Source of the DNA: Patescibacteria group bacterium | GTDB taxonomy: Bacteria > Patescibacteriota > Minisyncoccia > Phycocordibacterales > UBA9973 | Direction of reading: 5' to 3' | Length of the DNA: 64,000 nucleotides | NCBI GenBank assembly: GCA_038063535.1 | Contig: JBBTUV010000004.1 | Coordinates: 114,238-178,237 of the forward strand | Shown: one piece after another, positions 1-64,000 of the stretch | How positions within the stretch are numbered: position 1 is the first letter of the stretch | Layout: each line of letters starts with the position of its first letter | Position numbers and translations under genes: made by a program | Notes under the pieces: generated by a model | Databases searched by the model: none | The model's input: only the letters and a program-made list of their open reading frames with translations | Told to the model about the DNA's origin: nothing

Positions 1-97
1 GAAAGAAACTTCTTCCGGGTCAACCTTGCCGAAGACCGGGAGTTCCGGCGGCGGCGGAGCGTATCTGATTATTTGGACCTTATTATGACGGACCATG

Positions 98-1861
98 CTA
101 TGATTTTAGCACTTTTTGCTCTTTGTTCATACGGCGAAAAACGGAATTGTTTTGGTTCATGAGCTCATCATAGGCTCCTTCTTCCACTACTTGTCCCCTT
201 TCCATTACGGCAATCTTGTCCGTGTATTTAAGCGTGCCCAGGCGGTGAGCGATTATGAGAAATGTTTTGTCTTTGCCGTAAACGCCTAAAAGCTTTTCCA
301 TAATTTTTCCTTCCGTCTCCGAATCAAGCGACGAAGTCGCTTCGTCGAGAATTATTATCGGCGCATTTTTGTAAATCGCGCGGGCGATCCCCAGGCGCTG
401 GCGCTCTCCGCCGGAGAGCATATAGCCCTTTTCACCGATTTTCGCGTCGAGCCCCTCCGGTAGTTTGGCGATCACTTCACCAAGTTGAGAAATTTCAGTA
501 GCCTGATTCAGAAGCTCGCTGTCGCCGCTGCGCATCATAGTAATATTGTCGCGAAGCGAGAGGTTAAAGAGCTCGGTCTCTTGTAGAACTACAGTGATGC
601 TCGAAAGCGTTTCGTTGTGCGAAATCGAGTAATAGTTTTTGTTGCCAATTTTGAATTCACCGGACTCGAGCGCGTAAAGGCCTAAAATTATTTTTGCCAG
701 AGTTGACTTGCCGGAGCCGGAGAGTCCCGCGATCCCCGTCTTTGTATTTCTCGTGAGCGTCAAATTAAAATCCTTCATCCCCATCTGCCCCGACCCGTAA
801 TCCATGTTTGCATTTTTAATCTCGATTGCTTTCCAATCTCTCGGGAACGTTTCATTGCCTCTTTTGATAAACTCCGTTTCTCTAAATATAGGCATCATGT
901 TGCCCAGATCGGACCTGAGCTCAATAAGATCTGAATGCATATTACTGAAATCTCCCAACCCATCACGTAGTCTAAAAAAATAGGCGAAGGCAACCAATAC
1001 TGTTCCTATGGTGATAACCTGAGCGATTACCTCCTTCGCTGTCAAAAATAAGAAGAACATTAATGCTGTACCGTTTATGAACTGTAAAAGATACCACTTA
1101 CTATATCCCGCTTTTGATCTTTTTATTGACATATCCCGCGATTCCTCTTCTCTATTGGCCACACGCGCGCTAATATTTTGTTCACTACCTAGGGCTTTCA
1201 CTGCAAGTAAATTGCTTGCACTTTCTACATACACTCCACCCGCAGCTTGGTTAAATTTATTGAATTCATTACTCAATCGTAGAATTTTTTTGCTTAGCGT
1301 AAATTCTATCGACAAGAAGAGAGCAGTATAAACGAAGATTACAATGGCCAACTTATAATCAATGAAAGACAATATAATAATTGCCCCGACAATGTCGGCA
1401 AAAATTTTGAGAATATCTTTTGTCAAAGCTCCTAGCCAGGACTTGATAGAATCGGCACCAGTAAAGATACGCTGAATTTTGCTTCCAATATTTTCCTTAC
1501 TGTGCCATTCAAGAGAAAATTCAGTTAACCTTTCAAATCCCCAAATTCGCGCCTTGGCTCTGCCCCTTTGTCCCATTATTGATATATTCATCTTGCTGTA
1601 CAAGCGAATTAAAGACGCAGCAATATATGTGCCCCCAATGAAAAGAACATAACCATACAGGGGCTCAAGAGGATCACCGGGAGAGTGTATTGTTAAAAGA
1701 TCAATAATTTTTCCCGTTACATAAGGAGGGACAAAAGTATAGAAGAAAATAGATGAAAGTAGAATTGTAAAAAAAATGAATTTTCTTCTATCATTCTCTA
1801 AGAAATACCAAATTGCCTTTGGTACGTCCCACCAGGAAAAATTTTTTACGTCCTCCTTCAT
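98..1861 (-). CDS. ABC transporter, fused permease/ATP-binding protein (MsbA-like exporter)
   Basis: 587 aa; N-terminal multi-TM region; Walker A GLSGSGKST; ABC signature LSGGERQRLGIARA; Walker B IIILDEATSSLD. Confidence 0.85.
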   Translation of the reverse strand: MKEDVKNFSWWDVPKAIWYFLENDRRKFIFFTILLSSIFFYTFVPPYVTGKIIDLLTIHSPGDPLEPLYGYVLFIGGTYIAASLIRLYSKMNISIMGQRGRAKARIWGFERLTEFSLEWHSKENIGSKIQRIFTGADSIKSWLGALTKDILKIFADIVGAIIILSFIDYKLAIVIFVYTALFLSIEFTLSKKILRLSNEFNKFNQAAGGVYVESASNLLAVKALGSEQNISARVANREEESRDMSIKRSKAGYSKWYLLQFINGTALMFFLFLTAKEVIAQVITIGTVLVAFAYFFRLRDGLGDFSNMHSDLIELRSDLGNMMPIFRETEFIKRGNETFPRDWKAIEIKNANMDYGSGQMGMKDFNLTLTRNTKTGIAGLSGSGKSTLAKIILGLYALESGEFKIGNKNYYSISHNETLSSITVVLQETELFNLSLRDNITMMRSGDSELLNQATEISQLGEVIAKLPEGLDAKIGEKGYMLSGGERQRLGIARAIYKNAPIIILDEATSSLDSETEGKIMEKLLGVYGKDKTFLIIAHRLGTLKYTDKIAVMERGQVVEEGAYDELMNQNNSVFRRMNKEQKVLKS

Positions 1862-3792
1862 TCGAGAACCCTCCTCAAGACGTCTTCAGGCACTTCTTTA
1901 GTTTTTTCAGCCTTAGGCTGACCAGCCTCTGGCTGGTACGGCGGAGGCGGCGCAGCTTGCCCTGAGCTTGCTTGTTGTGAGCTCGTCGAACCAGTCGAAG
2001 GGGGCACTTTTTCTTCGATTACTTTTTTTAATTTATCCATATCCTCGGCTTTTGCGGACAAATCTCTTGCGTCTTTTGTTTCTTTTCTTTCATTTTTTTT
2101 CAAATTCGCAAGCGAGATCGGTGGCGGGGTCGGCTTTACTTCTTCTTTCATCGCTTTGCTCAAAACTTCTTTGAGACCGACATTGTCTTTCTGCTGCCTA
2201 TGGAATTTTTTTGGGGGAACCTTCGGGCTCTCAATGCCGGTGGGCGAAAATTCTATTCCGAGCGCGGCAAGCGGCTCGTAAAACGTAGCCTCCTTTTCTA
2301 TAAGCTCTTTTTTCGAAAGGCGGACAGGCTGGATCTCTCCAACCTTTATCTTCGCGTGGCAATCGTCGCAATAAACTGGGCGGCCCGGTTCGGGCTTGAA
2401 AGGCACCATCGTTTCTCTTCCGCAATTCGAGCAGATCGCCTTGAATCGCTCGCTCGAGGGTATCGGCTCGTCACCTAGAGCCATCCCGCTCCAGTCGGTG
2501 ATCTCTTTCTCAACATCGACGCGCGGCCGGCAATAAAGCTCACGAGATGCTTTGATAACTTCACGTTCTATCGCTGGGTCGCTCCGGTTTTCGATCGGGG
2601 GCAATGTCTTTGCCGAGAATGGCCTTGAAGTTATGCCGTCGATCATGAGCTTCATGTAAACCTTGTAGTTCGGCAGATTCACGATATCTTGCGGAGTGAA
2701 TTCCGGCTCGAATTCTGCTTCGAGAAATTCAGCGTCATCGGCACCCACGCGGAAAACTATCATAGTGCCGACGTTGCCAAAGACTGCATCGCGAACAGAA
2801 GAATTTTTCTCCGCCACGAGTTGGGCGGTGTACTGGTGCGCGATGGTGAGGTTTAGGCGGTATTTGCGCGCCTCCGATAGGATGCCTGCGAAAGCGTCGG
2901 TCACGAAATTTTGGAATTCGTCGACGTAGAGGTAAAAATCCTTTCGCTCGTCCTCGGGGATCCTCACGCGCTCCATCGCCGCAAGTTGGATCTTGGTGAT
3001 GATCATGCCACCCAAGAGCGCGGAGTTATCTTCGCCGATCCGGCCCTTCGAAACGTTTACCAAGAATATTTTTCCTTGGTTCATGATGTCGAAGATGTTG
3101 ATGGTGCTTTGCGACTGGCCGACGACGTTTCGGATGATCGAGGTTGAGAGGAACTGACCGACTTTGTTTTGGATCGGAGCGATCGCTTCGTTTCGGAACT
3201 TATCCTGCCAGGCCTCGTACTCGTGTATCCAAAATGCCTTGATCACCGGGTCCTTCAGATTGTTGATGATTTTTTGCCGGTAGTCTTTGTCGACGAGCAT
3301 GCGCGGGATGCCAAGGAGCGTGGTTCCTGGCGTATCAAGAAGCGCGAGGATCGTGTTGTTCAAAATATATTCCATGCGAGCGCTCCAGGCGTTCGCCCAG
3401 ATCTTAGTAAATATTCCCATCAGGCCCGAGGCGACGAGGTGTTTGTACTTCTCGTCCACAAGTTCAAGTACGTTGAAGCCGATATGATAGTCGGTATCGG
3501 CTGGGTTGAAATAAATGACGTCTTTCATCCGGTTTGACGGGATGGCGGAGAGGACGGATTCCACTAATTCGCCGTGCGGGTCTACCACGCAGACGCCTTC
3601 GCCGTTCCGGATGTTCTGGATAATCATGTTGAACATCAGGACCGATTTGCCGGTGCCGGATTTTCCCAAGAGATAAACATGCTGGCGCCTATCCTTGCGC
3701 TTGATGCCAAAGAGAGTGTTTTTATCCCGATAGGTCGTGAGCCCAAGATAGGTAATCTCCCTATTTATCGGTATTTCCGGAATGTCAGGCAT
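1858..3792 (-). CDS. VirD4/TraG-like P-loop NTPase (T4SS coupling-protein family) with C-terminal zinc ribbon and low-complexity K/E/P-rich tail
   Basis: Walker A LLGKSGTGKSVLMF; Walker B FYLYVDEFQNF; CSNCGRE..(17 aa)..CDDCH zinc ribbon; ~130 aa low-complexity C-terminus; overlaps upstream ABC gene by 4 nt. Confidence 0.5.
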   Translation of the reverse strand: MPDIPEIPINREITYLGLTTYRDKNTLFGIKRKDRRQHVYLLGKSGTGKSVLMFNMIIQNIRNGEGVCVVDPHGELVESVLSAIPSNRMKDVIYFNPADTDYHIGFNVLELVDEKYKHLVASGLMGIFTKIWANAWSARMEYILNNTILALLDTPGTTLLGIPRMLVDKDYRQKIINNLKDPVIKAFWIHEYEAWQDKFRNEAIAPIQNKVGQFLSTSIIRNVVGQSQSTINIFDIMNQGKIFLVNVSKGRIGEDNSALLGGMIITKIQLAAMERVRIPEDERKDFYLYVDEFQNFVTDAFAGILSEARKYRLNLTIAHQYTAQLVAEKNSSVRDAVFGNVGTMIVFRVGADDAEFLEAEFEPEFTPQDIVNLPNYKVYMKLMIDGITSRPFSAKTLPPIENRSDPAIEREVIKASRELYCRPRVDVEKEITDWSGMALGDEPIPSSERFKAICSNCGRETMVPFKPEPGRPVYCDDCHAKIKVGEIQPVRLSKKELIEKEATFYEPLAALGIEFSPTGIESPKVPPKKFHRQQKDNVGLKEVLSKAMKEEVKPTPPPISLANLKKNERKETKDARDLSAKAEDMDKLKKVIEEKVPPSTGSTSSQQASSGQAAPPPPYQPEAGQPKAEKTKEVPEDVLRRVLE

Positions 3793-3807
3793 TCCTTAAT
3801 TATAGCA

Positions 3808-5736
3808 CTATTTTGAAGTTTCGTCGGGGTTCTCGCCCTCCTTTTTCTCTTTGAATTCCGCGTCGCGGACTTCGCCAGGTTGCTCTTCGGGAGTCGAAGA
3901 TTCTGAACTCGCTGAGGGGTTTGCCTTTTGCATTGCCTCCCCTATTTTAGACATTTCGGCCGAGAGTTCTTCGGTGGCGCTCTTTATAGCCGCAACGTCA
4001 GCGCCGTCTTTGACTTCCTTCAGCGCTGCGATCTTTTTATTTACGTTTTCTTTTAGCTCCGCCGGCACTTTCGTTTCGTTGTCTTTAAGCGCCTTCTCGG
4101 CTGTATAGATTATCATCTCCGCGGTATTCTTCACGTCCGCAGTCTCTTTCTTCTTCTTGTCCTCCTCTGCATGCGCCCCCGCATCCGCCTGCATTTTCTT
4201 TATGTCTTCATCTTTGAGGCCGGAGCTTGCTTCGATGCGAATAGATTGCGACTTGCCGGAAGCTTTATCCATAGCCTTCACGTTCAAGATGCCGTTCGCG
4301 TCCACATCGAACGTCACTTCCACCTGCGGCATGCCTCGGGGCGCCGGCGGGATACCGTCCAGAATAAAGCGCCCGAGTGATTTATTGTCCGCTGCCATCG
4401 GCCGCTCGCCTTGGACCACGTGGATTTCCACACTGGTTTGATTATCTGCAGCCGTTGAGAAAATCTGCGACTTAGCCGAAGGGATGGTCGTATTTCTTTC
4501 AATAAGTTTAGTTCCCACACCGCCCAGAGTTTCAATTCCGAGCGAAAGCGGAATGACGTCAAGAAGGAGCACATCCTTCACATCTCCCTGAAGCACACCA
4601 GCCTGCACGGCTGCGCCAAGAGCCACCACTTCGTCAGGGTTCACGCCCATATGCGGCGGCCTCCCGAAAAACTCCTCCACCTTTTTTTGGATCATCGGCA
4701 TGCGAGTCTGCCCGCCGACTAAAATTACTTCCTGTATATCCCCAACCTTAAAAGGCGATGCCTCCATCGCGCGCTTGGTGATCATCATCGCTCTATCTAC
4801 AAATTCGCGGCAAATTTCCTCGAGGTCCGCGCGCTTCATGGTGCGTACCAAGTGTAGCGGTCCAGCATCGCTCGATGTTATGAACGGTAAATTGATCTCT
4901 GATTCCACTGCGCTCGAGAGCTCGATCTTCGCTTTCTCCGCGGCGTCATCGAGGCGCTGCTTGGAAAGAGGGTCTTTGCGCAAGTCCACTCCGTGTTCGC
5001 GAGCGAAGCCGTCCGCGAGCCAGTCTATTATCTTCTGGTCGATGTCCTTGCCTCCGAGGTGCGCGTCTCCATCCGTTGAAACAACCTCAAGAGAGCTTTC
5101 CCCCTCCTTGCTCATGTCGACTTGAAGAATAGAGATATCAAATGTTCCTCCACCGAAATCAAATACAGCTATTTTTTCACTTTTATTTTTATTAAACCCG
5201 TAGGCAAGTGCTGCGGCGGTGGGTTCGTTTATAATTCTTTTGACATTGAGTCCTGCTATAGCACCCGCATCTTTGGTTGCCTGTCGTTGAGAGTCGTTAA
5301 AATACGCCGGGACAGTGATGACTGCTTCGGTGATCTTCGTACCGAGTTTGGCCTCTGCATCAGCCTTGAGCTTGCCTAGTATCATTGCCGAAATTTCCTC
5401 CGGGCGATACCATTTGTCCCCCATCTTTACTTCGATTCCGCCGTTTTCAGATTTCCGAGTTTCAAATGGAACTGCCTGAATATCTTTCTGAACTCCCGGC
5501 TCGTCGTATGAGTGGCCAATAAATCTTTTGATTTGAAAAACTGTGTTTCTCGGATTTGTTACACTCTGGCGCTTGGCAAGCACGCCGGTCAGCCTGTCAC
5601 CGTTTTTGGCAAGAGCAACGACAGAAGGCGTGGTACGCATACCTTCAGCATTTTCTAGTATTTTCGGCTCCCCGCCCTCGATGAATGCCATCGCCGAGTT
5701 AGTTGTTCCTAAGTCTATACCTATGATTTTTGACAT
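3808..5736 (-). CDS. dnaK: Molecular chaperone DnaK (Hsp70)
   Basis: N-terminal [24 protein letters not shown] and full-length Hsp70 architecture with acidic C-terminus. Confidence 0.95.
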
Positions 5737-5758
5737 GTTTTTTGCGCTCGCAAATTAC

Positions 5759-5786
5759 TTGTATAATACCAGTATAGTGCTATACT
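5759..5786 (+). promoter_or_regulatory. sigma70-like promoter (TTGTAT-16-TATACT) driving the near-leaderless PaaX-like gene; the -10 overlaps a 7-2-7 inverted repeat AGTATAG-TG-CTATACT
   Basis: Boxes read directly; ATG lies 6 nt after the -10; inverted repeat at 5771-5786. Confidence 0.45.
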
Positions 5787-5792
5787 TAAAAC

Positions 5793-6302
5793 ATGTCAAG
5801 CAATATCAGGAAAATCCTTAAATTACTTGCTGAAAAGCCCGCGATACCCGTAGAGACTCTTAAGGACCGAAACGACCCAAAGGCTTCCTATGCCCTTGCA
5901 AGAACCGCAAGGGCCCTTGTAACGGGCGGATATGTGGAAATGCTAAATTCGAGCCGGGAAAGCTATTTGCGGCTTACCAAGAAAGGTAAAACCAGGCTCG
6001 ATACCATACGCCTAGAGGGAGATGGGATGCCCGTAGCGCAAAATTGGGATGGCAAGTGGCGAATAATTATTCTTGATATCGACGAAGCAAGGAAGAGTGA
6101 ACGTGAAGCACTACGATATCTCTTGAAGAAAGCAAATTTCGTCTGCGTTAAGAATACCGTCTGGATCTCGCACCTCCCCTACGAGCATCTTTTTGAGAAT
6201 ATAAAAAAGGATCTCGGCCTCACCACCGAGCTCATGATCCTCGTCACTGATAATCTAGACCCCGAAACCCGTCTTGCTTTCCTAGAGGCCCTCAAAAAAT
6301 AA
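5793..6302 (+). CDS. PaaX-like winged-helix transcriptional regulator
   Basis: Central WDGKWRIIILDIDEARKSEREALRYLL resembles the PaaX C-terminal domain (WDGxWhhh...LPExxRxxRxxLR); N-terminal wHTH-like region; divergent from dnaK. Confidence 0.5.
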   Translation: MSSNIRKILKLLAEKPAIPVETLKDRNDPKASYALARTARALVTGGYVEMLNSSRESYLRLTKKGKTRLDTIRLEGDGMPVAQNWDGKWRIIILDIDEARKSEREALRYLLKKANFVCVKNTVWISHLPYEHLFENIKKDLGLTTELMILVTDNLDPETRLAFLEALKK

Positions 6303-6332
6303 CATCTCTACAAACTGGAGTTTGTCAGGATG

Positions 6333-8045
6333 TCAGTAGACTTCTTGCTGATAGCAACGCTCGCAGTAGATTATTTCCGGCCGCTCGGAGGAATAAGTGG
6401 TTTTGAATTCTTCCAGGCACTTCCCTTCTCCGTGAAAGTGCTCGTTCTTTTCACACATGCATGATCTGTCCCAAAGCTTTAATGGATTTCTTTGTTTAAT
6501 CCTCTGGAAATGCCGGCAGTTCGGACACAGGCGTGGAAAAGGCAGACTCATTCTTTTGTAGAATTTAAATTCCTCTGGAACAATTTTGAAAGCCTCGGTG
6601 CATTGTTCTTCACAACCCCCAGCATGAGCACAAGCGATTGTTTTGTTCAAAATGTCTTCAGGAACGTCCTGGATATGATCAGGGATTTCATTGCTCGCGA
6701 TATCAATTTTATAGTTTCTTTTCTTCTCTTCCCGCCATTTGTATCCTTGTTTCTCTGCTTGCGTTTTAGTTAAAGGAAAATACTCTTGGGCTATAGTTTC
6801 GTTGTAGGCAAGCGGCGAGAGCCAGGCCGGGAAAAATTCCCCGAATTCCTTATTTTTTATCATGTGCTCGACTATTTTGGGCACAAGTTTCTCGTATTCC
6901 TCTTTTGAATACTGCTTATTCAGGACGCAATATTCTTTTTTGCGCAGGCCGATGCAGCCGAAAATATTCCGGCATTCGTGACATTCTTCATTGTAACGTG
7001 CATCTTGGTTGTTAATATTACGAGTTCCAAAAGCAACATTGTGACCACCAAAACAGTGCGCAATTTCATAGACCAACTCGCTCCCCCACCCCTGGAAGGA
7101 GGTATCGTAGCAATCCTTCGCAACGTTCCTAATATAGAATAAAAATCTTGAATCCTCAATTTGAGCAGAGGAATAAGAATCTTTCGTGTTTCGGGATTCA
7201 TAAAGATCGTCTCCTGTGGAGTTAACCGACTTTATAATCCTCGCAAAGCGATGGATGGCCTGTCTATCCAATTCTGCAAGTTTTTTCTTATATTCTAAGT
7301 GAGCTTCAAAACTCCCTAAGTTGGCTTTCTCAATGAATTTTTTGTATTCCTCTCTAGAGTGTGGTTTGTTCCAGATGTGATATTGCTTGTTTCTAAGACC
7401 CACACAACCGAAGCAGTTTATGCAGTTTTTGCAGTCAATCAAATAGTAGCTTTCCACGCAAGCTTCTGAATGCCCACTAAAAAATAAATTATTGGACCCA
7501 AGGCATTCAAAAAGTTCGTAGCTGAATTCAATCTTCTCGCAGAATGCGATATCCATCGAATCGCCAGAATTGAAAATTTGATTGGCAAAGTATACTCTTT
7601 CATTACCCTTTCCCCCGAAAAGCAGATAGCAATCTCGAAAGTCCAGCCCGTAGTTGCAGTATTCGCTATTTACAAAATTCGTCCGATATAGATTCACTCG
7701 TGGCACAGAAACCTGGAGTGAACGGAATTGATTGAAAAAAGGCTGAGAAAAATCATAAGGCCTGCCGTAAGAGAGTGGGTCCCATTTGTCGGAAAGCCAG
7801 CAGTCCCGGCAGTAAATTGTAAAAGGCTCTTCCTCGTGGTAAATAGTCAGTGTTGATTCTCCGCAGAGAGCGCATTTACGCCGGTAGAAAACACGATTAT
7901 TTCTAAAAAGGAGTCTCCGCTGGAACCGACAATCCGGGCAGAAAGTCGGCGGTGGCACCTGCATCTTCTCGTAAAAATTAAAATCTTCCGGCTCGATTAC
8001 GAAGTTGTTTTTACAATTCTGGCAAGTTTTAGTTTCCGCGTTCAT
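6333..8045 (-). CDS. Large cysteine-rich protein, uncharacterised family; paralog of 27166..28857
   Basis: 570 aa; N-terminal CxxC..(23)..CPxCR and CxxC..(17)..CRDC zinc ribbons, repeated at the C-terminus; two internal CxNCFGCxGLRxKxY...NK..S.EEYxK repeats; ATGA overlap with purL stop. Confidence 0.7.
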   Translation of the reverse strand: MNAETKTCQNCKNNFVIEPEDFNFYEKMQVPPPTFCPDCRFQRRLLFRNNRVFYRRKCALCGESTLTIYHEEEPFTIYCRDCWLSDKWDPLSYGRPYDFSQPFFNQFRSLQVSVPRVNLYRTNFVNSEYCNYGLDFRDCYLLFGGKGNERVYFANQIFNSGDSMDIAFCEKIEFSYELFECLGSNNLFFSGHSEACVESYYLIDCKNCINCFGCVGLRNKQYHIWNKPHSREEYKKFIEKANLGSFEAHLEYKKKLAELDRQAIHRFARIIKSVNSTGDDLYESRNTKDSYSSAQIEDSRFLFYIRNVAKDCYDTSFQGWGSELVYEIAHCFGGHNVAFGTRNINNQDARYNEECHECRNIFGCIGLRKKEYCVLNKQYSKEEYEKLVPKIVEHMIKNKEFGEFFPAWLSPLAYNETIAQEYFPLTKTQAEKQGYKWREEKKRNYKIDIASNEIPDHIQDVPEDILNKTIACAHAGGCEEQCTEAFKIVPEEFKFYKRMSLPFPRLCPNCRHFQRIKQRNPLKLWDRSCMCEKNEHFHGEGKCLEEFKTTYSSERPEIIYCERCYQQEVY

Positions 8046-10894
8046 TTCATGCTGTCGGAGAACTTATGATAAAGGCGATGCAATTTGTTGACAGAATATT
8101 TTTTGAGGCCGAACTTGAGTTGGTTACGCCCTGTAACTACCCCAAGGCGGGTATACGGGACACTTTTTGCTATTTTTTCAAACGCCGGCATGTTTTCCGG
8201 CGCAACCGAAACCAATACCCTGCCTTGGCTTTCTGAAAATAAGTTGTGTTTGCTGACATCAACACCCGCCCCAAGCATTCCACCAATGCAGGCTTTGCTT
8301 AAGGCAACCGCCAGGCCGCCGGAGGTGAGAGAAATCGACGAGGCAAGAAGCTCTTTTTCTATCGTTCGCTCGAGCGATCTGTATATTTTTAAATTAGCCC
8401 TTGCGTCGACCCTAATTCCTTTTTTAGTTTTACCGAGGAGATATATTACGTCGCCCGCGCTCTTGAACTCCGGAGTAACGACTTTATTTATGTCAGGCAC
8501 GACGCCGATCGAGGAGATAAGGAGAGTTGGCGGCACGGAGACTTTGGTCGGCCGGCCCATAGCATCAAAACCCTTGAAGTCGTTGAACATACTGTCCTTG
8601 CCGGAGACGAAAGGCGTCCTGTAGGCAATCGAGTAATCATAGCAAGCACGAGCGGCTTCCTTGAGCTGCCACAAGCGTTCCGGCTCGTTTGAAGAGCACC
8701 AGCAGAAATTGTCGAGAAGCGCGAGATGGTCGAGTTTTGCACCGGCTACGACGGCGTTCCGGACAGCGGTATCTATGGCTGCGGCGGCCATATCATAAGG
8801 GCTCGTTTCGCTCAATTCCGGATAAAGGCCGAGGGAGAGCACGACCCCTTTTTTTGAAGTAAGTACCGGCTGGAAGACCTGCGCGTCGGTATTGATGCGG
8901 CCCGGACCGGAGAGCGGTTTTAGGATCGAGCCGGCTTGAACCTCGTGGTCGTATTGCTCGGAGATGAAAGCGAAACTGCTGATGTTCTTATCGGCGAGAA
9001 GTTTTTCCAAGCTTCTCGCGACTGGCTTCGGGCTCGCGGGCTTAGGCCGCCTGGTGCGCAGATGAACTTTCGGTCGGCCGTCGTGCAGGAATCCCATATC
9101 CATATCCATTATCTTCTTACCGCGCCAGCGGAGCACGCATCTACCCGAGCCAGTAAACTCACCGATCCGAGTTGCCTCCACGCCGCGACTCTTCATCAGA
9201 GCCGCGAACCTCGCCCAATTGCGCTTGGGTACGGCCAGGGTCATCCGCTCCTGCGATTCCGATACCCATATCTCCCAAGGTTGCATATTCGCGTACTTAA
9301 GCGGTACTTTTTCGAGGTTCACTACCACCCCCTTTGATTCCTTGGCCATCTCCGAGACCGAAGAGGACAACCCACCAGCGCCATTGTCGGTGATGCTGTG
9401 ATAGAGATTTTCACCGCGTGCTTCCTTAACCACTACGTCCGAGAGCTTTTTCTGGGTAATCGGGTCACCGATCTGAACCGCACTCACAGGAGAATTCGCA
9501 TCAATAGCGAGAGATGAGAAAGTCGCCCCATGGATGCCGTCTCGACCCACGCGTCCGCCGATCATAACCACATAATCGCCGGGCTTCGCGCCTTTCTTGT
9601 AAAGCAACCGGCCGTGCTCGCGCTTTGGCATGAGGCCGACCGTACCCGCGAAGACAAGCGGTTTGCCCCGATATCTTTCACCGAAACGCACAAAACCCGA
9701 GACGGTGGGGATGCCGGAAGTGTTGCCGCCGGCATTGATGCCTTTTATCACCCCTTCCATGATCCTTTTCGGCGGGAACATTTTCTGGGTCAAGTCTCGG
9801 TCGCGATAAAGCGGTCTGGTATCCTCGGGCAATCCGAAACAAAAGCCGTATGTATTGGCAATGGGTTTCGCACCCAAACCGAAACCGATAGAATCGCGGT
9901 TCACGCCCACGATGCCGGTGATGGCTCCGCCGAAGGGGTCGAGCGACGAGGGAGTGTTGTGCGTTTCGACTTTATGAGAGATGAGGTATTTATCGTCGAA
10001 CTTGATCGCGCCGGAGTTATCGGAGAAGACGGATACGCAAATATCTCCGCGCCCGCGCTTTTCCCTTATTTTATTTGTGGCACCCTTTATGTAAGTTTTG
10101 TAGAGTCCGTCCCGGATATTATCGATCGCAGAAGCGAAGATCGTGTGCTTGCAGTGTTCGCTCCATGTTTGGGCGAGCGACTCAAGCTCGATATCGGTTG
10201 GGCGGCGACCGAGTTTGCGAAAATAATCGCGGATCGCCTTCATGGAGCGAAGGTCGAGCGCAAGCGGCCCCCGGCCCTCGATACCCTGCTCGCTGATTTT
10301 CTTAAGCTCACTGTCCCCCACCTCAAGGTCAATCTTCGTTACTGGTCTACGCTTCTCAAGGGTGACCTTCGGCACAGATTGGGGAAGCATCAATTTCCCG
10401 TTTCCTACCTTGCGGATCTCACCACGCTCAATAAGCGGATTGTAAAGCGAGGCCGCAATTTTTTTCAGCGCCGCCGCACCGACCTTGCCCTTCAGTAAAA
10501 AAACTCGCGATGTATATACCTCGATGCCCTTCTTTCCGAGCAGATCTTCGGCCATTTCCCGCACCGTGTGCCCGACGTTGTCGGTGACGCCAGGCAGATA
10601 GCCCACTTCGATGGCTAACCTGTGCCCTTCGGCCGGAGCGCGGTCAATATAAAAGCGCTCGGTGACGGGGTTGGTAAGTGCACGGGCAATCTTTGCGACA
10701 TTTCCGTGCGAGAGACGCGCGTCGAGCGCATAGACGTCGAGTAGGCGAAGGCTACGGACTCCGTACGCGCGCCAGGACTTGAGATATTTGAGGGCTCTCG
10801 GGTCCACGCTTCTCGCCGCGACGTATATCCGCGAAATCATACCGGGATTATAACAGAAAATCCTCTCATATGAATGATTCAGCAAGTAATCCAA
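8042..10894 (-). CDS. purL: Phosphoribosylformylglycinamidine synthase, large-type synthetase (PurL) lacking the glutaminase domain
   Basis: 950 aa; N-terminal region resembles the large-PurL N-domain (LRSMKAIRDYFRKLGRRPTDIELESLAQTWSEHCKHTIF); AIR-synthase-like motifs (GIVGVNRDSIGFG, SITDNGAGGLSSSVSEMA). Confidence 0.8.
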   Translation of the reverse strand: MDYLLNHSYERIFCYNPGMISRIYVAARSVDPRALKYLKSWRAYGVRSLRLLDVYALDARLSHGNVAKIARALTNPVTERFYIDRAPAEGHRLAIEVGYLPGVTDNVGHTVREMAEDLLGKKGIEVYTSRVFLLKGKVGAAALKKIAASLYNPLIERGEIRKVGNGKLMLPQSVPKVTLEKRRPVTKIDLEVGDSELKKISEQGIEGRGPLALDLRSMKAIRDYFRKLGRRPTDIELESLAQTWSEHCKHTIFASAIDNIRDGLYKTYIKGATNKIREKRGRGDICVSVFSDNSGAIKFDDKYLISHKVETHNTPSSLDPFGGAITGIVGVNRDSIGFGLGAKPIANTYGFCFGLPEDTRPLYRDRDLTQKMFPPKRIMEGVIKGINAGGNTSGIPTVSGFVRFGERYRGKPLVFAGTVGLMPKREHGRLLYKKGAKPGDYVVMIGGRVGRDGIHGATFSSLAIDANSPVSAVQIGDPITQKKLSDVVVKEARGENLYHSITDNGAGGLSSSVSEMAKESKGVVVNLEKVPLKYANMQPWEIWVSESQERMTLAVPKRNWARFAALMKSRGVEATRIGEFTGSGRCVLRWRGKKIMDMDMGFLHDGRPKVHLRTRRPKPASPKPVARSLEKLLADKNISSFAFISEQYDHEVQAGSILKPLSGPGRINTDAQVFQPVLTSKKGVVLSLGLYPELSETSPYDMAAAAIDTAVRNAVVAGAKLDHLALLDNFCWCSSNEPERLWQLKEAARACYDYSIAYRTPFVSGKDSMFNDFKGFDAMGRPTKVSVPPTLLISSIGVVPDINKVVTPEFKSAGDVIYLLGKTKKGIRVDARANLKIYRSLERTIEKELLASSISLTSGGLAVALSKACIGGMLGAGVDVSKHNLFSESQGRVLVSVAPENMPAFEKIAKSVPYTRLGVVTGRNQLKFGLKKYSVNKLHRLYHKFSDSMK

Positions 10895-11498
10895 GGACTT
10901 CTGCGTCTGTCACCTGTTCAAATGCGCGGTAGTGAGAACCAACTGCTCCCTTAAACTCTTCCGGCGGCTCAAGTACTATGATCTCATCCACTCCATCACG
11001 TTCAAGCTCCCTAATGGACTCTGCCGGTGCAACTGGAACGGCCACGACCACTTTCTTGGGATGATCCTTCATTACTCTCTTAACGGCAAGACGCATACTA
11101 AAACCCGTCGCAATGCCGTCGTCAGTGAGGATTACTATTTTGTTTTTTAAATTTATCAGTGGGCTATTGCCACGGTAGGCCAAACTTCTGCGAAGCGCTT
11201 CTTTCTTTTCTTTTTCTATTTCATTCGCAAGCCATTTTTTATCAATACTTTCAGCTTCTCCCTCGTTAAGGAGTAGAGTGCCCTTCTCATCGACAACTCC
11301 TACCGCGTATTCAGGATTCCCTGGAAGACCGATTTTTCGAACGGGAATAATATCTAGCGGTGCCTTGATTGCCTTAGCTACCTCGTATCCAAGCACAACT
11401 CCCCCTCGCGGAAGCGCCAAGACAACCACATCCTCTCCACTGTATTTAAGCAACGTCATCGCAAGCGCTTTCCCGGCTTCGGTTCTGTCTTTGAACAT
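10866..11498 (-). CDS. Phosphoribosyltransferase-domain protein (predicted PRTase, unknown substrate)
   Basis: PRPP-binding motif IVILTDDGIATGFSM and VLALPRGGVVLGYEVA. Confidence 0.75.
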   Translation of the reverse strand: MFKDRTEAGKALAMTLLKYSGEDVVVLALPRGGVVLGYEVAKAIKAPLDIIPVRKIGLPGNPEYAVGVVDEKGTLLLNEGEAESIDKKWLANEIEKEKKEALRRSLAYRGNSPLINLKNKIVILTDDGIATGFSMRLAVKRVMKDHPKKVVVAVPVAPAESIRELERDGVDEIIVLEPPEEFKGAVGSHYRAFEQVTDAEVLGLLAESFI

Positions 11499-11667
11499 CG
11501 CTATTTAGATTTTTTCTTGTGAATTGGCGTCACTCCCCGCCTGTGCACCACGCCTTCCATCCGCGGCGGCCGCGTCAGGCGATCCTTCTCCCGCAGTAAT
11601 TTTTTCTTATCAAAGGTTTTTCTATTTTTCCGCATGTATATATTTAAATATATATTAGCACAAAGCG

Positions 11668-11695
11668 TTGTAAAATGAAGAGAAGTTGCTATACT
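11668..11695 (+). promoter_or_regulatory. sigma70-like promoter for tRNA-Gln (TTGTAA-16-TATACT)
   Basis: Boxes read directly; tRNA starts ~10 nt after the -10. Confidence 0.45.
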
Positions 11696-11705
11696 TTCTT
11701 CGTAT

Positions 11706-11776
11706 TGGGGGATCGTCTAACGGTAGGACAGTGGCCTTTGAAGCCATTAATCTTGGTTCGATTCCAAGTCCCCCAG
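11706..11776 (+). tRNA. tRNA-Gln (anticodon UUG)
   Basis: Manual cloverleaf: U1-A72 acceptor TGGGGGA/TCCCCCA, D arm GTCT/GGAC, anticodon stem GTGGC/GCCAT with loop CTTTGAA, T arm CTTGG-TTCGATT-CCAAG, discriminator G; CCA not encoded. Confidence 0.85.
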
Positions 11777-12793
11777 CAATTTTACAAGCGCAAGTTCGAG
11801 CGGGAGCTCGGGGATGAAAGCACGATCGAGGTTCTGATAGGCATCAAGGAGTGCAACAAGGGTCTTTGAATTAAGGGAACCCGCAGGCAGACTTTTGAGG
11901 AACTTAAGGTCATCCTCGGATAAATCATTTTTTATCTCGGTTTCCATTTTCGGCGCGTACTTGAGCATCAGAGCAAATCGGAGCCTCTCGATGATGAGTT
12001 TGAGGTAGAGCTTCATATCCAAATTCTCTTTTCCAGCTTTTTTCACCACCCCCATCCCCTTCTCGAGGTCTTTACCAGAAAGCGCAGAGAGAAAATCGTT
12101 CACCAGAGCGGTCTTTGGCGCGCCGGTGATCTCTTCAACCGCACTTCGTGATATTTTTTTAGATTTTTTCCCGGCGAAATTGAGAACCCTCTCCAGAGTG
12201 CCTTCCGCGTCCCGGAAGGACCCATCGCCCAGGAGCGCGATTAGTTCTGCGGAGCCGCCGTCGAGCTCGTAGCCCTCACGTTTGGCGATATCCTCCACGA
12301 GGCCCCGGAGGATCGAGGTCGCGGGTTTCCGGAACGTAAATACCTGGCAACGGGAGGTTATCGTCTCCGGAACTTTATGGAACTCTGTCGTGGCCAGGAT
12401 AAAGATGACATGCTTCGGAGGCTCTTCGAGAGTCTTTAGGAGCGCCCCCCAAGCGTCCTTGGAGAGCATGTGCACTTCGTCGATGATGTAGACCTTGTAT
12501 TTCGATTCGAGCGGAAGCGCGCGCACGCCCTCACGGAGCTCCTTGATGTCCTCTATCCCGCGGTTCGATGCGGCGTCGATCTCGTAAAGATCGTTTGCTG
12601 TTACCCCGATCTCCCGGGCAAATATCCGAGCGACGGAAGTTTTCCCTGTACCCCGGGAACCGACGAAGAGATAGGCATGCGAGACAGTGGAATCCCTTAC
12701 CGATTTCTCCAGCACGCCGACGACGTGGTTCTGGCCCAGCACATCGTCCCATTTGGCGGGCCTGTATTTCCGATAGAAAGCGAGTTCCTGCAT
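11747..12793 (-). CDS. dnaX: DNA polymerase III subunit gamma/tau (short DnaX form)
   Basis: YRPAKWDDVLGQNHVV...LFVGSRGTGKTSVARIFA Walker A, DEVHMLS Walker B, clamp-loader SRC motif (TSRCQ); the ORF 3' end runs into the antisense tRNA-Gln region. Confidence 0.85.
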   Translation of the reverse strand: MQELAFYRKYRPAKWDDVLGQNHVVGVLEKSVRDSTVSHAYLFVGSRGTGKTSVARIFAREIGVTANDLYEIDAASNRGIEDIKELREGVRALPLESKYKVYIIDEVHMLSKDAWGALLKTLEEPPKHVIFILATTEFHKVPETITSRCQVFTFRKPATSILRGLVEDIAKREGYELDGGSAELIALLGDGSFRDAEGTLERVLNFAGKKSKKISRSAVEEITGAPKTALVNDFLSALSGKDLEKGMGVVKKAGKENLDMKLYLKLIIERLRFALMLKYAPKMETEIKNDLSEDDLKFLKSLPAGSLNSKTLVALLDAYQNLDRAFIPELPLELALVKLLGDLESNQD

Positions 12794-12800
12794 GAGCGAA

Positions 12801-13754
12801 TTATAGCCGGTTTTTAATGAAATTTAAAGTTTTTTTCTCCACCTCTTTTGCACTCTTTGTCTCCATCAATTCGGCGCGCAGTTCTTTCGCGCCATCAAAG
12901 CCGCTCACGTACGCTTTGAAATGTTTTTTCATGATGGCAAAGTTTTTATGCCGGCCGAGAAGTTTTTCGAATAATTTAGTGTGCTCTATCATCACGCGTA
13001 GTTTTTCGGGAAGCGTCGGGATTTTTTCTGAGAAAAGCCAGGGGTTCCCGAATATCGCCCGCCCCAGCATTACCCCGTCGCAGCCGTACTTCTCGACTAT
13101 CCTTTTCGCATCGTGCAAGTTCTCAACATCGCCGTTCCCAATAATCAGAGTTCGCTTTTTCATCTCATCTCTCATCTCAATGATCATAGGTAGAAGTTCC
13201 CAATGCGCGGGCACATCGGACATCTCCTTGCGTGTGCGCAGATGAATAGAGAGTGCCGCCAGATCAAGCGAAAGTAAATGCCTTATCCACCCCATTTCTA
13301 CTTTGTTGTATCCCAAACGGGTTTTAACGCTGACCGGGAGCCCCCCCGATTTGGCGGCGAGAATTATCTCCTCCGCCAATTTTGGATCTTTGATGACGGC
13401 CGCGCCGGCGCACTGCTTCTCTACCGCCCTATCGGGGCAACCCATGTTTATATCTATGCCGTCGAAACCGAGCTTCTTGCAAAGATTCACGGCTATTGTA
13501 ATATTCTCCGGCCTGCCTCCGAAAATTTGCGCCACTATCGGGTGCTCCCGCCGGCTGAATTTCAGATCGACAAGAAGTTTCTTGCGCGCCTCGGGGTGCG
13601 CCAATCCGTCGGCCGAGACGAACTCGGTCCAAAATACATTCGGTTTTCCATATTCGGCTATGAGCTCTCGGAATGCGCAATCAGTCACATCCGCCATCGG
13701 TGCGAGCGTGAAAAATGGCTTCTCAAGTTTTTCCCAAAAGCCCTGATCTCTCAT
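12801..13754 (-). CDS. dus: tRNA-dihydrouridine synthase
   Basis: LAPMADVTDCAFR N-terminus, TIM-barrel Dus motifs (NMGCP, catalytic-Cys region). Confidence 0.85.
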   Translation of the reverse strand: MRDQGFWEKLEKPFFTLAPMADVTDCAFRELIAEYGKPNVFWTEFVSADGLAHPEARKKLLVDLKFSRREHPIVAQIFGGRPENITIAVNLCKKLGFDGIDINMGCPDRAVEKQCAGAAVIKDPKLAEEIILAAKSGGLPVSVKTRLGYNKVEMGWIRHLLSLDLAALSIHLRTRKEMSDVPAHWELLPMIIEMRDEMKKRTLIIGNGDVENLHDAKRIVEKYGCDGVMLGRAIFGNPWLFSEKIPTLPEKLRVMIEHTKLFEKLLGRHKNFAIMKKHFKAYVSGFDGAKELRAELMETKSAKEVEKKTLNFIKNRL

Positions 13755-14575
13755 TTGTAATAAACTTTGTTCCCGAAACGAAGGTCGATATATTCAAGTG
13801 CCTCGAGTTTATCTTTCAAGTCTTCGCTCCCAAGCACCAGCGCGAGATTATCCGCAGTTTTTTCCGCATCCTTGTCAAGCGGGAAAATTATTCGCGCAAC
13901 GCCGCTCTTTTTCTGAAAATACAAAGCCGCGCCCCCTTCTTGAGAAACAACAAAGTGGGAAACATCCAACCCGAGATTGATAGCCACGTCCTTGTAAACT
14001 GACAGCTTTCCGAAGTTTGAGGAAGCGAAGGACACTCCCTCTGGGGCTACTGAGCCGACATCGCCGAAGAATTTGAAGTAGACGTTCCCGGAGAAATACG
14101 GAGCTGGGGCAAAAATAAATCCGCCTTCATCCATGAAATAGCATTCACCGCTTTCCTCGGGAGATCGGCCGCACCAGATGAACCTCGGCTCGCGTTCGGT
14201 TATCTCGATCGAGAGCGACTCTTCTCCAGTGAGTTTGATCGTCGCGCTTTTCAGGGTTTTAAAATTATCGAGGAGCCTGTCGCCCATTTTCGATTTCGGA
14301 TAAATCAGGAAATTGGACCTGGGGAAGAGCCAGAGATATTTTCCGGAGAGCTCCTCCTCAGCAACCTTCCTTATCTCCGCCTCGTCAACTACCTTTGCGC
14401 CGATGACCTCCACGCCCTTGATATTAAATCGGCTGAAGGAGCTTGCATAAACGAGCCCCACGAAAACCCCCGTCAAAAGAAAGAGATAGAAAAAGGTCTT
14501 TCCGAACGCGAGCCTCCGTCTTTTCTTCTTCGATTTAAGGAGATGCGGGGAGGAAAGGACGTTTTTTTTCCTCAT
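13751..14575 (-). CDS. Cell division protein FtsQ/DivIB-like (POTRA domain)
   Basis: Basic N-terminus, single TM (FFYLFLLTGVFVGLVYA), POTRA-like region (IKGVEVIGAKVVDEAEI...IEITEREPRFIW). Confidence 0.5.
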   Translation of the reverse strand: MRKKNVLSSPHLLKSKKKRRRLAFGKTFFYLFLLTGVFVGLVYASSFSRFNIKGVEVIGAKVVDEAEIRKVAEEELSGKYLWLFPRSNFLIYPKSKMGDRLLDNFKTLKSATIKLTGEESLSIEITEREPRFIWCGRSPEESGECYFMDEGGFIFAPAPYFSGNVYFKFFGDVGSVAPEGVSFASSNFGKLSVYKDVAINLGLDVSHFVVSQEGGAALYFQKKSGVARIIFPLDKDAEKTADNLALVLGSEDLKDKLEALEYIDLRFGNKVYYK

Positions 14576-15849
14576 TGCTCCCTACTCTTGATAAATTCCT
14601 GCCCGCCCATGTAGGCCCGGAGCACGTCCGGAATTCGCACCGAGCCGTCCTTTTTTTGAAAATTTTCCACGATCGAGACTAAAATTCTTGGAGTGGCGAT
14701 GGCGGTAGAATTGAGAGAATGGACAAATTCCGTTACGCCATCTTTATTCTTATAGCGGATGCCGAGTCGGCGAGTTTGAAAGTCGTGGAAATATGACGCC
14801 GAGCTGACTTCCCGATATTTTTCCTCCCTCGGCACCCAGGCCTCGATGTCGTATTTCTTCACCTGACCCAGGCCCAGGTCTCCACCGCAGTTTATGACCG
14901 TGTGATACGGTACTTCGAGCGACTCGAGAAACTCTTCGGTGTTATGATTGATCTCTTCGTGAAATTTCACAGACTCCTCGTGGCTTGCCGCGCAAAGTAT
15001 GACCTGCTCAACTTTGTAAAATTCATGCACTCGGATAAGGCCCTTGACGTCCTTGCCATGGCTCCCCGCCTCTCGGCGGAAGCATGGAGAAAAACCCAGA
15101 TATTTTATTGGTAGGTCCGCCTCGCTTAATATTTCGCCGCTGTGATACGCCATGATCGGTACCTCGGAGGTTCCGGCGAGATACTCGCCGTCCTCCAGTT
15201 TGTAAAGGTCCTCTTCGCCCTGCGGCATCCAGCCGGTGCCGAGAAATCCTTCGCGTCGATCAATTACTGGAGGTATCATCGGCGAAAAGTTCTTTTTCCC
15301 GAAAAATTCCATCGCGTAGTTCCAGATCGCAAATGATAGCCTGGTGCCTGCGCCTGTGAGAAAATATCCGCGGAAGCCGTGCACCTTGGTGCCACGCTCG
15401 AAATCAGCCATGCCGAGCGACTTCATTATCTCAATGTGGTCTTTGGGCTCGAAATCAAAAGCCGGCTTCTTGCCCCAGACCTTGATCTCCTTGTTGTCCG
15501 CGTCAGAATCGCCGTCCGGAACCGAAATGTCCGGCACATTGGGGACCTCTATCATTAGCGCCTGCCACTTCCCCATTACCTCTTTTAGTTTTTCCTCCTT
15601 TTTCTTGAGATCCTCCTTGACCGCGCGCATTTCCTCGATGAGCTGAAATTTTTCCTTCGAATCCTGATCTCGGCCGATCTCGAGCGAAACTTTGTTCACC
15701 TCGGCGCGGAGAGTTTCCACTTCCCGAAGGAGGCGCAGACGCTCATCATCAACGGAGATAAGCTCACCGATGTCAACCTTTACATGTTTTTTTCGGGCTC
15801 CGGCTTCGATGATGTCCTTGTTTTCACGGATGAATTTAATGTCGAGCAT
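14572..15849 (-). CDS. serS: Seryl-tRNA synthetase
   Basis: N-terminal coiled-coil MLDIKFIREN; class II core motifs (FRRE, GLGQVKKYDIEAW). Confidence 0.9.
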   Translation of the reverse strand: MLDIKFIRENKDIIEAGARKKHVKVDIGELISVDDERLRLLREVETLRAEVNKVSLEIGRDQDSKEKFQLIEEMRAVKEDLKKKEEKLKEVMGKWQALMIEVPNVPDISVPDGDSDADNKEIKVWGKKPAFDFEPKDHIEIMKSLGMADFERGTKVHGFRGYFLTGAGTRLSFAIWNYAMEFFGKKNFSPMIPPVIDRREGFLGTGWMPQGEEDLYKLEDGEYLAGTSEVPIMAYHSGEILSEADLPIKYLGFSPCFRREAGSHGKDVKGLIRVHEFYKVEQVILCAASHEESVKFHEEINHNTEEFLESLEVPYHTVINCGGDLGLGQVKKYDIEAWVPREEKYREVSSASYFHDFQTRRLGIRYKNKDGVTEFVHSLNSTAIATPRILVSIVENFQKKDGSVRIPDVLRAYMGGQEFIKSREQ

Positions 15850-15863
15850 GGTATTATTCTAGC

Positions 15864-16730
15864 ATGGAATTTAAATTGGAGATATTAGAAGGAACTCGGA
15901 TACCAACAGCGCTTCTCGAAATTCCCCAACCACCCAAAAAGCTTTACCTGGCTGGCAGACTGCCGCCCAAGGATACTGTTTGCCTCGCGGTCGTCGGTTC
16001 TCGCAAGGCGACGACTTACGGAAAGGATGCGGTGCGAAGATTAATTTCCGGCTTACGCGGCTACCCGATTGCCGTTGTTTCCGGTCTTGCTCCGGGTATT
16101 GACGCCCTTTCACACGAAGCGGCGTTGGACGTCGGTCTTTTAGCCGTAGGGTTCCTGGGCTCGGGAATTTCACGGGAGGCTCTCTCGCTTCACCCGAATA
16201 CTGACTTAATGAGAAGGATTATAGAGGCGGGCGGATGCCTGGTTTCCGAATTCGAACCTGACTTCAAGGCCCAATATTATTCCTTTCCGATGAGAAACCG
16301 TCTAGTGGCGGGAATTTCCCGCGCGGCTCTTATTGTCGAGGCCGGAGAGAAATCAGGCACACTCATCACCGCGCGGATGGCGCTTGATTATGGCAGGGAT
16401 GTGCTCGCGGTTCCGGGGCCAATAAATTCTCTGACCTCAATCGGTACCAATAGGCTCCTGCGGCAAGGCGCGACCCCGATAACTTCCAGTGAGGATATTC
16501 TCGAGGCGCTGGGATTCAAAATTGACGAGAGGACCCGGCTCGCTACCTTTTTCGATGACGCCTCTCCCGAAGAAAAATCTGTATTAAAAATACTTTCTGA
16601 ACCGATACCTCGGGACGACCTAGTCCGCGCGATGAAAATGAATATTGCTGAAGCCAACTCGCTTCTTTCAATTATGGAAATCAAGGGCCTGATTAAAGAA
16701 GAGCTCGGCGAAATCCGCACGGCGTTTTGA
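15864..16730 (+). CDS. dprA: DNA processing protein DprA (Smf)
   Basis: Rossmann-like LAVVGSRKATTYG...VVSGLAPGIDALSHEAAL, C-terminal wH-like region. Confidence 0.85.
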   Translation: MEFKLEILEGTRIPTALLEIPQPPKKLYLAGRLPPKDTVCLAVVGSRKATTYGKDAVRRLISGLRGYPIAVVSGLAPGIDALSHEAALDVGLLAVGFLGSGISREALSLHPNTDLMRRIIEAGGCLVSEFEPDFKAQYYSFPMRNRLVAGISRAALIVEAGEKSGTLITARMALDYGRDVLAVPGPINSLTSIGTNRLLRQGATPITSSEDILEALGFKIDERTRLATFFDDASPEEKSVLKILSEPIPRDDLVRAMKMNIAEANSLLSIMEIKGLIKEELGEIRTAF

Positions 16731-16763
16731 CTTTCAAGTATCCATAGTGTAATACTGGCAGTT

Positions 16764-18950
16764 ATGCGATTAGTAATAGTAGAGTCGCCGTCGAAGGCAA
16801 AAACTATCGAGAAGTATCTCGGAGGTGATTTTACTGTACGCGCTTCGATTGGGCACATACGAGATTTGCCAAAATCAAACAAAAAAGCGATAGATATCCC
16901 TGCTGGTTTTGTCCCTAATTACGAAATTTCAAAAGGTAAGGAAAAAGTCGTGAGCGAGCTTAGGAGCTTGGCAAAGAAGGCGGATATAGTGCTCCTCGCG
17001 ACCGACCCTGACCGCGAAGGCGAGGCCATCGCCTGGCACGTCGAAACGCTCTTGGGCGATGGTGGAAAAACGAAACGCGTCCGTTTTTACGAGATTACTA
17101 AGGATGCCGTGGAAGAGGCTCTAAAAATCCCGGAGGAAATCGACATGAAACTGGTGCGGGCGCAGGAGGCGCGCCGAGTGCTCGATCGCCTCGTGGGCTA
17201 TGACCTCTCGGGACTCATATGGAAGAAGGTGCGCTACGGGCTCTCTGCCGGCCGAGTTCAATCCCCTGCGATGCGTATCATCATGGAGCGCGAGCGGGAG
17301 ATCAGAGCATTTGTTCCGGAGAAATTTTGGAAAATCTTCGGACATTTCGAGACGGAGCGCCATGAGAAACTAATGCTTGAGTGTAAAGAGGAACCACGTA
17401 ACGAGAAAGTTGTAGAAGAAATCCTAAAAGTTGGCAAGGGAGGTAAATGGGAAGTTCTGGATGTAAAAGAATCCGAGCAAAAGCGCTCCCCCAGAGCGCC
17501 ATTCACGACTTCAACGCTCCAGCAGGCCGCAAGCTCGCGCCTGGGTTACTCTCCTTCGCGAACAATGCAACTTGCCCAGAAACTTTACGAGGCGGGACAT
17601 ATCACATATATGCGCACTGACAGCACCAATCTCTCGCCGCAAGCGCAAGGCCAGATCTTATCCTATGTTGAGAAAAAGTTCGGCAAAGAATATGTGGGCC
17701 CCCGGGTTTATAAGACCAAATCCAAGAACGCACAGGAAGCTCACGAGGCTATCAGGCCGACCAATGTCAGTGTGCGCGATGCGGGCCATGGTGACGGTGA
17801 CCGGCTCTATGACCTCATCTGGGAGCGTGCGATTTCCTCGCAAATGGCGGATGCCAAGCTACTCAAAACAAAAATCACCGCAAATGTTGCGGACGGAGGC
17901 ATTCCCGATTTCTCGGCAACGGGCTCTCGCCTTCTATTTCCTGGGTGGCTCGCTGTCGATCAAGCTTCGCGCGGTGATGACGTAGAGCTACCGCTTGTAA
18001 AGAGGGGCGAGCCGCTCAAACTCATCTCGCTCTCTGACGAGGAGAAATTTACCGAACCGCCGGGCCGTTTCACCGAAGCGGGTTTGATTAAGGAGCTTGA
18101 AGAGCGCGGCATCGGCCGGCCCTCGACCTATGCTTCGATTATGCGCACTATTGAGGAGCGCGGATATGTGCGGAAGGAAGGCAAGACACTCTTCCCCACT
18201 GACACCGGCGAAGTCGTTTCCGATTTTCTCGAAAAACATTTCGCCAATTATATCTCCGACACCTTTACCGCCGAGATGGAAGATAAACTTGACGCTATTT
18301 CTCGCGGCGAACGCGAATACGAGAGAACACTCAAAGATTTCTATGGACCATTTGCGAAGGACGTTAAATCGAAGGAGAAACTCGAAAAAGCCACGAACCT
18401 GGGCGATGCTCCGGAGAATATCAAATGCCCCAAATGCGGCTCGAAGATGATCGTGAAGCTGTCGCGTGGCGGAAAGTTCTACTCATGTTCGAAATTTCCT
18501 GATTGTGGTGGAGCGCTTACGCTCGAAGGCAAAGAGCTGAAGGGTCCAGTGGAGACCGGCGAGGCCTGCCCCGACTGCGGGGAGAAGCATGGGGGCAAAC
18601 TGGTGGTGAAAGAGCGCCGCGATGGCACCGGTACATTTATCGCCTGCTCGCGCTATCCCAAGTGCAAATTTGTAAAGTCCGACGCGGCGGATGACGAGAA
18701 AAAAAAGACCGGAGTGAAATGCCCCGAGTGCGGCAGGGGCGAGATCGTGGAGCGGCGCGGCAGGTTCGGGATTTTCTACGCGTGTTCGAACTACCCGAGC
18801 TGCAAATTTGCGATAAAAGCAAAGCCTACCGGCAACATTTGCAAAGAGTGCGGATCACTCATGATGGAAGGCACAAAAACCATTCCCGAGCGATGCTCGA
18901 ACAAATCTTGTCCCAACCACAATCCTCACAAATTGAATAAAATCTCCTAA
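16764..18950 (+). CDS. topA: DNA topoisomerase I with four C-terminal C4 zinc ribbons
   Basis: TOPRIM N-terminus LVIVESPSKAKTIEKYLG; full topo IA core; four CPxCG..C..C ribbons at the C-terminus. Confidence 0.9.
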   Translation: MRLVIVESPSKAKTIEKYLGGDFTVRASIGHIRDLPKSNKKAIDIPAGFVPNYEISKGKEKVVSELRSLAKKADIVLLATDPDREGEAIAWHVETLLGDGGKTKRVRFYEITKDAVEEALKIPEEIDMKLVRAQEARRVLDRLVGYDLSGLIWKKVRYGLSAGRVQSPAMRIIMEREREIRAFVPEKFWKIFGHFETERHEKLMLECKEEPRNEKVVEEILKVGKGGKWEVLDVKESEQKRSPRAPFTTSTLQQAASSRLGYSPSRTMQLAQKLYEAGHITYMRTDSTNLSPQAQGQILSYVEKKFGKEYVGPRVYKTKSKNAQEAHEAIRPTNVSVRDAGHGDGDRLYDLIWERAISSQMADAKLLKTKITANVADGGIPDFSATGSRLLFPGWLAVDQASRGDDVELPLVKRGEPLKLISLSDEEKFTEPPGRFTEAGLIKELEERGIGRPSTYASIMRTIEERGYVRKEGKTLFPTDTGEVVSDFLEKHFANYISDTFTAEMEDKLDAISRGEREYERTLKDFYGPFAKDVKSKEKLEKATNLGDAPENIKCPKCGSKMIVKLSRGGKFYSCSKFPDCGGALTLEGKELKGPVETGEACPDCGEKHGGKLVVKERRDGTGTFIACSRYPKCKFVKSDAADDEKKKTGVKCPECGRGEIVERRGRFGIFYACSNYPSCKFAIKAKPTGNICKECGSLMMEGTKTIPERCSNKSCPNHNPHKLNKIS

Positions 18951-19039
18951 ACGCTATATGGGTTACCATATAGCAACGGCGTTCGGACATAGAACAAATA
19001 ATTTTGTTTTTGCTCCTCTCTTGTTGCTATAATCTAGTC

Positions 19040-20500
19040 ATGGCCGAGCCCAGAGAATTAATTGCGCTCTCGGGCGCGAAAATGTTGAGCACTGACCGGG
19101 CGCTCCTCGAGAAAGCATTCTATTTTGCCGAGCGCGCCCATAAAGACCAAAAGAGACTCTCCGGCGAACCGTATTTTACTCACGCCTTTGCGACGGCGAA
19201 GATCATTGCCTGGCTTCGGATGGACGCGAAAACCATCGCCGCCGGTCTCCTGCACGACGTCCTTGAGGACACTCCTGTCACCGAAGAGGAGCTCAAGCGA
19301 GAATTCGGTCCGGACATAGTTTTTTTAGTGAAGGGCGTTACCAAGCTCGGGACTCTCAAATACCGGGGGCATGAGAGGCACGTCGAGAGCCTGCGGAAAT
19401 TCTTCGTTGCTATGGCAAACGATCTCCGAGTGGTGATCATCAAGTTCGCTGACCGCCTGCACAACCTCCAGACTCTGGAACATGTGCCGGCCGAAAAGAG
19501 GGAGCGAATCGCGCTTGAATCGCTCGAGGTGTATGCTCCGCTCGCGAACCGTTTGGGTATGGGAAAACTGCGCGGCCTGATCGAGGATGCTGCATTTCCC
19601 TATGCCTATCCCGAAGAGTACGAGGTGGTGAATAATCTGATCAAGGAAAAAAAGGAGCCTTATGAAAAATATTTGGCCGAGGTCCGGCATACTCTCGAGA
19701 AAGAGCTTCGCAAAAATCGGGTAAAGGTAGTGGAAATTTCGACCCGGATTAAACATAAATACAGCCTCTGGAAAAAACTCGAAAAATATGGCGGCGACCT
19801 GGAGAAAATCTACGACATTATAGCGCTCCGAGTCGTTACGGAAAATATCTCGGACTGCTATCGCATTTTGGGAATAATTCACTCTATTTGGAAACCGCTC
19901 CCTGGGCGGATCAAGGACTATATCGCGGTTCCGAAACCAAATGGCTATCGCTCCATACATACGACTATCTTCACCGGCTCGGGGGGTATTGCCGAAATCC
20001 AGATACGAACCTTGGAGATGCACGCCGAAGCCGCTTACGGTATCGCGGCGCATTTTTCCTACAAGGAAAAAGGAGCGGCACGAGACAAGAAATCCAAATT
20101 CGAGTGGATCGAGGAACTGAAGAATCTGAAAGGTGCGCTTGAAGAACCGAAAAAATTTCTAGAGCACCTCCGGATGGATTTTTTCAGCGACCGCATCTTT
20201 ATCTTTACGCCCAAAGGCGATGTGTTAGATCTGCCTGAGCACTCCACCCCGATTGATTTTGCCTACTCCATCCACTCCGAGATCGGCGACCACACAGCTG
20301 GTGCTAAGATCAACGGCAAAATGTCTCCGATCCTTTCGAAGCTCAAGAACGGAGACATCGTCGAAATAATTTACAGAGAGAATTCGCATCCTTCTAGTAA
20401 ATGGCTCGATGCCTCAAAGACCACCGTAGCTAAAAAGCATATTCGGGCATATCTTGAAAAAAACAGCATATTTGGAAAGTACCGATTCGGCGGGTCTTAG
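19040..20500 (+). CDS. rel: Short bifunctional (p)ppGpp synthetase/hydrolase (RelA/SpoT homolog, HD + synthetase + TGS, no ACT)
   Basis: HD motif LLHDVLEDT; synthetase YDIIALRVV...GYRSIHT; TGS-like C-terminus; TTGTTT-18-TATAAT boxes end 6 nt before the ATG at 19040 (the track's 19004 start is a TTG extension). Confidence 0.85.
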   Translation: MAEPRELIALSGAKMLSTDRALLEKAFYFAERAHKDQKRLSGEPYFTHAFATAKIIAWLRMDAKTIAAGLLHDVLEDTPVTEEELKREFGPDIVFLVKGVTKLGTLKYRGHERHVESLRKFFVAMANDLRVVIIKFADRLHNLQTLEHVPAEKRERIALESLEVYAPLANRLGMGKLRGLIEDAAFPYAYPEEYEVVNNLIKEKKEPYEKYLAEVRHTLEKELRKNRVKVVEISTRIKHKYSLWKKLEKYGGDLEKIYDIIALRVVTENISDCYRILGIIHSIWKPLPGRIKDYIAVPKPNGYRSIHTTIFTGSGGIAEIQIRTLEMHAEAAYGIAAHFSYKEKGAARDKKSKFEWIEELKNLKGALEEPKKFLEHLRMDFFSDRIFIFTPKGDVLDLPEHSTPIDFAYSIHSEIGDHTAGAKINGKMSPILSKLKNGDIVEIIYRENSHPSSKWLDASKTTVAKKHIRAYLEKNSIFGKYRFGGS

Positions 20501-21450
20501 ACGCTCCAATTGGAGATATCGTAGAGGTTCTCTTCCTTCTTTCCCGGCACGGATTCGGGTACGCTATCGTTCTCCGTTTCGGGATTTTCCGCGATGTAAT
20601 TTTCCAACATCTCGTCGGGCGCTTTCCCGCTTCCTTCTATCTGAGTGAGTATCTTCCGGAGATCGTCAACTGAAAGAAAATCAATCCTGATCTGCCCGCC
20701 GAGTTCTCGCTTGTCGATCTGCACGCGGGTGCCGAGTTTCTCCTGGAATTCTTCCTCGATCTGGGCAAGCTCCGGATCGGGGAGAAATTCCTTTTTGCGT
20801 ACTCTGTCGGTTGCGATGTGCCGCGCCATCCTCTCTGCTTCGCGGACAGTTATTTTTTTGTAAAGAATCTCCTTAAAGACTACCATCTGCTCTTCAGGAC
20901 GGTCCGTGAGCATGAGTATCGGTCGAGTGTGTCCATCAGTGATCTTGCCCATGGCAAGTGCGGCAAGCATTTCCTCGGGCAGATTCAAGATCCGAAGTGA
21001 ATTCGATACAAATTCACGTGACTTCCCTACTCTCTTTGCGATTTCAGCATGAGTGAATTTAAATTCCGCGTAAAGCCTCGAGAAAGCGCGCGCTCGGTCG
21101 ACGGGGTTCAAATCTTCACGCTGGAGGTTTTCTATGATCGCAAGCTCTAGCTTCGCCATTTCAGTATCTCCAGTGCGGATAACGGCCGGGATTTGGGATA
21201 CGCCGGCGAGTTTTGCGGCGCGAAGCCTGCGCTCTCCGGCAATCAGTTCATATTCCACTGCAAGTCCACCATCCGTTTTTTCAACCTCCATGCGCGAAAC
21301 GACGAGAGGCTGAAGTACTCCATACTGCCTGATCGATTGCGCGAGATCGGCGAGCCGCTCTTCGTCGAATTCCCGGCGGGGCTGGTAAGGGTTGGGCTTG
21401 ACCTTATCCGTGTCAATCCAGAATATAGAATTGGAATACAAGTTCGACAT
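20497..21450 (-). CDS. parB: Chromosome partitioning protein ParB/Spo0J
   Basis: ParB box KPNPYQPRREF...GVLQPLVV, HTH region, 4-nt overlap with rel. Confidence 0.85.
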   Translation of the reverse strand: MSNLYSNSIFWIDTDKVKPNPYQPRREFDEERLADLAQSIRQYGVLQPLVVSRMEVEKTDGGLAVEYELIAGERRLRAAKLAGVSQIPAVIRTGDTEMAKLELAIIENLQREDLNPVDRARAFSRLYAEFKFTHAEIAKRVGKSREFVSNSLRILNLPEEMLAALAMGKITDGHTRPILMLTDRPEEQMVVFKEILYKKITVREAERMARHIATDRVRKKEFLPDPELAQIEEEFQEKLGTRVQIDKRELGGQIRIDFLSVDDLRKILTQIEGSGKAPDEMLENYIAENPETENDSVPESVPGKKEENLYDISNWSV

Positions 21451-21470
21451 TTTTCTATTTTAGCACAAGA

Positions 21471-21499
21471 TTGATTTTTGTAAAAAATTAAAGTAGTAT
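21471..21499 (+). promoter_or_regulatory. sigma70-like promoter for tRNA-Leu (TTGATT-17-TAGTAT)
   Basis: Boxes read directly upstream of the tRNA. Confidence 0.4.
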
Positions 21500-21513
21500 T
21501 GAAAAACCGAGTT

Positions 21514-21597
21514 GCCGAGGTGGCGAAATTGGTAACCGCAAACGACTCAAAATCGTTCGAGGGCAACCTCTTGGGAGTTCGAGTCTCCCCCTCGGCA
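21514..21597 (+). tRNA. tRNA-Leu (anticodon CAA), long variable arm
   Basis: Acceptor GCCGAGG/CCTCGGC, anticodon stem AACGA/TCGTT with loop CTCAAAA, long variable arm, T arm GGGAG-TTCGAGT-CTCCC, discriminator A. Confidence 0.85.
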
Positions 21598-21607
21598 CAT
21601 AATCACG

Positions 21608-22948
21608 ATGCAGGAATTGGAGGAAAAAAATCATACGAACAAAATCGAGAATTTTGAAGTGGAGGGCGGGCGCAAACTCTCGGGGACGATCCGCACCAAC
21701 GCTTCGAAAAACGGATCGGTGGGGCTCCTCTGCGCCGCGCTTCTTAACCGCGGCCGAACGGTCCTGCACGGCATTTCCCGTATTGAGGAAGTTTTTCGAA
21801 TGATCGAAGTACTCGAAAGTATCGGGGTGAAGATCGAGTGGACGGCACAGCATAGCGTCGAGGTGTCGATTCCCGAAAAATTCGAACTCAATAAACTGAA
21901 TCGCGATTCGGCGATAAAAACCCGCAGTATTGTGATGATCGCTGGCCCCCTGGTTCATTATTTGAAATCATTCTACTTGCCACACGCGCAGGGGTGTCAT
22001 TTGGGAAAAAGAACCATCGCGGCACACATCTATGGCCTCGAAGAACTTGGTGTGGAGATAAAGGTAACGAACCAGAAGTACACTTTCAGCCAAAATAAAC
22101 TCAAGGCCGCCAAAATTGTAATGTACGAATCAGGAGATACCGCCTGCGAGAATCTTTTGACTGCGGCGGCGCTCATTCCAGGAAGAACCACGATAAAATT
22201 CGCAAGTTCGAACTACCAAGTGCAGGAAATTTGCTTCTTCCTAGAAAAACTTGGAGTGAAAATCGACGGAATCGGCACCACCAGCCTCACCGTCCATGGG
22301 GTAAGTGAAATAAAAAAGGATATTGAATACTACAACAGCGAGGACCCGATCGAATCGATGATGTGGATAACCGCTGCGATCGCCACTAATTCTCCTTTGG
22401 AGATCACAAGATGCCCGATCGATTTTTTGGAGCTTGAGCTTTACAAACTCAAAAAGATGGGCCTACGCTTTAAAATTTCAAAGCCCTATAAAGCGAAGAA
22501 TGAAAGAACGACGCTTACTGATTTGGTCATCAAGCCATCCAGGCTTCGCGCGCTGGACGACAAAATCGAAGCACGCCCCTTTCCCGGGCTTAATATCGAC
22601 AACCTCCCCTTTTTCAGCCTGATTGCCGCTTGCGCGAGGGGCCAGACGCTTTTGCACGACTGGGTCTTTGAAAATCGAGCCATTTATCTTACCGAACTGA
22701 ATCGGCTTGGTGCGAACATTCTTCTGGCTGATCCGCACCGACTTTTTATCCAAGGCCCAACCGAGTGGAAACCGGCCCAGGTGGTCTGCCCGCCGGCCTT
22801 GCGTCCCTCGGTTGTGATCATGCTTGCGATGCTGGCCGGGAGCGGTACGTCAACGCTCCGAAACGTATATATGATAAACCGCGGGCACGAAAATATCGTG
22901 GAAAGGTTCAACTCAATCGGTGCAAAAATTAGGACGACCCACGATTAA
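21608..22948 (+). CDS. murA: UDP-N-acetylglucosamine 1-carboxyvinyltransferase
   Basis: 446 aa, EPSP-synthase-like fold; N-terminal motifs (GGRKLSGTI, KNGSVGLLCAALL) typical of MurA. Confidence 0.9.
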   Translation: MQELEEKNHTNKIENFEVEGGRKLSGTIRTNASKNGSVGLLCAALLNRGRTVLHGISRIEEVFRMIEVLESIGVKIEWTAQHSVEVSIPEKFELNKLNRDSAIKTRSIVMIAGPLVHYLKSFYLPHAQGCHLGKRTIAAHIYGLEELGVEIKVTNQKYTFSQNKLKAAKIVMYESGDTACENLLTAAALIPGRTTIKFASSNYQVQEICFFLEKLGVKIDGIGTTSLTVHGVSEIKKDIEYYNSEDPIESMMWITAAIATNSPLEITRCPIDFLELELYKLKKMGLRFKISKPYKAKNERTTLTDLVIKPSRLRALDDKIEARPFPGLNIDNLPFFSLIAACARGQTLLHDWVFENRAIYLTELNRLGANILLADPHRLFIQGPTEWKPAQVVCPPALRPSVVIMLAMLAGSGTSTLRNVYMINRGHENIVERFNSIGAKIRTTHD

Positions 22949-22953
22949 CCCCA

Positions 22954-23844
22954 ATGAAAAAGAAGGTTGTAGTAATTGTCGGGCAGACTTCCACCGGTAA
23001 GAGCGCGCTGGCAATCCGAGTCGCAAAGAAATTTGGCGGCGAAATAATAATTGCCGACTCAAGGCAAATATACAAGGGGCTAGATCTCGGGAGCGGTAAG
23101 ACCACCAAGGATGAGATGAAGGGCGTGCCCCATCACCTCCAGGACATCGCCGACCCAATGAGACACTTCTCGGTTTTTGAGTACACAAAACTTGCCGAGG
23201 AAAAAATAGAGGAGGTCCTTGATCGCAACAAATTGCCGATAATCGTCGGCGGCACGGGATTTTACGTGGATGCGCTCACCCGCGGAACGGTTCTGCCGAG
23301 GGTGCCGCCGAACTCGCAGCTACGCAAAAAACTCAAGAAAAAATCCGCCGCGGAGTTGTTCGCCGAGCTCAAGCGAATTGATCCAGCGAGGGCTGCTACG
23401 ATCGATGCTAAAAACAAAGTTCGCCTGGTCCGCGCCATCGAGATCGCAGGCGCTCTGGGTTGGGTGCCCAAATTAAGAATGGGCATTCCAAAATTTAAGT
23501 TCGTAAAAATCGGATTGACCTTCCCTGATCGGATGCTTAAAAAAAGGATCCGGGCGAGGTTGCGACAGCGCCTGCGAAAAGGAATGGCGGTCGAACTACG
23601 CCGATTGCACGAAGAGGGAGTTCCTTGGAAAAGATTTGAGGAGCTCGGGTTCGATCAGCGTTTCATCGCGCTTTATCTTCAAGGAAAATTGACCGAAAAG
23701 GAGATATTCCCGAAGCTCTTGCAAAAAAATTGGCAGTACGCCAAGCGGCAGTTCGCCTGGTTCAAGCGCGACGAGGAGATCAAATGGTTCGCGCCGCCGC
23801 AGTTTCCCAAGATTATGGATTATCTTCACGAGGCGCTCTCTTGA
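22954..23844 (+). CDS. miaA: tRNA dimethylallyltransferase
   Basis: P-loop VIVGQTSTGKSALAI, DSRQIYKGLDLGSGK motif. Confidence 0.9.
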   Translation: MKKKVVVIVGQTSTGKSALAIRVAKKFGGEIIIADSRQIYKGLDLGSGKTTKDEMKGVPHHLQDIADPMRHFSVFEYTKLAEEKIEEVLDRNKLPIIVGGTGFYVDALTRGTVLPRVPPNSQLRKKLKKKSAAELFAELKRIDPARAATIDAKNKVRLVRAIEIAGALGWVPKLRMGIPKFKFVKIGLTFPDRMLKKRIRARLRQRLRKGMAVELRRLHEEGVPWKRFEELGFDQRFIALYLQGKLTEKEIFPKLLQKNWQYAKRQFAWFKRDEEIKWFAPPQFPKIMDYLHEALS

Positions 23845-24451
23845 ACAGCCTCGGAAGCGCAGGGAAAAACGACGCGAGAATGATGAGAGCGACAATCCAG
23901 AGAACATACTCCTTCGCCTCCGGGAAAAACTTGCCGAGGAAATAACCTCCAAAAATGAAAAGTCCGGCCCAGATTACAGAACCGAGGACGCTCGCTCGAA
24001 TAAATGCACGGTATTCCATCTTGACGGCGCCGGCGACAATCGGCGCGAAAGTGCGGACAATTGGGACAAAACGAGAAAGGATAATTGTCTTTTTTCCGTG
24101 CTTAAAGAAAAACTCACTTGCCTTATTTAAATACTCGTCTTTAATAAATCTTTTGTAAAAAGCACGGTGGCGCCACTTCTCTAGGTGCGAACCAATGTGG
24201 TATCCGGCCAAAATTCCAGTAAAGCTCGCGGTCACGACCAACCCTACTAAAAGGTAGACATTCATTTTGTCACCTGAAGCAAAAAGCCCGGCAGCGAACA
24301 AGAGGCTATCACCCGGCAATGGGAAAAATATTCCCGACTCGAGAAAAATCACGATAATAATACCGATGTACCCGTAAGCCAGGATTTCATTGATTTGCAA
24401 AAATTCCGGCATGATTATTTGCGGGCGATGAGGGAATCGAACCCCCGACAT
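23813..24451 (-). CDS. DedA/SNARE-associated family membrane protein
   Basis: DedA signature IFLESGIFFPLPGDSLLFAAG, multi-TM. Confidence 0.8.
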   Translation of the reverse strand: MSGVRFPHRPQIIMPEFLQINEILAYGYIGIIIVIFLESGIFFPLPGDSLLFAAGLFASGDKMNVYLLVGLVVTASFTGILAGYHIGSHLEKWRHRAFYKRFIKDEYLNKASEFFFKHGKKTIILSRFVPIVRTFAPIVAGAVKMEYRAFIRASVLGSVIWAGLFIFGGYFLGKFFPEAKEYVLWIVALIILASFFPALPRLFKRAPREDNP

Positions 24452-24492
24452 CGGTTTTGGAGACCGAAGTTATACCACTTAACTAATCGCCC
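24422..24492 (-). tRNA. tRNA-Trp (anticodon CCA)
   Basis: Reverse complement folds: acceptor GGGCGAT/ATCGCCC, D arm GTTA/TAAC, anticodon stem TCGGT/ACCGA with loop CTCCAAA, T arm GGGGG-TTCGATT-CCCTC, discriminator G. Confidence 0.85.
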
Positions 24493-24502
24493 CGCTCCAA
24501 AA

Positions 24503-24661
24503 TTATTTCTTGACTTCCTTGTGCTTGATCTTCTTGCGACACCATTTGCAATATTTCAAGAGCTCGATCTTTTTCTCGACGAGCTTCTTGTTTTTGCTTG
24601 ACCAATAATTGATGCGCTTGCAGTTTCCGCAGGCGAGCTTTATAAGTCTATCCTGTGACAT
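24503..24661 (-). CDS. rpmG: 50S ribosomal protein L33
   Basis: Manually translated 52-aa ORF below the track cutoff: MSQDRLIKLACGNCKRINYWSSKNKKLVEKKIELLKYCKWCRKKIKHKEVKK, with the L33 CxxC...CxxC zinc ribbon and RNY/KNKK/KYC pattern; immediately downstream of tRNA-Trp. Confidence 0.8.
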   Translation of the reverse strand: MSQDRLIKLACGNCKRINYWSSKNKKLVEKKIELLKYCKWCRKKIKHKEVKK

Positions 24662-24674
24662 GCTCTAAATACTA

Positions 24675-25457
24675 TTATAAAATAACCTTTTTAGCAACCA
24701 CTTTGCGTTTCAGGAGCTTGGAAGCAACTTTTTCGAACTTTCTCGAATCTCCGGTCGTAAAGTAGATCGCACTGCCTTTGCCGTTCGCTTTTTTCTTAAG
24801 CAAAAATCTTGTTCGTCTTGCTATGGCCAGCCCTGAATCGATTAATTTTATTTTGGGTCCTAGCATTTTTCCTATTGTGCTCTTAAGGAACGGATAATGT
24901 GTGCATCCAAGCACTAAGCAATCAGCATTTGAATTTTTGACGCCGTTCAAGTACTTCGCGAGTAATTTTTTGACTTCAGGATTATCAATACTTCCTTTCT
25001 CAACAGTGTTCTCCAAATTCTTGCAGCCGATATTAATTACATCCACATCTTTGGCAAATTCCCTGATGAGTCTTCCCACGGTTTTACTTTTCGAAGTAGC
25101 CGGAGTGGAGATGACGGCGATAATGCCGCTTCTCGTGCGTTTTGCGGCAGGCTTAATAGCAGGCTCTGTACCCACGATAGGCAATTTATATCCGGCACGA
25201 AGTTCCTTAATCGTGTAGCACGTGGCGGTATTGCAGGCAATTACGAACATCTTGATATCCTGCTCGGCGATGAGATAATCCACGACCTTGTACATGAATC
25301 CAACAAGCTCTTTTTTACCCTTTTCGCCGTAAGGTACATTTTTCTGGTCGGCAAAAAAGACAAAATTTTCCTTAGGCAGGAGTTTTTTAAGCTCAATAAG
25401 TATAGAGAGCCCTCCCACCCCCGAATCAAAAACCCCGATCGGCCGATTATCTGTCAT
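24675..25457 (-). CDS. murI: Glutamate racemase
   Basis: IGVFDSGVGGLS and CNTA / GCTHYP catalytic cysteine motifs. Confidence 0.9.
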   Translation of the reverse strand: MTDNRPIGVFDSGVGGLSILIELKKLLPKENFVFFADQKNVPYGEKGKKELVGFMYKVVDYLIAEQDIKMFVIACNTATCYTIKELRAGYKLPIVGTEPAIKPAAKRTRSGIIAVISTPATSKSKTVGRLIREFAKDVDVINIGCKNLENTVEKGSIDNPEVKKLLAKYLNGVKNSNADCLVLGCTHYPFLKSTIGKMLGPKIKLIDSGLAIARRTRFLLKKKANGKGSAIYFTTGDSRKFEKVASKLLKRKVVAKKVIL

Positions 25458-26416
25458 TTGAAGCTTGTTTTTAATTTCTTCTCGCGACTATATCGCTCAA
25501 TCGCTAGTTCAATCAGTTTGTCGAGAAGTTTGGGAAAAGGGAGCCCGCTTGCCTCAAACATTCGCCGGAACATAACTGGCCCCGGGATAGTATTGATTTC
25601 ATTGACATAAACCTGGCCTTTATGACTTACAAAAAAATCAACTCTTCCCATACCTTCGCATTCGAGTGCTTTATAAGTGCGCCTGGCTAAATCCTGAATT
25701 CTTTTTAAAAGTTTACGGGGCAATTTTACCGGAACAACATATTCAGTCCCACTCGAATCATCGTATTTGGCCTTGTAGGTGTAAAACTCTTCTTTTGGAA
25801 TAATTTCGCCTGGGCGTGATACAAAAAGTTTACCGTTTCCAATGACCGCGCACTCGATTTCCCTGCCCTCTATTCCCTCCTCGATCAGGATTTTTTTGTC
25901 GTATTTAAATGCGCCTTGGACCGCCCTTTTGTATTCTCTCGCATTCATCACCTTACTTACTCCTACCGAGGAACCGGTATTTGCGGGTTTAACGAAAATC
26001 GGCAACCTTAACTTTTTTCCCACCACGCTGAAACTCGGAACGTCATTAGCCACGCAGGAAATAAATTTCACAACTGGGATCCTGGCATCGCGCAGCAGTT
26101 TTTTGCTCACATCCTTATCCATGCCAACTGCTGATCCCAGTACTCCCGCGCCTACGAAAGGAACACCCAGGAGCTTCAGGAATCCCTGGATCGTTCCGTC
26201 CTCACCGAAAAGCCCGTGGAATACCGGTACAACTACGTCGTAATTCCTTAAGCTATTCCAATTATATCTTCCGCTCCTTGGAATTTTTTTGGGCGTAACC
26301 AAGTATTTATTTCGGTCCAGATTCTCAATCACTTTCCGCGCAGACTCAATCGAAACTTCATGTTCCGGAGATTTTCCTCCATAGAGAACAGCTATCTTCA
26401 ATTTTTTTCTCGCCAT
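25454..26416 (-). CDS. ddl: D-alanine--D-alanine ligase
   Basis: IAVLYGGKSPEHEVS N-domain, ATP-grasp core (GSSVGV, EINTIPG). Confidence 0.9.
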   Translation of the reverse strand: MARKKLKIAVLYGGKSPEHEVSIESARKVIENLDRNKYLVTPKKIPRSGRYNWNSLRNYDVVVPVFHGLFGEDGTIQGFLKLLGVPFVGAGVLGSAVGMDKDVSKKLLRDARIPVVKFISCVANDVPSFSVVGKKLRLPIFVKPANTGSSVGVSKVMNAREYKRAVQGAFKYDKKILIEEGIEGREIECAVIGNGKLFVSRPGEIIPKEEFYTYKAKYDDSSGTEYVVPVKLPRKLLKRIQDLARRTYKALECEGMGRVDFFVSHKGQVYVNEINTIPGPVMFRRMFEASGLPFPKLLDKLIELAIERYSREKKLKTSFK

Positions 26417-27147
26417 CCCGGAAGTATAGCACTTTCGATGTCCTTAGGGAAATTAGTCAGGTTTTTCAAGCCTTTTTGGGTAATAAGAACCATGTCTTCG
26501 ATTCGCACCCCGCCCCAGCCCTTGAAGTAAAGTCCCGGCTCGACTGTCATGACACAACCGACCGGCAGAATATCCCCGCTCTGGGGTTTGAAATTCGGCC
26601 ACTCGTGGATAACGGTGCCGATGCCGTGCCCGAGGCCGTGAGGAAAATGTTTCCGACCTAAAAATTTTCTCACCGCTTTGTCTATTATCCAAGTTCGCCT
26701 CTCGCCCTGTTCTATTTTTCTTAGTGCCATTTTTTGCGCCTTGAGCACCTTCAAGTAGACTTTCTTTTGCCGCTTCGTCGGCACACCGGCAAAAAAAGTT
26801 CTCGTCATGTCCGAGCAGTAATGATTGACCGTCGTCCCAAAATCAAGCATCGCAATATCACCTCTTTTTAGTTTCGCCTTTCCTGGCATGTGGTGAACTT
26901 TTGCGGTATTTTTACCGAAAGAAACAATCGGTTCGAAGGAAAGAATCGGTGCACCCCTTTTTCTCAACTCTCGTTTGATCAAATTCGCAATTTTGACCTC
27001 GCTTACACCGGCCCTAAGTTTCACTATAGTATAATGCAGTACTTGCTCGCTTATCCTCTGAGCCTTGATAATATTTGCGAGTTCCTTCTTCGCCTTAACC
27101 GCCCGAACTTCGTGAATTAGTTTCGTTTTCATTATGGAATTATGCAA
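26398..27147 (-). CDS. M24 family metallopeptidase (methionine aminopeptidase / Xaa-Pro peptidase-like, short form)
   Basis: Pita-bread metal ligand pattern D..D...HGLGHGIGTVIHEWP...E...E; 249 aa. Confidence 0.7.
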   Translation of the reverse strand: MHNSIMKTKLIHEVRAVKAKKELANIIKAQRISEQVLHYTIVKLRAGVSEVKIANLIKRELRKRGAPILSFEPIVSFGKNTAKVHHMPGKAKLKRGDIAMLDFGTTVNHYCSDMTRTFFAGVPTKRQKKVYLKVLKAQKMALRKIEQGERRTWIIDKAVRKFLGRKHFPHGLGHGIGTVIHEWPNFKPQSGDILPVGCVMTVEPGLYFKGWGGVRIEDMVLITQKGLKNLTNFPKDIESAILPGWREKN

Positions 27148-27165
27148 AATAGCATAGTTAGAAAA

Positions 27166-28857
27166 TCAGTAGATCTCTTTGTTATAGCAGGATTCGCAGT
27201 AGACCTTTTCTTTTCGCTCTGGCGCAAAAGCAGTTTCGAATTCGTTTGGGCACAACCCGTTATGGTCATGGTTTTCTAAATTACATCGGCATTTCCCGTG
27301 CCAGAGCTTTCTGGGTGGGCGTAAATTGAACCACCTCATGTATCTACAATCAAAACAAAGCCTAGGGATTGGCATATTTTCATTTTTATAAAAAGTAAAT
27401 TCGTATGGAACAATATTGTAGTTTTTTGAGCAGTTTATGCATTTCAAAACTTCTTTTGTTATGTCGTCCTTAATATCTTTTATGTTATCAGGTATATCTT
27501 CTGGCTCCATTGTTTCTTTCCCATATGTCCCGAGAATTTTATCTTCCCATTGCCAACCCCTTCTAAGTACTTCTTCTTTAGTCATTGGCAGGTAACGTTG
27601 ACCCTGCGTCTCATTGTAGCAAACCGGAGCAATTGAGGGGGGCATAAATTCACCAAACTCTCTAGTTTTTTTCATGTGATCGATAATTTTAGTTCTTAAT
27701 TTTTCATATTCATCTTTTGAATATTTCTTATTTAAAATCATATATTCTCCCTTTTTTACAGAAATGCAGCCAAATAAATTTTGGGAATTTTGGCACGTGT
27801 CTCCGTACATCACATTCATGTTGTCATAGCAAAGATGACAAAATTGGCAATTTGACACTCGAGTACAACCCTGAGCTTCGTAGATTTGTTCGCACTCTAG
27901 GCCTACATGATAACAATCAAAAGAGTCTCTGATGCCCAAGACGGAGTACATGTATTTTGAATTTTCTACTCTTTCAGCGTCGAAAATAAAACTCGAATTC
28001 TTCACATGGGTAAACATATTACCAAGAGCGTTTATATTAAATTCTCCTGTTACGTATTTATGAATTGCTTGATTTGCTATCATTTCTACAAATTCCCTAT
28101 AAAGTTTCTCTCGGACAGCGAAAGAACCCAGGTCATATTCGGAAACTTTTTTCATATATTCTTTACGGGGATGTTCCTCATTTTTGAAACAGTATTTTTT
28201 GTTACGAAGATTATAGGATAAAAAGCAATCTGTGCACCCATGCATATCGTGAGAGTAATGAACATTCACACAATCTCTCATTAGAAAATTATATTGGCAT
28301 TGGTATGATTTGATTACATCCATGCACCCATACATCCGTTCTCCTTTTTCTCTTACGTAATAACAATCCATGCAATCTCGAGAATAAAATACCCAGTTAC
28401 TATAGTAAACATTTTCGTTAAAAAATGAAGAAATAGAGAGGTAGACGTTCTTATTATCGCCAGAATGATTCGTGTATTCAGAATTCACACTTCTTTTATT
28501 GAGTAGCGCCATGCGGGGAACTTCGAGTTGTAATTCATGAAATTGCTCGAAGAAGGGCCGGTTGAAATCAAAGTCTCGACCGTAAGAGCTCGCGTCCCAA
28601 CCGTCACCCCACCAGCATTCATTGCAGTAAACTTTGTGAGGCTTGTTTGGCGAATAAATAGTTACCGTGCTTTTACCGCAAAGATCACAGTTCCTACGAT
28701 AGAGCGTTCGTTCGTTTCTCCAAGCATAACGGCGTAACTGCCGGCACTCCGGGCACCAGGTTGGTGGCGTGACGGAGATCTTTTTGTAAAAATCAAAATC
28801 TTCCGGCGCGATTACGAAATCTTTTTTACAATTTTGGCACGAGCGGGTTTCCATCAA
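27166..28857 (-). CDS. Large cysteine-rich protein, uncharacterised family; paralog of 6333..8045
   Basis: 563 aa, collinear with the 570-aa paralog (same N- and C-terminal double zinc ribbons, same internal duplicated unit); ATGA overlap with rseP stop. Confidence 0.7.
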   Translation of the reverse strand: MMETRSCQNCKKDFVIAPEDFDFYKKISVTPPTWCPECRQLRRYAWRNERTLYRRNCDLCGKSTVTIYSPNKPHKVYCNECWWGDGWDASSYGRDFDFNRPFFEQFHELQLEVPRMALLNKRSVNSEYTNHSGDNKNVYLSISSFFNENVYYSNWVFYSRDCMDCYYVREKGERMYGCMDVIKSYQCQYNFLMRDCVNVHYSHDMHGCTDCFLSYNLRNKKYCFKNEEHPRKEYMKKVSEYDLGSFAVREKLYREFVEMIANQAIHKYVTGEFNINALGNMFTHVKNSSFIFDAERVENSKYMYSVLGIRDSFDCYHVGLECEQIYEAQGCTRVSNCQFCHLCYDNMNVMYGDTCQNSQNLFGCISVKKGEYMILNKKYSKDEYEKLRTKIIDHMKKTREFGEFMPPSIAPVCYNETQGQRYLPMTKEEVLRRGWQWEDKILGTYGKETMEPEDIPDNIKDIKDDITKEVLKCINCSKNYNIVPYEFTFYKNENMPIPRLCFDCRYMRWFNLRPPRKLWHGKCRCNLENHDHNGLCPNEFETAFAPERKEKVYCESCYNKEIY

Positions 28858-29939
28858 AGAAGCCTGGCGATGTCGTGGTATGTGACTGCGAGCATAAGAA
28901 GTATAAGGAGTGCAAAGCCGATAGCGTTCGCGGCGTTTGCGATCCTGGGATGTATGCGCGAACCTTTAATTTTCTCAACAAGGAGGAAGAAAAGTCTCCC
29001 GCCGTCGAGCGCCGGAAACGGAATAAGGTTAAGCACCGCAAGATTTATTGAAATGAGGGCAGTAAAGGAAAGTAGATACGTAAATCCAAACTTATAGGCT
29101 ACTCCCACTATCCCGACAAGCCCTACCGGACCGGTGATACTGGCCAGGCTACCTTGCCCAGCCAAAGCCTCTACAATGAGCGTGTAAAGCCCCACAATCA
29201 GGCTTTTTGCCAAGTCGAGCGTGAGCACCAACCCCTTCCAAAATGCCAAAAGGAACGGCGTTTTCGCGATCCCGATCATGTCCATGGCAATCCCTATCAT
29301 CGGAGTATTGTCTTTTACTTCAGGAGTCATCGTTGCGCTCCTCGCTTCCCCGCCTGCAAGAAGATATCCGATCTCGATTTCCTTCCCCGCATGCGCGCCG
29401 ACGAAATCCTTCAATGACTCGGGATTGATCTCAAGGAGCACGTCCTCCCCGCTTCTCGCGTTTTCTATCCGGGCGCCCGGCTCAATTCCCGCCTTATCTG
29501 CAGGAGAATCTTTGATGACGGAGACTACAGCCAGATGAACGTCTTCCAATTTCTCCGCACTGCCTCCGGCCGACATCGGAAACCCTGACATGAGCGCGAA
29601 AGAAAAAAGAAGCCACGCGAGCAGAAAATTCGCAAAGACCCCGGCAAAAAGCACTGACGCCTGTTGCCATTTCGGGCGATTTACGAGACTTCGTGTCGCA
29701 TCGGGTCCCGCGATGCTCTCTTCATCCGGGTTCTCTCCAAAAATCTTTACAAAACCTCCGAATGGGAGGGCGTTGAAGGAATATTCCGTCTCGCCCTTTT
29801 TTACGCCGAACAATTTTGGCGGAAATCCGAACCCAAATTCGTCCACCCTGATCCCGAACCTTTTCGCCGTAAAAAAGTGACCAAATTCATGGACGATAAC
29901 CAGGACGAGAAGTATTACGAAGAAAATTAATACGCTCAT
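28854..29939 (-). CDS. rseP: RIP metalloprotease RseP (site-2 protease, PDZ-containing)
   Basis: HEFGHFFTAKRFG zinc motif, PDZ region, C-terminal LDGG motif. Confidence 0.85.
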   Translation of the reverse strand: MSVLIFFVILLVLVIVHEFGHFFTAKRFGIRVDEFGFGFPPKLFGVKKGETEYSFNALPFGGFVKIFGENPDEESIAGPDATRSLVNRPKWQQASVLFAGVFANFLLAWLLFSFALMSGFPMSAGGSAEKLEDVHLAVVSVIKDSPADKAGIEPGARIENARSGEDVLLEINPESLKDFVGAHAGKEIEIGYLLAGGEARSATMTPEVKDNTPMIGIAMDMIGIAKTPFLLAFWKGLVLTLDLAKSLIVGLYTLIVEALAGQGSLASITGPVGLVGIVGVAYKFGFTYLLSFTALISINLAVLNLIPFPALDGGRLFFLLVEKIKGSRIHPRIANAANAIGFALLILLMLAVTYHDIARLL

Positions 29940-30469
29940 CCCATTACTTCTCTTTCTTTGCGCTCATATGTCGCTTCGAGGTTTTTATTCACCTCGTCGA
30001 TGATCTTCTGGAGTTCATCCTTGGCGCGGAATTTTTCGTCTTCGGTGAGCTTGTCTATATCCTTGAGGACATGTTCACGTTCTTTGCGTACCGTTATGCG
30101 CGCATCTTCGAGTTTTTCTTTGAGCACCTTCACGAGTTTCTGGCGAGTTTCGGTGGTTAGCTGTGGGAATATCACGCGAAGCCCTGATTCGTCTACCGCG
30201 ACGGAAAGGCCCAGGTTCGCCGAAACTATCGCCTTCTCTACTTCTTTTACCTGCGACTTATCCCAGGGTGCAAGGCGCAAGGTCTTCGGGTCTTCAATCG
30301 AAAGTGAGGCAACATTTTTAAGCGGCACCCTTGCGCCGTATGATTCGACGGTAATGCTGTCAAGTACCGCGGGGGAAGCTCGCCCGATATTGAGCTCGCG
30401 GTACTCCTTGCCGAGGAATTCCTCGACTTTTTTGAGCTCCAGTTTGAAAGAAGAAAAATTATATGCCAC
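29936..30469 (-). CDS. frr: Ribosome recycling factor (GTG start)
   Basis: RRF signature (ESYGARVPLKNVASLSIEDPKTLRLAPWD...), 177 aa. Confidence 0.9.
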   Translation of the reverse strand: MAYNFSSFKLELKKVEEFLGKEYRELNIGRASPAVLDSITVESYGARVPLKNVASLSIEDPKTLRLAPWDKSQVKEVEKAIVSANLGLSVAVDESGLRVIFPQLTTETRQKLVKVLKEKLEDARITVRKEREHVLKDIDKLTEDEKFRAKDELQKIIDEVNKNLEATYERKEREVMG

Positions 30470-30473
30470 GGAT

Positions 30474-31136
30474 CTATTCTACCATTTTCTCCGGTATCGA
30501 CAAGGCGACCGATTCAAGGAGATTCTTCGCCGATGTGCCCGGCATAGCTAGGTATTCGCGCGCACGGAAAATCTGCGCGAAGATGTCAGCACCTGCAACT
30601 TCAACTCTTATGTGCAGATATGCTTCAAGGCCGTTAAGAAATTGGGCCGCCCGCGCCCTAGTCTCGTTCTCATCCTCGAGAAGCTTCTTGATGAAATCGA
30701 GCCGGGCGCGCCTGGTCATTGAGGCGAATTCCTTTGCCGATTTCCCGACGCTCTCGCTCTCGTGGCGGATCAGATAGAATCTTGAGGTGAAAGTTGGGAG
30801 AAGATTTGCCGTTTCCGGAAGCACCAGGAAGAAGTGGGTTTCGGGCACAGGTTCTTCGAAAAGTTTCAGCAGAGTGTTTTGCGCTTCGTGGAGGATATTG
30901 TTTACCGAGACTACGAAAACCTTCCTCGATCTGGTAATCCCTCTCTCTGAGGCGAGCGATTTCAAGGCCCGCGCGTCTTCGATTTTGAAAATGTCCGCCT
31001 CTATGACGCAAAAATCGGGGTTACCCCGTGTCTCCACTCCCCAACCCCGAACCGCGTCAAGGACCAACGGCTCGACTTCCTCTCTATCGCCTACGATGAG
31101 ATACGCGTGATGGAGGTTTTTGAAGTGCTCTTTCAT
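30474..31136 (-). CDS. DNA polymerase III delta-prime-like clamp-loader subunit (degenerate P-loop)
   Basis: HAYLIVGDREE in place of a Walker A, AAA+-like fold length; weak assignment. Confidence 0.45.
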   Translation of the reverse strand: MKEHFKNLHHAYLIVGDREEVEPLVLDAVRGWGVETRGNPDFCVIEADIFKIEDARALKSLASERGITRSRKVFVVSVNNILHEAQNTLLKLFEEPVPETHFFLVLPETANLLPTFTSRFYLIRHESESVGKSAKEFASMTRRARLDFIKKLLEDENETRARAAQFLNGLEAYLHIRVEVAGADIFAQIFRAREYLAMPGTSAKNLLESVALSIPEKMVE

Positions 31137-32149
31137 TATTTTTTCGAAAGCACCGCTTTTTTGTAAACATCTAAATGTTCAAGCGCGATGCCGGTGCCCT
31201 TGGCGACGCAGAAGAGCGGATCTTCGGCAAGCGTAGCCTTCACTCCCGTCCGCCGATAAACGAGGTCGGGGAAATTCCGAAGGAGCGAGGAGCCGCCGGT
31301 CATGATGATGCCATAATCGATGATGTCCGAAGCGAGCTCCGGCGGGGTTTCCGCCAGGACGTCTTTGATCGCCTTCACTATCTGCTTGAGCTCATTGTCA
31401 ATTGCGTGGACTATCTCATTGGTACCGACTTGCGCAGAGCGCGGAAGACCTTGAATAAAGTCCCGCCCCTTGATAGTCACACGCAGCTCTTCCTCGAGCG
31501 GTACCGCCGCACCGATCTTTAGCTTTACTTCCTCTGCGGTGCGGTCACCGATTGCGAGGTTAAAAGTTTTTTTGATATAGTCCGCGATGGCCTGGTCGAT
31601 CTTGTTGCCGGCCCATTTCACGGAGGTTGAGGAAACTATTCCTCCGAGCGAGATCACCGCAACGTCCGTAGTTCCCCCACCTATGTCCACGACCATGTAG
31701 CCGCGTGATTCGTGAATCGGAATGCCTGCGCCGATAGCGGCCAGGATCGGCTCCTTCACTACATATGCGTTCTTTGCGCCAGCCCGTATCGCCGCTTCGA
31801 CTACCGCGCGCCGCTCGGTGGAAGTGACCCCGGCCGGAACCGAAACCATCACATCGGGTTTGAAAAAATTGAAGGGCTTGAGGGCCTTGTTCATGAAATA
31901 ACGGAGCATCGCCTCGGTGACACGGTAGTCGGCTATCACACCATCTTTCATCGGTAGGTATGTGATGATGGATTCCGGGGTCTTTCCAATCATACCCTTT
32001 GCCTCCGCGCCAATGGCGATTATCCTATTATCCTGCTCGGAAACCGCGACAACCGAAGGCTCGTTTAAAACGATGCCCTTCCCAGGCAGATATACCAGCG
32101 TATTTGCCGTACCTAAGTCTATGCCTAATTTTCGGGTAAAAATACTCAT
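31136..32149 (-). CDS. mreB: Rod shape-determining actin homolog MreB
   Basis: GIDLGTANTLVY, DIGGGTTDVAVIS actin-fold motifs. Confidence 0.9.
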   Translation of the reverse strand: MSIFTRKLGIDLGTANTLVYLPGKGIVLNEPSVVAVSEQDNRIIAIGAEAKGMIGKTPESIITYLPMKDGVIADYRVTEAMLRYFMNKALKPFNFFKPDVMVSVPAGVTSTERRAVVEAAIRAGAKNAYVVKEPILAAIGAGIPIHESRGYMVVDIGGGTTDVAVISLGGIVSSTSVKWAGNKIDQAIADYIKKTFNLAIGDRTAEEVKLKIGAAVPLEEELRVTIKGRDFIQGLPRSAQVGTNEIVHAIDNELKQIVKAIKDVLAETPPELASDIIDYGIIMTGGSSLLRNFPDLVYRRTGVKATLAEDPLFCVAKGTGIALEHLDVYKKAVLSKK

Positions 32150-32194
32150 CTTGCGCTAAGGGCAATATATCATAGCCGTGGTAAAATTTGAAAT

Positions 32195-32509
32195 ATGAAG
32201 AATCCCTTTGAGGAGAGGCTCAAAGCGCTCAAAGAGGCGAAGAAAGAGCCGAAGAAAAAAGTAAATCCCATTCACGAGATAGTGAACACCTATTACGAAC
32301 TGCGCGGCTGGGATAAAAAACCAAAGCGCTTTTTCAGAAAGAAAGAAAGAAGTTACCCGAAACTCGCCTATGAGGCAAAGGAACTCTACGAGGTACTCAA
32401 CCACGACCTTGACTCTTGCATCTGGGCGCTTGACCGAATGAAGTACCTAGCCGAGAAGGGCGGCTTCGAGTGGAGTATTTCCACTTGCCTAAAGCATAGA
32501 AAATTATAA
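32195..32509 (+). CDS. Hypothetical lysine-rich small protein
   Basis: 104-aa ORF on the opposite strand to flanking operons; no recognisable motifs. Confidence 0.35.
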   Translation: MKNPFEERLKALKEAKKEPKKKVNPIHEIVNTYYELRGWDKKPKRFFRKKERSYPKLAYEAKELYEVLNHDLDSCIWALDRMKYLAEKGGFEWSISTCLKHRKL

Positions 32510-32554
32510 GATTTATAGTGAAGCTCATCGTTTCCCCTAGCCTCGAGGTGACGT

Positions 32555-32767
32555 ATGCGCGTCATTGTTTGGGCCAAGGGAATTCCCCTCGGCGACGCAG
32601 TGGCCCGAATTGGGGCTCAGATCAAAGAATTCGGCAATGGGCCTATGATTGGTGACAGAGGCGTCGTCTTGATTCTGCCTGAGCTCGGTCTCTGGGAATT
32701 ACTCGAGCTCGCCGACCCGGGGATGACAATCACTCCGATAGGCTCATCCGACCAGTCAGCCGCTTGA
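32555..32767 (+). CDS. Hypothetical small protein (GC-richer than surroundings)
   Basis: 70-aa ORF directly after the previous one; coding status uncertain. Confidence 0.3.
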   Translation: MRVIVWAKGIPLGDAVARIGAQIKEFGNGPMIGDRGVVLILPELGLWELLELADPGMTITPIGSSDQSAA

Positions 32768-32829
32768 CGGGAAGTTGTCCTCCCATCAGGCGGCTTCTCT
32801 ATTATGTATGTAATATATTACGTAATACT

Positions 32830-33531
32830 TTACGTAACTATCACCACAAACTCCCCTTTTTGTTTTTCAGGATTTTGTTTTAGATACTCGAGTAGCTCCG
32901 CCGGAGAACCGGTTTTGAATTCTTCGTAGATTTTTGTAAGTTCCCGAGCGATGCAAACTTTTTTATTCGGGCAAAATTTCTCGAGCGACTTCAGGGTCTT
33001 TAAAATTCTATGTTTCGATTCGTAAAATACGGCTGTGCGCTTCATGTTGCTTATTTCCCTGAAGAGCGTCTCTCTGCCCTTCTTGTGCGGCAAGAACCCG
33101 AAATAAGTGAACTCGTGGCTCGGAACCCCCGAGGCGCTTAGCGCGGCAGTGAGCGCAGCCGGCCCAGGAATCGGCACCACATCAATACTGTTCATGAATC
33201 GCGCGCGGATTTTTCCCACGAGGACCGTGCCCGGATCGGATATCCCTGGCGTACCGGCATCAGTGACAAGCGCCAGGTTCTTCCCGTGCTTTAGGAGGTC
33301 AAAAATCTTTTCTATCTTCGAAAGTCCGCTCCGAGCGTGATAGCTTAAGGTCGGAGTCTTGATGTCGTAAGCATCCAACAGCTTCCTTGTTTCTCTCGTA
33401 TCCTCGCACAAAATGAGATCTACCTCTTTCAGGACCCGAATCGCGCGGAGAGTGATATCCTCGAGATTCCCTATCGGCGTCGCGACGACGTAAAACGTAG
33501 CCATTACTTTCGGTATTTTTTGGTCCGCCAT
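32830..33531 (-). CDS. rsmI: 16S rRNA (cytidine1402-2'-O)-methyltransferase
   Basis: TFYVVATPIGNLEDITLRAIRVLKEVDLILCEDTRETRKLL tetrapyrrole-methylase-like signature. Confidence 0.85.
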   Translation of the reverse strand: MADQKIPKVMATFYVVATPIGNLEDITLRAIRVLKEVDLILCEDTRETRKLLDAYDIKTPTLSYHARSGLSKIEKIFDLLKHGKNLALVTDAGTPGISDPGTVLVGKIRARFMNSIDVVPIPGPAALTAALSASGVPSHEFTYFGFLPHKKGRETLFREISNMKRTAVFYESKHRILKTLKSLEKFCPNKKVCIARELTKIYEEFKTGSPAELLEYLKQNPEKQKGEFVVIVT

Positions 33532-33949
33532 TTGTCCGCGACGCGCACCCGTGCGAGCGAGCGCTCAAGCTCCGCAGCAAAATGCTCGAAGTCGACAAGT
33601 TCTTTGTTTTCCATCTGCTTCTTGAGTTCTTCCGCTCTTACCTTCGCCTGCTTTATTTTTTCATCCGAAATTTCCGAAACATGCTCGGCAAAATCCGCCA
33701 GTACCGCTACCTCTGTCATGTTTTCTTCATTCTTTTTTACCTCAACAAATCCACCGGCCACCGCCATCGGCACATCTTCGCCGGCCGATTTCGCAACCAC
33801 ATCGCCCGACGCAAGGCCGGTAATGATCGGGATATGGTCGGGTAGAATAGTGATCTCGCCTTCAAGCGTGGGTAATGTCACCTGGTCAACCGCCTCTTCG
33901 AGGACCAGTCGCTCGGGAGTCACGATTTTTAACTTCAATAGCTTAGCCA

Positions 33950-33950
<1 letters not shown>
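33504..33950 (-). CDS. atpC: F1 ATP synthase subunit epsilon
   Basis: LKIVTPERLVLEEAVDQVTLPTLEGEITILPDH, operon position. Confidence 0.85.
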
Positions 33951-36223
<2,273 letters not shown>

Positions 36224-36245
<22 letters not shown>

Positions 36246-37732
36246 GATTGTTTAAAATCGCTAATTGCCTCCTTGAGTTCGGCCTCACCCGCATCCGTCC
36301 ACATTTTTTTCTCATTGACTTCTTTGAAAAATTTCTTGGCATGTCTCTCCAGCGAGTCGAGCAACGCTTCCTCGAACGCCTTGATCTGTTCGACCGGCAC
36401 ATCGTCCATGTAACCGCTCGTAAGCGCGTAAAGCGTGGCAACCTGCCTCTCGATGCTAACCGGCGAATATTGCTTTTGTTTAAGGACCTCGATCGCCCTT
36501 TTTCCACGGTCGAGCTGTTTTTTTGTAGCAGCATCGAGATCGGAGCCAAATTGGGTGAACGCTTCAAGTTCTCGGTATTGCGCCAGGTCGAGCTTCAATG
36601 TCCCCGCAACTTTTTTCATCGCCTTGATCTGCGCGGCGCCGCCGACGCGCGAGACGGAAAGCCCGACGTTCACCGCTGGCCGGATGCCCTTGTAGAAAAG
36701 ATCCGTCTCGAGAAATATCTGCCCATCGGTAATCGAAATGACATTGGTGGGAATGTAGGCGCTGATGTCTCCGGCCTGCGTCTCGATGATTGGAAGCGCG
36801 GTTATTGAGCCGCCGCCGTACTCTTTGCTTCTTTTGCAGGCGCGTTCGAGCAGTCTCGAGTGAAGATAAAAAACGTCTCCCGGGAAAGCTTCGCGGCCCG
36901 GCGGCCGGCGCAGAAGGAGCGATATTTCCCGATAGGCGACGGCGTGCTTGGAGAGGTCGTCGTAGACAATGAGCACATCTCTCTCTTGCTCAAGAAAATA
37001 CTCCGCAATGGCAACGCCGGCGTAAGGGGCAATAAAGGAAAGCGGTGCAGGTTCGCTGGCTCCGGCCGATACGATGACCGTGTAATCCATTGCTCCCCCA
37101 GCTCTAAGGCGCGCCTCAAGCTTCCTCAATTTAGAATCTTTCTGCCCGATCGAAACATAAATACAGATCATATTTTCTCCTTTTTGGTTGAGAATGGCAT
37201 CGATCGCGATTGCGGTCTTTCCCGTCTGCCTGTCACCGATAATAAGCTCACGCTGACCCCGGCCAATCGGGATAGTGGCATCGATGACTTTGATACCGGT
37301 CGCAACCGGCTCCGATACGCCCTCGCGGGTAATCACTCCCGGAGCGATCTTCTCAACTGGGTATGCGGCGGCGGCCCTGATCGGGCTTCCGCCGTCGATC
37401 GGGGCGCCGAGAGCGTTTACCGTCCGGCCCAGAAGCTCCGGCCCGACCGGCACCTCAAGGATTTTCCCCGTAGCCGTAACTTTTTCCCCCTCCTCGATCT
37501 TGGAAAAATCTCCGAAAATAACCACTCCGACCGTGTCTTCTTCGAGGTTCAAAGCCACTCCCACTTCGCCGGAACCGAAACTGACCATCTCGCCGGATCG
37601 GACGTCGGAAAGGCCCGAAACACGCGCAATGCCGTCGAAAACCTCAAGGACCGCGCCGACCTTCTCTGCTTTGCGATCTGCCTTGAAACCTTCTATCTCT
37701 CTTTTTAAATTTTCTACAATGTGGCTGCTCAT
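36224..37732 (-). CDS. atpA: F1 ATP synthase subunit alpha
   Basis: [14 protein letters not shown]-loop, 502 aa. Confidence 0.95.
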
Positions 37733-38136
37733 GACTTTTGTAAATGTTCTTCGAGCTGATCAACTTGGTGCCGGAGTGTGAAATCGATGATCTCATCTCC
37801 CGCCTCGATCCTGAATCCCCCAAAAAGTTTCTCGTCAATCTCTTCATTCAAAATTACTTCTCTCACGCGGTAGCGCTTCAGGAGATGCTCTTTTATTTCA
37901 TGTTTTACTCTGGTGGCAAGTGGTTTCGCGCTTTGTAAATTCACTCGCGCGATCCCAGCATCGGAATCGGCGATGAACCCAAGCTCTCGGAGTATTTCAT
38001 TCGCTCTTCCGAGCAAATGCTTGCGGGCGAGATATTCCACCACTTTTCTCTCCAGTTCCGTGTATTCCTTCCCGGATTTGTCCTTAAGCACTTCGTAAAT
38101 GCCGCGCGCTATGTTCTTGTTTGATAGTTTTGCCAT
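37729..38136 (-). CDS. atpH: F1 ATP synthase subunit delta (short OSCP)
   Basis: C-terminal [17 protein letters not shown] delta signature, operon position. Confidence 0.65.
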
Positions 38137-38625
38137 CTATGCTTTGCTTAATTCCTTGATCAATTTCTCGTCGTAGGAGCCGCCCATTTTCCCCAGGAGC
38201 TTCTCAGTGGCGGCGATTGTAAGCTCCGCTACCTCGCTCTTCGCTTCCCTCACCATTTTTTCCTTCTCTTCCTCCATTTTTTTCCTGCCGGCCTCGATCA
38301 CCCTTTCCGTCTCCGTTTTTGCCTCTCGGAGCATCTCCTCGCGCTTAGTGAGGGCTTCTTTTTTTCCTTCTTCGAAGATAACCTGAGCGTCCTTCCGAGC
38401 TTTTGAGAGAGCGGTCTCGTACTCGCTCTTTGTTCTCTCGAGAAGCTCGGCATTGGATTTCGCGTCCGCCAGGCCCCTTTCGATTTTGTCGCTGCGCTCT
38501 GAGAGAAGCTTCTTAAGCGGTTTGAGTGCGAAGAAATAAAGAACCGCAACAACAGCGGCAAAATTTATCGCTTGCGCCAGAATTATCTTCCAGTCAATGT
38601 GAAATGTGCTTATAATTGACTCCAT
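38137..38625 (-). CDS. atpF: Fo ATP synthase subunit b
   Basis: Single N-terminal TM then long charged helix, operon position. Confidence 0.75.
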   Translation of the reverse strand: MESIISTFHIDWKIILAQAINFAAVVAVLYFFALKPLKKLLSERSDKIERGLADAKSNAELLERTKSEYETALSKARKDAQVIFEEGKKEALTKREEMLREAKTETERVIEAGRKKMEEEKEKMVREAKSEVAELTIAATEKLLGKMGGSYDEKLIKELSKA

Positions 38626-38640
38626 CCCGTTAGAACTTGC

Positions 38641-38862
<222 letters not shown>

Positions 38863-38879
38863 TTATATTAAATTAACTA

Positions 38880-39710
38880 TTAATGTTCCTCATGATGCGT
38901 GGCTGCAATCGTGAAGTATACAAGAGTAAGAATAGCAAAAATCAGAGCCTGTATCAAGCCGACGAATATCTCAAGAAAGAGAAATGGGACGGGGAGAAGA
39001 TAGGAAAGAATGGCACTCATCGCAGCCAGAAGCACTTCCCCAGCGAAAATGTTGCCGAAAAGCCGGAAAGAGAGCGAGGCAACCTTGGCGAACTCCCCGA
39101 TAAGCTCGAGTATCCCCACAAAAAACGTGACCGGCGCGACCACCAGCACCGCGGGGTCGCGGCGGACACGAGTAAATACCCCCGCAAGGGCTTTGAGATT
39201 GAAAAACTTATTGAAGGTGCGCCAGGCCCCGATCGCGAAAATACCGAACAAGTTCGCTCCGATCACCGAAATGAGTGCGAGGCCGAGGGTGGTATTGATA
39301 TCCGCGGTACCGCTCCGAAGAAACGGAACAAAAGAAAGGCCATGTTCGTTCTGCTCGAGCACCCCGAATCCGCCGAGAGGGAGAAGGCCGAGCCAGTTGT
39401 TCACCAAGATAAAAAGGAAAACGGAGAAGGCGAGCGGAAAAACCGCGTTGGTGATCTTCCGGTCACCGGTGACCTGGTCTGCGAGAGAGAGCGCGCCTTC
39501 GAGAACAGCCTCGAAAAAATTCTGAATCCCGCGCGGAACTTCTCGGAGATTTCTTTTAAGGGCAAAAACAAAAACCACGATCGCAAGCACTGCGACCCAA
39601 CTTGTGACCAGGGCATTGGTGACCGGAAGCGGGCCGATGTGCCCGACCGGCTCGGCATAGAGGGTTGCTTCGTGGCTAATTTGTTGCGTCTGTTCCTCCA
39701 TTTGTTTCAA
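38880..39710 (-). CDS. atpB: Fo ATP synthase subunit a
   Basis: Multi-TM; essential Arg motif region LSFRLFGNIFAGE. Confidence 0.85.
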   Translation of the reverse strand: MKQMEEQTQQISHEATLYAEPVGHIGPLPVTNALVTSWVAVLAIVVFVFALKRNLREVPRGIQNFFEAVLEGALSLADQVTGDRKITNAVFPLAFSVFLFILVNNWLGLLPLGGFGVLEQNEHGLSFVPFLRSGTADINTTLGLALISVIGANLFGIFAIGAWRTFNKFFNLKALAGVFTRVRRDPAVLVVAPVTFFVGILELIGEFAKVASLSFRLFGNIFAGEVLLAAMSAILSYLLPVPFLFLEIFVGLIQALIFAILTLVYFTIAATHHEEH

Positions 39711-39927
39711 TTTCCTTAATGTATTTCTTCAAAGATTTCCAGATCCCTAAAATTGAGACCGCGAAGGCGATTATGGTCAACCCCAGAAATATCCAGGGTT
39801 TTGTGCCGAAATGCGAATCAAGTGCCTTACCACCCGCAAGAGCTGCGATTATCGGTATGGCTACCCAGGCTGAAATTTCCCCGAATATTTCTATGCCTTG
39901 CACCCAGCCGGGTTTCTTTTCGGTCAT
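39676..39927 (-). CDS. AtpZ/AtpI-like small membrane protein preceding the atp operon
   Basis: 83 aa, two predicted TM helices, position immediately upstream of atpB. Confidence 0.4.
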   Translation of the reverse strand: MTEKKPGWVQGIEIFGEISAWVAIPIIAALAGGKALDSHFGTKPWIFLGLTIIAFAVSILGIWKSLKKYIKEIETNGGTDATN

Positions 39928-39957
39928 TTGCCTAAATTATAATATATTTGATATAGT
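39928..39957 (+). promoter_or_regulatory. Putative promoter for tRNA-Ile (TTGCCT-18-TATAGT)
   Basis: Boxes read directly; moderate match. Confidence 0.3.
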
Positions 39958-39968
39958 TTTTCTACCAT

Positions 39969-40040
39969 GCGCGTGTAGTTCAGTGGTAGAACGCAGTCCT
40001 GATAAGACTGAGGCCGATGGTCCGATTCCATCCACGCGCA
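39969..40040 (+). tRNA. tRNA-Ile (anticodon GAU)
   Basis: Acceptor GCGCGTG/CACGCGC, D arm GTTC/GAAC, anticodon stem CAGTC/GACTG with loop CTGATAA, T arm GATGG-TCCGATT-CCATC, discriminator A. Confidence 0.85.
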
Positions 40041-40043
40041 CAA

Positions 40044-40078
40044 AAACAAAAAACACCCTTTCGGGTGTTTTTTGTTTT
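40044..40078. terminator. Bidirectional intrinsic terminator (A-run, AACACCC-TTTC-GGGTGTT hairpin, T-run)
   Basis: Hairpin flanked by A-tract 5' and T-tract 3'; sits between convergent tRNA-Ile (+) and the RRM gene (-). Confidence 0.55.
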
Positions 40079-40085
40079 GAGACAA

Positions 40086-40394
40086 TTATCGGCTTCCGTA
40101 ACCTCCACCGTATCCGCCTCCGCCTCCGCCGCCTCCTGTTCGGGGCTGCATCGGGCGAGCTTCGTTGACAGTAAGTTTCCTGCCGTCGAATTCCGCTCCG
40201 TTGAACATCTCTATCGCTTTGGCTGCATCGTCGGCGTTAGCCATTTCAACGAAACCGAAACCTTTTGAGCGACCGGACATTTTGTCCATGATAATCACCG
40301 CGGAAGTAACTTCCCCGGCTTTTGCGAAGTGGTCCCTGAGAGCATCTTCTGTGCTCGAGTAAGGGAGACCCCCCACATATAGCTTTGTAGCCAT
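40086..40394 (-). CDS. Glycine-rich RNA-binding protein (single RRM)
   Basis: RNP2 LYVGGL and RNP1 KGFGFVEM motifs; C-terminal GGGGGGGGYGGGYGSR tail. Confidence 0.85.
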   Translation of the reverse strand: MATKLYVGGLPYSSTEDALRDHFAKAGEVTSAVIIMDKMSGRSKGFGFVEMANADDAAKAIEMFNGAEFDGRKLTVNEARPMQPRTGGGGGGGGYGGGYGSR

Positions 40395-40560
40395 CTATAC
40401 TTTCTCCCGTTTTAATAAACGGGCAAACACTACTTTTAATATCCCGACTCTTGGTCGTGGACGTAGCACTCTAGTCGCTCAATTGGCTTGCATAAACAAA
40501 ACAATAGGCCTAAAAAGAAACTACGGGGTCGAGTATAGCACCAATCGGAGTAAATAGCAA

Positions 40561-41517
40561 TTATTCTCCTGCTTCCCCTGATTCGAGTGCCTCCACTACC
40601 TCCTCGATCTCCCCCTCCATGATGTGCGGAAGGTTGTGCCAGGATTTGCCAGCGCGGTGGTCGGTCAGGCGATCCTGGGGGAAATTGTAGGTGCGGATTT
40701 TTTCTGATCGGTCAGCGGTGCCGATCTGTTCTTTGCGCTCGCCGGCGTACTTGGCCGCTTCCTGTTCTTCTTCGAGCTGTTGGAGTTTTGCGGCGAGGAT
40801 CGACATTGCATGTTCGCGGTTCGCCTGCTGGCTTCTTTCGTTTGTCGAGCGCACGTCGATACCGGTCGGTTTGTGGACGAGGCGCACTGCCGTTTCAACT
40901 TTATTTACGTTCTGTCCACCCTTCCCTCCTGAACGAGAATACTCCATCTCGATGTCGGCGGGGTTTATGACAACGCTCACTTTTTTTCGGAGCGGCAAAA
41001 CCGCGACTGATGCGGTCGAAGTATGCACCCGCCCGTTCTTTTCGGTTGCGGGAATTCTCTGCACTCTATGCACCCCTGTCTCGTGTCGAAGTAGTTTGTA
41101 GACATCCTTGCCTTTTAGCTCGAAGCTCGCTTCCTTGTAGCCGCGAAGTTCGCTTTTGGATTCATAATTCACCCGCCATTGCCAGCCACGCGTCTCGGCG
41201 AATTTCTCGTACATGTGCGCAAGCTCCCAGGCGAAAAGCGAAGCCTCTTCCCCGCCGGCGCCGGCGCGAACTTCAAGTACTACTTCAGTTGGGAATTCCT
41301 CTTCTTCTTCTTTATCCTTCGCTAAAATATCTCTTATCTGTCTTTCGATATTTTTTTTCTGCGTTTCTATTTCTTCGAGTTCTTTTGCGGCAAGCTCATG
41401 CAGGCTCTCGTCGCCAGACAGCATCTCACGAACTTCTGCCTCCTTACGCTCGAGCCCCTCTAGCATCCCGGCCAAATAATTGGTCCGGTGATCTTTTTTT
41501 AGCTCCACAATGTCCAT
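40561..41517 (-). CDS. prfA: Peptide chain release factor 1 (short form)
   Basis: GGQ motif ([16 protein letters not shown]) and PAT tripeptide ([14 protein letters not shown]) indicating RF1 rather than RF2. Confidence 0.8.
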
Positions 41518-41748
41518 TTATTTTTTTACTTTAGCGCGAGCGACGGTTGTCTTTGCGGCTCGCTTCTTGAAGCGCTCAACCCGGCCGGCCGTGTCAACAA
41601 TTTTCTCGTTCCCAGTATAAAAAGGGTGGCAGGCACTGCAAATTTCTACCTGGATCTCAGGCATGGTCGAGCCAACACGATAAACCGCCCCGCAAGCGCA
41701 GGTGGCTTTCGCGCCCTCGTAATATTTCGGATGTATCTCTGATTTCAC
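41518..41748 (-). CDS. rpmE: 50S ribosomal protein L31
   Basis: MKSEIHPKYY...CxC...CSACHPFYTG zinc-binding L31 signature. Confidence 0.9.
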   Translation of the reverse strand: MKSEIHPKYYEGAKATCACGAVYRVGSTMPEIQVEICSACHPFYTGNEKIVDTAGRVERFKKRAAKTTVARAKVKK

Positions 41749-41784
41749 ATTGTGATTCTAGCATGAAATCATACTCTCTGCAAA

Positions 41785-43128
41785 TTACTCGAGCAAATCG
41801 ATGTTCGCCTGTATGCCTGCCTTGATCCTGGCTACGCTGGCCCCGTACGAGCAACTCGTGCCGCCGGCGCCGTAATATCTGCAGGCAGCAATGTTCTGCG
41901 CGCTCTGGCTTGTCCCAATAGCACCCAAGTCAGAAAGATACATGCCGGAGGCAAAGAACGCATCGCGTGGCACCCAAGGGCTCGGATAGCGACCCAGGAG
42001 GCCTTGCAAGCGTGATTCGAACAATTTCCAGGTTGAAGGAATAAACTGCGCCGCCCCCATTGCCCCGCCCCAGCCGGCGACACCCGCGATCGGACAAGAA
42101 ACCGGGGTCTGGAACGGATCGAGACCGAGTTTCTTCGTAATTTCAAGGAACGGCCCGACATCGCGCGTGGGCTTCATTAAGTTTATGAAGGGTGTACCGG
42201 TATTTTTTCCAACTCCCGCGCCGGTCGCCGTATTGGTAAGGAGACACTGGCCAACATTCGCACCCAAGTTCGATTCTTGAGTGAGAATGGCCAAAAGGAA
42301 CGCCGGGTCGACACCAAAGGCGCCTTTGACTTCATAGGCATAGGCAAGTGCAGTACCGAACTCAATTTTTTGCGTAGTGTTGGCGAGAGGAAAAAGTGCG
42401 GCGCGGATGCGAGCGGCCCGCGCTCTTTTTTCGGCCGCGAGTTTCTGGTATTCAGACTCCTTCTGTTTGGAGACCACAAGCAATTGTTTTTTCTCCGTTT
42501 CCGATCGTGCAACTTTTCTCTGTGCTCCCTCAAGCTCCGCTCTTGCGTCGGTCTCCGCGTTTTGCTTTTCTTCCAGTCCTTTTTTCTCGACTTCGGTTGT
42601 CGTCTTTACGCCACGAAGTTCGTCCACTGCATTTTTAACCGCCTTCTTGATCGAAGAATACGATTCGACGTCGCTGTAAAAATCGGAGATGCTCGCATCC
42701 GAAAGTATCAGGTGGATAATGCTCTCCTGATCGAACTCATTGGTGTTCCGAAGGAGCTGCGCGATCGACTCCTGCTGACTTCTGATCTTCTCCTCAAGCG
42801 TCCGGATAGTGGAATTCTTTTCCCCGATCGAGACTTTAATCTGGGCGATCGCGAACGAGCGCGCTTTTATTTTCGCCTTGAGCGCATTTATCTGGCTGGT
42901 GAGATAGCTGATATCCCCCTGAAGCGTCCCGCTATTTTTTCTCTGGGCATCTTGCTTTTTAAGGAGCTCCGCTAGTTCCGCTTCGATTTGGGTAAGTTCT
43001 TTTTTGCAAAAATTCTTGTCAGCGCTGCTCGAGTTTGTGGTAATGGTAAGACAATCTACTGCGAATATCCTGCCTCCAAGGAGAAGTAATGAAACAACAA
43101 AAAGACATATGGCTGCTTTTCGGACCAT
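41785..43128 (-). CDS. Secreted coiled-coil protein with C-terminal MltB-like lytic transglycosylase domain
   Basis: Signal/TM N-terminus; ~230 aa heptad-rich region; C-terminal LAILTQESNLG...GAMGAAQFIPSTW resembles lytic murein transglycosylase B motifs. Confidence 0.6.
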   Translation of the reverse strand: MVRKAAICLFVVSLLLLGGRIFAVDCLTITTNSSSADKNFCKKELTQIEAELAELLKKQDAQRKNSGTLQGDISYLTSQINALKAKIKARSFAIAQIKVSIGEKNSTIRTLEEKIRSQQESIAQLLRNTNEFDQESIIHLILSDASISDFYSDVESYSSIKKAVKNAVDELRGVKTTTEVEKKGLEEKQNAETDARAELEGAQRKVARSETEKKQLLVVSKQKESEYQKLAAEKRARAARIRAALFPLANTTQKIEFGTALAYAYEVKGAFGVDPAFLLAILTQESNLGANVGQCLLTNTATGAGVGKNTGTPFINLMKPTRDVGPFLEITKKLGLDPFQTPVSCPIAGVAGWGGAMGAAQFIPSTWKLFESRLQGLLGRYPSPWVPRDAFFASGMYLSDLGAIGTSQSAQNIAACRYYGAGGTSCSYGASVARIKAGIQANIDLLE

Positions 43129-43146
43129 ATGTTTATTATAACATGC

Positions 43147-43851
43147 CTACTTTTTCTCCTTCTTTTTCCCGACGTTTTCAGTTGGGACTCCGGCCCCTGC
43201 AGGCGTCGGTGCCTCCGCTTCAGCCTCTGCTCCCTCTTCTTCCTGTTTGCCCTTCTTCTCGACTTCGATCGCGGAAAGGTCAACCGGCGCTTCCTCAACT
43301 TTTTCTTCAACTTGCGCGACCATAGATGCAACTACTTCCTCGGGATTGTTTAAAATTTCCACCCCTTGCGGAACTTTAATATCAGAAATGACGACATTGT
43401 CCTCAAGGGTCCGGAGTTTAGAAATGTCGACCGCGAGGTTGTGTGGCAAGTCTTTCGGCAGCGCCTCGACTTCAACCTCGTGAAGCACTTTTACCAGGTT
43501 CCCAAGCCCTGCTTTGACCGCTTCGGATACACCGGCGTATTCAAGCGACACTTTGACTTTGATCTTCTTTGTCATGTCGATAGCGAGAAAATCCACGTGG
43601 ATCGGCTCGTCCGTTACCGGATCAACTTGTACCTCGTGGATAAGCGTATCGACGTTCTCCTCCGGAGTCTTCACCTGGACCGCGGTGGATTCCCCCGCCG
43701 CGCGCCAGATCTTCTTAAAAGCTGAAGTTGCAACCTCGATCGAGGTGCTTTTCTTGCCCGCACCGTAAAAAACAGCCGGGATTATGCCGGTTTTGCGTAA
43801 TTTATGCGACCCGGTGCTTGAATTTCGCCTTTTGGCTTCGATGGCTAGCAT
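43147..43851 (-). CDS. 50S ribosomal protein L25 / general stress protein Ctc
   Basis: N-terminal RRNSSTGSHKLRKTGIIPAVFYG; acidic C-terminal extension as in Ctc-type L25. Confidence 0.85.
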   Translation of the reverse strand: MLAIEAKRRNSSTGSHKLRKTGIIPAVFYGAGKKSTSIEVATSAFKKIWRAAGESTAVQVKTPEENVDTLIHEVQVDPVTDEPIHVDFLAIDMTKKIKVKVSLEYAGVSEAVKAGLGNLVKVLHEVEVEALPKDLPHNLAVDISKLRTLEDNVVISDIKVPQGVEILNNPEEVVASMVAQVEEKVEEAPVDLSAIEVEKKGKQEEEGAEAEAEAPTPAGAGVPTENVGKKKEKK

Positions 43852-43893
43852 GAAAAAGATTATACGGAAATGGGATTAAATTGCAATCCCGAA

Positions 43894-45540
43894 CTAGATT
43901 CCGTGATTGCCCGGGTGTTCGAGGGCAATATGAGATGTGATGTACTCTTTTGTTCCAGGGCCGCCCGGGACTGGAACTTTTTTACCAGGGTTAAGGATAT
44001 TTTTGGGGTCGAAAATACTTTTCACGTCGCGGAATATTCCTATCATTCGCTCGCCGAACATCTTTTTAAGAAAGGGGGTACGGATAAGGCCGTCGTTATG
44101 CTCAGCGGTGATCGAGCCGTGATACCTAAGCACTAAGTCGTAAACTTCCTCCGAAAGCGAATGAATGATCTCGGGCACATCGGGTCTCGAAAAATCCATC
44201 AGAGGAATGACATGGAAGTTGCCGTCGCCGGCATGGCCGGCGATGGTGTAGACGAGTTTATACTTCCCCAAAATTTGGTTGAGCTCCGGCAGAAATTTCG
44301 ACAAAAATTCCGGGCGCACAATGATGTCGTCGACAAAGGGCGCTGTTCGCTTACCCTTGATGTGCTTGCGGAGGAGATTGAAACTCTCGCGCCGGATGCT
44401 CCAGAATTTCTCGGCCTCATCCCTATCTTTCGTAATGTGAATTTTCATCTTGAAGTTGGCGATATTTTTTGTCATCGCCCGGCATTTGTCATCAGTCTCC
44501 CTCTCACTTGTCCCGGAAAACTCCGCCAAAACGACCAATTTCGGAAACCCGCCCCGGAGAACCATGAGAAACTCCGGCAGGAAAACTTTGAAAAATTTGA
44601 AGGCCTCGACGAGGGTTTTCTTCTTCAAAAACTCCCGAAAGAACCGCACAGCAAGCCAGAGAGTCTTGTCGTCGTACGCCTCAAGCGTCTCGGGCTTGCT
44701 TTCCAAAATCTCTCCGACCAAGCGCCCCAAGGGCTCGAGGTCGCGCATAAAGATCACTACCAGTTTCGAGTACTTCTCGATCGGAACAAGCTTGAAGGTT
44801 ATCTCCGTTGCGATGCCGAGCGTTCCCTGCGAGCCGACCAGCAACCTATTCAAGTCGAAGACGTTATCGCGCATCACATTCCATAAATAGTAGCCGGCGG
44901 AATTTTTGTGAACATCGGGCTTCGCAAGTCGAATTTCTTCCTCGTTTGCTTTGATCAGGCTGTAAATTTTTTTGTAAATCTCATCTTTACTGGCAAGCTC
45001 CGCGAGAGGAAAAGCTTCTACGGTTCTCTCTGACCCGTCGGCGAAGACGACCTTGGTTCGTACGATAAACTTTTCCGTTTTCCCGTATTTGAGGGTCTTC
45101 TCCCCAGCCGCGTTGTTTCCGAACATCCCACCCATGGCGTTCAGGGATTTTGAGGCGGTGTAGGTGGGCAGGATGAGCCCCCGCTTGAGAGTGATTTCCT
45201 CGAAATCCCTATAAAGCATGCCGGGCTCGACTGTGATCTCGTCCCCAGAAAAAGAGACAAGCTTGTTCATGTATTTAGTAAAGTCGAGGACTATCGACTC
45301 ACCGATCGCACCGCCGGACATGTCGGTTCCGGCGCATCTTGCCGTGATCGAAAGATCTGGGTATTTCTCTTTGTTTTTTGAGACCCATTCAACGAGGTTC
45401 ACAACGTCATCGCTATCGAGCGGATAAAGCACGAGCTTCGGCCTGACTTCAAAAATGCTCGCGTCCTTGGAGTATTTATCGAGCGTCTCCGGCCTGTCAT
45501 CCGCCACTCCCCTGAAAAATTTTAGGATTTCTTCTTTCAT
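43894..45540 (-). CDS. FAD-linked oxidase (D-lactate dehydrogenase / GlcD-like)
   Basis: 548 aa; N-terminal FAD-binding PCMH-like region (ARCAGTDMSGGAIGESIVLDF); length and composition fit FAD_binding_4 + FAD-oxidase_C. Confidence 0.65.
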   Translation of the reverse strand: MKEEILKFFRGVADDRPETLDKYSKDASIFEVRPKLVLYPLDSDDVVNLVEWVSKNKEKYPDLSITARCAGTDMSGGAIGESIVLDFTKYMNKLVSFSGDEITVEPGMLYRDFEEITLKRGLILPTYTASKSLNAMGGMFGNNAAGEKTLKYGKTEKFIVRTKVVFADGSERTVEAFPLAELASKDEIYKKIYSLIKANEEEIRLAKPDVHKNSAGYYLWNVMRDNVFDLNRLLVGSQGTLGIATEITFKLVPIEKYSKLVVIFMRDLEPLGRLVGEILESKPETLEAYDDKTLWLAVRFFREFLKKKTLVEAFKFFKVFLPEFLMVLRGGFPKLVVLAEFSGTSERETDDKCRAMTKNIANFKMKIHITKDRDEAEKFWSIRRESFNLLRKHIKGKRTAPFVDDIIVRPEFLSKFLPELNQILGKYKLVYTIAGHAGDGNFHVIPLMDFSRPDVPEIIHSLSEEVYDLVLRYHGSITAEHNDGLIRTPFLKKMFGERMIGIFRDVKSIFDPKNILNPGKKVPVPGGPGTKEYITSHIALEHPGNHGI

Positions 45541-46535
45541 TTATGTTTCCCCACCGAGGCAAGGCTGTTGCGCTTCGCGGCATCGAGCAAAAGTTTTTGT
45601 GCTCCCGCTATATCGTCGCGATGCTCCGCCCAGTATATAAGGACCGAGTTCTGGAGAGCACGGGAGTACGAGAAAGTTAAATTCCAGGGCAAGGGGCCTT
45701 GCTTGTGCATTTCATTCAGGTGAAGCGAAGCCTTTTCCTCGGTCTGGCCGCCAGAGAGGAAAACAATTCCCTTTACCTCTGCGGGCACATGAGCCTTAAG
45801 GCATTTAAGAGTAAGTTCGGCGACCTTTTCAGGCGGCGTCTTCGCTGGCGCGTCCTTGCCGGCAAGCACCATATTTGATTTTAAAATTAATCCGGAGAGG
45901 TATGCGCCGGAATTTTTGAGCTCGCTGAAAACTACGTCGAGGTTCTTTGCCGTGGCTTGGTAACACTCCTCTGCGGAATAGTCTCCGTCAAGGAGAACTT
46001 CGGGCTCAATGATAGGGACGATATCGCGCTCTTGGCAGAGGCGGACATATTCGGAGAAAATCTCTGCGTTCATTTCCATGCATTTTTCGCTTGGTGTGCC
46101 TTTGCCGACCGAATAGACCGCCCGCCACTTGGCAAAAGTCGCACACATGAGTTTGTATTCATCGAGCCGTGCGGCAAGCCCCTCGAGTCCTTTGGTGAAT
46201 TTCTCCCCAGCGCTCTCCGGAATATCCCCGAGGCCAGCATCAACTTTTATGCCAACGTCGATGCCTTTTGATTCAAGTGCTGCGGTGAAACTCTTTTCCT
46301 CAGCCGTCTTTTGTTTTATCGTCTCGTCATATAAAATAACACCGGAAATATATTGTTCCAGCCCCGGCGCAGTAAAAAGAAGCTCACGATATTGTCTTCG
46401 GTTCTCTTCGGTTTCCGGAATTCCGACGGCGGCAAAGCGTTTGTTGCAGGTCGGATTGCTCTCATCGGCGGCCAAAATTCCTTTGGGAGAGTCAGTCAAG
46501 CGGGCAACGGTATTTTCTAATATAGTTTTGTTCAT
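45537..46535 (-). CDS. fba: Fructose-bisphosphate aldolase, class I (eukaryotic-type)
   Basis: ILAADESNPTCNKRF...TEENRRQYRELLFTA...GVILYDETIKQ closely resembles class I FBA signatures. Confidence 0.85.
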   Translation of the reverse strand: MNKTILENTVARLTDSPKGILAADESNPTCNKRFAAVGIPETEENRRQYRELLFTAPGLEQYISGVILYDETIKQKTAEEKSFTAALESKGIDVGIKVDAGLGDIPESAGEKFTKGLEGLAARLDEYKLMCATFAKWRAVYSVGKGTPSEKCMEMNAEIFSEYVRLCQERDIVPIIEPEVLLDGDYSAEECYQATAKNLDVVFSELKNSGAYLSGLILKSNMVLAGKDAPAKTPPEKVAELTLKCLKAHVPAEVKGIVFLSGGQTEEKASLHLNEMHKQGPLPWNLTFSYSRALQNSVLIYWAEHRDDIAGAQKLLLDAAKRNSLASVGKHK

Positions 46536-46538
46536 AAA

Positions 46539-47951
46539 TTATTCAAGTAGCTTAACTAATATTTGCTTTGCGACCTGGGGATTCGCCGAGCCTTTCGTCT
46601 CGCGCATCATCGCCCCGACCAAGGACATAAGCGCGGCTTCTTTGCCTTTCTTATAATCTTCCGCAACTTTTTGATTGGCCATGATAATCTTTTCAGCGAT
46701 TTGTGTGAGCTCCCCTTCATCACTTTTTTGTAACAACCCCTCTTTCTCTGCAATCTCTGATGGCGATATATCGCTATCCGTCACCATCTTTGCCAAAATG
46801 TCCTTTGCTACTCGGGAGGAAATTTTATTCTCTGCTGTCAAATTTATAAGCTCGGCGAAATTTTCCGCTCTTATAGCCCCTCTTTTATCCAATCCCAGGT
46901 AATCTGTCGTAATGTAATTGGATGCTAATTTAACTTTTCTCTTATCCCTCAGGATTTGCGCAATCGCTTCAAACCAAACCGCGAGCGATGGATTCTCGAC
47001 ATATACTTCTACATCCTCGTTTTTTGTCCCGTAATCTCTTCCGTATCTCTTTCGCTTTTCTTCCGGCAATTCCGGCAATTCTTTTTCCATTTTCTTGAGA
47101 TCGAATGCCTCGTGCAAGTGCATCTTCGGCAGATCCGGGTCCGGGAAATACCTGTAGTCGTGGCTTGATTCTTTGCGCCTCTGAGAGTATGTCTTTTGTT
47201 TCTCTTCGTCCCAACCACGGGTTTCCTGGACTATCTCGCTCTCCTTCCTCTCTTTGTACAGCTCGAGCATCCGATCAAGCTCGAATTTGATAGCCCGCTC
47301 GACGCTGCGAAAAGAATTCAGGTTTTTTACTTCAACTTTCGTGCCAAACTTTTTCTTTTCCGGCGAGACCGATATGTTTGCCTCTACACGCATCTCTCCC
47401 TTCTCCATGTTCGCTTCCGAGGCGCCGAGGTACCAGAGCACGAGTTGGAATTCTTTGGAAAAAACTGCTGCCGCCTTCGCGGCTTCCTCTGCGCTCCCGA
47501 AAACATGCGGCTCGGTGACAAGTTCCATCAAGGGCACGCCTGCGCGATTGAAGTCGACAAGGGAGAAATCTTTTTCATGCTTGTTTGTCCCCGTGTCTTC
47601 CTCAAGGTGCACGCGCGTGATATCGAAACCGCGGAGATGCCCGCCGGTCACGATTGGGTACTTATACTGCGAGATCTGGTAGCCTTTTGGAATATCGGGG
47701 TAAAAATAATTTTTTCGGTCGAACTCCGTGAAATCGGCGATCTTCCCGCCGAGCGCGAGGCCGACCTTTATCACATGCTCTATGGCCTTTTTGTTGGGAA
47801 CCGGCAATGCTCCTGGATGAGCCGTGCAAACCGGGCAGATGTTGGTGTTCGGAATTTTCTCATCGGGATCGTTTTTGCAACCGCAGAACATCTTGGTGCG
47901 AGTCGCGAGCTCCGCGTGCACTTCCAGCCCGACCACGAAGTGATATGCCAT
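46539..47951 (-). CDS. gatB: Asp/Glu-tRNA(Asn/Gln) amidotransferase subunit B
   Basis: VGLEVHAELATRTKMFCGCKNDP N-terminus; C-terminal YqeY-like domain. Confidence 0.9.
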   Translation of the reverse strand: MAYHFVVGLEVHAELATRTKMFCGCKNDPDEKIPNTNICPVCTAHPGALPVPNKKAIEHVIKVGLALGGKIADFTEFDRKNYFYPDIPKGYQISQYKYPIVTGGHLRGFDITRVHLEEDTGTNKHEKDFSLVDFNRAGVPLMELVTEPHVFGSAEEAAKAAAVFSKEFQLVLWYLGASEANMEKGEMRVEANISVSPEKKKFGTKVEVKNLNSFRSVERAIKFELDRMLELYKERKESEIVQETRGWDEEKQKTYSQRRKESSHDYRYFPDPDLPKMHLHEAFDLKKMEKELPELPEEKRKRYGRDYGTKNEDVEVYVENPSLAVWFEAIAQILRDKRKVKLASNYITTDYLGLDKRGAIRAENFAELINLTAENKISSRVAKDILAKMVTDSDISPSEIAEKEGLLQKSDEGELTQIAEKIIMANQKVAEDYKKGKEAALMSLVGAMMRETKGSANPQVAKQILVKLLE

Positions 47952-47965
47952 GATAACTAATTATA

Positions 47966-48646
47966 TCAAACTTTTTGCGTTATTTCCTTCACGATCTTTC
48001 CGTCATCGAGGTGAATGATACGGTTGCAGTACTTGGCATATTCATCCTCGTGAGTGACCATCACTATCGTCTGGCCCTTCTGATTCAATTCCTTGAAGAG
48101 TTCGATCACGGCACTGCCGGAGACGCTGTCGAGGTTCGCGGTCGGCTCGTCGGCAAAGAGAATTTTCGGCCTGTGGGCAATGGCACGAGCGACCGCGACC
48201 CGCTGCTGTTCTCCGCCGGAGAGCTGACTGGGCAGGTTCTCGAACCGGTGCCCGAGCCCCACTTTTCCAAGCGCCTCCTCGGCGTTTTTATAAGCAGCGC
48301 TTTTGTCCATGTCCTGCATGAGCAGCGGCAGAACGACGTTCTCGAGCGCGCTCATTTCCGGAAGCAAGGCGTAATCTTGAAACACATATCCGAGACGAGT
48401 CAGACGGAAAAAAGTCTTTTCGCCGATGGTCATCGCGTGGGTATCGCGTCCATCGACCTCGATCTCTCCGCTCGTCGGCTCGTCAAGAAGGCTCATCTGG
48501 TAAAGAAAAGTGCTCTTGCCCGCTCCAGAGCGCCCTATGATGCCGATGAACTCTCCATTCTCCGCTACAAAGTCTATGCCCTTGAGTACATCGGTCACCT
48601 GATCTCCGTCTTTGAATGATTTTTTTAAATTTTTTACTTTGATCAT
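47966..48646 (-). CDS. ABC transporter ATP-binding protein (MacB/LolD-like)
   Basis: Start placed at MIKVKNLKK; Walker A GRSGAGKST; LSGGEQQRVAVARA signature; Walker B ILFADEPTANLD. Confidence 0.85.
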   Translation of the reverse strand: MIKVKNLKKSFKDGDQVTDVLKGIDFVAENGEFIGIIGRSGAGKSTFLYQMSLLDEPTSGEIEVDGRDTHAMTIGEKTFFRLTRLGYVFQDYALLPEMSALENVVLPLLMQDMDKSAAYKNAEEALGKVGLGHRFENLPSQLSGGEQQRVAVARAIAHRPKILFADEPTANLDSVSGSAVIELFKELNQKGQTIVMVTHEDEYAKYCNRIIHLDDGKIVKEITQKV

Positions 48647-48653
48647 TTTTAAA

Positions 48654-49967
48654 TTAATTCCTGCCCAATATCGAATCAAGCGTATTCTTGCGAACGATGA
48701 GGCGCGCGGGGATGAAACCGGCAATGATGGTGGTGAGCATGAGGAGCCCCACTCTAAGGAGCGTGCCGGAAATCGGAGCGACCAAGATGCCGTCCGAGAA
48801 CGGGAAGTCGATAGGGTGCGCGCTCACCGCCGGCTCCAGAAATGCATACAAAACGATCACCCCGATCAAGGAACCGACAAATGCGTAAAAGAACGATTGC
48901 ATGATGTACGATATTTCTATCGCCTGCTCGCTGATGCCGATGCCTTTCAAAATACCTATGAATTTCCGCCTGGTTATGGCGTTAATGAAAATGACGATAA
49001 ATATAGTGATGGAAGCAACCACCAAGCCGATCGAGGAAAGTACGTTGCCGAGGAGCGCAAACGTATCGGCAATGTCTTTAATGAACTTCGGCTGAGCATC
49101 CGCGTATGTTTGCACTTTCGCCACTCGCCCTGCCCCGTTTTTTATCAAAATGTCGCGCACCAGTGCGGGGTCCGTGCCGGATTTGAGTTTCACCGATATC
49201 TCGTCTACGTTATAGTCGCCCCGGCCGATCATGCTCCGAAGCTGAGAATCCACCATGAAGGCTCTCAAGCTCACTTCATCGACTTTTGCTTTGATTATGC
49301 CTTTCACGGTAACTTCGCGTTCCACCCCGCCCACCTTGAGCCGAATCTTTACTCCGGGGGCGATATTTTCAAGCGAGGAGAAGCCCGGGGAGTCAAATTG
49401 CAAATATTTTTTGTCGAGATATGCCCCTACAAGAACCTGGTCGTAGTCTGTAGTTGAAAGATACTCGCCCTCGACCACGAACCTGGAGATGCCGGTCACC
49501 GCATCTTCCTCGGCCGGATTGATGCCGACGATCGAGGCTGGGGCAATGTTCGGCTTCTCTTTTTCGTTCGAACGGGTCTTATAATTCGCTTCGAGCGTCC
49601 CCCCTTCGAGATATCTGGCGGTAACAGCCTCTACTTCAGGAAGCGATTTTACAATGCGGATTATTTCCGGAGAATTCTCGATATAAGTCTTATCGGAAAG
49701 GGTGGAGACGATCACGTCGCTCGTGTAATGGGTACGTACCGCGTCTATGGCCCCCTGAATAAGGCCGACCAATATGCCCGTGACCACCACCAGGTTCAGG
49801 AAAGTGAAGAACATCACGAAAATTATGAGGACAGTGGTCCAGAGACTGGATCTGCGAATCTGCCGTTTCGCGAGAAAAAATCCGATGCGTATATTGAGCT
49901 GCGAAAACATTTTATTCCCGAGAAGGATTAAGGATAACCTCGTCCCCGTCAGATAGCCCAGAAACAA
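48654..49967 (-). CDS. ABC transporter permease, FtsX/MacB-like
   Basis: N-terminal TM, large periplasmic domain, C-terminal 3 TM FtsX-like. Confidence 0.8.
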   Translation of the reverse strand: MFLGYLTGTRLSLILLGNKMFSQLNIRIGFFLAKRQIRRSSLWTTVLIIFVMFFTFLNLVVVTGILVGLIQGAIDAVRTHYTSDVIVSTLSDKTYIENSPEIIRIVKSLPEVEAVTARYLEGGTLEANYKTRSNEKEKPNIAPASIVGINPAEEDAVTGISRFVVEGEYLSTTDYDQVLVGAYLDKKYLQFDSPGFSSLENIAPGVKIRLKVGGVEREVTVKGIIKAKVDEVSLRAFMVDSQLRSMIGRGDYNVDEISVKLKSGTDPALVRDILIKNGAGRVAKVQTYADAQPKFIKDIADTFALLGNVLSSIGLVVASITIFIVIFINAITRRKFIGILKGIGISEQAIEISYIMQSFFYAFVGSLIGVIVLYAFLEPAVSAHPIDFPFSDGILVAPISGTLLRVGLLMLTTIIAGFIPARLIVRKNTLDSILGRN

Positions 49968-51366
49968 TCTCCACCTGGCCGAGGGTCGAGGTGGAACCTG
50001 TCACCACTTCCTGATCGACAACGTCTTTCTTTTTTCTTAGTTGGACGAACTTCTTCCCGTCCCTCTCAAATATCACTCCTCCGGGGACGACGATCACACC
50101 CGGCTTTTCGAAGACCAATATCGATATATTTGCCGTCATTCCAGACCTAATGCGCTCGTCTTCTTGGTCGAATAACAGCTTTATTTTATATGTTGAAATG
50201 CCGTCCCGAATCGTTTCCGCGGAATCTATGGAAACGATCTTGGCGCCAAAGACCGCGTCCTCGCCGTAAGCGTCAAGAGTCACGCTCGCCTCGTTGCCCA
50301 CCTCTATGAGCGCGATGTTCACCTCGGGGACATAACTTTCGATCTCGAAAGTCCCCTTGCTCATCGCGGTGATGACTGTTTCGCTCGCCGAAACAGTCTC
50401 GCCAACTTCTTTGCTGACATTAGTGACAATTCCGGAGAACGGAGCATAGATTGTGCTTGCTCTAATTTCTGCATTTATCTTGTCTATTTCCGCAAGCGCG
50501 ATCGAGACTTCCGCGCTGGAATCTCCGGCAAGCAGTTTCTCGTATTTACTGTCTGCTCCACTTACTGCAAGATTCCGAGCGACAAGCGCCTGATTGTAGG
50601 CGTTCAAGTTTTCTGGATAGGACGCTCCTCCCTTGTTCGGAATATCCAGGTACCAGATGGTATCATTGTATAAATCCAGATCGTCAGGGAACAAAATGAG
50701 TAGGCCCTTTGTGCCGAGTGGTGTCTTTCCTTCCTCATTTACCACTGTCTTAGTTTCTTCCAAACCAAATGTCCAGATGAAAGAAAAGTCTCCGCTTCCG
50801 ACCCTTTCTCTTCTTATGATCGCCTTATAAGTCCCGGAATGCCCGTCGTAAGAACCGCTCACTACCGGCACTTCGGCGGTATAGCCAGAAGAATCGGGGG
50901 TGAATTCCAGGTCGCTTGAAACCAGTTTCAGGTAAGCGCTTTCTATTTTCGTATCTTCGTTCTTTATCACCTTCTCGAGCTCATCCTTGGCCGCCGTGAG
51001 GTCCACATCGCTTTGTTTGAGATTCGCTTGTTTGATCTGGAGGTCCGCCGAAAGGTTGCCGATATCGAGCTGGGCGAGGATCTCGCCCGACCGAACGTTT
51101 TGATTGTTCTTAATGAAGATTTTACCTATCCTGCCGGAATTGGCGAAACCCAGATCAGCACTGCTTGCAGCTTTTACTTTCCCGGAAATTGAAACTTGGT
51201 TGACGAAATCGCCCAGGCTTACGGTGATCACGCCGCCTGCTGTCTTTTTCCCGCCGAAAAGAACGATGCCGAGCACGATCAGGATTATAGCTCCCAGAAC
51301 GGAAAAAAGAAGTTTCTTTTTCTTGATCAAAGCCAAAATCTTTAGCATTAACGCCCATATTAACAC
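49912..51366 (-). CDS. HlyD/MacA-family periplasmic adaptor protein
   Basis: N-terminal TM, biotin-lipoyl-like segments flanking a coiled-coil, beta-barrel C-terminus. Confidence 0.75.
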   Translation of the reverse strand: MLIWALMLKILALIKKKKLLFSVLGAIILIVLGIVLFGGKKTAGGVITVSLGDFVNQVSISGKVKAASSADLGFANSGRIGKIFIKNNQNVRSGEILAQLDIGNLSADLQIKQANLKQSDVDLTAAKDELEKVIKNEDTKIESAYLKLVSSDLEFTPDSSGYTAEVPVVSGSYDGHSGTYKAIIRRERVGSGDFSFIWTFGLEETKTVVNEEGKTPLGTKGLLILFPDDLDLYNDTIWYLDIPNKGGASYPENLNAYNQALVARNLAVSGADSKYEKLLAGDSSAEVSIALAEIDKINAEIRASTIYAPFSGIVTNVSKEVGETVSASETVITAMSKGTFEIESYVPEVNIALIEVGNEASVTLDAYGEDAVFGAKIVSIDSAETIRDGISTYKIKLLFDQEDERIRSGMTANISILVFEKPGVIVVPGGVIFERDGKKFVQLRKKKDVVDQEVVTGSTSTLGQVEIVSGLSDGDEVILNPSRE

Positions 51367-51370
51367 GAAT

Positions 51371-52351
51371 TTAAAATTTTCGCAGAAAATTCAGAAGTTC
51401 GTCTTTCGTTTTTTTTAGGAGGACGTCGTCAAAAAGGGAAAGGTGGAAAACTTTCTTGCCTCGCTTAAGTTTTTTGAACCTGGCCGTCTCGGTTTTTATC
51501 GTTTTTGCATCGGCAACGTCAGATTTCGTGAGGATGATGATCTCTTCTTTTTCATTGAGACCTTGGCCGTACCTCCTAAGTTCCTCGCGAACCTCCTCGT
51601 ATTTTTTCATCATCGCCTCGCCGTATTCAAATGAGACCAGATGCGCGAGAGCGCGAGTGCGCTTGATGTGCCGAAGGAACTTCGTACCGAGCCCGCGACC
51701 GGCGCTTGCGCCTTCGATGAGCCCCGGGATGTCCGCAATGATATATCCGAAAAAATTTCCAAGGTTCGGATCTAAAGTGGTGAACGGATAGTCCCCAACT
51801 TTCGCATGAGCTTCGGTGAGAGCATTCAAAAGCGATGATTTACCCGCGTTCGGAAGCCCGACCAAGCCGAGATCCGCAAAGAGTTCAAGCTCGACGTGGA
51901 ATTTGCTCTTCTCTCCGGGCGCTCCCGGGCGCCATTCTCTCGGAGTAGTGTTGGTCGAGCTTTTGAAGTGCTCGTTCCCGAAGCCCCCATAGCCTCCACG
52001 AAGAAGCAGAATTTTTTGCCCGTCTTCAAGGAGTTCCCAGCGTTCTTCAGTGTCGAGATTCGTTACCACCGAGCCAATCGGAAGCTCAAGCACCAGATCT
52101 TTGCCCGCGCGGCCGTGGAGACTCTTCGCCCCACCGTCTTCGCCTCTGCCGGCAGCGAAATGCTTTACGGGTTTGTGCCGGAGAAGTATCCCGATATCGC
52201 GCACGGCGCATACGTAAAAATTTCCGCCTCTGCCGCCGTCGCCGCCAGCAGGGCCGCCTTTAGGGACAAATTTCTCTTGCCGCCAGCGCACCACACCGTC
52301 GCCGCCCTGGCCGGCCTCCGCTACAAAAGTTATTTCATCAACGAATGCCAT
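51371..52351 (-). CDS. obg: GTPase Obg
   Basis: Glycine-rich Obg fold AGQGGDGVVRWRQEKFVPKGGPAGGDGGRGGN; G1 GLPNAGKSS. Confidence 0.9.
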   Translation of the reverse strand: MAFVDEITFVAEAGQGGDGVVRWRQEKFVPKGGPAGGDGGRGGNFYVCAVRDIGILLRHKPVKHFAAGRGEDGGAKSLHGRAGKDLVLELPIGSVVTNLDTEERWELLEDGQKILLLRGGYGGFGNEHFKSSTNTTPREWRPGAPGEKSKFHVELELFADLGLVGLPNAGKSSLLNALTEAHAKVGDYPFTTLDPNLGNFFGYIIADIPGLIEGASAGRGLGTKFLRHIKRTRALAHLVSFEYGEAMMKKYEEVREELRRYGQGLNEKEEIIILTKSDVADAKTIKTETARFKKLKRGKKVFHLSLFDDVLLKKTKDELLNFLRKF

Positions 52352-53255
52352 TTTCTAGAGCGAGCTCGGCAAGCTTAATTGCACCACCTTGGGACTTCGC
52401 CACGCAAAAATATCTGCCTCGGTGGCAGAAAACCGCGTCCATGACTCCGGAGGTCCGCGCGAGTGCTTCATCGCGAAGCCCCGCCCAGGATTCGGGGAGA
52501 CTTTTTTTATTTTGGAATGTTCGCAACCCAACTCTGGCGCATTTTACTCCCCAGAGTCCATCAGACTTTCGCGGATAGATAAAAAATAGAGTTTCAGGGA
52601 AATCGCCGGCCTCAATTTCATCAGTATAGTGTTTGTCGAGAATCAGGATTCTCTTGTCCTTCGAATTTTTGTAAATTACGGACATACGGTCTTTTGCTTC
52701 GAGTAATGATTTGGTTTGAATAATTTCCCGCCCGAGGATTTCTTTTGCAAGTTCTACTGCCCTGAGAAATATCTCGTCAATATTAGTACTTTCGTTCCAG
52801 GCGGGGCGAAGCGCGAAAAAGATATGCTGAAGGTAGTACGGGGAAACTTTGTGCTTGTTTTCAACTAAATCAATGCCGTTATCAAAAGCATCGATCGGGG
52901 AAACCAGGTTGTTTTCGATGAGCTTTGCGGCAGCACTTGCGCCGGCCAACTCCTCCCCGAACTTTTCCCAAACCAAGCCGAAGGAAGAATAATCTATGCC
53001 CGGCTCACCTGACATGCTGACATGTTTTCCTGCGCCACCATGCTGATGGTGGTCGAACCGGTTCTTATCCTTGTTATATACCCCGCCGACGTCAACAACA
53101 TAGTCCGCGCTTGCGATTATTTCCTCATCCCGGGTTCTCTTAACTTCCCACTCCTCGCCCCTCATCTCTAAATACAATTCAAGCGCCGCGCAGGCGAAGA
53201 CATCGTCAGTATGAAAAGAGCCGTTATGCGTAACGAGAATTTTTTTCTGCTTCAT
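52338..53255 (-). CDS. MYG1/UPF0160 family metal-dependent hydrolase
   Basis: VTHNGSFHTDDVFACAAL...DHHQ motif characteristic of the MYG1 family. Confidence 0.7.
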   Translation of the reverse strand: MKQKKILVTHNGSFHTDDVFACAALELYLEMRGEEWEVKRTRDEEIIASADYVVDVGGVYNKDKNRFDHHQHGGAGKHVSMSGEPGIDYSSFGLVWEKFGEELAGASAAAKLIENNLVSPIDAFDNGIDLVENKHKVSPYYLQHIFFALRPAWNESTNIDEIFLRAVELAKEILGREIIQTKSLLEAKDRMSVIYKNSKDKRILILDKHYTDEIEAGDFPETLFFIYPRKSDGLWGVKCARVGLRTFQNKKSLPESWAGLRDEALARTSGVMDAVFCHRGRYFCVAKSQGGAIKLAELALENGIR

Positions 53256-53257
53256 AA

Positions 53258-53704
53258 CTAAAAAAGCGAATCGACCGCTTCCCGTACCATCCCGCCATCG
53301 GCCTTGCCCTTGAGCTCTTTCATGAGAGTGGACATGAGCAGGCCCTTTTTTGTGGCGTCGGCTGCGAGCTCTTCTTTTTTCGCCTTGGCCAGTTGTTCTA
53401 TCTCTTCCCGCGGCATCATTTGCGGCAGATATGTTTCAAGGATCACAAGCTCGGCTGCCTCCTTGGCCACCAGGTCCTCACGGTTCCCCTTTTTGAACTG
53501 CTCGATTGAGTCGCGTCTTTGTTTGGCGAGGCGGCGAATTACCGAAAGCGCATCTTCGTCGGAAAGAATTTCATCGGGTTTTCTGCTTTTGGCGACTAGT
53601 TCGTTCGTAAATGCCGCCACCATCCCTCGGAGAGTTTCGAGCCGCACCGTGTCTCGTGCAAGCATCGCTTCTTTTATTTTGTTCTGTATTTGCTTGTGCA
53701 GCAT
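53258..53704 (-). CDS. GatB/YqeY domain protein
   Basis: 148 aa, YqeY-like helical repeat (LKEAMLARDTVRLETLRG...). Confidence 0.8.
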   Translation of the reverse strand: MLHKQIQNKIKEAMLARDTVRLETLRGMVAAFTNELVAKSRKPDEILSDEDALSVIRRLAKQRRDSIEQFKKGNREDLVAKEAAELVILETYLPQMMPREEIEQLAKAKKEELAADATKKGLLMSTLMKELKGKADGGMVREAVDSLF

Positions 53705-53743
53705 CGCTTATTTATTCTAACAAAATATGATAAAATTCGCTAT

Positions 53744-54469
53744 ATGCAGAAGCTCATTTTCTTCGACACCGAAACGACCGGAAATACCGAGAGTGATTTT
53801 CTTTGTCAGCTAGGGTATAAAATCGGATCCGAAACTTTCTCTCACCTTTATAAACCCCCGAAACCAATACCTCCGGAAGCCTCGGCGGTACATCACATAA
53901 CCAATAAAATGGTCGAGGAAAGACCCTACCTCAAAGATAGCGGCGACCTCCCAAAATTGAAAGAAATTTTCGAGGCGGAGGATGCGATTGTCGTCGCCCA
54001 CAACGCGCCTTTTGACCTTATGATTGTGAAAAAAGAAAACATCAAACCAAAAAATTTCATCTGTACTCTGCGAGTCGCCCGGCATTTGGATAACGAGGGG
54101 AAAATCGGCCGGTATAATTTGCAGTACCTGCGCTATCTTCTCAACCTCGACGTCGAGGCAAACGCTCACGACGCGCTAGGAGACGTACTGGTGCTCGAGA
54201 AGCTTTTCGAACATCATAAAAAAGAATTGATGGAAGGTGAGAATCTTGGCGAGTCCGAAACGATAGTGAAAATGATGGAGATTTCTTCCCAGCCTTCTAT
54301 AATTCATATTTTCCCCTTCGGCAAGCACAACGGAAAGAGAGTCGATGAAGTGGTAAAGATAGACAAAGGTTACCTTGAGTGGCTCCTCGGCGAAAAACTC
54401 AAAGACTCCGCGCCGGACGAGGATTGGATTTATACGCTAAAGCATTATTTGCAAAAAAATAAGGACTAA
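53744..54469 (+). CDS. DEDDh 3'-5' exonuclease (DnaQ/epsilon-like)
   Basis: Exo I LIFFDTETTGN, Exo II VVAHNAPFDL, Exo III H..A..D; start placed at MQKLIFFD. Confidence 0.7.
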   Translation: MQKLIFFDTETTGNTESDFLCQLGYKIGSETFSHLYKPPKPIPPEASAVHHITNKMVEERPYLKDSGDLPKLKEIFEAEDAIVVAHNAPFDLMIVKKENIKPKNFICTLRVARHLDNEGKIGRYNLQYLRYLLNLDVEANAHDALGDVLVLEKLFEHHKKELMEGENLGESETIVKMMEISSQPSIIHIFPFGKHNGKRVDEVVKIDKGYLEWLLGEKLKDSAPDEDWIYTLKHYLQKNKD

Positions 54470-55513
54470 ATGGAAAATTTTTTGATTATCATCATTGCGG
54501 TTTTGGCGGGAGGGGTCGCGGCGTATTTCTTCTTCGGGCAGAGAAAGGAAGAGAAGAAAGACGTCGGGCTTGACCTGATACTCCAGCAACTGAACGAGCT
54601 CTCGCGCACGGTGGACACGAAGCTCGGCGAATCGCACAAGCAGGTGAACGAGAGCTTGCGCTTTCATTCTAGTGAATCGAATAAAATCATCCGCGATGTG
54701 ACCGAGCGCCTGACTCGACTGGATGAAACGAACAAACAGGTAATTTCCTTCGCCGACCAGCTGCAGAGCCTCGAGAATATTTTAAGAAATCCGAAGCAGC
54801 GTGGCGTACTCGGGGAATACTATCTCGAGACTGTGCTCAAGAACGTCCTGCCGCCCGGCTCTTACCAAATGCAATATGAGTTCCCCGACAAAACCATCGT
54901 CGATGCCGTAGTCTTCGTGAAAGATAAGATCATCCCGATAGACTCGAAATTCTCACTCGAGAATTACAACCGCATCGCCGAAGAGCGCGACCCGGCGGAG
55001 AAAAAAAGATTGGAAGCCATATTCTTGAATGACCTCAAAAACCGCATAACCGAAACGGCGAAATATGTGCAGCCGACCCAAGGCACGACTGATTTTGCCT
55101 TCATGTTCATCCCCCACGAGGCGATTTATTACGATCTCTTGGTCAACAAAATCGGCGCGATCACGGATGACACCGAGAACCTGATCCAGCGCGCGGCCGG
55201 CAAATATAAAGTCATCATCACTTCCCCAACCTCGTTCCTCGCATACCTCCAGACCGTGCTCCAGGGCTTGAAGGCGCTCCAGATCGAGGAATCCGCTAAA
55301 GAAATAATCAAGAAAGTAGAGGACTTGGGTAGACACCTTAAATCATATGATGAATTTCACGCCAAGCTCGGGAATGCACTTTCCACAGTCGTGAATCACT
55401 ACAATACTTCCGGCAAAGAGCTCAGGAAGATCGACAAGGACGTCCTGCGCATCGCCGGCACTTCTCCGGAACTCACGCTGATTGAAGTGGAGAAGCCGAA
55501 GGTGGGGGAATAG
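54470..55513 (+). CDS. rmuC: DNA recombination protein RmuC
   Basis: N-terminal TM plus long coiled coil; C-terminal RmuC nuclease-like region (FAFMFIPHEAIYYDLL). Confidence 0.85.
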   Translation: MENFLIIIIAVLAGGVAAYFFFGQRKEEKKDVGLDLILQQLNELSRTVDTKLGESHKQVNESLRFHSSESNKIIRDVTERLTRLDETNKQVISFADQLQSLENILRNPKQRGVLGEYYLETVLKNVLPPGSYQMQYEFPDKTIVDAVVFVKDKIIPIDSKFSLENYNRIAEERDPAEKKRLEAIFLNDLKNRITETAKYVQPTQGTTDFAFMFIPHEAIYYDLLVNKIGAITDDTENLIQRAAGKYKVIITSPTSFLAYLQTVLQGLKALQIEESAKEIIKKVEDLGRHLKSYDEFHAKLGNALSTVVNHYNTSGKELRKIDKDVLRIAGTSPELTLIEVEKPKVGE

Positions 55514-55601
55514 ATTTGACGGAAAAAAGAGAAAGGGGTAGTATAGAAATACCCTGGGGGAACTCTCAATACCCGAAGTATTTTTTTGTTTTTGGCTCCT
55601 C

Positions 55602-55629
55602 TTGTTTTTTTATTATTTAGTGATATAAT
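55602..55629 (+). promoter_or_regulatory. Strong sigma70-like promoter (TTGTTT-16-TATAAT) directing transcription into the GC-rich locus
   Basis: Near-consensus boxes with 16-nt spacer; predicted start near 55636. Confidence 0.5.
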
Positions 55630-55635
55630 ATATTT

Positions 55636-56000
55636 AGATACTAGTTCCCAATCCCCCGCACCCGCATGGAGGTTAGATGAACCATCATCCGCGTTTTCCG
55701 AAGGTGGAAGGTATCCCCAAAGTCCACCTGCTAGAGGTGTGTAAGCTGGGGCAACCGGGGGAGGCGTGTCCTATGATAGTACACGTCTACTTTGACGACA
55801 CGAAGCGGTGTGGGCGCAACGACCCCCTGCCACCCCCGCCGTCAGTGACCGCTCAAGGGAAGCAGCCCTTGTGGTGTTCCGGCCACCCGAATTACAAGTG
55901 CTCAACTCCCGCGCCGCAACCCGCGGCATGAAAGGAATTCCCACCTGCAACCCCGTCCCGGTAAATACCGGGGCGGGCACGGCAAAGAGCTTTTCTTTCG
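55636..56000 (+). ncRNA. Candidate structured RNA with SRP-RNA domain-IV-like motif (tentative, boundaries approximate)
   Basis: GC-rich relative to flanks; nested hairpins; GUCAGUGACC..GGGAAGCAGCC at 55841-55867 resembles the SRP RNA helix-8 consensus GUCAGGUCC-GGAA-GGAAGCAGCC; own promoter; next to a tRNA; ORFs open in several frames. Confidence 0.3.
55677..55931 (+). CDS. Alternative reading of the same locus: 84-aa Cys/Pro/His-rich small protein
   Basis: Perfect GGAGG 4 nt before ATG (rare here), promoter upstream; 5 Cys, PPPP stretch; mutually exclusive with or overlapping the ncRNA hypothesis. Confidence 0.25.
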   Translation: MNHHPRFPKVEGIPKVHLLEVCKLGQPGEACPMIVHVYFDDTKRCGRNDPLPPPPSVTAQGKQPLWCSGHPNYKCSTPAPQPAA

Positions 56001-56089
56001 AAAGACAACAACGTGGAAGCGCTTGTAGAAAATAGATGCACCTGGATGTTGAAACATACTTCGACGTCTGGGGCATTTTTAGTTTAGAG

Positions 56090-56118
56090 TTCAAATTTTT
56101 ATTTAAAAATGTTATATT
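56090..56118 (+). promoter_or_regulatory. sigma70-like promoter for tRNA-Glu (TTCAAA-17-TATATT)
   Basis: Boxes read directly; tRNA starts ~10 nt after the -10. Confidence 0.4.
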
Positions 56119-56127
56119 GCAGATGAT

Positions 56128-56199
56128 GGCCTCATCGTCTAACGGTCAGGACACAAGCTTCTCAAGCTTGGAATCGGAGTTCGATTCTCCGTGAGGTCA
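56128..56199 (+). tRNA. tRNA-Glu (anticodon CUC)
   Basis: Acceptor GGCCTCA/TGAGGTC, D arm GTCT/GGAC, anticodon stem CAAGC/GCTTG with loop TTCTCAA, T arm CGGAG-TTCGATT-CTCCG, discriminator A. Confidence 0.85.
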
Positions 56200-56579
56200 C
56201 CGCCCCTTAAACTAAAAGGGCCTCGCAACGTCTACGTCGCAAGGCCGCGGGTTCTCCGCCATTCCCGCAAGGCGCTCTTCTTTTTGCATTCTAGCGAGGG
56301 TGCCTGGTGACAAAAAAGAGCCACCAAAAAATCCTCACCCACGCCAGAGTGAGGAGAACCCCCACTACGACAAGGAGCCTCCACTCGGGATCAATCGCCG
56401 GCATCTCTACACCTTCCTTCCTTGAGAGAACGAGCGAGCTCGGCGGACCTCGCGAGCTCGAAGGCCACCATACCGACGCCGGCCACAAAGACCGGCAGAA
56501 AAATCAGCCACCGCATACGCTCTCCTGGTCAGGGTTCCAAGAAACTCTACATGCAAAAACCAAAAAAGTCAAGGAAAAA

Positions 56580-57854
56580 CTACGCCCGCTTAAGCCACTC
56601 GGGTTCCTGGCGGACGAGGTGAGTCAATTTGTCGACGGTGGGGTCGAGGATCGCCTCCACCACTCGCTCCATACGCATGCTCTGCGAACCCTTTACTAGA
56701 ACAATATCCCCTTTTTTTATGAAGGTTTTCAGAAACTCACCCGCCTCGCGGGAATTTGAGAAATGATGCTCCGCTCCGATTGCCTTCGAGCGGGGCCCCA
56801 CGGAGATGACCACATCCGCGCGTTCCCTGGCAACCTCGCCGACATTCTTGTGCGCCTCTTCGGTGTGCTTCCCGAGCTCAAGCATATCTGCGAGCACCGC
56901 GATCTTCCTTCCAGAAGTTTTGTCGATTTTTATTTCGCCGAGTGTCCCGAGCGCGGCATAAGAGGCAAGCGGAGAAGAATTGTAAGTGTCATCGATGATG
57001 AGGCTGCCGCCCGCGCCCGGAAGTGAGCGCATCCGCCCCGGGGCGAATTCGTAATTTTTGAGGCGCTCCACGGCCTCGAGCAGATTGAGTTTCAGGGCCG
57101 TTGCAAGCCCAAGCGCAGCCAGTGCCGCCGAGATGTGGTTCTTTCCGAAAACTCCGTCCACCTCGACCGGCAGGCTTTTTCCATTAGCATCCACTCGAAA
57201 CACGAGCCCATCCGGGATACCGACAGAGTCGTAATGAATGCTTTCTCCGGAAGCGACTATATCCGCCGGGCCCCAGCCGTAGGTGAAAACTCGCCCTTTG
57301 GTTTTCTCTTTCATCCCGAGCACGTCGGCATCGTCGGCGTTGAGCAGGAGAACCCCGTCGGGCTTGAGTGTCTTCACCAGTTCACTTTTTTCCTCTACCA
57401 GATGCTGCTTCGAAGGAAAAAATTCCACATGCACTGGCGTTTCCCCGATAGCGGTAACCACCACCGCATCCGCCCGAAGCCACCCGGCGGTACGTTTGAT
57501 ATCTCCAGGCTTCCCCGTGCCAACTTCAAGCACGAGCCAGGTCGGATACTTAGATGGAAAGAGAATCAACCGCAGCCCCTTGAGAAAATTGGAAAGCCAG
57601 ATCGAGATATCGTTCCAGCCGTTCGGCAACCCGAGTACGGTAAGCGGAAGCCCGATCTCCGAGTTGTAGCTTTTCTCACTCTTTCTTACGTAATATTCTC
57701 CCGAAAGAACTCGGTAGACCGCGTCCTTGGTCGAGGTTTTACCGACCGAGCCGGTAATCGCAACAATTTTGGGTTTGTACTTCCAAATCACCAGACGCGA
57801 TTCGAGCGCGAGTAGATAAAAAATTATCCTTCTAAAAAATTTGTTCAAATTCAT
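56580..57854 (-). CDS. murF: UDP-N-acetylmuramoyl-tripeptide--D-alanyl-D-alanine ligase
   Basis: Mur ligase P-loop ITGSVGKTSTKD, central and C-terminal Mur ligase domains. Confidence 0.85.
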   Translation of the reverse strand: MNLNKFFRRIIFYLLALESRLVIWKYKPKIVAITGSVGKTSTKDAVYRVLSGEYYVRKSEKSYNSEIGLPLTVLGLPNGWNDISIWLSNFLKGLRLILFPSKYPTWLVLEVGTGKPGDIKRTAGWLRADAVVVTAIGETPVHVEFFPSKQHLVEEKSELVKTLKPDGVLLLNADDADVLGMKEKTKGRVFTYGWGPADIVASGESIHYDSVGIPDGLVFRVDANGKSLPVEVDGVFGKNHISAALAALGLATALKLNLLEAVERLKNYEFAPGRMRSLPGAGGSLIIDDTYNSSPLASYAALGTLGEIKIDKTSGRKIAVLADMLELGKHTEEAHKNVGEVARERADVVISVGPRSKAIGAEHHFSNSREAGEFLKTFIKKGDIVLVKGSQSMRMERVVEAILDPTVDKLTHLVRQEPEWLKRA

Positions 57855-57856
57855 CC

Positions 57857-59581
57857 TTATCGGTCCGGCGGGACTTCATAATAGTTTAGCAGAAATTTCG
57901 TGATGTTGAGGAAGGGGTCGGTCCAAGTTTCAGAAGCATAGCGCACGCCCTTGGGATCGATCGCGTAAAGAAAAACTATGAATCTTGGATTGTAGGCGGG
58001 GAAAACCCCGACAAAAGAGTGGTTATACCTGTCATCATAATATCCGCCGTCGGGGCTCGGCACTTGGGCGGTCCCGGTCTTGACCGCCACGCTCCAATGT
58101 TCAAGCTTCGAGGCGCCGCCGCGGATTCCTTTATCCATTACTAGAACCATCATCCGGGTGATCTCCTCGGCGGTGACTTTTGAAATTTTCGTGGGCTTGC
58201 CTTCATACTCAAATTTTTTGCTCGTGCCGTCGGTGTACTTGATCTCGGAAACCACGTGCGGAGTCACCATGACTCCGCCGTTTGCAAGCGCTGCGAGCGC
58301 GCGGGTAATCCCGATCGGCGTCATTGAAATACCCTGGCCGAAAGAAGCGTTGGCATACTCGATGTCGCGCGAAGCGCGGAGCCCCTCTTCGAGGTTCCGA
58401 GCCGAACCCACGACTTCGCCCGGGAGATCGATGTCGGTTTTTTTGTTGATATCGTAACCCAAGAGATAATCGTGCATCTTCTGTTTTCCGAGCCGCTTGT
58501 AGACGAAGACCATTCCTGTGTTCAGGGACTGCGAGAGCACCTCTTGCATACTTACTCCCTGTCCTCGGCCTTTGTCGTCAAAATTGTCTATCCTCCACTT
58601 GCCTTTGTCCACCATGACATAACCTTGGTCGTCATAAGTGGTTTCGGCCGTAAGCACTCCGGCATCGATCGCTGAGGCCATCACCAGAGGCTTCACCACC
58701 GAACCAAACTCATAGGCACTCTCAACGATCGGATTCGAGTAGATCGAGATGTCTCTTTCCTCTCCGTAATAGTTCGGGTCGAAGTTGGGCACCGTGGTCA
58801 TCGCGTAGATCGAGCCGTCGTGGGGGTTCATGATGACCCCGCCGACCGCGTCCGCATTGTATTTCGCCCGGACCGAGCCGAGCTCCTTCTCGAGAAAACT
58901 CTCGGCGGCGGGCTCGATGGTGGTAATCACATCCCCGCCGCGGTCATCGCCGGAGAAAAGCGTGTTCTTAAGATCGGTAAAAACTTCGGCGAAGAAATTG
59001 ATATAGGGGTTGTCCTTGTTTCGGGAAAGCAGGCCGTCGAATTTCTTCTCGAGGCCATAGCGCCCGGCGAGCTCATCCCCCTCCCAACCCACGAAACCGA
59101 CCAAGTGCGAGCCGAGCGTCCCTCCTGGATAGAAGCGCCACTTTTCTTTGAAAACGGAGACGCCAGGAATCTTGAGCGCCGAAACCTTATCGGCCTCCGA
59201 TTTCTCCAGACGATGCGCGACCTCTTCATAAATGTCGTTGGTTCTCCCCGCTTTCTCCATAAACTCGTCCTTCTCGAGCGCGATCGTTTCTGAAAGCCTT
59301 TCGTAAACTTTTTCCGGATCGGTAATTTGTTTCGGATTGATCGCGAGTTTAAAGCCGGAAGCTTGGGTAGCTAGGGAAACGAGATCACCGTCCTTACTTT
59401 TCATAAATATCACCCCGCGCTCGAAAATGTTCGAGGCTGGGGTAGCGTACTGCCGGTCCGCCCGCTCAAGATACGAGGAGGAGTGCACGATCTGGAGCAA
59501 AAAAAGTTTCCCCACGACAATGAGGATAAAGGCAAGTATGAGGACGGAAAGGATTATAGTTCGCGAAAAACTATATTTCAT
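57857..59581 (-). CDS. ftsI: Penicillin-binding protein 2/FtsI-type transpeptidase
   Basis: TM anchor + dimerisation domain + transpeptidase (SVVKP SxxK, SxN, KTG motifs); start placed at MKYSF (the track ORF extends to 59722 over ftsL). Confidence 0.85.
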   Translation of the reverse strand: MKYSFSRTIILSVLILAFILIVVGKLFLLQIVHSSSYLERADRQYATPASNIFERGVIFMKSKDGDLVSLATQASGFKLAINPKQITDPEKVYERLSETIALEKDEFMEKAGRTNDIYEEVAHRLEKSEADKVSALKIPGVSVFKEKWRFYPGGTLGSHLVGFVGWEGDELAGRYGLEKKFDGLLSRNKDNPYINFFAEVFTDLKNTLFSGDDRGGDVITTIEPAAESFLEKELGSVRAKYNADAVGGVIMNPHDGSIYAMTTVPNFDPNYYGEERDISIYSNPIVESAYEFGSVVKPLVMASAIDAGVLTAETTYDDQGYVMVDKGKWRIDNFDDKGRGQGVSMQEVLSQSLNTGMVFVYKRLGKQKMHDYLLGYDINKKTDIDLPGEVVGSARNLEEGLRASRDIEYANASFGQGISMTPIGITRALAALANGGVMVTPHVVSEIKYTDGTSKKFEYEGKPTKISKVTAEEITRMMVLVMDKGIRGGASKLEHWSVAVKTGTAQVPSPDGGYYDDRYNHSFVGVFPAYNPRFIVFLYAIDPKGVRYASETWTDPFLNITKFLLNYYEVPPDR

Positions 59582-59933
59582 TTCGTCCCGCTTCGCGAGC
59601 GCTTGCGCTGATACGCTCCGGAGAATTCCTCGAGACAAACTTCGGTTTGACTTCGGCAAAGCCGAGCGCTTTCGAATAGGACGCATCGATCTTCCCGAGC
59701 TCGGCGATGTAGGCAAGCTCAAGCTCGTTCACGTCATTGCCGAGCACCTGCGCCTCACGCTCAAGCGCTCTGCGCTCGACGATGTTCCAAACCGTAACAC
59801 AGAGGATGCTCGCGTAGAAAAGGCCGAGGAGCGCGATGCCGGCAAGGAGAAACTGTACAATTCTCTTGCGGTCCTCGTGACTTGCCGCAACGCTCGCGGT
59901 ATAACTATAAATTTTTATCGCTGCTCCTCTCAT
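59571..59933 (-). CDS. ftsL: Cell division protein FtsL-like (bitopic, coiled coil)
   Basis: 120 aa, single TM (LLAGIALLGLFYASILCV) followed by a heptad region; between rsmH and ftsI. Confidence 0.5.
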   Translation of the reverse strand: MRGAAIKIYSYTASVAASHEDRKRIVQFLLAGIALLGLFYASILCVTVWNIVERRALEREAQVLGNDVNELELAYIAELGKIDASYSKALGFAEVKPKFVSRNSPERISASAREAGRNEI

Positions 59934-60769
59934 TTGATTTTTTCGATTACCCTTAACTTTGCGCTTCGTGCCCTTTTGTTATTTTTAATTTCTTCCTCGG
60001 ATGCTACGATCGGTTTCTTATTGATTAATTTTCCGCCACCCTCTTTTACCTTCTCTTTATTGAAATTTTTGACGATTCTGTCTTCCAGGCTATGAAAACT
60101 GATCACTGCCATTCTCCCGCCGCCCTTCAGTGCTCGAAAGCCTTTTTCCAATCCCTCCTTGAGTGAGCCTAGCTCGTCGTTCACCGCAATTCGCAGGGCC
60201 TGAAAAGTTTTGGTCGCCGGATGTACCTTGCCCCTCCTTCGCACAGCACCCTCGATGATCTTTACGAGCTCGCCGGTCGTCCTGATCGATTTTTTACTTC
60301 TTGTCTCGACGATCGCCTTTGCGATCCTGCGTGCGTATCTTTCCTCTCCATATCCATAAATAATGTCGGCAAGGTTCTTCTCGCTCCAGTTGTTCGCAAT
60401 AACTTCCGCCGTGAGATCCGCATCCGGATCCATCGTCATTGCGAGTGGTTCATCTTTGGCGAACGTAAAGCCTCTTCCGGAATGCTCAAGCTGATCGCTT
60501 GAAAGCCCTAGGTCGAAGATGATGCTATCGATTTGTCCGACTTTTTCTCTCACGAGTACTGCGTCGAGGTTTCGAAAGTTCTCGTGATACGCGGCATCCG
60601 TGCTTTTATCCTGATCGATGCTGATCAGGCGAATCTCGGGAAATCTTTTCAGGATTTCCTTCGAGTGCCCGCCTCCGCCGTAAGTTGTATCCAAGACGAT
60701 CGAGTCCTTGCCCAAATCTAAACCCTCTATAATTTCATTTAAAAGAACTGCCCGGTGAATACTACTCAT
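59930..60769 (-). CDS. rsmH: 16S rRNA (cytosine1402-N4)-methyltransferase RsmH/MraW
   Basis: SAM-binding DTTYGGGGHS, 279 aa, dcw position. Confidence 0.9.
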   Translation of the reverse strand: MSSIHRAVLLNEIIEGLDLGKDSIVLDTTYGGGGHSKEILKRFPEIRLISIDQDKSTDAAYHENFRNLDAVLVREKVGQIDSIIFDLGLSSDQLEHSGRGFTFAKDEPLAMTMDPDADLTAEVIANNWSEKNLADIIYGYGEERYARRIAKAIVETRSKKSIRTTGELVKIIEGAVRRRGKVHPATKTFQALRIAVNDELGSLKEGLEKGFRALKGGGRMAVISFHSLEDRIVKNFNKEKVKEGGGKLINKKPIVASEEEIKNNKRARSAKLRVIEKIK

Positions 60770-61202
60770 CGCTTGCCAACTTCTCCGCTATCGCACTTTG
60801 CTCTTTCTCCGTCTCATCTAAATATTTTTTCCAGCTCGGGAGACTCCAGATCTCAACCCGGTCGCCTACTCCGACCAGCGCCGCTTCTTCCTTAAGTCCG
60901 ATTTTGTCTTTCAAAAAATTCGGTATGAGTATGCGTCCGATCGAATCGATTTCCACTTCCGTCGCTTGCCCGAACAAATTTCGATTGAACACCCGGAGAT
61001 CTCTCCGGAGAAACGAGAGTTCGGAGTTCTTGTGCGTAAGCGCGCCGCTGACTCTTTCCCATTCATTTGTTGTAAAGACAAACAAACAGTTGTCGAGCCC
61101 CGGAGTGATCACGACATTTTTCCCCATCTCGCGGCGAAACTTCGCCGGCAGTGGTACGCGATTCTTCTCATCCAGTCTGTGAATATATTCACCTATCAAC
61201 AT
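60762..61202 (-). CDS. mraZ: Transcriptional regulator MraZ
   Basis: Duplicated DxxxR-containing MraZ halves (LDEKNRVPLPAKFR; IDSIGRILIP); start placed at MLIGEY. Confidence 0.85.
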   Translation of the reverse strand: MLIGEYIHRLDEKNRVPLPAKFRREMGKNVVITPGLDNCLFVFTTNEWERVSGALTHKNSELSFLRRDLRVFNRNLFGQATEVEIDSIGRILIPNFLKDKIGLKEEAALVGVGDRVEIWSLPSWKKYLDETEKEQSAIAEKLASDE

Positions 61203-61316
61203 ACATTTCAAAATTTCCCACTTTTTCCCACCTGGAATCATTATAGAATACATCGCAAAACATCCACAAGTGCCTTCTGTGGATAAATATTCTTGTATTT
61301 ATTGAGTATTTATGTC

Positions 61317-62804
61317 CTAATTTGAGCTTTTTCTCTTCATTAGTGGAAACACCACACCTTCGCGGACAGAGATACCTTTTAGTACGCTGAATAGCCGCTC
61401 GGAGATTCCGAAGCCGACAGCGGGGGGCATGCCGTATTCCATCGCTTCGAGATAATCTTCATCAAGTATCTGCGCCTCGGTGTCACCTTTCTCACGCAGT
61501 TTCATCTGGGCTTCGAAGCGTTCGCGCTGGTCAAGTGGGTCGTTGAGTTCTCCAAAACCTTTCCCGAGCTCCATCGAGTAGGCGATCACCTGCATCCTCT
61601 CGACCAGTTTTGGATTTCTCCCGTTGCGCTTCGCAAGCGGTTCAAGTTCGACTGGCTGATTGATGAGAAAAATCGGACCAGCAAGTTTTTTCTTCTTCCA
61701 GACGATCCCCTCTTTCCTAACTTCTTTGAAAACAAGATCGAGTAGGCGCCCACGCTCGGCGAATTTCTGGTATTTCACTTTGCGCCCGTCCAAATATTTT
61801 TCCAAGTCTTTATCCTCGGCTTTATTGAGGTCGATACCGGTGTTCTCTTTGAAAAGCGGAAGGTAGTCCACCCTCTCCCACTTCCCGCTCCAGTCCATTT
61901 CCTCTCCTTTGAACTTTATCTTGAGCGTTCCGAAGGTTTCTTTGATCACGTGCTGATAAAGTTTCTCGATGAAATCGAGGAGCATCTCGAAATCCGCGTA
62001 GGCCCAGTAGAATTCCATCTGCGTGTAGTCCTGAAGATGAGTGCTCGAGATGCCTTCGTTGCGGAAAATCCTACCGATCTCGAAAACTTTTTCATAGCCG
62101 GCCACGAGCATTTTTTTAAGAGGTAGCTCGAGTGATATTCGCAAATAGAAATCCTCGTCGAGCGCCTTCATGTGCGTGACAAAAGGCTCCGCCTCCGCTC
62201 CGCCCGGGGTGGGCTCGAGCACCGGCATTTCAATCTCAAGAAACCCTGCCCGGATCATGAACTCCCGCATCGACGCCCAGAACTTGTTTTTTTCAATGAA
62301 AATCTGGCGCACCGCGGGGTCGGAGAGGATATCGAGGTAACGTTTGCGGAGTTTCGTCTCCTCATCCACCAAGCCGTGCCATTTTTCGGGAAGCGGGCGG
62401 AGGCTCTTGGCAAGCACTCGCCAGTCATGCGCTTCGAGAGTTTTTTCGCCTCTTTGAGTCGTGAAGAACTTGCCCTTGGCTTCCACAAAATCCCCGATAT
62501 CGATCGTACTTCCGAACAAATCGAATTTCTCCACTCCAAGCACGTCTTTCTTTAGAAGTATCTGGAAACCTCCAGTGCCATCGAAAAGCGTAAGGAACAT
62601 GATCGCGCCTTGCCCGCGGATGGAGAGGATCCTACCCGCCAGCCATTTGGCTCCTCCCTTATTTTCAAGTTCGGAGAATTTTTCTGCGGCTTCGGCGAGT
62701 GTAAGTTCCCTACTCGATTTGGAAGGAAAAGGCTCCAACCCCTTGCTCTTGAGAAGTTTGAGTTTTTTTATCCGGGTCTTCCTCTGCTCTTCTATTGAAG
62801 ACAT
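61317..62804 (-). CDS. lysS: Lysyl-tRNA synthetase, class II
   Basis: N-terminal OB anticodon-binding domain, class II motifs (FRNEG, GGAEA..F). Confidence 0.9.
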   Translation of the reverse strand: MSSIEEQRKTRIKKLKLLKSKGLEPFPSKSSRELTLAEAAEKFSELENKGGAKWLAGRILSIRGQGAIMFLTLFDGTGGFQILLKKDVLGVEKFDLFGSTIDIGDFVEAKGKFFTTQRGEKTLEAHDWRVLAKSLRPLPEKWHGLVDEETKLRKRYLDILSDPAVRQIFIEKNKFWASMREFMIRAGFLEIEMPVLEPTPGGAEAEPFVTHMKALDEDFYLRISLELPLKKMLVAGYEKVFEIGRIFRNEGISSTHLQDYTQMEFYWAYADFEMLLDFIEKLYQHVIKETFGTLKIKFKGEEMDWSGKWERVDYLPLFKENTGIDLNKAEDKDLEKYLDGRKVKYQKFAERGRLLDLVFKEVRKEGIVWKKKKLAGPIFLINQPVELEPLAKRNGRNPKLVERMQVIAYSMELGKGFGELNDPLDQRERFEAQMKLREKGDTEAQILDEDYLEAMEYGMPPAVGFGISERLFSVLKGISVREGVVFPLMKRKSSN

Positions 62805-63275
62805 TTAAGATACTTTGGTGATCTTATAATCCACCGTCGCTCCTGAGGGAGTTTTCACGCTTGCGGTATCACCTTTCTTTTTTCCAAAAAGCGCGAGCCC
62901 CATCGGTGAGAGATTAGAAATCTTCCCGGCGCTGGTATCCGCCTCATGAGCGCCTACCATCTGATAAGTTTTGGAATCCTTCTCACCGGTTTTCACCACG
63001 GTTACATATGAGCCGACGGTCACTTCTTCCCCGCCCGAGTGGATTACCACCTCGGAGCTGCGCAGGATTTCCTGGATCGTCGCGATTCGGGCCTCGAGTT
63101 TTCCCTGATCTTCCCTAGCCTGGTGATACTCCGCATTTTCGGACAGATCCCCGAGAGACTTTGCATACTCCAAGTTCGAGAGGATTTCCTTACGCTTCTC
63201 GCCGGAAAGATGCGCAAGCTCCTCCTTGAGCTCTTCCTTTTTTTCCTCGGTTATATAGCTTCCGTTACTTTTCAT
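62805..63275 (-). CDS. greA: Transcription elongation factor GreA
   Basis: N-terminal coiled coil with DLSENAEY, C-terminal FKBP-like domain. Confidence 0.85.
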   Translation of the reverse strand: MKSNGSYITEEKKEELKEELAHLSGEKRKEILSNLEYAKSLGDLSENAEYHQAREDQGKLEARIATIQEILRSSEVVIHSGGEEVTVGSYVTVVKTGEKDSKTYQMVGAHEADTSAGKISNLSPMGLALFGKKKGDTASVKTPSGATVDYKITKVS

Positions 63276-63340
63276 CCTTTTATATTAACAATTTTCACTT
63301 GAGGTTGCAAGAATTTTTTTCTGTGGTAGTCTAGAAGGAC

Positions 63341-63568
63341 ATGGCAAAAATCGTTGTGGAAGTTCAAAAAAATCCTAACGAATCGAGCGCAAGCGTATTG
63401 CGCCGTTTTTCTCGACGAATTCAGGAGTCGGGAATAATTCAGGAAGTGAAGGGTTCTCGGTTCGCTCTGCGGAAGGAGTCAAAACTGAAAGTAAAGAAAA
63501 GCACTCTCCGCCGCCTCGCTCGCCGAAAAGAAATCGAACGCCTCCGCAAACTCGGGAAAATAAAATAA
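63341..63568 (+). CDS. rpsU: 30S ribosomal protein S21
   Basis: 75 aa, highly basic, LRRFSRR...KRLARRKE pattern typical of S21; TTGCAA-16-TAGTCT boxes upstream. Confidence 0.75.
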   Translation: MAKIVVEVQKNPNESSASVLRRFSRRIQESGIIQEVKGSRFALRKESKLKVKKSTLRRLARRKEIERLRKLGKIK

Positions 63569-63978
63569 TGTACGAGAGAGTCAAAAGCGACATTCTCGGG
63601 AAGGAATATTCCCTCTCGCTGGCCTTTATTTCCTCGAAAAGATCAAGGGAGATAAATAAAAAGTACCGGGGGGTGGACAAACCGACGAACGTGCTCGCAT
63701 TCCCCTATTCGCGCCAAGAGGGGGAAATCCTCCTCACCCCTTCCGTCATAGGCAAGGAGGCGCAGGCTCTCGGGAAAAGTCAGAAGGAGTGGGAAAGGTA
63801 CCTCGTTATCCACGGCATGCTCCATTTGAAAGGTATGCGACATGGTAGTAAAATGGAGGAAGCCGAAGAAAAATATTCGCAAAAGCATGCCACGAAACAT
63901 CTCTATCGCAATAGTTCCTGGCTCCGAGACGGTGCAAGTCGTAGTCGGAGAATTTCAAAAAGGAGAGAAATATCCTAA
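63568..63978 (+). CDS. ybeY: rRNA maturation endoribonuclease YbeY
   Basis: HGMLHLKGMRH zinc-binding motif (HxxLHLxGxxH); runs to the end of the window region. Confidence 0.8.
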   Translation: MYERVKSDILGKEYSLSLAFISSKRSREINKKYRGVDKPTNVLAFPYSRQEGEILLTPSVIGKEAQALGKSQKEWERYLVIHGMLHLKGMRHGSKMEEAEEKYSQKHATKHLYRNSSWLRDGASRSRRISKRREIS

Positions 63979-64000
63979 GGTTATCGGCTACGGCGAGACT

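What the first reader, a model, noticed from the sequence alone, without database searches (positions are those of the whole stretch)
1858..3792. Standalone VirD4/TraG-like coupling ATPase with C-terminal zinc ribbon and ~130-aa low-complexity tail, next to an MsbA-like exporter
The protein has the Walker A and B of T4SS coupling / FtsK-HerA-like ATPases. It is not accompanied by any other T4SS, relaxase or pilus genes in the window. It ends with a CxxC...CxxC ribbon and a long K/E/P/S-rich disordered tail. It overlaps the upstream ABC exporter by 4 nt. Such orphan VirD4-like proteins in reduced genomes could function in DNA uptake or export or in protein translocation rather than conjugation.
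Basis: partly seen in the sequence, partly recalled or inferred. Interest (0 to 1): 0.5.

Follow-up and report, generated by a model that had tools for sequence, protein, structure and literature searches.

The report
Split coupling-protein ATPase inside dnaK operon
The gene encodes a real VirD4/TrwB-type secretion "coupling" ATPase with a zinc finger and a long tail, but it is not an orphan: in hundreds of ultra-small Patescibacteria it sits with a sister copy between the chaperone genes dnaK and dnaJ, is conserved at least as strongly as DnaK, and its membrane-anchor half is encoded elsewhere.

Summary
The ORF (1858..3792, minus strand, 644 aa) is real. It has intact Walker A and B motifs, a TrwB-like helical insert, a CxxC-x17-CxxC zinc finger, and a ~160-aa K/E/P-rich tail carrying five conserved short motifs.

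By profile and fold it belongs to the VirD4/VirB4 branch of FtsK-HerA ATPases, closest to coupling proteins (T4CPs).

"Standalone" is wrong:
- A 46%-identical paralogue starts 2 nt after the ABC exporter, so only its first 32 codons (window 96..1) are in the window.
- The order dnaK – this gene – (0-4 variable inserts) – paralogue – dnaJ recurs in most of 80 Nomurabacteria/Paceibacteria species genomes examined.
- The ABC exporter lies downstream, not upstream. It is a low-GC, variable insert, not MsbA.

The ATPase core is more conserved than DnaK in 93% of genome pairs.

In other Patescibacteria the orthologue is fused to, or directly follows, DUF8128, a domain with an N-terminal membrane anchor. 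An actinobacterial conjugative T4CP has the same layout.

Best reading: the ATPase half of a split, duplicated monoderm-type T4CP, co-expressed with the Hsp70 system. Its substrate is unknown.

Orphan T4CP homologues in Patescibacteria were reported in 2025; I did not find the dnaK-operon and DUF8128 context in what I searched.

The parts
1858..3792 (-). Full ORF, 644 aa: T4CP-like ATPase, then CxxC-x17-CxxC zinc finger, then tail (includes stop codon)
   Evidence: identical to P0001, an NCBI MAG of the Patescibacteria group
2593..3711 (-). ATPase core, aa ~28-400 (RecA-like nucleotide-binding domain with inserted helical domain)
3643..3666 (-). Walker A, G43-KSGTGK-S50
   Evidence: Invariant in alignment A1. 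Aligns to the TrwB P-loop.
3079..3453 (-). All-alpha insert, aa ~114-238, at the position of the TrwB all-alpha domain
   Evidence: AF2 model helices H114-238, block pLDDT ~60-89 (mostly ~80). TrwB_AAD_bind profile match.
2917..2937 (-). Walker B, F286-YLYVDE-292
   Evidence: D291 and E292 are invariant. Aligns to the TrwB Walker B.
2833..2877 (-). SEARKYRLNLTIAHQ (aa 306-320). Aligns to the TrwB GRK…GLQ segment, a candidate arginine finger and sensor.
   Evidence: R309, K310, H319 and Q320 are invariant. The catalytic role is inferred.
2347..2451 (-). CxxC-x17-CxxC treble-clef zinc finger, aa 448-482
   Evidence: PF23477 3.5e-15; TIGR04272 4.1e-16. Motif located at 2359..2433. Small Methanosarcina proteins with this domain bind zinc (PMC12704099).
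1861..2346 (-). C-terminal tail, aa 483-644: K/E/P-rich, with five conserved linear motifs including the C-terminal EVPEDVLRRVLE (1861..1899)
1..96 (-). First 32 codons of the paralogous second T4CP-like ATPase ('T4CP2', 494 aa). It runs off the window edge and is followed by dnaJ in the same genome.
98..1861 (-). ABCB-type exporter (587 aa), a variable low-GC insert between the two ATPase paralogues
3808..5736 (-). dnaK, directly upstream (15-nt gap) and probably co-transcribed
5771..5799 (-). Sigma-70-like promoter candidate for the dnaK operon (TTGACA-17-TATACT, 11 of 12 positions)
   Evidence: consensus match only
5793..6302 (+). Divergent PaaX_M-domain protein, a conserved neighbour of dnaK in this clade and a candidate operon regulator
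   Evidence: present in 58 of 65 loci
6333..8045 (-). Cys-rich ~570-aa protein ('CysR') carrying the same CxxC-x17-CxxC finger. It belongs to a paralogous family found in 0-4 copies on each side of dnaK/target.
27166..28857 (-). Second CysR paralogue in the window (40% identical to the first), outside the operon

Best explanation
The gene encodes the cytoplasmic ATPase half (nucleotide-binding domain plus all-alpha domain) of a monoderm-type type IV coupling protein (T4CP).

In Patescibacteria this T4CP has been duplicated. In the Nomurabacteria/Paceibacteria clade it has also been separated from its N-terminal membrane-anchor domain (DUF8128) and placed, with its paralogue, between dnaK and dnaJ.

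Shown:
- family-level homology and intact catalytic motifs;
- a paralogue in the same operon;
- synteny conserved across most of 80 species genomes examined (of 492 with a close relative);
- conservation at least equal to DnaK;
- fusion or adjacency of orthologues to DUF8128;
- a DUF8128-like N-terminal region in a genuine conjugative T4CP.

Inferred mechanism:
- The protein forms an ATP-driven ring, possibly mixed with the paralogue.
- It is held at the membrane by the separately encoded DUF8128 protein.
- It uses its zinc finger and motif-bearing tail to bind substrates or adaptors, as T4CP C-terminal extensions do in TraD and DotL.
- It delivers them to a membrane channel, most plausibly the chromosomal Patescibacterial T4SS.
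- The co-transcribed DnaK/DnaJ/GrpE system keeps protein substrates in a transferable state.
For: Family:
- Pfam T4CP families score above gathering thresholds.
- Foldseek's best matches are TrwB, Cag-beta and DotL.
- tblastn finds 32% identity over 90% of the core to an 812-aa Embleya plasmid T4CP. That gene sits among TrbL/VirB6-like, PrgI, VirB4-like, Replic_Relax and NlpC/P60 genes.

Split architecture:
- 61 of the 150 closest 50%-identity cluster representatives are DUF8128-ATPase fusions; 0 of 120 close homologues are.
- DUF8128 lies directly upstream of a zinc-finger orthologue in L088 and in Moraniibacteria CP065011.
- One Nomurabacteria WGS set (SIBT01) has both the dnaK-operon pair (L042) and a separate Sigma70_r4/HARE-HTH–DUF8128 locus with no ATPase (L090).
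- The N-terminus of the Embleya T4CP matches my DUF8128 HMM collinearly.

Operon:
- DnaK is upstream in 61 of 68 loci.
- The paralogue is downstream in 52 of 55 loci, and is followed by DnaJ in 52 of 52.
- The gap to dnaK is 15 nt with a ribosome-binding site, and no terminator-like site follows dnaK on that strand.

Constraint:
- Mean pairwise identity is 90.4% for the core, 84.2% for DnaK, 87.1% for the paralogue and 76.8% for DnaJ.
- The core exceeds DnaK in 692 of 741 genome pairs.

Literature: 5,713 VirD4-type T4CP homologues were found in 2,918 of 3,026 Patescibacteria assemblies, about 2 per genome, and only 148 lie near virB4 (PMC12102498).
Against: - No T4SS gene lies within the 64-kb window or within ±10 kb in four annotated relatives.
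- All NCBIfam TraD/VirD4 equivalogs score far below their cut-offs.
- The AF2 model is only moderate (pLDDT 66), with aa 320-394 poorly modelled.
- DUF8128 was not located in this window's own genome.
- The dnaK linkage is clade-specific. Distant relatives sit behind a Sigma70_r4/HARE-HTH gene instead, sometimes near secDF.
- The T4CP homologue of S. epibionticum was reported as non-essential although its T4SS is essential (PMC12102498).
- Operon membership may reflect co-expression only.
- The 80 loci were chosen by similarity of this protein, which inflates its identity to the window. The pairwise comparison and the unselected paralogue reduce this bias but do not remove it.
Confidence: 0.5

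Rival explanations
1. Exapted, T4SS-independent housekeeping motor. The two ATPases, with or without DUF8128, form a Patescibacteria-specific machine that remodels or translocates proteins together with DnaK/DnaJ/GrpE. Examples would be unfolding or export of clients such as the Cys-rich zinc-finger paralogues. No VirB4 channel would be needed.
For: - The pair is embedded between dnaK and dnaJ in most of the 80 related species genomes examined.
- The core is more conserved than DnaK.
- T4CP homologues are rarely near virB4, and they occur in more assemblies (2,918) than VirB4 (~2,450).
- The co-operonic CysR proteins share the same rare CxxC-x17-CxxC finger.
- The authors of PMC12102498 themselves raise exaptation.
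Against: - The 96% vs ~81% difference in occurrence is what MAG incompleteness would produce for a two-copy versus a one-copy gene.
- ClpB is present in Nomurabacteria, so no disaggregase gap needs filling.
- The dnaK linkage is absent in other Patescibacteria lineages.
- The minimal operons lack CysR.
- No FtsK-HerA family member is known, to my knowledge, to work with Hsp70.
Confidence: 0.25
2. DNA motor. A membrane-tethered hexameric DNA translocase used for DNA uptake or nucleotide scavenging, DNA export, or chromosome handling. The zinc finger and the neighbouring Sigma70_r4/HARE-HTH protein would act as DNA-binding adaptors.
For: - The closest solved relatives are mostly DNA translocases: TrwB, HerA, DptH-C, FtsK.
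- A helix-turn-helix protein (Sigma70_r4 with or without HARE-HTH) sits directly upstream of DUF8128[-ATPase] in 5 independent loci.
- DprA is in the window.
- Patescibacteria are naturally competent and depend on imported nucleotides (PMC11665869).
Against: - No DNA-processing partner (relaxase, nuclease, ComEC) is linked in any locus seen.
- The Sigma70_r4 protein is not homologous to the Replic_Relax protein of the Embleya cluster (E 0.24) and may simply be a regulator.
- Competence is dispensable for growth in S. epibionticum, which fits poorly with the extreme conservation.
Confidence: 0.17
3. Remnant of an integrated conjugative element, or a HerA-like anti-phage defence ATPase.
For: - Weak PADLOC hits to mad8 (3e-14) and HerA.
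- Pfam DUF87 30 bits.
- Relatives occur on plasmids.
Against: - GC content equals that of dnaK (51%), and all flanking genes are housekeeping.
- There is no integrase, relaxase, nuclease or Sir2 partner.
- The position is fixed across most of the 80 related species genomes examined, under very strong purifying selection.
Confidence: 0.03

Closest known systems
TrwB (R388) / TraD / VirD4 type IV coupling proteins
   Same: - P-loop nucleotide-binding domain with an inserted all-alpha domain.
- Walker A and B motifs and the GRK…Q segment align.
- Pfam TrwB_AAD_bind, T4SS-DNA_transf and TraG-D_C score above threshold.
- Best Foldseek match.
   Different: - Only ~15% identity.
- No N-terminal transmembrane helices.
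- No linked relaxase or T4SS.
- Extra zinc finger and a 160-aa tail.
- NCBIfam equivalogs score far below cut-off.
Monoderm (FATA-type) conjugative T4CP, e.g. Embleya sp. plasmid WP_331738717.1 (812 aa)
   Same: - 32% identity over 90% of the ATPase core.
- Its N-terminal ~390 aa (one hydrophobic helix plus a DUF8128-like region ending in the ELAALAHLP motif) matches the architecture of the DUF8128-fused Patescibacteria orthologues.
   Different: - The Embleya gene lies in a full conjugation cluster (VirB6-like, PrgI, VirB4-like, Replic_Relax, NlpC/P60).
- The window gene lacks the N-terminal domain and sits in the dnaK operon.
Patescibacterial 'T4CP homologues' of Quiñonero-Coronel et al. 2025 (PMC12102498)
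   Same: Almost certainly the same proteins. They report ~2 per genome, hits to the TrwB-type profile, rarely near virB4, and exaptation suggested.
   Different: The paper's text and held supplements contain no mention of DnaK/HSP70 or DUF8128. I did not look there for the zinc-finger/tail architecture or the conservation level.
DotL (IcmO) of the Legionella type IV coupling complex, and F-plasmid TraD
   Same: T4CPs whose C-terminal extensions recruit adaptors or substrates. DotL is a top structural match. The roles of the extensions are from my own knowledge.
   Different: The tail sequences are unrelated. No IcmS/W, DotM/N or TraM homologues were seen. The role of the tail here is inferred only.
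VirB4 C-terminal domain (4ag5) and DptH/DndH C-domain (7es4)
   Different: No VirB4 N-terminal domain or Dnd/Dpt context. Sequence profiles favour T4CP families.
HerA / DUF87 ATPases
   Different: No nuclease or Sir2 partner in the window or in the four fully annotated relatives. Structural scores are lower than for T4CPs.

Membership tests
Type IV coupling protein (VirD4/TraD/TraG/TrwB) | FtsK-HerA-type nucleotide-binding domain with Walker A and B | tested here: met
   GKSGTGKS (aa 43-50) and YLYVDE (aa 287-292) are invariant and align to TrwB.
Type IV coupling protein (VirD4/TraD/TraG/TrwB) | All-alpha domain inserted in the nucleotide-binding domain; Pfam T4CP domain models above gathering score | tested here: met
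   TrwB_AAD_bind 41.9 bits (cut-off 20.5), T4SS-DNA_transf 33.7 (20.1), TraG-D_C 26.6 (22). Helical insert at aa 114-238 in the model.
Type IV coupling protein (VirD4/TraD/TraG/TrwB) | N-terminal transmembrane anchor | tested here: not met
   Walker A starts at residue 43. A hydropathy scan finds a hydrophobic segment in only 1 of 120 close homologues. The anchor is supplied by DUF8128 in relatives, fused in 61 of 150 representatives.
Type IV coupling protein (VirD4/TraD/TraG/TrwB) | Genetic linkage to a relaxase and/or T4SS (VirB4) genes | tested here: not met
   None in the 64-kb window or within ±10 kb in four annotated relatives. The literature finds only 148 of 5,713 near virB4.
Type IV coupling protein (VirD4/TraD/TraG/TrwB) | Scores as an equivalog of a curated conjugative T4CP family (NCBIfam) | tested here: not met
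   SXT_TraD 49 bits vs 366; CD1115 47 vs 250; TraD_Ftype 27 vs 521.
Type IV coupling protein (VirD4/TraD/TraG/TrwB) | Fold closest to solved T4CPs rather than to other FtsK-HerA members | tested here: inconclusive
Type IV coupling protein (VirD4/TraD/TraG/TrwB) | Hexameric ring; substrate (DNA or protein) transfer dependent on ATP hydrolysis | not testable with these tools
   Needs biochemistry or cryo-EM.
CxxC-x17-CxxC domain (TIGR04272 / PF23477 zf_Tbcl_2) | Four Cys with 17-residue spacing; score above the curated cut-off | tested here: met
   58.4 bits vs 36 and 55.9 vs 27. C454, C457, C475 and C478 are invariant. Zinc binding is shown only for archaeal small proteins (PMC12704099).
VirB4 | N-terminal VirB4 domain plus C-terminal ATPase; curated family score | tested here: not met
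   No CagE_TrbE_VirB hit. The CD1110 VirB4-like model matches only aa 270-359 (23.7 bits vs 325). The C-terminal-domain fold is similar.
FtsK/SpoIIIE | FtsK_SpoIIIE motor domain (PF01580) | tested here: not met
HerA (with NurA/Sir2/DUF4297 partners) | Associated effector or nuclease gene | tested here: not met
   DUF87 passes its threshold (30.1 vs 23.2), but no partner gene is present. Neighbours are dnaK, an ABC exporter, the paralogue and dnaJ. The HerA N-terminal barrel was not specifically tested.
MsbA (for the neighbouring exporter) | Equivalog score | tested here: not met
   258.5 bits vs cut-off 602. From my own knowledge, the host phylum is monoderm and has no lipid A.

The most novel reading that the evidence does not exclude
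The two T4CP-like ATPases, the DUF8128 membrane protein and the Sigma70_r4/HARE-HTH protein together form a previously unrecognised, near-universal Patescibacteria-specific membrane translocation machine. It would operate independently of the VirB4 T4SS. In Nomurabacteria it would be mechanistically coupled to Hsp70. It could be, for example, the motor that moves host-derived or self macromolecules across the single membrane of these obligate epibionts. That would explain why its core is conserved more strongly than DnaK.
Probability: 0.22. Interest if true: 0.85.

Novelty: new variant of a known kind. Interest (0 to 1): 0.55.

Why it matters
Patescibacteria make up a large share of bacterial diversity, depend on host cells, and how they exchange macromolecules with hosts is largely unknown. 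T4CP homologues are present in ~96% of their genomes but have no assigned role.

This work adds four things:
- The ATPase is a split half of a monoderm conjugative-type coupling protein.
- It comes as a paralogue pair.
- It is under stronger constraint than Hsp70.
- In a large clade it is hard-wired into the dnaK–dnaJ operon.

These give concrete, testable hypotheses:
- a DUF8128–ATPase interaction;
- mixed rings of the two paralogues;
- chaperone-assisted substrate delivery;
- the zinc-finger Cys-rich paralogues as clients or adaptors.

If the machine proves T4SS-independent, it would be a new core cell-envelope system of ultra-small bacteria. If it is simply the T4SS coupling protein, it identifies the missing substrate receptor of an essential secretion system.

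Tried and rejected
- ICE or conjugative-element remnant: rejected. All 51 window ORFs scanned are housekeeping, GC matches dnaK, and the position is fixed across species.
- Defence ATPase: PADLOC gives only weak mad8/HerA hits and there is no partner gene.
- Replacement for a missing ClpB disaggregase: rejected. ClpB is present in a Nomurabacteria assembly that also has the operon.
- Conserved functional link to the ABC exporter: rejected. It is directly downstream in 8 of 80 loci, sits in two alternative positions, has low GC, and shows 22-67% identity.
- Homology between the Sigma70_r4/HARE-HTH protein and the Replic_Relax protein of the Embleya cluster: none (E 0.24).
- DUF8128 versus solved structures by sequence profile: nothing.
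- CysR fold search: AF2 pLDDT 68, no PDB match with E<1.
- The AFDB50 library was unavailable.
- The local Pfam copy lacks PF26449, so DUF8128 assignments rest on precomputed hits and my own HMM.
- The 12-nt palindrome over the dnaK and paaX start codons is not conserved in other genomes.
- Literature searches for DUF8128, or for a dnaK–TraD link in CPR bacteria, found nothing relevant.

Full report
**Observation**

The ORF at 1858..3792 (minus strand, 644 aa) exists as described. Its features:
- Walker A, G43-KSGTGK-S50.
- Walker B, F286-YLYVDE-292.
- A SEARKY…AHQ segment that aligns to the GRK…GLQ segment of TrwB. All three motifs are invariant in 61 aligned homologues.
- Pfam hits above gathering score: TrwB_AAD_bind (aa 32-350), T4SS-DNA_transf, DUF87 and TraG-D_C.
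- A CxxC-x17-CxxC treble-clef finger at aa 448-482 (PF23477 3.5e-15; TIGR04272 4.1e-16).
- All NCBIfam TraD/VirD4 equivalogs score far below their cut-offs.
- Walker A begins at residue 43, and a hydropathy scan found a hydrophobic segment in only 1 of 120 close homologues. The protein therefore lacks the transmembrane anchor of canonical coupling proteins.
- The tail (aa 483-644, 161 aa; K 14%, E 12%, P 12%) is not featureless. Five islands are conserved across 120 homologues: FYEPLAALGIEF, NVGLKEVLSK, PISLANLKK, ARDLSAKAEDMDKLKKVIEEK, and the C-terminal EVPEDVLRRVLE.

**Fold**

An AF2 model of aa 1-510 is moderate (pLDDT 66, pTM 0.67; aa 320-394 poorly modelled).
- Foldseek against the PDB ranks TrwB first (E 3e-10), then Cag-beta and DotL, then HerA.

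The protein is therefore firmly in the VirD4/VirB4 branch of the FtsK-HerA superfamily. Sequence profiles favour the T4CP family. Fold alone does not separate it from the VirB4 C-terminal domain.

**Context in the window**

Every other sizeable ORF in the 64 kb is housekeeping. They include PurL-like, DnaX, Dus, FtsQ, SerS, DprA, TopA, RelA/SpoT, ParB, Mur enzymes, MreB, F-ATPase, release factor, GatB, Obg, PBP, MraW/MraZ and GreA. There is no VirB4, VirB6, relaxase or pilus gene.

- dnaK (3808..5736) is upstream. It is separated by 15 nt containing an AGGA ribosome-binding site.
- The ABC exporter (98..1861) is downstream, with the ATGA overlap.
- Two nucleotides after the exporter's stop, window 96..1 encodes MVRHNKVQIIRYAPPPPELPVFGKVDPEEVSF.
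- This is the N-terminus of a second VirD4-like ATPase of 494 aa. It was seen in full on a 12-kb contig carrying an identical copy of this protein and the same neighbouring genes (taken to be the same or a near-identical genome), where dnaJ follows it.
- The paralogue is 46% identical over 432 aa and keeps all catalytic motifs.

A strong promoter-like site (11 of 12 positions) lies just upstream of dnaK. No terminator-like site follows dnaK on that strand.

**Breadth**

- The exact protein is in an NCBI Patescibacteria MAG. More than 8,000 database proteins match it. The best 120 are full-length, 65-83% identical, and all carry the finger.
- A scan of one genome per GTDB species found 492 species with a close relative. 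The best 80 are all Nomurabacteria/Paceibacterota MAGs.
- I annotated their flanks by BLASTP against reference proteins. The order is GrpE – CysR(0-4) – [ABC] – PaaX-like(−) – DnaK – target – CysR(0-4)/[ABC] – paralogue – DnaJ – small membrane protein.
- DnaK is upstream in 61 of 68 loci with enough sequence. The paralogue is downstream in 52 of 55, and DnaJ follows the paralogue in 52 of 52.
- Twelve genomes have the minimal form DnaK–target–paralogue–DnaJ.
- An ABC exporter is directly downstream in only 8 of 80. It has 41.8% GC against 51% for the target and dnaK. It is a variable insert.

**Constraint**

Among 39 genomes with all four genes (741 pairs), mean identity is:
- target core 90.4%
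- paralogue 87.1%
- DnaK 84.2%
- DnaJ 76.8%

The core exceeds DnaK in 692 of 741 pairs. The loci were chosen by similarity of the target, which biases its identity to the window. The paralogue was not the selection criterion and still exceeds DnaK in 527 of 741 pairs.

**Wider family and the missing membrane half**

An exhaustive phmmer search of 1.84 billion cluster representatives gave 6,577 clusters at E<=1e-30.
- Of the 150 closest representatives, 61 are fusions of an N-terminal ~350-450-aa DUF8128 domain to the ATPase. None of the 120 close homologues are. DUF8128 has one N-terminal hydrophobic helix followed by basic residues.
- In other Patescibacteria a separate DUF8128 gene (425-433 aa) sits directly upstream of a zinc-finger orthologue. 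It is itself preceded by a Sigma70_r4(+HARE-HTH) protein. This is seen in L088/L089 and in the complete Moraniibacteria genome CP065011.
- Fused versions show the same upstream Sigma70_r4 gene.
- One Nomurabacteria WGS set (SIBT01) has both loci. SIBT01000012 carries the dnaK-operon pair. SIBT01000009 carries Sigma70_r4/HARE-HTH – DUF8128 – YceG with no ATPase next to it.
- Some unfused representatives retain the last 40-60 residues of DUF8128 at their N-terminus, which fits gene fission.
- No DUF8128 was found in the window or in the 86 related flanks.
- Representatives of the paralogue type in other lineages are also DUF8128 fusions. They end in a conserved F-[ED]-x-P-Φ-Φ C-terminus; this clade's paralogue ends in EAEPMI.

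**Link to real conjugation systems**

tblastn against plasmids found 546 records.
- An 812-aa Embleya protein is 32% identical over 90% of the core.
- It lies between a TrbL/VirB6-like gene, PrgI, a VirB4-like ATPase, a Replic_Relax protein and NlpC/P60. This is a monoderm conjugation cluster.
- Its N-terminal 390 aa have one hydrophobic helix and match my DUF8128 HMM in two collinear segments.

So DUF8128+ATPase looks like the native architecture of at least this monoderm conjugative T4CP, and the window protein is its ATPase half. This fits the published conclusion that the Patescibacterial T4SS derives from monoderm conjugation machinery. That paper also reports 5,713 VirD4-type T4CP homologues in 2,918 of 3,026 assemblies, only 148 near virB4, and raises possible exaptation (PMC12102498). 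Its text and held supplements do not mention DnaK or DUF8128.

**Interpretation**

Shown:
- family-level identity;
- split architecture;
- duplication;
- operon embedding;
- strong constraint.

Inferred:
- ring formation, possibly mixed with the paralogue;
- membrane docking through DUF8128;
- substrate or adaptor binding by the finger and tail;
- cooperation with Hsp70.

I favour a coupling-protein role feeding a membrane channel, most plausibly the chromosomal T4SS, with protein substrates (confidence 0.5). Alternatives are a T4SS-independent machine working with Hsp70 (0.25), a DNA motor (0.17), and a mobile-element or defence remnant (0.03).

The difference in occurrence between T4CP (96% of assemblies) and VirB4 (~81%) does not discriminate between these. 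A two-copy gene is simply missed less often in incomplete MAGs.

**Side finding**

The only other CxxC-x17-CxxC fingers in the window belong to two ~570-aa Cys-rich proteins, at 6333..8045 and 27166..28857 (40% identical, ~33 Cys each).
- This family occurs in 0-4 copies on either side of dnaK/target in related genomes.
- It has 7,690 homologues, all annotated 'hypothetical' and with no Pfam domain.
- It has low GC.
- It gives no significant PDB fold match.

The shared finger makes these proteins candidate clients or adaptors, but the minimal operons lack them.

**Verdict**

This is a real, well-conserved gene. The family call is right, but the 'orphan' reading is wrong. It is a new variant of a known kind, of moderate-to-good interest. 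It turns a vaguely noted 'T4CP homologue far from virB4' into a defined, testable module.

Noticed in passing
window 6333-8045 (-) and 27166-28857 (-); also L001, L003, L006 and most of L007-L086: An unannotated family of ~520-595-aa Cys-rich proteins (~33 Cys). Each has an N-terminal zf_Tbcl, a true CxxC-x17-CxxC finger, central Cys repeats, and a C-terminal second zinc-finger pair ending …YCEKCYQQEVY. Copy number is variable (0-4 on each side of dnaK/target). GC is low (38-42%). There are 7,690 homologues, all 'hypothetical', and no significant PDB fold match.
   Followed up: partly
window 5730-5741 and 5788-5799: A perfect 12-nt inverted repeat, TTGACATGTTTT / AAAACATGTCAA. Its arms cover the start codons of the divergent dnaK and PaaX-like genes and include the -35 box of the dnaK promoter candidate. 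The exact palindrome occurs only on the contig carrying the identical gene (L005), not in 90 other loci.
   Followed up: partly
window 5793-6302 (+): A PaaX_M (Cas2-like) domain protein with a winged-helix N-terminus is divergently transcribed from dnaK. It is conserved there in 58 of 65 related genomes. It may be the regulator of the dnaK operon in this clade.
   Followed up: partly
L087, L088/L089, L090, L091, L093: A 290-376-aa protein with an N-terminal Sigma70_r4 domain and usually a C-terminal HARE-HTH domain lies directly upstream of DUF8128, or of the DUF8128-ATPase fusion, in five independent Patescibacteria loci. secD/secF are nearby in two of them.
   Followed up: partly
L005 8510-9994 and representatives P0202, P0226, P0238, P0248, P0254, P0262, P0270: The paralogue lineage ends in a conserved extreme C-terminal motif: F/E-[ED]-x-P-hydrophobic-hydrophobic (EAEPMI in this clade). 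It resembles a docking peptide.
   Followed up: no
window 98-1861 (-), and window-wide: The ABC exporter has 41.8% GC, against 51% for the flanking dnaK and ATPase genes and 49.7% for the window. It occupies two alternative positions in related operons. This suggests repeated insertion.
   Followed up: partly
window 15864-16730 (+) and 10866-11498 (-): DprA (DNA-processing protein A) is present. A 210-aa phosphoribosyltransferase-domain protein could be ComFC-like. Both would fit natural competence, but the second was not tested.
   Followed up: no
L094 (Sulfitobacter plasmid NZ_CP081110, 99994-101181): The closest non-Patescibacteria relative in the plasmid collection is 37.8% identical and 395 aa long. 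My hydropathy scan found no transmembrane segment. It sits alone, beside transposases, on a plasmid typed as non-mobilizable.
   Followed up: partly

Follow-up and report, generated by a model that had tools for sequence, protein, structure and literature searches.

Two genes of a patescibacterial genome, both within the 64,000-nucleotide stretch of DNA analysed here (the window), encode paralogous proteins that are best explained as a Paceibacteria-specific, non-enzymatic binding or adaptor scaffold stabilised by zinc. The likeliest partners would be a TraG/FtsK-type ATPase and DnaK/DnaJ/GrpE, and the rough probability of this reading as a whole is 0.35. Support is good for what it says of structure and evolution; its functional part, namely the role as an adaptor or scaffold and the choice of partners, is put forward with low confidence.

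Copy A occupies 6333..8045 on the minus strand and is an intact open reading frame of 570 aa with an ATG start, identical to the public protein P0001 ("hypothetical protein", Patescibacteria group bacterium). Copy B, also on the minus strand, occupies 27166..28854 and has the same four-module layout in 562 aa, counted from the ATG at 28854; the mechanical open reading frame begins at a TTG at 28857 and gives 563 aa, and public gene calls start at the ATG. The two proteins are 40% identical over their full length (BLASTP, E 1e-152), in agreement with a sequence-only reading that had described them as collinear paralogs on this strand. That reading was also right about the flanking genes, which are PRTase-purL-A and mreB-holB'-frr-rseP(M50)-B-M24-ddl-murI, and about the tight coupling of both copies to the housekeeping genes upstream. 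It had proposed an ATGA overlap with the upstream stop codon in both cases. Direct reading of the sequence finds ATGA at 8042..8045 (minus strand), where the start of A overlaps the purL stop, but B has TGATG (cttTGATGgaa): the final base of the rseP stop TGA (28854..28856, minus strand) doubles as the A of its ATG, a 1-nt overlap. Constitutive co-expression with the core genes had also been suggested; a scan for promoters and terminators gave results no different from shuffles. Neither copy is a pseudogene, both being intact and strongly conserved.

Have the two copies arisen by duplication within a very small genome, as had been suggested? At 50% identity the family falls into at least 2171 clusters, and all informatively labelled records belong to Patescibacteria/Paceibacteria. 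Orthologs of A and of B are each 63-83% identical across many genomes, compared with 40% between A and B, so the two copies evidently represent two ancient orthologous lineages and not a local duplication. In related genomes family genes are often grouped in co-directional arrays of 2-10 divergent paralogs, with 31-48% identity within an array; the array of locus L050, for instance, has 8 full-length copies. An adjacent family gene is found for 129 of 199 family genes, and adjacent pairs are without exception co-directional (82/82; median gap 23 nt). Single-linkage clustering of 181 full-length members did not yield clean orthogroups. The window itself holds two copies. A leucyl aminopeptidase gene lies inside arrays, and some arrays have a CutA1-type gene beside them. 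Eight to ten paralogs amount to up to about 3% of a genome of ~0.6 Mb.

The proteins are built of four modules, N-M1-M2-C, a layout that on profile comparison stands far beyond chance. In hhalign comparisons made from a 42-sequence alignment, the N-terminal module (residues 3-83) and the C-terminal module (residues 467-565) are homologous (probability 99.4%, E 3.7e-21), as are M1 (residues 135-241) and M2 (residues 283-391; probability 99.4%, E 4.6e-21). Both the C-terminal near-copy of the N-terminal finger pair and the internal duplication of the centre, each noticed in the sequence-only reading, are thereby upheld, and the motifs quoted in that reading are present, in A as C8xxC11...C36xxC39, C58xxC61-x17-C79xxC82 and CINCFGCVGLRNKQY / CRNIFGCIGLRKKEY. 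M1 spans residues 120-262 of A (7260..7688, minus strand) and comprises a helical hairpin and a narrow beta-solenoid, which ends in CINCFGCVGLRNKQY...SREEY. M2 (residues 263-398; 6852..7259, minus strand) comprises a long helix and a second beta-solenoid, which ends in CRNIFGCIGLRKKEYCVLNKQYSKEEY; conservation across the family peaks here, at residues 361-380 (score 0.66-0.79), where N376 is invariant. Behind M2 comes a unique segment (residues 399-465; 6651..6851, minus strand) with the highly conserved pattern GEFFP..SP.AYNET.AQ.YFPL.K...G..W, in which G402, F404, P406, Y414, N415, E416 and W437 are nearly invariant. In the conservation profile M1 has no equivalent segment behind it, and the profile search gave no family match for residues 399-465.

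The end modules carry the predicted zinc sites. Site 1 (residues 5-44; 7914..8033, minus strand) consists of C8, C11, C36 and C39 in a zf_Tbcl-like treble clef followed by a basic helix; all four cysteines are kept in 140 of 145 family members, and the pLDDT of the predicted structure is about 96 there. Site 2 (residues 51-85; 7791..7895, minus strand) consists of C58, C61, C79 and C82 in the CxxC-x17-CxxC spacing of zf_Tbcl_2; it is complete in 82 of 145 members and is elsewhere lost as a set (absent in 43%). The C-terminal pair (residues 466-570; 6336..6650, minus strand) is formed by C472, C482, C507 and C510, complete in 110 of 145 members, and by C529, C543, C561 and C564, complete in 142. 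All four Cys4 sites are retained in an all-or-none manner among the 145 members, and they probably bind structural zinc. For the CxxC-x17-CxxC domain, zinc binding has been shown experimentally in small proteins of Methanosarcina (M. mazei) (PMC12704099), and in A and B the all-or-none conservation of its cysteines lends the same property indirect support. The central cysteines of the solenoid coils are exchanged piecemeal for Ser or Leu and would serve core packing and not as metal ligands. A fifth metal site in a coil of M1 (C205/208/211/214) was rejected: all four cysteines occur together in only 71 of 145 members and are replaced piecemeal. The proposal of an uncharacterised family with metal sites, predicted here to hold zinc, is supported, but its label "cysteine-rich" needs correcting: the Cys content is about 6%, and just 16 of the 33 cysteines of A lie within the Cys4 sites.

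Can the family be assigned to named domains? It had been thought that it could not, but its end modules match zf_Tbcl (PF13451, below the cut-off) and zf_Tbcl_2 (PF23477/TIGR04272, of which B passes the Pfam threshold). For PF23477, B scores 30.5 bits against a cut-off of 27 and A has no reported match; for TIGR04272, B scores 19.7 bits against a cut-off of 36, and precomputed public matches label the domain "faint" in B. The motif itself (CxxC, 17 residues, CxxC, with P..VYC ahead of the second knuckle) can be read in both proteins, as C58ALC61-x17-C79RDC82 with "PFTIYC" in A and C57..C60-x17-C78..C81 with "PHKVYC" in B. For PF13451, the scores of 15.9 bits (A) and 18.3 bits (B) are both under the cut-off of 24, and a few orthologs have a precomputed match; because the motif CxxC...F.I...D..FY.K...P.P..CP.CR fits the zf_Tbcl pattern, A and B appear to be divergent relatives of zf_Tbcl rather than scored members. 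We know of no function for the zf_Tbcl and zf_Tbcl_2 families. It is the central ~65% of A and B (about 370 residues) that has no named family, and no characterised family matched confidently over most of the length. A PDB sequence search with A alone gave no match, and one with the family profile gave only LIM and antifreeze matches, none of them significant. A defence or phage origin was discarded, since PADLOC found no match, PHROGs matches were at chance level and a scan of 2.9 million viral contigs found one partial match. Literature searches on the domain names and on a described CPR family of this kind returned nothing relevant beyond PMC12704099 and PMC6744442.

The predicted structure is of high confidence (pLDDT 92.4, pTM 0.91) and shows the whole protein as one compact body. 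In the model, two homologous narrow beta-solenoids contain a ladder of small Cys/Ser residues, each solenoid is closed by the conserved "NK.YS.EEY" helix, and helices and zinc modules form caps at both solenoid ends. Foldseek found no significant match; the top fold matches are non-catalytic solenoids. Family proteins have no transmembrane segment and a median pI of 6.15. They are soluble, cytoplasmic proteins, and their mild acidity argues against a general nucleic-acid binder.

Which proteins might A and B work with? The candidate partner lies directly after dnaK at 1858..3792 (minus strand) and is a soluble TraG/TrwB/HerA-type P-loop ATPase (here TraGz) with Pfam matches to PF10412, PF02534, PF01935 and, at 3.5e-15, PF23477; the last corresponds to a C-terminal zf_Tbcl_2 finger (residues 448-482), and the protein has a long low-complexity tail. 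By hhalign, the finger of TraG-like ATPases matches finger 2 of A at 96.4% (E 1e-9) and the last C-terminal finger (C2) at 89% (E 2e-6); fingers 2 and 4 of the family are evidently homologous to it. In the window's organism the genes dnaK-TraGz-ABC-TraG-dnaJ adjoin A. In other genomes a block grpE-FAM(x2-3)-PaaX-dnaK-TraGz-FAM-(rsmE)-TraG-dnaJ-FAM recurs, FAM standing for family genes, and the grpE...dnaJ-FAM block was recovered independently in three metagenome loci (L090, L091 and L121).

How general is the association with the ATPase? In loci collected around family genes, a family gene lies directly downstream of 10 of the 14 TraG genes that bear the finger. The reciprocal test started from 66 finger-bearing TraG genes found with a TraG profile, 57 of which have a called downstream gene; a family gene lay downstream in 5 of the 57 and upstream in 3. 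The neighbour that stays constant is instead c10, a membrane protein seen in 31 cases, and the gene order there is secDF-c9-c10-TraG-pgk-recJ-rnhA. The TraG-like ATPase therefore works without the A/B family in most lineages, and the link between the two may be synteny inherited within one clade. An obligate partnership with a TraG-type ATPase is weakened accordingly. Close relatives of A follow purL in some genomes and dnaJ in others, which makes the host operon a poor guide to function. B and the purL-linked relatives of A lie in unrelated operons, which speaks against the proposed partners, and neither purine nor cell-wall operons are conserved as hosts. In three loci (L001, L003 and L005) A is placed between purL and purQ, but a role in purine biosynthesis was rejected, since the purL gene here already has a linker/PurS-like N-terminus and equally close relatives follow dnaJ. 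Proteases are found among the neighbours: RseP and M24 beside B, and a trypsin-like protease.

Each end of the protein carries two Cys4 fingers, of zf_Tbcl type and then of zf_Tbcl_2 type, and according to the scaffold reading these would hold structural zinc. Each of the many old paralogs, conserved in its own right, would have a partner of its own to recognise, or the paralogs would co-assemble. The likeliest partners would be the finger-bearing TraG/FtsK-type ATPase and DnaK/DnaJ/GrpE, whose genes are interleaved with the family, and the shared finger might act as a docking element, much as a zinc-finger domain serves for docking in ClpX. It is tempting to go further and place the family at the core of a Paceibacteria-specific machine, in which eight to ten ancient paralogs co-assemble or serve as specificity adaptors, docked by their fingers onto the TraG/FtsK-type ring ATPase, a housekeeping protein of the dnaK-dnaJ locus. 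This extension is doubtful; if true, it would describe a new protein- or nucleic-acid-handling system without a counterpart in studied bacteria.

Alternatively, the proteins might be proteostasis factors, zinc-centre holdases or co-chaperones, like the cysteine-rich domain of DnaJ (DnaJ-CR) or Hsp33, that are co-regulated with heat-shock genes independently of the TraG-like ATPase. The order grpE-dnaK-dnaJ-rsmE, known from Bacillus subtilis, is the ancestral one; family genes interrupt this apparently ancestral operon at several points, and RseP, M24, leucyl aminopeptidase and the trypsin-like protease are among the other neighbours. However, the family resembles neither DnaJ-CR nor Hsp33 in sequence or fold, redox-switch holdases differ from its rigid and compact body of high pTM, and eight to ten conserved paralogs would be odd for a general chaperone. 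With A and dnaK in separate transcription units in this window, and synteny within a single clade being weak evidence, such a role is unlikely.

Might the family be an enzyme of a new type, its paralogs differing in substrate? The very high conservation of residues 355-440, in the M2 cap and post-solenoid region, with the invariant polar residues N376, Y414, N415 and E416, is also compatible with an active site that has escaped recognition. The conserved N/K/Y residues, however, also occur at the equivalent place in M1 (N226) and therefore look like a structural cap; profile searches with Hexapep and enzyme families found no match, the best fold matches are the non-catalytic solenoids, and the family protein has no recognisable nucleotide- or cofactor-binding motif. 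A left-handed beta-helix (hexapeptide) acyltransferase or gamma-carbonic anhydrase was rejected, neither the Hexapep profile nor the fold matching. Enzymatic function is thus given a small probability. It is improbable, too, that the paralogs join through their solenoid ends into a bactofilin- or curli-like cytoplasmic filament or lattice, as the caps at both ends would block stacking in the model, there is no homology to bactofilin, and just two copies are visible in the window.

The paralog arrays adjoin a coupling-protein-like ATPase and CPR bacteria are presumed symbionts (PMC6744442), which would suit effectors exported to a host cell by a TraG/VirD4-type coupling ATPase. This is very improbable: identities of 63-83% between species are unlike effectors, there is neither a signal peptide nor a disordered C-terminal tail (the C-terminus being a folded, conserved zinc finger), unfolding four zinc sites for export would be costly, the reciprocal TraG test was negative, and viral or mobile contigs are all but free of the family. 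A zinc buffer or store, to which the Cys content, the four Cys4 sites and the CutA1-type neighbour might point, is the least credible reading: four sites would store little zinc for a protein of 570 residues, 43% of members do without site 2, and the conservation of long non-metal regions exceeds that of the sites.

In genomes of roughly 0.6-1 Mb, from which most non-essential genes have been lost, many Paceibacteria (Parcubacteria) still keep several old copies of this family, up to ten. Because these copies are retained despite their cost, each conserved at 63-83%, the family is very likely important to the life of these uncultivated, probably symbiotic cells. The window's own organism occurs in the groundwater of the Hainich wells. 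The family had neither an annotation nor a relative of solved structure, and two thirds of its length lacked a Pfam model. With the confident structure model, the domain map with four predicted zinc sites and the shortlist of candidate partners, a "hypothetical protein" becomes a target that can be worked on. A cytoplasmic protein whose solenoid contains a ladder of cysteines is of structural interest as well.

How do A and B compare with known systems? Narrow beta-solenoids like theirs are found in the curli-like CsgA of Pontibacter (8c50) and in the antifreeze proteins of Tenebrio molitor (1ezg) and spruce budworm (1m8n). With 2-11% identity over 80-94 residues and no significant Foldseek match, this likeness is analogy and not homology. 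The CsgA and antifreeze proteins are secreted and rely on disulfides or amyloid stacking, whereas A and B are cytoplasmic, capped and flanked by zinc fingers; membership of the insect antifreeze or curli families, judged by homology, secretion and a disulfide ladder or amyloid stacking, was rejected. The second finger of the LIM domain (CRP, 1ctl) resembles the last finger of the family (...C-x(n)-C...YCxxCY), at a non-significant E of 0.3-0.5, but LIM fingers are contiguous and those of A and B are sequential and separated. The N-terminal zinc-binding domain of ClpX, a C4 treble clef, is a docking site for adaptors or substrates on a ring ATPase. The TraG-like ATPase bears a finger too, and the parallel is one of function only, with no homology claimed, ClpX being an AAA+ protein and the ATPase at 1858..3792 of FtsK/HerA/TraG type. 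The C-terminal finger of this ATPase is homologous to finger 2 of A and the remainder is unrelated; its gene often adjoins the family in related genomes but not in most lineages. Another likeness is to proteins with zf_Tbcl and zf_Tbcl_2/TIGR04272 fingers, such as the small zinc-binding ones of Methanosarcina mazei, whose finger types match the ends of A and B, down to the exact CxxC-x17-CxxC spacing. The known proteins are small and stand alone, or carry the fingers as tails, whereas in A and B about 370 residues of no named family lie between two pairs of fingers.

Copies A (6333..8045, minus strand; 570 aa, ATG start) and B (27166..28857, minus strand) are functional genes belonging to a protein family that is restricted to Paceibacteria and expanded in ancient times. 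As the sequence-only reading had proposed, they are full-length collinear homologues, aligning end to end with 40% identity (BLASTP, E 1e-152); tblastn with both as queries finds no third copy in the whole window. B has 563 aa if counted from TTG, and 562 aa in public gene calls, which start it at the ATG at 28854. Both genes had been said to overlap the upstream stop by ATGA. This is true of A, where the junction with purL reads ...AGC ATG AAA TGA with ATG AAC GCG, but not of B, where it reads CTT CTT TGA TGG and the rseP stop has just one base in common with B, the A of the in-frame ATG at 28854. Pfam and public gene calls agree with the flanking genes originally named for both copies. The purL upstream of A (8042..10894, minus strand; TTG is the start of the mechanical ORF) encodes the 950-aa form with FGAR-AT linker, AIRS and AIRS_C domains and no glutaminase domain; in relatives, the family gene is wedged between this purL and purQ-purF-purN-purD. 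Among orthologues, the purine (A) and cell-envelope (B) host operons are not kept, and thus should not serve to infer function.

The internal symmetry described for these proteins, four modules in the order N-M1-M2-C, is borne out by profile-profile alignment of modules from a 42-sequence family alignment. The N-terminal module (residues 3-83, numbered as in A) matches the C-terminal module (residues 467-565) with a probability of 99.4% and an E-value of 3.7e-21, and the middle modules M1 (residues 135-241) and M2 (residues 283-391) match with 99.4% and 4.6e-21. Do any of these modules belong to a named domain? None had been assigned, which holds for most of the protein, as Pfam recognises only the ends. 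There, zf_Tbcl (PF13451, residues 5-44) scores 15.9 bits in A and 18.3 in B, both below the cut-off of 24, and zf_Tbcl_2 (PF23477, residues 50-82) scores 30.5 bits in B, above its cut-off of 27; its NCBIfam counterpart, TIGR04272 'CxxC-x17-CxxC', scores under its cut-off. In small Methanosarcina mazei proteins, the CxxC-x17-CxxC domain binds zinc, as found by ICP-MS (PMC12704099).

The four Cys4 sets, two at each end, were counted over 145 diverse family members. All four cysteines are present in 140 of the 145 at site 1, 82 at site 2, 110 at site 3 and 142 at site 4; where site 2 is absent, it has lost all or almost all of its ligands at once. The sets therefore behave as units, the signature of real metal sites, and the ends are likely to bind structural zinc. 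The second site (residues 58-82 of A) is absent in 43% of members, lost as a set (e.g., CTDY), while almost every member has sites 1 and 4, so that sub-families differ in predicted zinc stoichiometry. The middle-module cysteines do not follow this pattern. The positions of C205/C208/C211/C214 in A, for example, are all Cys in only 71/145 members, with single swaps to Ser or Leu; such cysteines are read as probably small residues in the core of a narrow solenoid, and not as ligands.

A first AlphaFold run with 42 sequences modelled the middle of the protein poorly. A second, with 145 representatives at no more than 50% identity, gave a mean pLDDT of 92.4 and a pTM of 0.91, with only residues 140-180 dropping to ~67. 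The model has two runs of very short strands and bridges every 3-6 residues (residues ~120-228 and ~264-378), each closed by helices, and zinc modules at either end. Foldseek against the PDB gives no significant match (best E 0.009, TM < 0.2), and the family profile finds only non-significant matches among PDB sequences, to LIM (E 0.3) and a Tenebrio antifreeze protein (E 2.5). The middle 65% is thus a solenoid of a generic kind without an identifiable relative. With four zinc fingers (predicted) and a pair of solenoids, the family has a defined architecture, for which no characterised relative was found. The best-conserved part is the end of M2 with the following unique segment (residues 361-425; consensus FGC.GL..K.YCILNKQYSKEEY ... 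GEFFP...SPFAYNET.AQ.YFPL). Family members lack transmembrane segments, and their median pI is 6.15; they are therefore taken to be soluble, mildly acidic cytoplasmic proteins.

How widespread is the family? The public entry identical to A is a 'hypothetical protein' of a Patescibacteria group bacterium. A word-index search gave 7690 matches for A and 5685 for B, the named ones all being hypothetical proteins of Patescibacteria, Paceibacterota, Nomurabacteria or records labelled only 'bacterium'. The best match for B was 69%, although 13 contigs on record encode B's own 562-aa protein exactly; such a search can therefore miss identical entries. Orthologues of A reach 83% identity (typically 64-70%) and those of B 61-69%, and single contigs, for example of 232,989 bp and 189,541 bp, bear one of each. 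The duplication must then be old: of the claim that the family was duplicated in a very small genome, the two paralogues stand and a local event does not.

Scanned in full with HMMER, 1.84 billion cluster representatives yield 2171 clusters below 1e-30, and the best 150 (523-602 aa) match the profile end to end, save a few N-terminally truncated entries. With one genome per GTDB species, at least 575 stretches match. The best 79 of these loci belong to Nomura-, Giovannoni-, Staskawicz-, Lipton- and Sungbacteria and other Paceibacteria/Minisyncoccia, or bear generic labels ('uncultured Candidatus Saccharibacteria', 'uncultured bacterium', 'bacterium'), apart from three labelled Burkholderiales, Gammaproteobacteria and Bacteroidales (L052, L036 and L072). 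L052 (JAMPXW010000002.1) is a 268-kb contig whose synteny is typical of Paceibacteria, and L036 and L072 are only ~2 kb long, so all three are read as mis-binned or mislabelled MAG contigs. Among 2.9 million viral contigs there is one partial match only; PADLOC gives no match and PHROG no meaningful one.

ORFs were called and clustered in 81 fetched loci, where the family cluster comprises 199 genes (201 with A and B). Of the 199, 129 adjoin another member. The 82 adjacent pairs are co-directional without exception, and the median distance between the two genes is 23 nt. Arrays run to 8 copies (L038) and 10 (L050), the latter filling a whole 17.7-kb locus of a 621-kb contig (JANBVK010000001.1, 168675-186396). 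Of the 10 family genes there (only 35-46% identity), 8 are full length and 2 are truncated at the edges of the locus; one leucyl aminopeptidase gene accompanies them. Identity within arrays is only 31-48%, similar to A versus B: these are old paralogues retained next to one another, and not recent amplifications.

Among the neighbours, a TraG/TrwB/HerA-type P-loop ATPase is the most frequent (42 genes in 29/81 loci), followed by DnaK (15 loci) and DnaJ (14 loci). Of the two forms of the ATPase, the long one (TraG-long, 620-776 aa) carries a C-terminal CxxC-x17-CxxC finger, which is missing from the short one (TraG-short, ~490 aa). In family-centred loci, a family gene directly follows TraG-long in 10/14 cases, and the second finger of each end pair is homologous to the TraG-long finger (hhalign 96.4%, E 1e-9 for finger 2; 89%, E 2e-6 for finger 4). 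A block recurs in nine loci (L002, L008, L014, L016, L037, L052, L065, L070, L079): grpE, two or three family genes, a PaaX-like gene on the opposite strand, dnaK, TraG-long, one or two family genes, (rsmE), TraG-short, dnaJ and a family gene. The block resembles an ancestral grpE-dnaK-dnaJ-rsmE operon, the order found in Bacillus subtilis, with the other genes inserted. The window has a reduced version: purL-A, the PaaX-like gene, then dnaK-TraG-long-ABC, with the finger-less TraG-short preceding dnaJ just past the left edge. Its TraG-long (1858..3792, minus strand), directly after dnaK, encodes a soluble ATPase with the finger and a long low-complexity tail; a further TraG gene lies at 8512..9996 of L083. 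Other lineages have secDF-c9-c10-c22-TraG, a family array, CutA1 and TraG (L020, L056, L062, L075). The CutA1 'divalent ion tolerance' gene recurs between array and TraG-like ATPase in L013, L020, L021, L062 (c23), and in L105 and L119.

The PaaX-like regulator (5793..6302, plus strand) combines a wHTH with a Cas2-like PaaX_M domain. Its gene is upstream of dnaK and oriented in the opposite direction, an arrangement recurring in at least six genome loci and several metagenome loci. The best candidate sigma-70-like site of the region (TTGACA-17-TATACT, 11/12; 5771..5799, minus strand) is upstream of dnaK and overlaps the 5' end of the PaaX-like gene, which may be a heat-shock regulator standing in for HrcA in these bacteria.

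Does the ATPase in turn depend on the family? In 80 metagenome loci centred on TraG-long and annotated with HMMs of both, 57 of the 66 finger-bearing ATPase genes have a called downstream gene, which is a family gene in only 5; a family gene lies upstream in 3. All these family-adjacent ATPases rank with those most closely related to the window's own (58-81% identity), most of them in the dnaK-linked block (L087, L088, L090, L091, L121). The remainder have a secDF-c9-c10-TraG-pgk-recJ-rnhA setting, where the constant partner is c10, a membrane protein of ~450 aa encoded upstream (31 cases); in most Patescibacteria TraG-long is paired with c10 after secDF. As the PHROG profile matching the ATPase has ~380 extra N-terminal positions, c10 is probably a membrane domain that has split off from a coupling-protein-like ATPase. 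TraG-long itself keeps 55-75% identity across lineages, with many invariant positions, and so looks like a core gene; such identity is unusually high for a 'conjugation' protein. In most lineages the ATPase clearly does without this family. The association, though real, is limited to a single clade and may partly be inherited gene order.

What, then, do the proteins do? We infer that the body serves as a rigid platform for binding and has no catalytic role, and paralogues would differ in binding partner or bind each other. The shared domain and the clade-limited neighbourhood suggest, with a probability of about one in three, a set of adaptors that dock by the shared finger onto the TraG-type ring ATPase, act together with DnaK/DnaJ/GrpE, or do both; the CxxC-x17-CxxC finger would be the dock. 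Less likely rivals are a chaperone-like factor, in keeping with the dnaK-dnaJ company; an unrecognised enzyme, which would be centred on residues 355-440; and a self-assembling structure. Exported cargo and a metal buffer are the weakest rivals.

Parcubacteria-enriched families are mostly hypothetical proteins, which is all that PMC6744442 notes; in the searchable literature no description was found of its architecture, the family itself, its expansion in minimal genomes or its genomic company. The family is a well-defined unknown, and probably an important one. Its zf_Tbcl and zf_Tbcl_2 treble-clef fingers, from two functionally uncharacterised Pfam families, and the beta-solenoid are themselves known building blocks.

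Follow-up and report, generated by a model that had tools for sequence, protein, structure and literature searches.

Here we describe a purSL gene, found in a 64-kb stretch of DNA (hereafter the window, meaning the whole stretch analysed), whose product belongs to a known class of FGAM synthase, the described and very common mdPurL form. On balance we consider it probable that this is a canonical, functional mdPurL gene around which the pur operon has been broken up, with purQ and the pathway located elsewhere in the genome. This reading combines direct observations, namely the architecture of the protein, the conservation of its residues, the family-wide linkage to purQ and the lack of other pur genes nearby, with two predictions, an enzymatic activity as the FGAM synthase subunit (EC 6.3.5.3), which we infer by analogy, and the presence of purQ and the pathway elsewhere. 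The initial annotation had suggested that such a lone enzyme may have a non-canonical role or partner. The analysis does not support this suggestion, as the protein is of a known form, shows no signs of functional change, and has a phosphoribosyltransferase (PRTase) neighbour that is found beside purSL in none of 167 related loci.

Delimitation of the purSL gene

The gene is contained in a long minus-strand open reading frame (8042..10894) in which Pfam identifies FGAR-AT_linker, AIRS and two AIRS_C domains, and no glutaminase domain. It had been annotated as a purL of 950 aa overlapping the upstream PRTase gene. However, every homolog aligns from residue 2 of a protein that begins at the ATG at 10843, and the family consensus opens MISRIYV, so the length is corrected to 933 aa (Table 1). 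With this start there is no overlap between PurSL and the PRTase; instead, the two genes are separated by a 22-nt gap. At the other end, the reported overlap with the gene for the Cys-rich protein is genuine and consists of a 4-nt ATGA junction formed by the purSL stop and the Cys-rich start. The codon composition of purSL is native-like (GC3 of 0.63, against a window mean of 0.57 and sd of 0.06), and that of both neighbours is atypical against the same mean, with GC3 values of 0.42 (low) for the PRTase and 0.47 for the Cys-rich gene. An Rfam scan for a riboswitch or other RNA upstream returned tRNAs only, and scans for promoters and terminators gave signal no higher than the shuffled expectation.

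Table 1. Features of the purSL locus, in window coordinates
Feature	Position	Strand	Basis
mdPurL / PurSL, FGAM synthase synthetase subunit with fused PurS-like N-domain	8042..10843	-	933 aa + stop; homolog alignment, Pfam/NCBIfam, PDB, Foldseek
PurS-like repeat 1 of N-domain, residues ~1-70	10634..10843	-	AF2 model and weak profile matches to PurS structures
PurS-like repeat 2 of N-domain, residues ~73-147, family motif EIGxLPGVTDNVG	10403..10627	-	Pfam/NCBIfam PurS models
FGAR-AT linker domain, residues 193-233, ending in SEHCKH motif (His230)	10145..10267	-	Pfam PF18072, E 3.3e-15
FGAM synthetase core, AIRS/AIRS_C pseudo-dimer, residues 275-933	8045..10021	-	Pfam AIRS 4.4e-21, AIRS_C 4.3e-42
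TT1426-type (COG1926-like) type-I phosphoribosyltransferase	10866..11498	-	Pfam Pribosyltran; PDB 1wd5 (TT1426) E 1.4e-40
Cys-rich protein, 570 aa, 33 Cys	6333..8045	-	ORF; no family match

Domain architecture and class of PurSL

The N-domain of PurSL (residues ~1-147) is made up of two PurS-like repeats, both of which adopt a beta-alpha-beta-alpha-beta arrangement in an AF2 model that is of moderate quality (pLDDT 65.7, with low values in the active-site core) and was used for domain layout only. The sequence signal for PurS is weak, as was also remarked by Brown et al. 2011 (PMC3261824). In repeat 1, which is modelled with a pLDDT of ~80, it is confined to weak profile matches to the PurS structures 1gtd, 3d54_B and 1vq3 (E 0.08-0.15). 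Repeat 2 is conserved in CPR, archaeal and alphaproteobacterial members; here the NCBIfam PurS model PRK06423 matches with E 4e-5 and the Pfam PurS model PF02700 matches residues 77-143 at a sub-threshold E of 0.006, and 14 of 30 family N-domains match Pfam PurS, the best with E 8.8e-7. Given two PurS-like repeats in the N-domain, a separate purS is not expected. The initial annotation had assigned a large-PurL N-terminal domain to the protein; a fused N-domain is indeed present, but the motif quoted for it is located in the linker and at the start of the synthetase core. This core carries E293, H295, T309 and D317 as well as the catalytic-loop motif GGRVGRDGIHGATFSS. A C-terminal glutaminase had been reported missing, and the chain does end at residue 933 without any GATase match in Pfam.

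By sequence, the PDB entries matched by PurSL include small PurL (3viu, E 1.7e-61) and large PurL (1t3t, E 2.9e-34), and the top Foldseek match of the model is Salmonella lgPurL (E ~1e-38 over about 1,060 columns). The HMM scores place the core nearer to small PurL (TIGR01736, 469 bits) than to large PurL (TIGR01735, 214 bits), and the scores on large-PurL models (214-315 bits) are set against cutoffs of 783-1123. Neither form accommodates the whole protein: lgPurL has ~1,300 aa with a C-terminal class-I triad glutaminase, compared with 933 aa and no GATase here, and smPurL has 600-740 aa, starts at the linker/SEHC and works with a free PurS, compared with ~190 PurS-like residues preceding the linker here. 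What is present is the set of features of mdPurL, that is, a core with linker, a PurS-like N-extension, no glutaminase in the chain, and the catalytic and ATP/Mg residues; the separate downstream purQ that also belongs to this set was not found within the 64 kb plus a further 10 kb. This form was described in archaea by Brown, Hoopes, White & Sarisky 2011 (Biol Direct 6:63, PMC3261824), and the window PurSL is 52-53% identical over its full length to proteins of Methanoculleus and Methanoregula, genera named in that study. In JGI/IMG annotation the mdPurL form goes by the name 'PurSL'; a literature search for 'PurSL' as a whole word yielded nothing relevant.

Against the NCBIfam equivalog PurL model (TIGR01736 / NF002290), PurSL scores 469.1 bits, which is under the curated cutoff of 525.75. 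We considered this sub-threshold score as a mark of a new function and rejected it, since five relatives embedded in pur operons, with 472-523 bits on TIGR01736, are all below the cutoff too. Sub-cutoff scoring is thus a trait of the mdPurL family and not peculiar to the window gene.

Conservation and evolutionary rate

The residues checked were the His of SEHC, the ExH of E[ST]HN, the Thr of GAxTG, the Asp of RD and the catalytic loop GxDGxxGA[ST]xSS, with positions aligned to the PurL proteins of T. thermophilus and T. maritima. Their roles are taken from PMC7124931, which covers the H296/T310 gate of Salmonella PurL. Some of the roles are those reportedly assigned by Morar et al. 2006. Conservation of the FGAR/ATP-binding residues had been proposed as a check along with the initial annotation, and every catalytic residue checked is kept: H230, E293, H295, T309, D317 and GGRVGRDGIHGATFSS are invariant in 54 family members, and the SEHC[KN]H motif is found in 120 of the 120 relatives listed. 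H295 and T309 are spaced by +14, as in the Salmonella gate. Loss of a catalytic His was a candidate, with ETHNTPS in the window against the textbook E[ST]HNHPS, and was ruled out: the motif reads ETHN[S/T/A]PS in each of the 120 listed relatives, those inside pur operons among them, and it is the first His, which is conserved, that has the +14 spacing to the gate Thr.

Across 186 family members, 262 columns are near-invariant (at least 95% conserved), and the window PurSL keeps 258 of these, the family median being 1.5 violations. No rate acceleration is apparent from the protein sequence, which is at a distance of 0.455 from archaeal outgroup mdPurLs and 0.471 from alphaproteobacterial mdPurLs, compared with 0.466 +/- 0.007 and 0.463 +/- 0.007, respectively, for a set of 121 Paceibacteria-group sequences to which the window protein itself belongs; nor does it offer any hint of altered function. 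The nearest relative by protein search is 71% identical and is encoded on a 4.9-kb contig ending within the Cys-rich gene, and scans of genomes and metagenomes for closer relatives gave none above 59-60% identity. At the strain level there was too little variation for pN/pS of purSL, other assemblies being 99.9-100% identical.

Genomic context and the probable location of purQ

The PurSL form is widespread, with members in Patescibacteria, Methanomicrobiales, Rickettsiales and others, and it is normally linked to purQ, which is at most 3.5 kb downstream of purSL in 106 of the 112 related loci that extend far enough in that direction, and directly downstream in 93 of them. Contigs of Paceibacteria and Nomurabacteria carry complete pur operons with purSL at their head, and the close Paceibacteria relatives have the order guaB-purA-purSL-(Cys-rich)-purQFND(H)EMCB. 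The view that this is a genome type usually lacking de novo purine synthesis therefore fails for the clade, given these complete operons and a survey in which 32% of 399 CPR MAGs had the complete de novo purine pathway (PMC11608272). The statement that purQ, purS and other pur genes are missing nearby was, on the other hand, confirmed: tblastn, even at E<=1, revealed no purQ, purS, purF, purN, purD, purH, purE, purM, purC, purB, purA or guaB in the 64-kb window, and the adjoining 10 kb past the window start likewise contain no called pur gene. This absence covers about 74 kb of the 187-kb contig, which derives from Hainich groundwater well H41 and on which the Cys-rich gene has the locus tag AAB500_02595.

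The missing purQ and its companion pur genes most likely reside in other parts of the genome. In this lineage an ancestral guaB-purA-purSL-purQFND... operon would have been broken up around purSL, leaving it flanked by the low-GC3 PRTase and Cys-rich genes. Upstream synteny is shared, with Dus-DnaX preceding the locus in the window and in related loci L003 and L004, and there is precedent for scattered genes in Wolbachia loci, where purSL has no adjoining purQ, and in an Anaplasma locus, where purSL and purQ are apart. Two points weigh against a scattered pathway: pur genes are normally contiguous in the clade, so that their local absence fits pathway loss equally well, and ~74 kb of the contig are without any of them.

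Pathway loss would make purSL a recently orphaned remnant, intact but without current function and awaiting decay or deletion after purQ and the de novo pathway were lost. This would account for the disappearance, from the syntenic place, of all the pur genes that adjoin purSL in relatives, with guaB and purA on the upstream side and purQFND... on the downstream side, and many CPR genomes are without nucleotide synthesis. We nevertheless regard it as unlikely: the reading frame is intact across 933 codons, the 258 near-invariant positions and all checked catalytic residues are retained, and 2.8 kb of useless gene is rarely kept in streamlined genomes. There is also no rate acceleration, even though identity to the nearest known relative is no more than 71%, and the arrangement need not be recent.

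That the junctions around purSL are chimeric, and that purQ adjoins it in the true genome, is exceedingly improbable. MAG contigs can be chimeric, but nothing specific suggests an assembly or binning artefact here, and two Hainich ENA assemblies and Logan ERR3858120, made independently from other samples and with 99.9-100% identical sequence, jointly span purSL, the Cys-rich gene, a PaaX-like gene, dnaK and onward. The gene order is identical in Logan SRR32696710.

The neighbouring genes as potential partners

The three genes had been described as a PRTase-purL-CysRich operon, an arrangement that is not conserved. TT1426-type PRTases are common in Patescibacteria (7,588 homologs). None of the 167 related purSL loci carries the PRTase gene, which adjoins purSL here but is not a conserved partner. 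The Cys-rich protein has no match in Pfam, NCBIfam or PHROG, and its AF2 model has no significant match in the PDB. Its gene is a member of a multi-copy family, with homologs following purSL in 15 related loci and up to three copies inside pur operons, and the 4-nt start/stop overlap with purSL is seen again in several relatives.

A non-canonical role, in which mdPurL would act without PurQ, either alone or with the Cys-rich protein and/or the TT1426-like PRTase, is doubtful on this evidence. In one variant it might be an ammonia-dependent amidotransferase acting on FGAR or another host-derived ribonucleotide amide. The isolation of purSL over 74 kb and the recurring 4-nt overlap with the Cys-rich gene speak for such a role, as does the finding, reportedly made by Hoskins et al. 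in 2004, that small PurL by itself uses NH4+ in vitro. However, in relatives the Cys-rich gene is found beside purQ within otherwise complete pur operons, in variable copy number and position, and because it co-occurs with purQ there it does not stand in for PurQ. The PRTase adjacency, moreover, is confined to the window among the 167 related loci, and not one substitution sets the window protein apart from its operon-embedded relatives. We give still less credence to a more specific version, in which a Paceibacteria lineage devoid of purQ and the pathway would use mdPurL and the coupled Cys-rich protein, possibly with the PRTase, to amidate a scavenged ribonucleotide intermediate independently of PurQ. 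The Cys-rich partner in that version would come from a large family found recurrently inside CPR pur operons.

Proposed function and implications

As a canonical mdPurL, the window protein would use ATP to activate the FGAR amide oxygen, giving an iminophosphate intermediate to which ammonia from a separately encoded PurQ glutaminase would then be added, the PurLQS complex and large PurL serving as the analogues for this mechanism. The two tandem PurS-like repeats fused to its N-terminus would make a separate PurS unneeded.

As it stands, the finding matters little, the protein being a typical member of a common FGAM synthase form in a clade that makes purines. It is instructive mainly for annotation: mdPurL/PurSL proteins score just under the NCBIfam PurL cutoffs, many of their database records bear the name 'AIR synthase-related protein', and such scores and names together may cause automated calls to undercount purine synthesis in CPR. 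Likewise, a 'missing purS' beside a PurSL gene does not amount to a gap in the pathway. Were purQ and the rest of the pathway truly absent from the complete genome, the perfectly conserved, orphaned mdPurL would be of modest interest as an example of a symbiont keeping part of a pathway.

Comparison with known systems

The closest known system is the archaeal mdPurL (PMC3261824), which likewise has ~200 extra N-terminal residues at the PurS position and no glutaminase domain. In that study purQ adjoins mdPurL in M. marisnigri and five of six mdPurL organisms are without purS, whereas the window purSL has no adjoining purQ and no other pur gene within 74 kb, and is flanked by the genes for a PRTase of the TT1426 type and for the Cys-rich protein. 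The large PurL (Salmonella StPurL, PDB 1T3T; human PFAS) has the same order of N-domain, a mimic of the PurS dimer, linker and FGAM synthetase core, and shares the SEHCxH motif and the pair equivalent to H296/T310 with the window PurSL. It differs by its C-terminal triad glutaminase domain of roughly 350 aa, and the window core fits the small-PurL model better (469 vs 214-315 bits). In the complex of small PurL with PurS and PurQ (T. maritima PurLQS, PDB 3D54; B. subtilis), the glutaminase is also a separate polypeptide and the synthetase core is homologous to that of the window PurSL (E 1e-51 to 1e-61), but the PurS subunits are free, and in PurSL two PurS-like copies are fused in tandem.

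The gammaherpesvirus FGARAT homologues, e.g. ORF75 and BNRF1, are orphan PurL relatives with non-enzymatic roles in viruses that encode no purine pathway, and they are not known to act as enzymes. They provide a precedent of the kind that a non-canonical reading of the window gene would need, a PurL homologue without a purine pathway. They are, however, full-length lgPurL-like proteins, whereas the window PurSL keeps all the catalytic and near-invariant residues tested.

Gene boundaries and junctions

A PRTase gene, a PurL-like ORF and a Cys-rich ORF follow one another on the minus strand. If translation is taken to start at ATG 10843, all homologs of the PurL-like protein align from residue 2 onward; the consensus of the family opens with MISRIYV. 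The purSL product is therefore a protein of 933 aa, and the 950 aa of the initial annotation, as well as an overlap with the PRTase gene, must be abandoned: the PRTase stop and the purSL ATG are separated by 22 nt. The overlap with the Cys-rich gene is genuine (4 nt, ATGA). A promoter-like element, TTCATA-16 nt-TGTTATAAT with an extended -10, ends 4 nt ahead of the purSL start codon. A genuine promoter here would produce a near-leaderless transcript independent of the PRTase gene; the scan overall did not exceed shuffled expectation.

Features of the purSL region and its surroundings in the window
Feature	Position	Strand	Remarks
Insert between dnaK and dnaJ	98..3792	-	three genes, together with L171:2846-4330
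PaaX-like gene	5793..6302	+	169 aa
Cys-rich ORF	6333..8045	-	570 aa; ORF call; GC3 0.47
purSL (PurL-like ORF)	8042..10843	-	stop at 8042; longest reading from TTG at 10894
Promoter-like element	10847..10874	-
Type-I phosphoribosyltransferase (PRTase)	10866..11498	-	210 aa; ORF call; GC3 0.42
Low-GC block	24675..28857	-	GC 0.38-0.46
Cys-rich paralog	27166..28857	-	40% identical; likewise overlaps the stop codon of the gene upstream; GC3 0.40

Domain organization

Pfam identifies an FGAR-AT linker, an AIRS domain and two AIRS_C domains in the window protein and, in agreement with the initial annotation, no glutaminase domain. The N-terminal region weakly matches the NCBIfam PurS model (E 4e-5). 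The Pfam PurS model finds residues 77-143 (E 0.006) and, among 30 N-domains of relatives in the CPR, archaea and Alphaproteobacteria, hits 14 (best E 8.8e-7). In the AlphaFold2 model (mean pLDDT 65.7; N-domain good, active-site core poor), residues about 1-147 form two beta-alpha-beta-alpha-beta repeats, and a profile of the N-domain gives, through the first repeat, weak matches to the PurS structures 1gtd, 3d54_B and 1vq3. Together with the Foldseek results below, these findings establish the order of the protein as two PurS-like repeats, a linker and the FGAM synthetase core, so that the fused N-domain noted previously is present and can be specified. The designation "large-type" held only in part. 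The best Foldseek match of the whole model is indeed the Salmonella large PurL (E about 1e-38, about 1,060 columns), small PurLs being matched across about 740-800 columns, but the top NCBIfam model is the small PurL TIGR01736, at 469 bits (cutoff 525.75) versus 214-315 bits for the large-PurL models.

Conservation of the window copy

Judged from its sequence, the window mdPurL is neither degenerate nor divergent. Of 262 alignment columns with a conservation of at least 95% in 186 family members, it departs from the family at 4 (family median 1.5, mean 3.0). The catalytic residues examined are kept: the protein has H230 (SEHC), E293, H295, T309, D317 and the catalytic-loop motif, all invariant in an alignment of 54 sequences. 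The conserved His-Thr pair has the +14 spacing of H296/T310, the ammonia-exit gate of Salmonella PurL (PMC7124931). A supposed loss of histidine in ETHNTPS was rejected; ETHN[S/T/A]PS occurs in all 120 relatives listed, including those embedded in operons. Among 121 Paceibacteria-group sequences, the window included, its distances to archaeal mdPurLs (0.455 vs 0.466 +/- 0.007) and to alphaproteobacterial mdPurLs (0.471 vs 0.463 +/- 0.007) both lie within the range of the group. Its GC3 of 0.63 is typical for the window (0.57 +/- 0.06), and its TIGR01736 score is similar to what relatives embedded in pur operons reach (472-523 bits).

Even when their genes belong to complete pur operons, the Patescibacteria proteins of this family (P0001-P0120) score just under the cutoff of the NCBIfam PurL equivalog. 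Relatives are labelled "subunit PurSL" by JGI and often "AIR synthase-related protein" by NCBI; such scores and NCBI labels may lead automated reconstructions to undercount purine synthesis in the CPR.

Operon context and synteny

We gathered 167 related purSL loci, 112 of them with at least 3.5 kb downstream. In 106 of the 112, purQ lies on the same strand within 3.5 kb, directly downstream in 93; the six exceptions are two Wolbachia, one Anaplasma, a Nitrospirota MAG and two loci in which Cys-rich and other genes displace purQ by 5-6 kb. A non-canonical, PurQ-independent role for the window mdPurL, along the lines first proposed for a lone enzyme, we regard as quite improbable.

Paceibacteria and Nomurabacteria relatives (57-63% identity) carry full operons headed by purSL, in the wider order guaB-purA-purSL-(Cys-rich)-purQ-purF-purN-purD-(purH)-purE-purM-purC-purB. 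The complete de novo pathway is reported for 32% of 399 CPR MAGs in one survey (PMC11608272), and other studies have stressed its absence in the CPR; as a premise for the clade, the lack of purine synthesis does not stand. Dus and DnaX precede the operon region in two of these relatives (L003 and L004) and likewise in the window, and the window locus is thus a syntenic remnant of such an operon.

The PRTase, of the TT1426 family (PDB 1wd5, E 1.4e-40), sits where relatives carry guaB-purA. This type is common in Patescibacteria (7,588 homologs), yet none of the 167 related purSL loci contains it, and the supposed PRTase-purL operon is not conserved; its GC3 is atypical, about 2.4 sd under the window mean. 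Between the Cys-rich gene and dnaK, where the relatives' pur operon continues, lies a divergent gene whose product has a PaaX central Cas2-like domain (PF20803, E 1.8e-17) as its sole domain. The insert between dnaK and dnaJ (98..3792 and L171:2846-4330) encodes a coupling-protein ATPase of the VirD4/TrwB-like type that carries a treble-clef zinc finger, an ABC transporter whose GC3 is low (0.45) and a DUF87/HerA-like ATPase. The low-GC block comprises murI, ddl, an M24 peptidase and the second Cys-rich copy; the window mean is 0.50, and genes on either side have normal composition.

As annotated, no other pur genes are nearby: none, nor any recognisable remnant, was found in the 64-kb window even at E<=1, and there are none in the 10 kb beyond its start. 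Chimeric junctions around purSL were rejected, because the junctions recur at 99.9-100% identity in further assemblies of this population, which comes from Hainich groundwater. The absence of neighbours would suit a recently orphaned purSL remnant, which we consider unlikely; neither this reading nor the non-canonical role gained positive support. The reading we favour, and hold to be probable, is that of an ordinary mdPurL, predicted to be functional, around which the operon has been rearranged; purQ and the remaining pathway presumably lie elsewhere in the genome. Rickettsiales loci offer a precedent for such scattering of pur genes.

The Cys-rich family

The Cys-rich protein has no match in Pfam, NCBIfam or PHROG. 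Its homologs, labelled "hypothetical", number more than 7,600, every source-named one being from Patescibacteria-group MAGs; members are of about 570 aa with 33-34 Cys, and the CxxC...CxxC modules at their N- and C-termini repeat one another. Homologs directly follow purSL in 15 related loci, and this slot is also held by copies that share just about 35-46% identity with the window protein. Elsewhere they follow purN or purQ, or two or three of them lie in tandem in the interval from purSL to purQ (examples of copies in related loci: L132:12269-17958, L164, L010 and L098). A 4-nt overlap with the stop of the preceding gene is frequent. The Cys-rich protein occurs alongside purQ in complete operons and is therefore not a PurQ replacement. 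The pattern, including the low GC3 of both window copies, looks like that of a multi-copy family inserting into operons, and this by-product is more curious than purSL itself.

Relation to known mdPurL proteins

The window protein belongs to a kind already known. mdPurL was named by Brown et al. 2011 for about 200 added N-terminal residues in the place of PurS, and was reported in Methanospirillum, Methanoculleus, Methanoregula and others; purS was absent in 5 of 6 mdPurL organisms, and in M. marisnigri a full-length purQ adjoins mdpurL (PMC3261824). We also find mdPurL in Wolbachia, Anaplasma, Micavibrio, spirochaete MAGs and many Patescibacteria. Members from the genera Methanoculleus and Methanoregula share 52-53% identity with the window protein along its full length.

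What the first reader, a model, noticed from the sequence alone, without database searches (positions are those of the whole stretch)
55600..56085. Promoter-driven GC-rich locus between rmuC and tRNA-Glu: SRP-RNA-like structured RNA and/or an 84-aa Cys/Pro-rich protein with a rare perfect SD
A near-consensus promoter (TTGTTT-16-TATAAT, 55602-55629) fires into a ~450-nt stretch that is visibly more GC-rich than its surroundings and is open in several frames on both strands.

Support for a structured RNA:
- It contains nested hairpins, for example TCCCCA..CACC-tgctaga-GGTG..TGGGG and CCCGGT-AAAT-ACCGGG.
- At 55841-55867 the sequence GUCAGUGACC-GCUCAA-GGGAAGCAGCC matches the bacterial SRP RNA helix-8 consensus GUCAGGUCC-GGAA-GGAAGCAGCC on both strands of the helix, but with a hexaloop instead of GGAA.

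Support for a protein:
- The same DNA carries GGAGG 4 nt upstream of an ATG (55677) opening an 84-aa ORF rich in Cys, Pro and His. This is notable because almost no other gene in the window has an SD.

Either a divergent ffs (SRP RNA) gene or a small Cys-rich protein (or both) would be missed by standard annotation.
Basis: partly seen in the sequence, partly recalled or inferred. Interest (0 to 1): 0.65.

Follow-up and report, generated by a model that had tools for sequence, protein, structure and literature searches.

The report
Unannotated small four-cysteine protein gene
The GC-rich stretch between rmuC and tRNA-Glu is not an SRP RNA but a real, previously uncalled 84-residue protein gene with its own promoter, ribosome-binding site and terminator, and it belongs to a rare, uncharacterised four-cysteine protein family of Paceibacteria (candidate phyla radiation).

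Summary

The SRP or structured-RNA reading fails:
- No Rfam family matches, even at E<=10.
- The ORF part folds no better than shuffles (z -0.75).
- The "SRP helix-8" string GGGAAGCAGCC is simply the codons Gly61-Lys62-Gln63-Pro64. Homologues keep only GGN-NNN-CAG.

The protein reading holds:
- A profile search of 1.84 billion proteins finds 10 small homologues (81-132 aa).
- Four Cys plus P14, G61, Q63 and G69 are invariant.
- Identity by codon position is 0.50/0.51/0.32 over all pairs.
- Against the closest homologue, pS is 0.87 and pN is 0.18 in the N-terminal third.
- Six of eight informative loci place the gene 120-250 nt from tRNA-Glu(CTC).

Excess RNA structure is confined to the 3'UTR (z -5.9), which holds an 11-bp hairpin and an intrinsic terminator.

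There is no match in Pfam, NCBIfam, PHROGs or PADLOC, by sequence to PDB chains, or by fold to solved PDB structures. Function is unknown. My inference is a cytoplasmic Cys4 metal-binding small regulator.

Three features remain unexplained. The promoter and 5'UTR are more conserved than synonymous sites. GC3 is consistently above host genes. The mRNA is leadered with an SD in a largely leaderless genome. Interest is modest.

The parts
55602..55629 (+). Promoter: a weak -35 TTGTTT (55602-55607), a 16-nt spacer, and an extended -10 TGATATAAT (55621-55629).
   Evidence: Read from the sequence. TGNTATAAT is 9-fold enriched in the window, and three of the other copies lie just upstream of a listed long-ORF start. 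The region is about 83% identical to the same region upstream of homologue P0003 in L172, although synonymous sites are saturated. Promoter activity was not tested.
55636..55676 (+). Inferred 5'UTR of about 40 nt, containing the SD GGAGG (55668-55672). It also holds a 4-codon upstream mini-ORF, ATG GAG GTT AGA TGA (55666-55680), whose stop overlaps the main ATG.
   Evidence: The transcription start is inferred from the -10 position. TAGTTCCCAAT and CATGGAGGT are identical in L172. An SD-like core (GGAGG, AGGAG, GAGG or GGAG) is present in four homologous loci. A mini-ORF with the same ATGA overlap is present in L172 (read from sequence).
55677..55931 (+). CDS of an 84-aa protein: MNHHPRFPKVEGIPKVHLLEVCKLGQPGEACPMIVHVYFDDTKRCGRNDPLPPPPSVTAQGKQPLWCSGHPNYKCSTPAPQPAA. 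The invariant family residues are P14, C22, C31, C45, G61, Q63, C67 and G69.
   Evidence: tblastx gives a syntenic hit in L015. The Smith-Waterman score is 94 against 26 +/- 4.8 in 20,000 shuffles. A profile search returns 10 true homologues. Identity by codon position is 0.50/0.51/0.32. Against L172, pS is 0.87 and pN is 0.18 in the N-terminal third.
55841..55867 (+). The 'SRP helix-8-like' string. It lies inside the CDS and encodes S-V-T-A-Q-G-K-Q-P.
   Evidence: Homologues conserve only GGN NNN CAG, the Gly-x-Gln codons. No SRP model matches.
55952..55977 (+). 3'UTR hairpin of 11 bp, CCCGUCCCGGU-AAAU-ACCGGGGCGGG. It is nested in a larger stem spanning 55929-56000.
   Evidence: The 3'UTR fold has z -5.86, and no shuffle of 200 did as well. 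GC-rich hairpins at the same place occur in L166, L169, L170, L172, L176 and L015. Its role as an mRNA stabiliser or processing barrier is inferred.
56041..56080 (+). Intrinsic terminator: a 13-bp stem at 56041-56072, followed by GCATTTTTAG.
   Evidence: Found by the terminator scan and in the fold. An equivalent terminator precedes the tRNA-Glu promoter in many related loci.
56110..56201 (+). Neighbouring unit, conserved linkage partner: the tRNA-Glu promoter TGTTATATT (56110-56118) and tRNA-Glu(CTC) (56128-56201).
   Evidence: ARAGORN and Rfam identify the tRNA. The motif AAAAATGyTATATT recurs upstream of tRNA-Glu in most of the 89 related spacers listed. tRNA-Glu(CTC) lies 120-250 nt from the small gene in the window, L015, L166, L169, L170 and L172.

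Best explanation
The locus is a self-contained, monocistronic protein-coding transcription unit of about 445 nt in a Candidatus Nomurabacteria / Paceibacteria (CPR) genome.

Anatomy:
- An extended -10 promoter, TGATATAAT.
- A conserved 5' leader of about 40 nt with a GGAGG Shine-Dalgarno.
- An 84-codon ORF.
- A 3'UTR with a strong GC-rich hairpin.
- A Rho-independent terminator.
- Directly after it comes the separately promoted tRNA-Glu(CTC).

Shown: the product belongs to a rare, uncharacterised family of 80-130-aa proteins with four invariant cysteines (C-x8-9-C-x9-14-C-x19-23-C). The family also has an I-P motif, a V-C-x-x-G-x-x-G-A-C motif and a G-x-Q-x3-C-x-G-x-P motif.

Inferred:
- The protein has no signal peptide or hydrophobic segment, so it is a cytoplasmic Cys4 metal-binding (most likely Zn) mini-protein.
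- A basic patch follows the third Cys, suggesting it acts by binding a nucleic acid or a partner protein, that is, as a small regulator.
- Its expression is controlled through the unusually conserved promoter and leader.

The SRP-like string and the hairpins inside the ORF are by-products of a GC-rich coding sequence.
For: Family and coding signal:
- tblastx finds an 81-aa ORF in the same rmuC-to-tRNA-Glu slot of L015, aligned without gaps over 85 codons.
- The alignment score is 94 against shuffles at 26 +/- 4.8, with 0 of 20,000 reaching it. Codon-position identity is 0.54/0.41/0.26.
- A profile search of 1.84e9 representatives gives 10 small proteins at E from 1e-42 to 1e-4.
- The alignment shows invariant P14, C22, C31, C45, G61, Q63, C67 and G69.
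- Ten CDSs give all-pairs codon-position identity of 0.50/0.51/0.32.
- Against the closest homologue, pS is 0.87 and pN is 0.18 over the first 36 aligned codon columns.
- A tandem paralogue that keeps all four Cys sits next to the homologue in L166.

Expression signals:
- The extended -10 is enriched 9-fold in the window.
- SD-like cores are present in four homologous loci (L166, L169, L170, L172), against 13% of host genes.
- A terminator follows the gene.

Against an RNA gene:
- No Rfam family matches.
- The ORF segment has z -0.75.
- The SRP-like nucleotides are not conserved.
Against: - Expression and translation are not shown. There are no transcriptome, ribosome-profiling or peptide data.
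- Host-like codon usage is absent. The ORF scores below all 196 in-frame host windows, and gene callers skipped it.
- Metal binding and the regulatory role are inferred only from the Cys pattern and composition.
- The AlphaFold model is only moderately confident (pLDDT 69, pTM 0.50). It matches no solved fold.
- The family is tiny, and each cluster returned by the second database search holds a single member sequence.
Confidence: 0.9

Rival explanations
1. The transcript is a divergent SRP RNA (ffs) or another large structured non-coding RNA, and the ORF is incidental.
For: The + strand of 55630-56100 folds better than every one of 100 shuffles (z -4.59), while the - strand does not (z -1.69). 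A 27-nt string resembles the SRP helix-8 consensus. The GC content exceeds that of the surroundings.
Against: - No Rfam hit for SRP, RNase P, tmRNA, 6S or any other family, even at E<=10 on 801 nt. No tmRNA is found.
- The excess structure lies entirely in the 3'UTR (z -5.86). The ORF part, which carries the SRP-like string, has z -0.75.
- Homologues conserve amino acids, not nucleotides. Third codon positions are near random, and GGGAAGCAGCC is reduced to GGN NNN CAG.
- The hairpin at 55716-55752 is broken in the closest homologue.
Confidence: 0.02
2. The transcript has two functions. Besides encoding the protein, its conserved leader and/or its hairpin-rich 3'UTR act as RNA elements. These could be an operator or translational-control leader, or a 3'UTR-derived small RNA or processing barrier next to the tRNA.
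For: - The promoter and leader are about 83% identical between the window and L172. Housekeeping murF/ftsI DNA is 63% identical, and synonymous sites of the adjacent codons are saturated.
- The 3'UTR has z -5.86.
- A heptamer, CATCGCA, followed by a hairpin with different stem sequences recurs in four homologous 3'UTRs.
- GC3 is higher than in host genes in all four genomes tested.
Against: - Only two independent sequences support the leader conservation, and part of it is simply the promoter.
- The leader is too short (about 40 nt) for a typical riboswitch, and no Rfam cis-element matches.
- A hairpin plus a terminator is ordinary 3' end architecture.
- The window's own 3'UTR lacks the exact CATCGCA heptamer.
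Confidence: 0.15
3. The gene is horizontally acquired cargo in a variable slot next to tRNA-Glu, a small island, rather than a native gene. That would explain its high GC and atypical codon usage.
For: - The rmuC-to-tRNA-Glu spacer ranges from 3 to about 1,900 nt among 89 relatives (up to about 2,200 nt in loci where the tRNA is inverted). It holds different genes in different genomes: GreA-like, DksA/TraR-like, HTH and 8xMP.
- The family is patchily distributed. It is absent from about 155 loci with RmuC up to 89% identical over the best-matching segment.
- GC3 of the gene against host genes is 0.69/0.59, 0.48/0.23, 0.69/0.46 and 0.64/0.39.
- The codon-usage score is below all host gene windows.
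Against: - No integrase, repeats or att-like duplication flank it in the window.
- It is not found in viral contigs.
- Synonymous sites are saturated between the closest pair, so there was no recent transfer.
- The same position next to tRNA-Glu, with murF downstream, is kept in L172. This fits vertical descent with losses.
Confidence: 0.2
4. The ORF is a spurious or decaying open frame in GC-rich DNA.
For: High GC lowers stop-codon frequency, and five other ORFs of 49-107 aa overlap the region. Codon usage is atypical.
Against: Only this frame has homologues. Length, start and four Cys are conserved in 10 family members. The pN/pS pattern indicates purifying selection.
Confidence: 0.02

Closest known systems
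Uncharacterised predicted proteins P0001-P0008, P0010 and P0011. These are hypothetical proteins of Paceibacteria/Nomurabacteria MAGs, for example in JAYSNU010000072 (L015), CAZVBK010000003 (L166) and Ga0209542_10006596 (L172).
   Same: They have the same length class, the same N-terminal M-x-H-H-P-R start, the same four invariant Cys and G-x-Q-x3-C-x-G-x-P motif, and in most cases the same position next to tRNA-Glu(CTC).
   Different: Identity is 28-44%. The window protein has a Pro-rich insertion (PLPPPP) and an extra C-terminal Cys (C75). None has an assigned function or a Pfam, NCBIfam, PHROG or PADLOC family.
DksA/TraR C4 zinc-finger proteins (PF01258)
   Same: They are small, Cys4 and cytoplasmic. 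A DksA/TraR-type gene occupies the same rmuC-to-tRNA-Glu slot in four related genomes.
   Different: There is no Pfam match. The Cys spacing is C-x8-C-x13-C-x21-C rather than two CxxC pairs, and no coiled-coil is predicted. The resemblance is positional and compositional only.
Bacterial SRP RNA (4.5S / Bacteria_small_SRP RF00169, Bacteria_large_SRP RF01854)
   Same: There is a single 27-nt string with GUCAG...GGAAGCAGCC, as in helix 8.
   Different: There is no covariance-model hit. It has a hexaloop instead of GNRA, sits inside a conserved CDS, is not conserved in homologues, and shows no excess local structure.
Cys_rich_VLP (PF14194)
   Same: It is a small Cys-rich bacterial protein. One family member (P0003) gives a sub-threshold match (E 0.19, 12 bits against a cut-off of 27).
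   Different: The match is far below threshold, occurs in 1 of 10 members, and there is no VLP motif. I treat it as a chance match.

Membership tests
Bacterial SRP RNA (Rfam RF00169 / RF01854) | The covariance-model score reaches the family's gathering threshold. | tested here: not met
   There is no SRP match at gathering score in the 64-kb window. There is none at E<=10 in 55450-56250 with permissive filters.
Bacterial SRP RNA (Rfam RF00169 / RF01854) | The helix-8 (domain IV) motif is conserved at nucleotide level, with a GNRA tetraloop. | tested here: not met
   The window has a hexaloop, GCUCAA. In nine homologous genes only GGN NNN CAG is kept, which are the Gly-x-Gln codons.
Bacterial SRP RNA (Rfam RF00169 / RF01854) | A stable extended hairpin supported by compensatory changes. 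| tested here: not met
   The ORF segment has z -0.75. The substitution pattern has codon periodicity and is not pairwise. The hairpin at 55716-55752 is broken in L172.
Bacterial SRP RNA (Rfam RF00169 / RF01854) | It is the only ffs of the genome. | not testable with these tools
   Only 64 kb of the genome is available. The whole MAG would have to be scanned with RF00169 and RF01854.
tmRNA / RNase P RNA / other Rfam families | A match to a model, or a tRNA-like domain with a tag ORF. | tested here: not met
   ARAGORN finds no tmRNA. cmscan finds no family in the region.
Unnamed Paceibacteria Cys4 small-protein family (P0001-P0011) | Four invariant Cys at the aligned positions, plus I-P, V-C, G-x-Q and C-x-G motifs, and a length of about 80-130 aa. 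| tested here: met
   Alignment A2 has invariant P14, C22, C31, C45, G61, Q63, C67 and G69. The window ORF scores 113 bits, E 6e-33, against the family profile. The profile includes the window ORF itself.
Unnamed Paceibacteria Cys4 small-protein family (P0001-P0011) | Conservation is at the protein level, with purifying selection on the reading frame. | tested here: met
   Codon-position identity is 0.50/0.51/0.32. pS is 0.87 against pN 0.18. The pairwise score lies about 14 sd above shuffles.
Unnamed Paceibacteria Cys4 small-protein family (P0001-P0011) | The Cys4 site binds metal. | not testable with these tools
   This is inferred from the invariant Cys only. The model is of moderate confidence, and its coordinates could not be inspected.
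DksA/TraR zinc finger (PF01258) | A CxxC-x17-CxxC zinc finger that matches the Pfam model. | tested here: not met
   There is no Pfam hit for any of the 10 members at E<=1. The Cys spacing differs.
Sigma-70 extended -10 promoter | TGnTATAAT at a suitable distance upstream of the transcribed gene. | tested here: met
   TGATATAAT lies at 55621-55629. The motif occurs 6 times against 0.66 expected, and three of the other copies precede listed long-ORF starts. Activity was not tested.
Intrinsic (Rho-independent) terminator | A GC-containing stem-loop followed by a T-run. | tested here: met
   A 13-bp stem at 56041-56072 is followed by GCATTTTTAG.

The most novel reading that the evidence does not exclude
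The family is a tRNA-Glu(CTC)-linked Cys4 metal-binding regulator. Its leadered, SD-dependent mRNA, with a promoter and leader under stronger constraint than synonymous sites and consistently GC-enriched codons, is a specially controlled transcript in an otherwise largely leaderless CPR genome. It could be a stress or metal sensor acting on transcription or on tRNA-Glu use. That would be analogous in role to the GreA-like and DksA-like genes that occupy the same slot in sister genomes.
Probability: 0.1. Interest if true: 0.55.

Novelty: new member of a known kind. Interest (0 to 1): 0.3.

Why it matters
- It removes a false lead: there is no SRP RNA here.
- It adds a real gene that automated annotation missed in this strain.
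- It defines a small, lineage-restricted Cys4 protein family in Paceibacteria, a group with tiny genomes where many small proteins are of unknown role.
- The locus is a clean example of how a GC-rich small CDS can mimic a structured RNA, both in fold z-score and in a consensus-like motif.
- It flags three testable oddities: a leader more conserved than synonymous sites, SD-dependent initiation in a mostly leaderless genome, and persistent linkage to tRNA-Glu(CTC).

Tried and rejected
- Rfam gathering search on the window, and an E<=10 search on the locus: nothing but the tRNA.
- blastn and nhmmer of the 471-nt region against 165 syntenic loci from relatives: only identical-strain contigs matched.
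- Word-index protein search with the 84-aa ORF: no hit. Exact-product look-up: not on record.
- All-against-all comparison of spacers: the only shared DNA is the tRNA-Glu promoter region.
- Pfam, PHROGs, NCBIfam, PADLOC and PDB sequence searches of the family: no significant match.
- Viral contig scans with the leader motif and with the protein: nothing.
- Alternative ORFs (107 aa on the - strand, 75 aa on the + strand, and others): no homologues and non-coding codon scores.
- The 65-aa ORF on the - strand, downstream of the tRNA: no homologue in any locus, and unrelated to the 75-aa gene at that place in L172.
- Literature searches: nothing relevant.

Full report
**Observation**

The window comes from a Candidatus Nomurabacteria / Paceibacteria (CPR) genome. 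Relatives of its RmuC are all MAGs of that group, and identical contigs come from Hainich groundwater and other metagenomes.

Between rmuC (54470-55513, +) and tRNA-Glu(CTC) (56128-56201, +) lie 614 nt.
- TTGTTT-16-TATAAT at 55602-55629.
- GC of 0.60-0.63 between 55700 and 56000, against 0.38-0.40 in the flanks.
- Several open frames on both strands.
- The two hairpins.
- The 27-nt SRP-like string at 55841-55867.
- GGAGG at 55668-55672, 4 nt before ATG 55677, which opens an 84-codon ORF ending at 55931.

The -35 is weak (3 of 6), so the consensus scanner skipped it. The -10 is the extended form TGATATAAT. TGNTATAAT occurs 6 times in the window against 0.66 expected, and three of the other copies sit just upstream of the listed start codon of a long ORF.

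The remark that SD sequences are rare is right. Only 1 of 52 long ORFs has GGAGG upstream, and 7 of 52 have any 4-mer core. Many genes carry TGnTAtAAT 6-8 nt before the ATG, so they look leaderless.

**The RNA hypothesis**

- cmscan against all 4,227 Rfam families finds only the five tRNAs at gathering score.
- On 55450-56250 at E<=10 it finds nothing inside the locus. In particular there is no SRP, RNase P, tmRNA or 6S match.
- ARAGORN finds no tmRNA.
- The whole + strand transcript folds better than shuffles (z -4.59; - strand z -1.69).
The leader plus ORF (55636-55931), which holds the SRP-like string and the TCCCCA...TGGGG hairpin, has z -0.75.
- The 3'UTR (55929-56082) has z -5.86. It holds an 11-bp hairpin (55952-55977) and a terminator (56041-56072 plus a T-run).

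**The protein hypothesis**

DNA searches of the region against 165 syntenic loci from relatives found only identical-strain contigs. A word-index protein search also found nothing.

tblastx, however, hit one relative, L015, in the frame of the 84-aa ORF. There an 81-aa ORF (NCBI protein P0001) lies in the same slot just upstream of tRNA-Glu.
- The two proteins align without gaps from Met1.
- The Smith-Waterman score is 94, against 26 +/- 4.8 for 20,000 shuffles, with a maximum of 58.
- Nucleotide identity by codon position is 0.54/0.41/0.26, with chance at about 0.25 (BLASTP).

A two-sequence profile searched against 1.84 billion representatives returned ten small proteins of 81-132 aa, at E from 1e-42 to 1e-4. 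It also returned two repeat-protein artefacts.

The 11-sequence alignment has invariant P14, C22, C31, C45, G61, Q63, C67 and G69. I13, V21, A30 and L34 are nearly invariant.

For ten CDSs recovered as DNA, all-pairs codon-position identity is 0.50/0.51/0.32. Against the closest homologue (P0003, L172), pS is 0.87 and pN is 0.18 over the first 36 aligned codon columns. In L166 a tandem paralogue that keeps all four Cys sits directly upstream.

The frame is therefore under purifying selection as a protein.

The SRP-like GGGAAGCAGCC is the codon run Gly61-Lys62-Gln63-Pro64. Homologues keep only GGN NNN CAG.

**Why annotation missed it**

- On the two contigs of the same strain that contain the whole ORF (L081, L084), no gene was called there.
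- The exact product is not on record.
- Its codon-usage score (-0.12) is below all 196 in-frame 84-codon windows of host genes.
- Its GC3 exceeds that of host genes. The same holds in three other genomes: 0.69 against 0.59, 0.48 against 0.23, 0.69 against 0.46, and 0.64 against 0.39.

**Context**

In the window, L015, L166/L167, L169 and L170 the gene is followed by this sequence of elements:
1. A GC-rich hairpin and/or a terminator.
2. The conserved tRNA-Glu promoter, AAAAATGyTATATT.
3. tRNA-Glu(CTC) on the same strand.

In L172/L174 the tRNA is inverted but still 250 nt away, and murF/ftsI follow as in the window. L176 and L171 show no tRNA within 260-450 nt.

A divergent sub-branch (P0006, P0011) lies after a SWIB-domain gene, with no tRNA nearby.

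The rmuC-to-tRNA-Glu spacer is a variable slot, from 3 to about 1,900 nt in 89 relatives. Elsewhere it holds these genes:
- GreA-like genes in 12 loci.
- DksA/TraR-type genes in 4 loci.
- HTH genes in 3 loci.
- 8xMP membrane-protein genes in 3 loci.

About 155 loci whose RmuC is up to 89% identical over the best-matching segment lack the family.

**Regulatory regions**

Between the window and L172, the promoter and leader (64 nt) are about 83% identical. TAGTTCCCAAT and CATGGAGGT are identical in both. By contrast, murF/ftsI DNA is 63% identical, and synonymous sites in the adjoining codons are saturated.

This points to selection on the promoter and leader themselves rather than to recent transfer. 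It rests on two independent sequences only.

SD-like cores recur in four homologous loci: GGAGG in L172, AGGAG in L166, GAGG in L169 and GGAG in L170.

**Function**

- No Pfam, NCBIfam, PHROGs or PADLOC family and no PDB sequence matches.
- The AlphaFold2 model from 11 sequences is moderate (pLDDT 69, pTM 0.50; helix 15-20, beta-hairpin 34-45, helix 55-59).
- The family was not found in viral contigs.

From the four invariant Cys, the lack of a signal or membrane segment, and the basic stretch after Cys45, I infer a cytoplasmic Cys4 metal-binding (probably Zn) mini-protein that acts by binding a partner. This is inference, not a result.

**Verdict**

- The SRP or structured-RNA interpretation is refuted.
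- The small-protein interpretation is supported at about 0.9 confidence.
- The item is a new, previously uncalled member of an uncharacterised but already sampled family. Interest is modest (0.3).
- Three features remain unexplained: the constraint on the leader, the GC3 excess, and the linkage to tRNA-Glu.

Noticed in passing
window, whole; for example 3799-3807(-), 43135-43143(-), 47960-47968(-): Most genes in the window lack an SD. Many have an extended -10 (TGnTAtAAT) only 6-8 nt before the ATG, so this Paceibacteria genome appears to use mainly leaderless mRNAs.
   Followed up: partly
L013, L017, L026, L035, L041 (two copies), L063, L111, L123, L144, L166 6415-6460: between the tRNA-Glu promoter and the tRNA: In about a dozen relatives, a hairpin sits between the promoter and the mature tRNA-Glu. 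Its 5' arm copies the first roughly 12 nt of tRNA-Glu (GGCCyyATCGyC...GGACGATrG). It could be a tRNA-like leader or a remnant of duplication or integration. It is absent in the window.
   Followed up: no
window 56110-56118, and the last 40 nt of most of the 89 related spacers (L001-L165): The tRNA-Glu promoter block TTTT..AAAAATGyTATATT is the only DNA shared among the otherwise unrelated rmuC-to-tRNA-Glu spacers.
   Followed up: yes
rmuC-to-tRNA-Glu spacers of L011, L056, L057, L065 and others (GreA-like); L029, L041, L110, L138 (DksA/TraR); L002, L008, L097 (8xMP); L018, L104, L115 (HTH): The same slot holds different small genes in different genomes. Two kinds are predicted RNA-polymerase secondary-channel factors: GreA C-terminal-like (E 1e-4, below the Pfam cut-off) and the DksA/TraR zinc finger (E 2e-8).
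   Followed up: partly
L166 5750-6001: A tandem paralogue of the Cys4 family lies directly upstream of P0007. Its stop abuts the next ATG. It was not called as a gene in that record; a different 146-aa ORF was called instead.
   Followed up: partly
window 55666-55680; L172 about 168-187: A mini-ORF lies in the leader (MEVR* in the window, MEVIR* in L172). Its TGA overlaps the main ATG as ATGA, and the SD lies inside it. It is not present in the more distant homologues.
   Followed up: no
L015 6403-6409, L170 959-965, L176 321-327, L172 434-440 (3'UTRs): An invariant heptamer, CATCGCA, lies 5-17 nt after the stop codon. It is followed by a hairpin whose stem sequence differs between loci, and then by the terminator. 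The window has only a similar CACCTGCAAC.
   Followed up: partly
window 56202-56579: A GC-rich (0.56-0.61) stretch of 380 nt lies between tRNA-Glu and the 3' end of murF (-). It has two terminator-like hairpins on the - strand (56246-56219 and 56355-56332). Its ORFs (65 aa on -, 130 aa on +) have no homologue in any fetched locus. L172 has an unrelated 75-aa membrane-like gene at this position.
   Followed up: partly
L177 904-1302 (P0006): The annotated GTG start of P0006 lies inside the upstream terminator hairpin (ccccacatGTGTGGGGTTTTTG). The true start is probably about 30 codons downstream, which would give a protein of family-typical length.
   Followed up: no
window versus loci L001-L165: The window genome is about 50% GC, whereas all related Paceibacteria loci recovered are 27-46% GC. 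No relative closer than about 89% RmuC identity (best-matching segment) was found other than the same strain.
   Followed up: no
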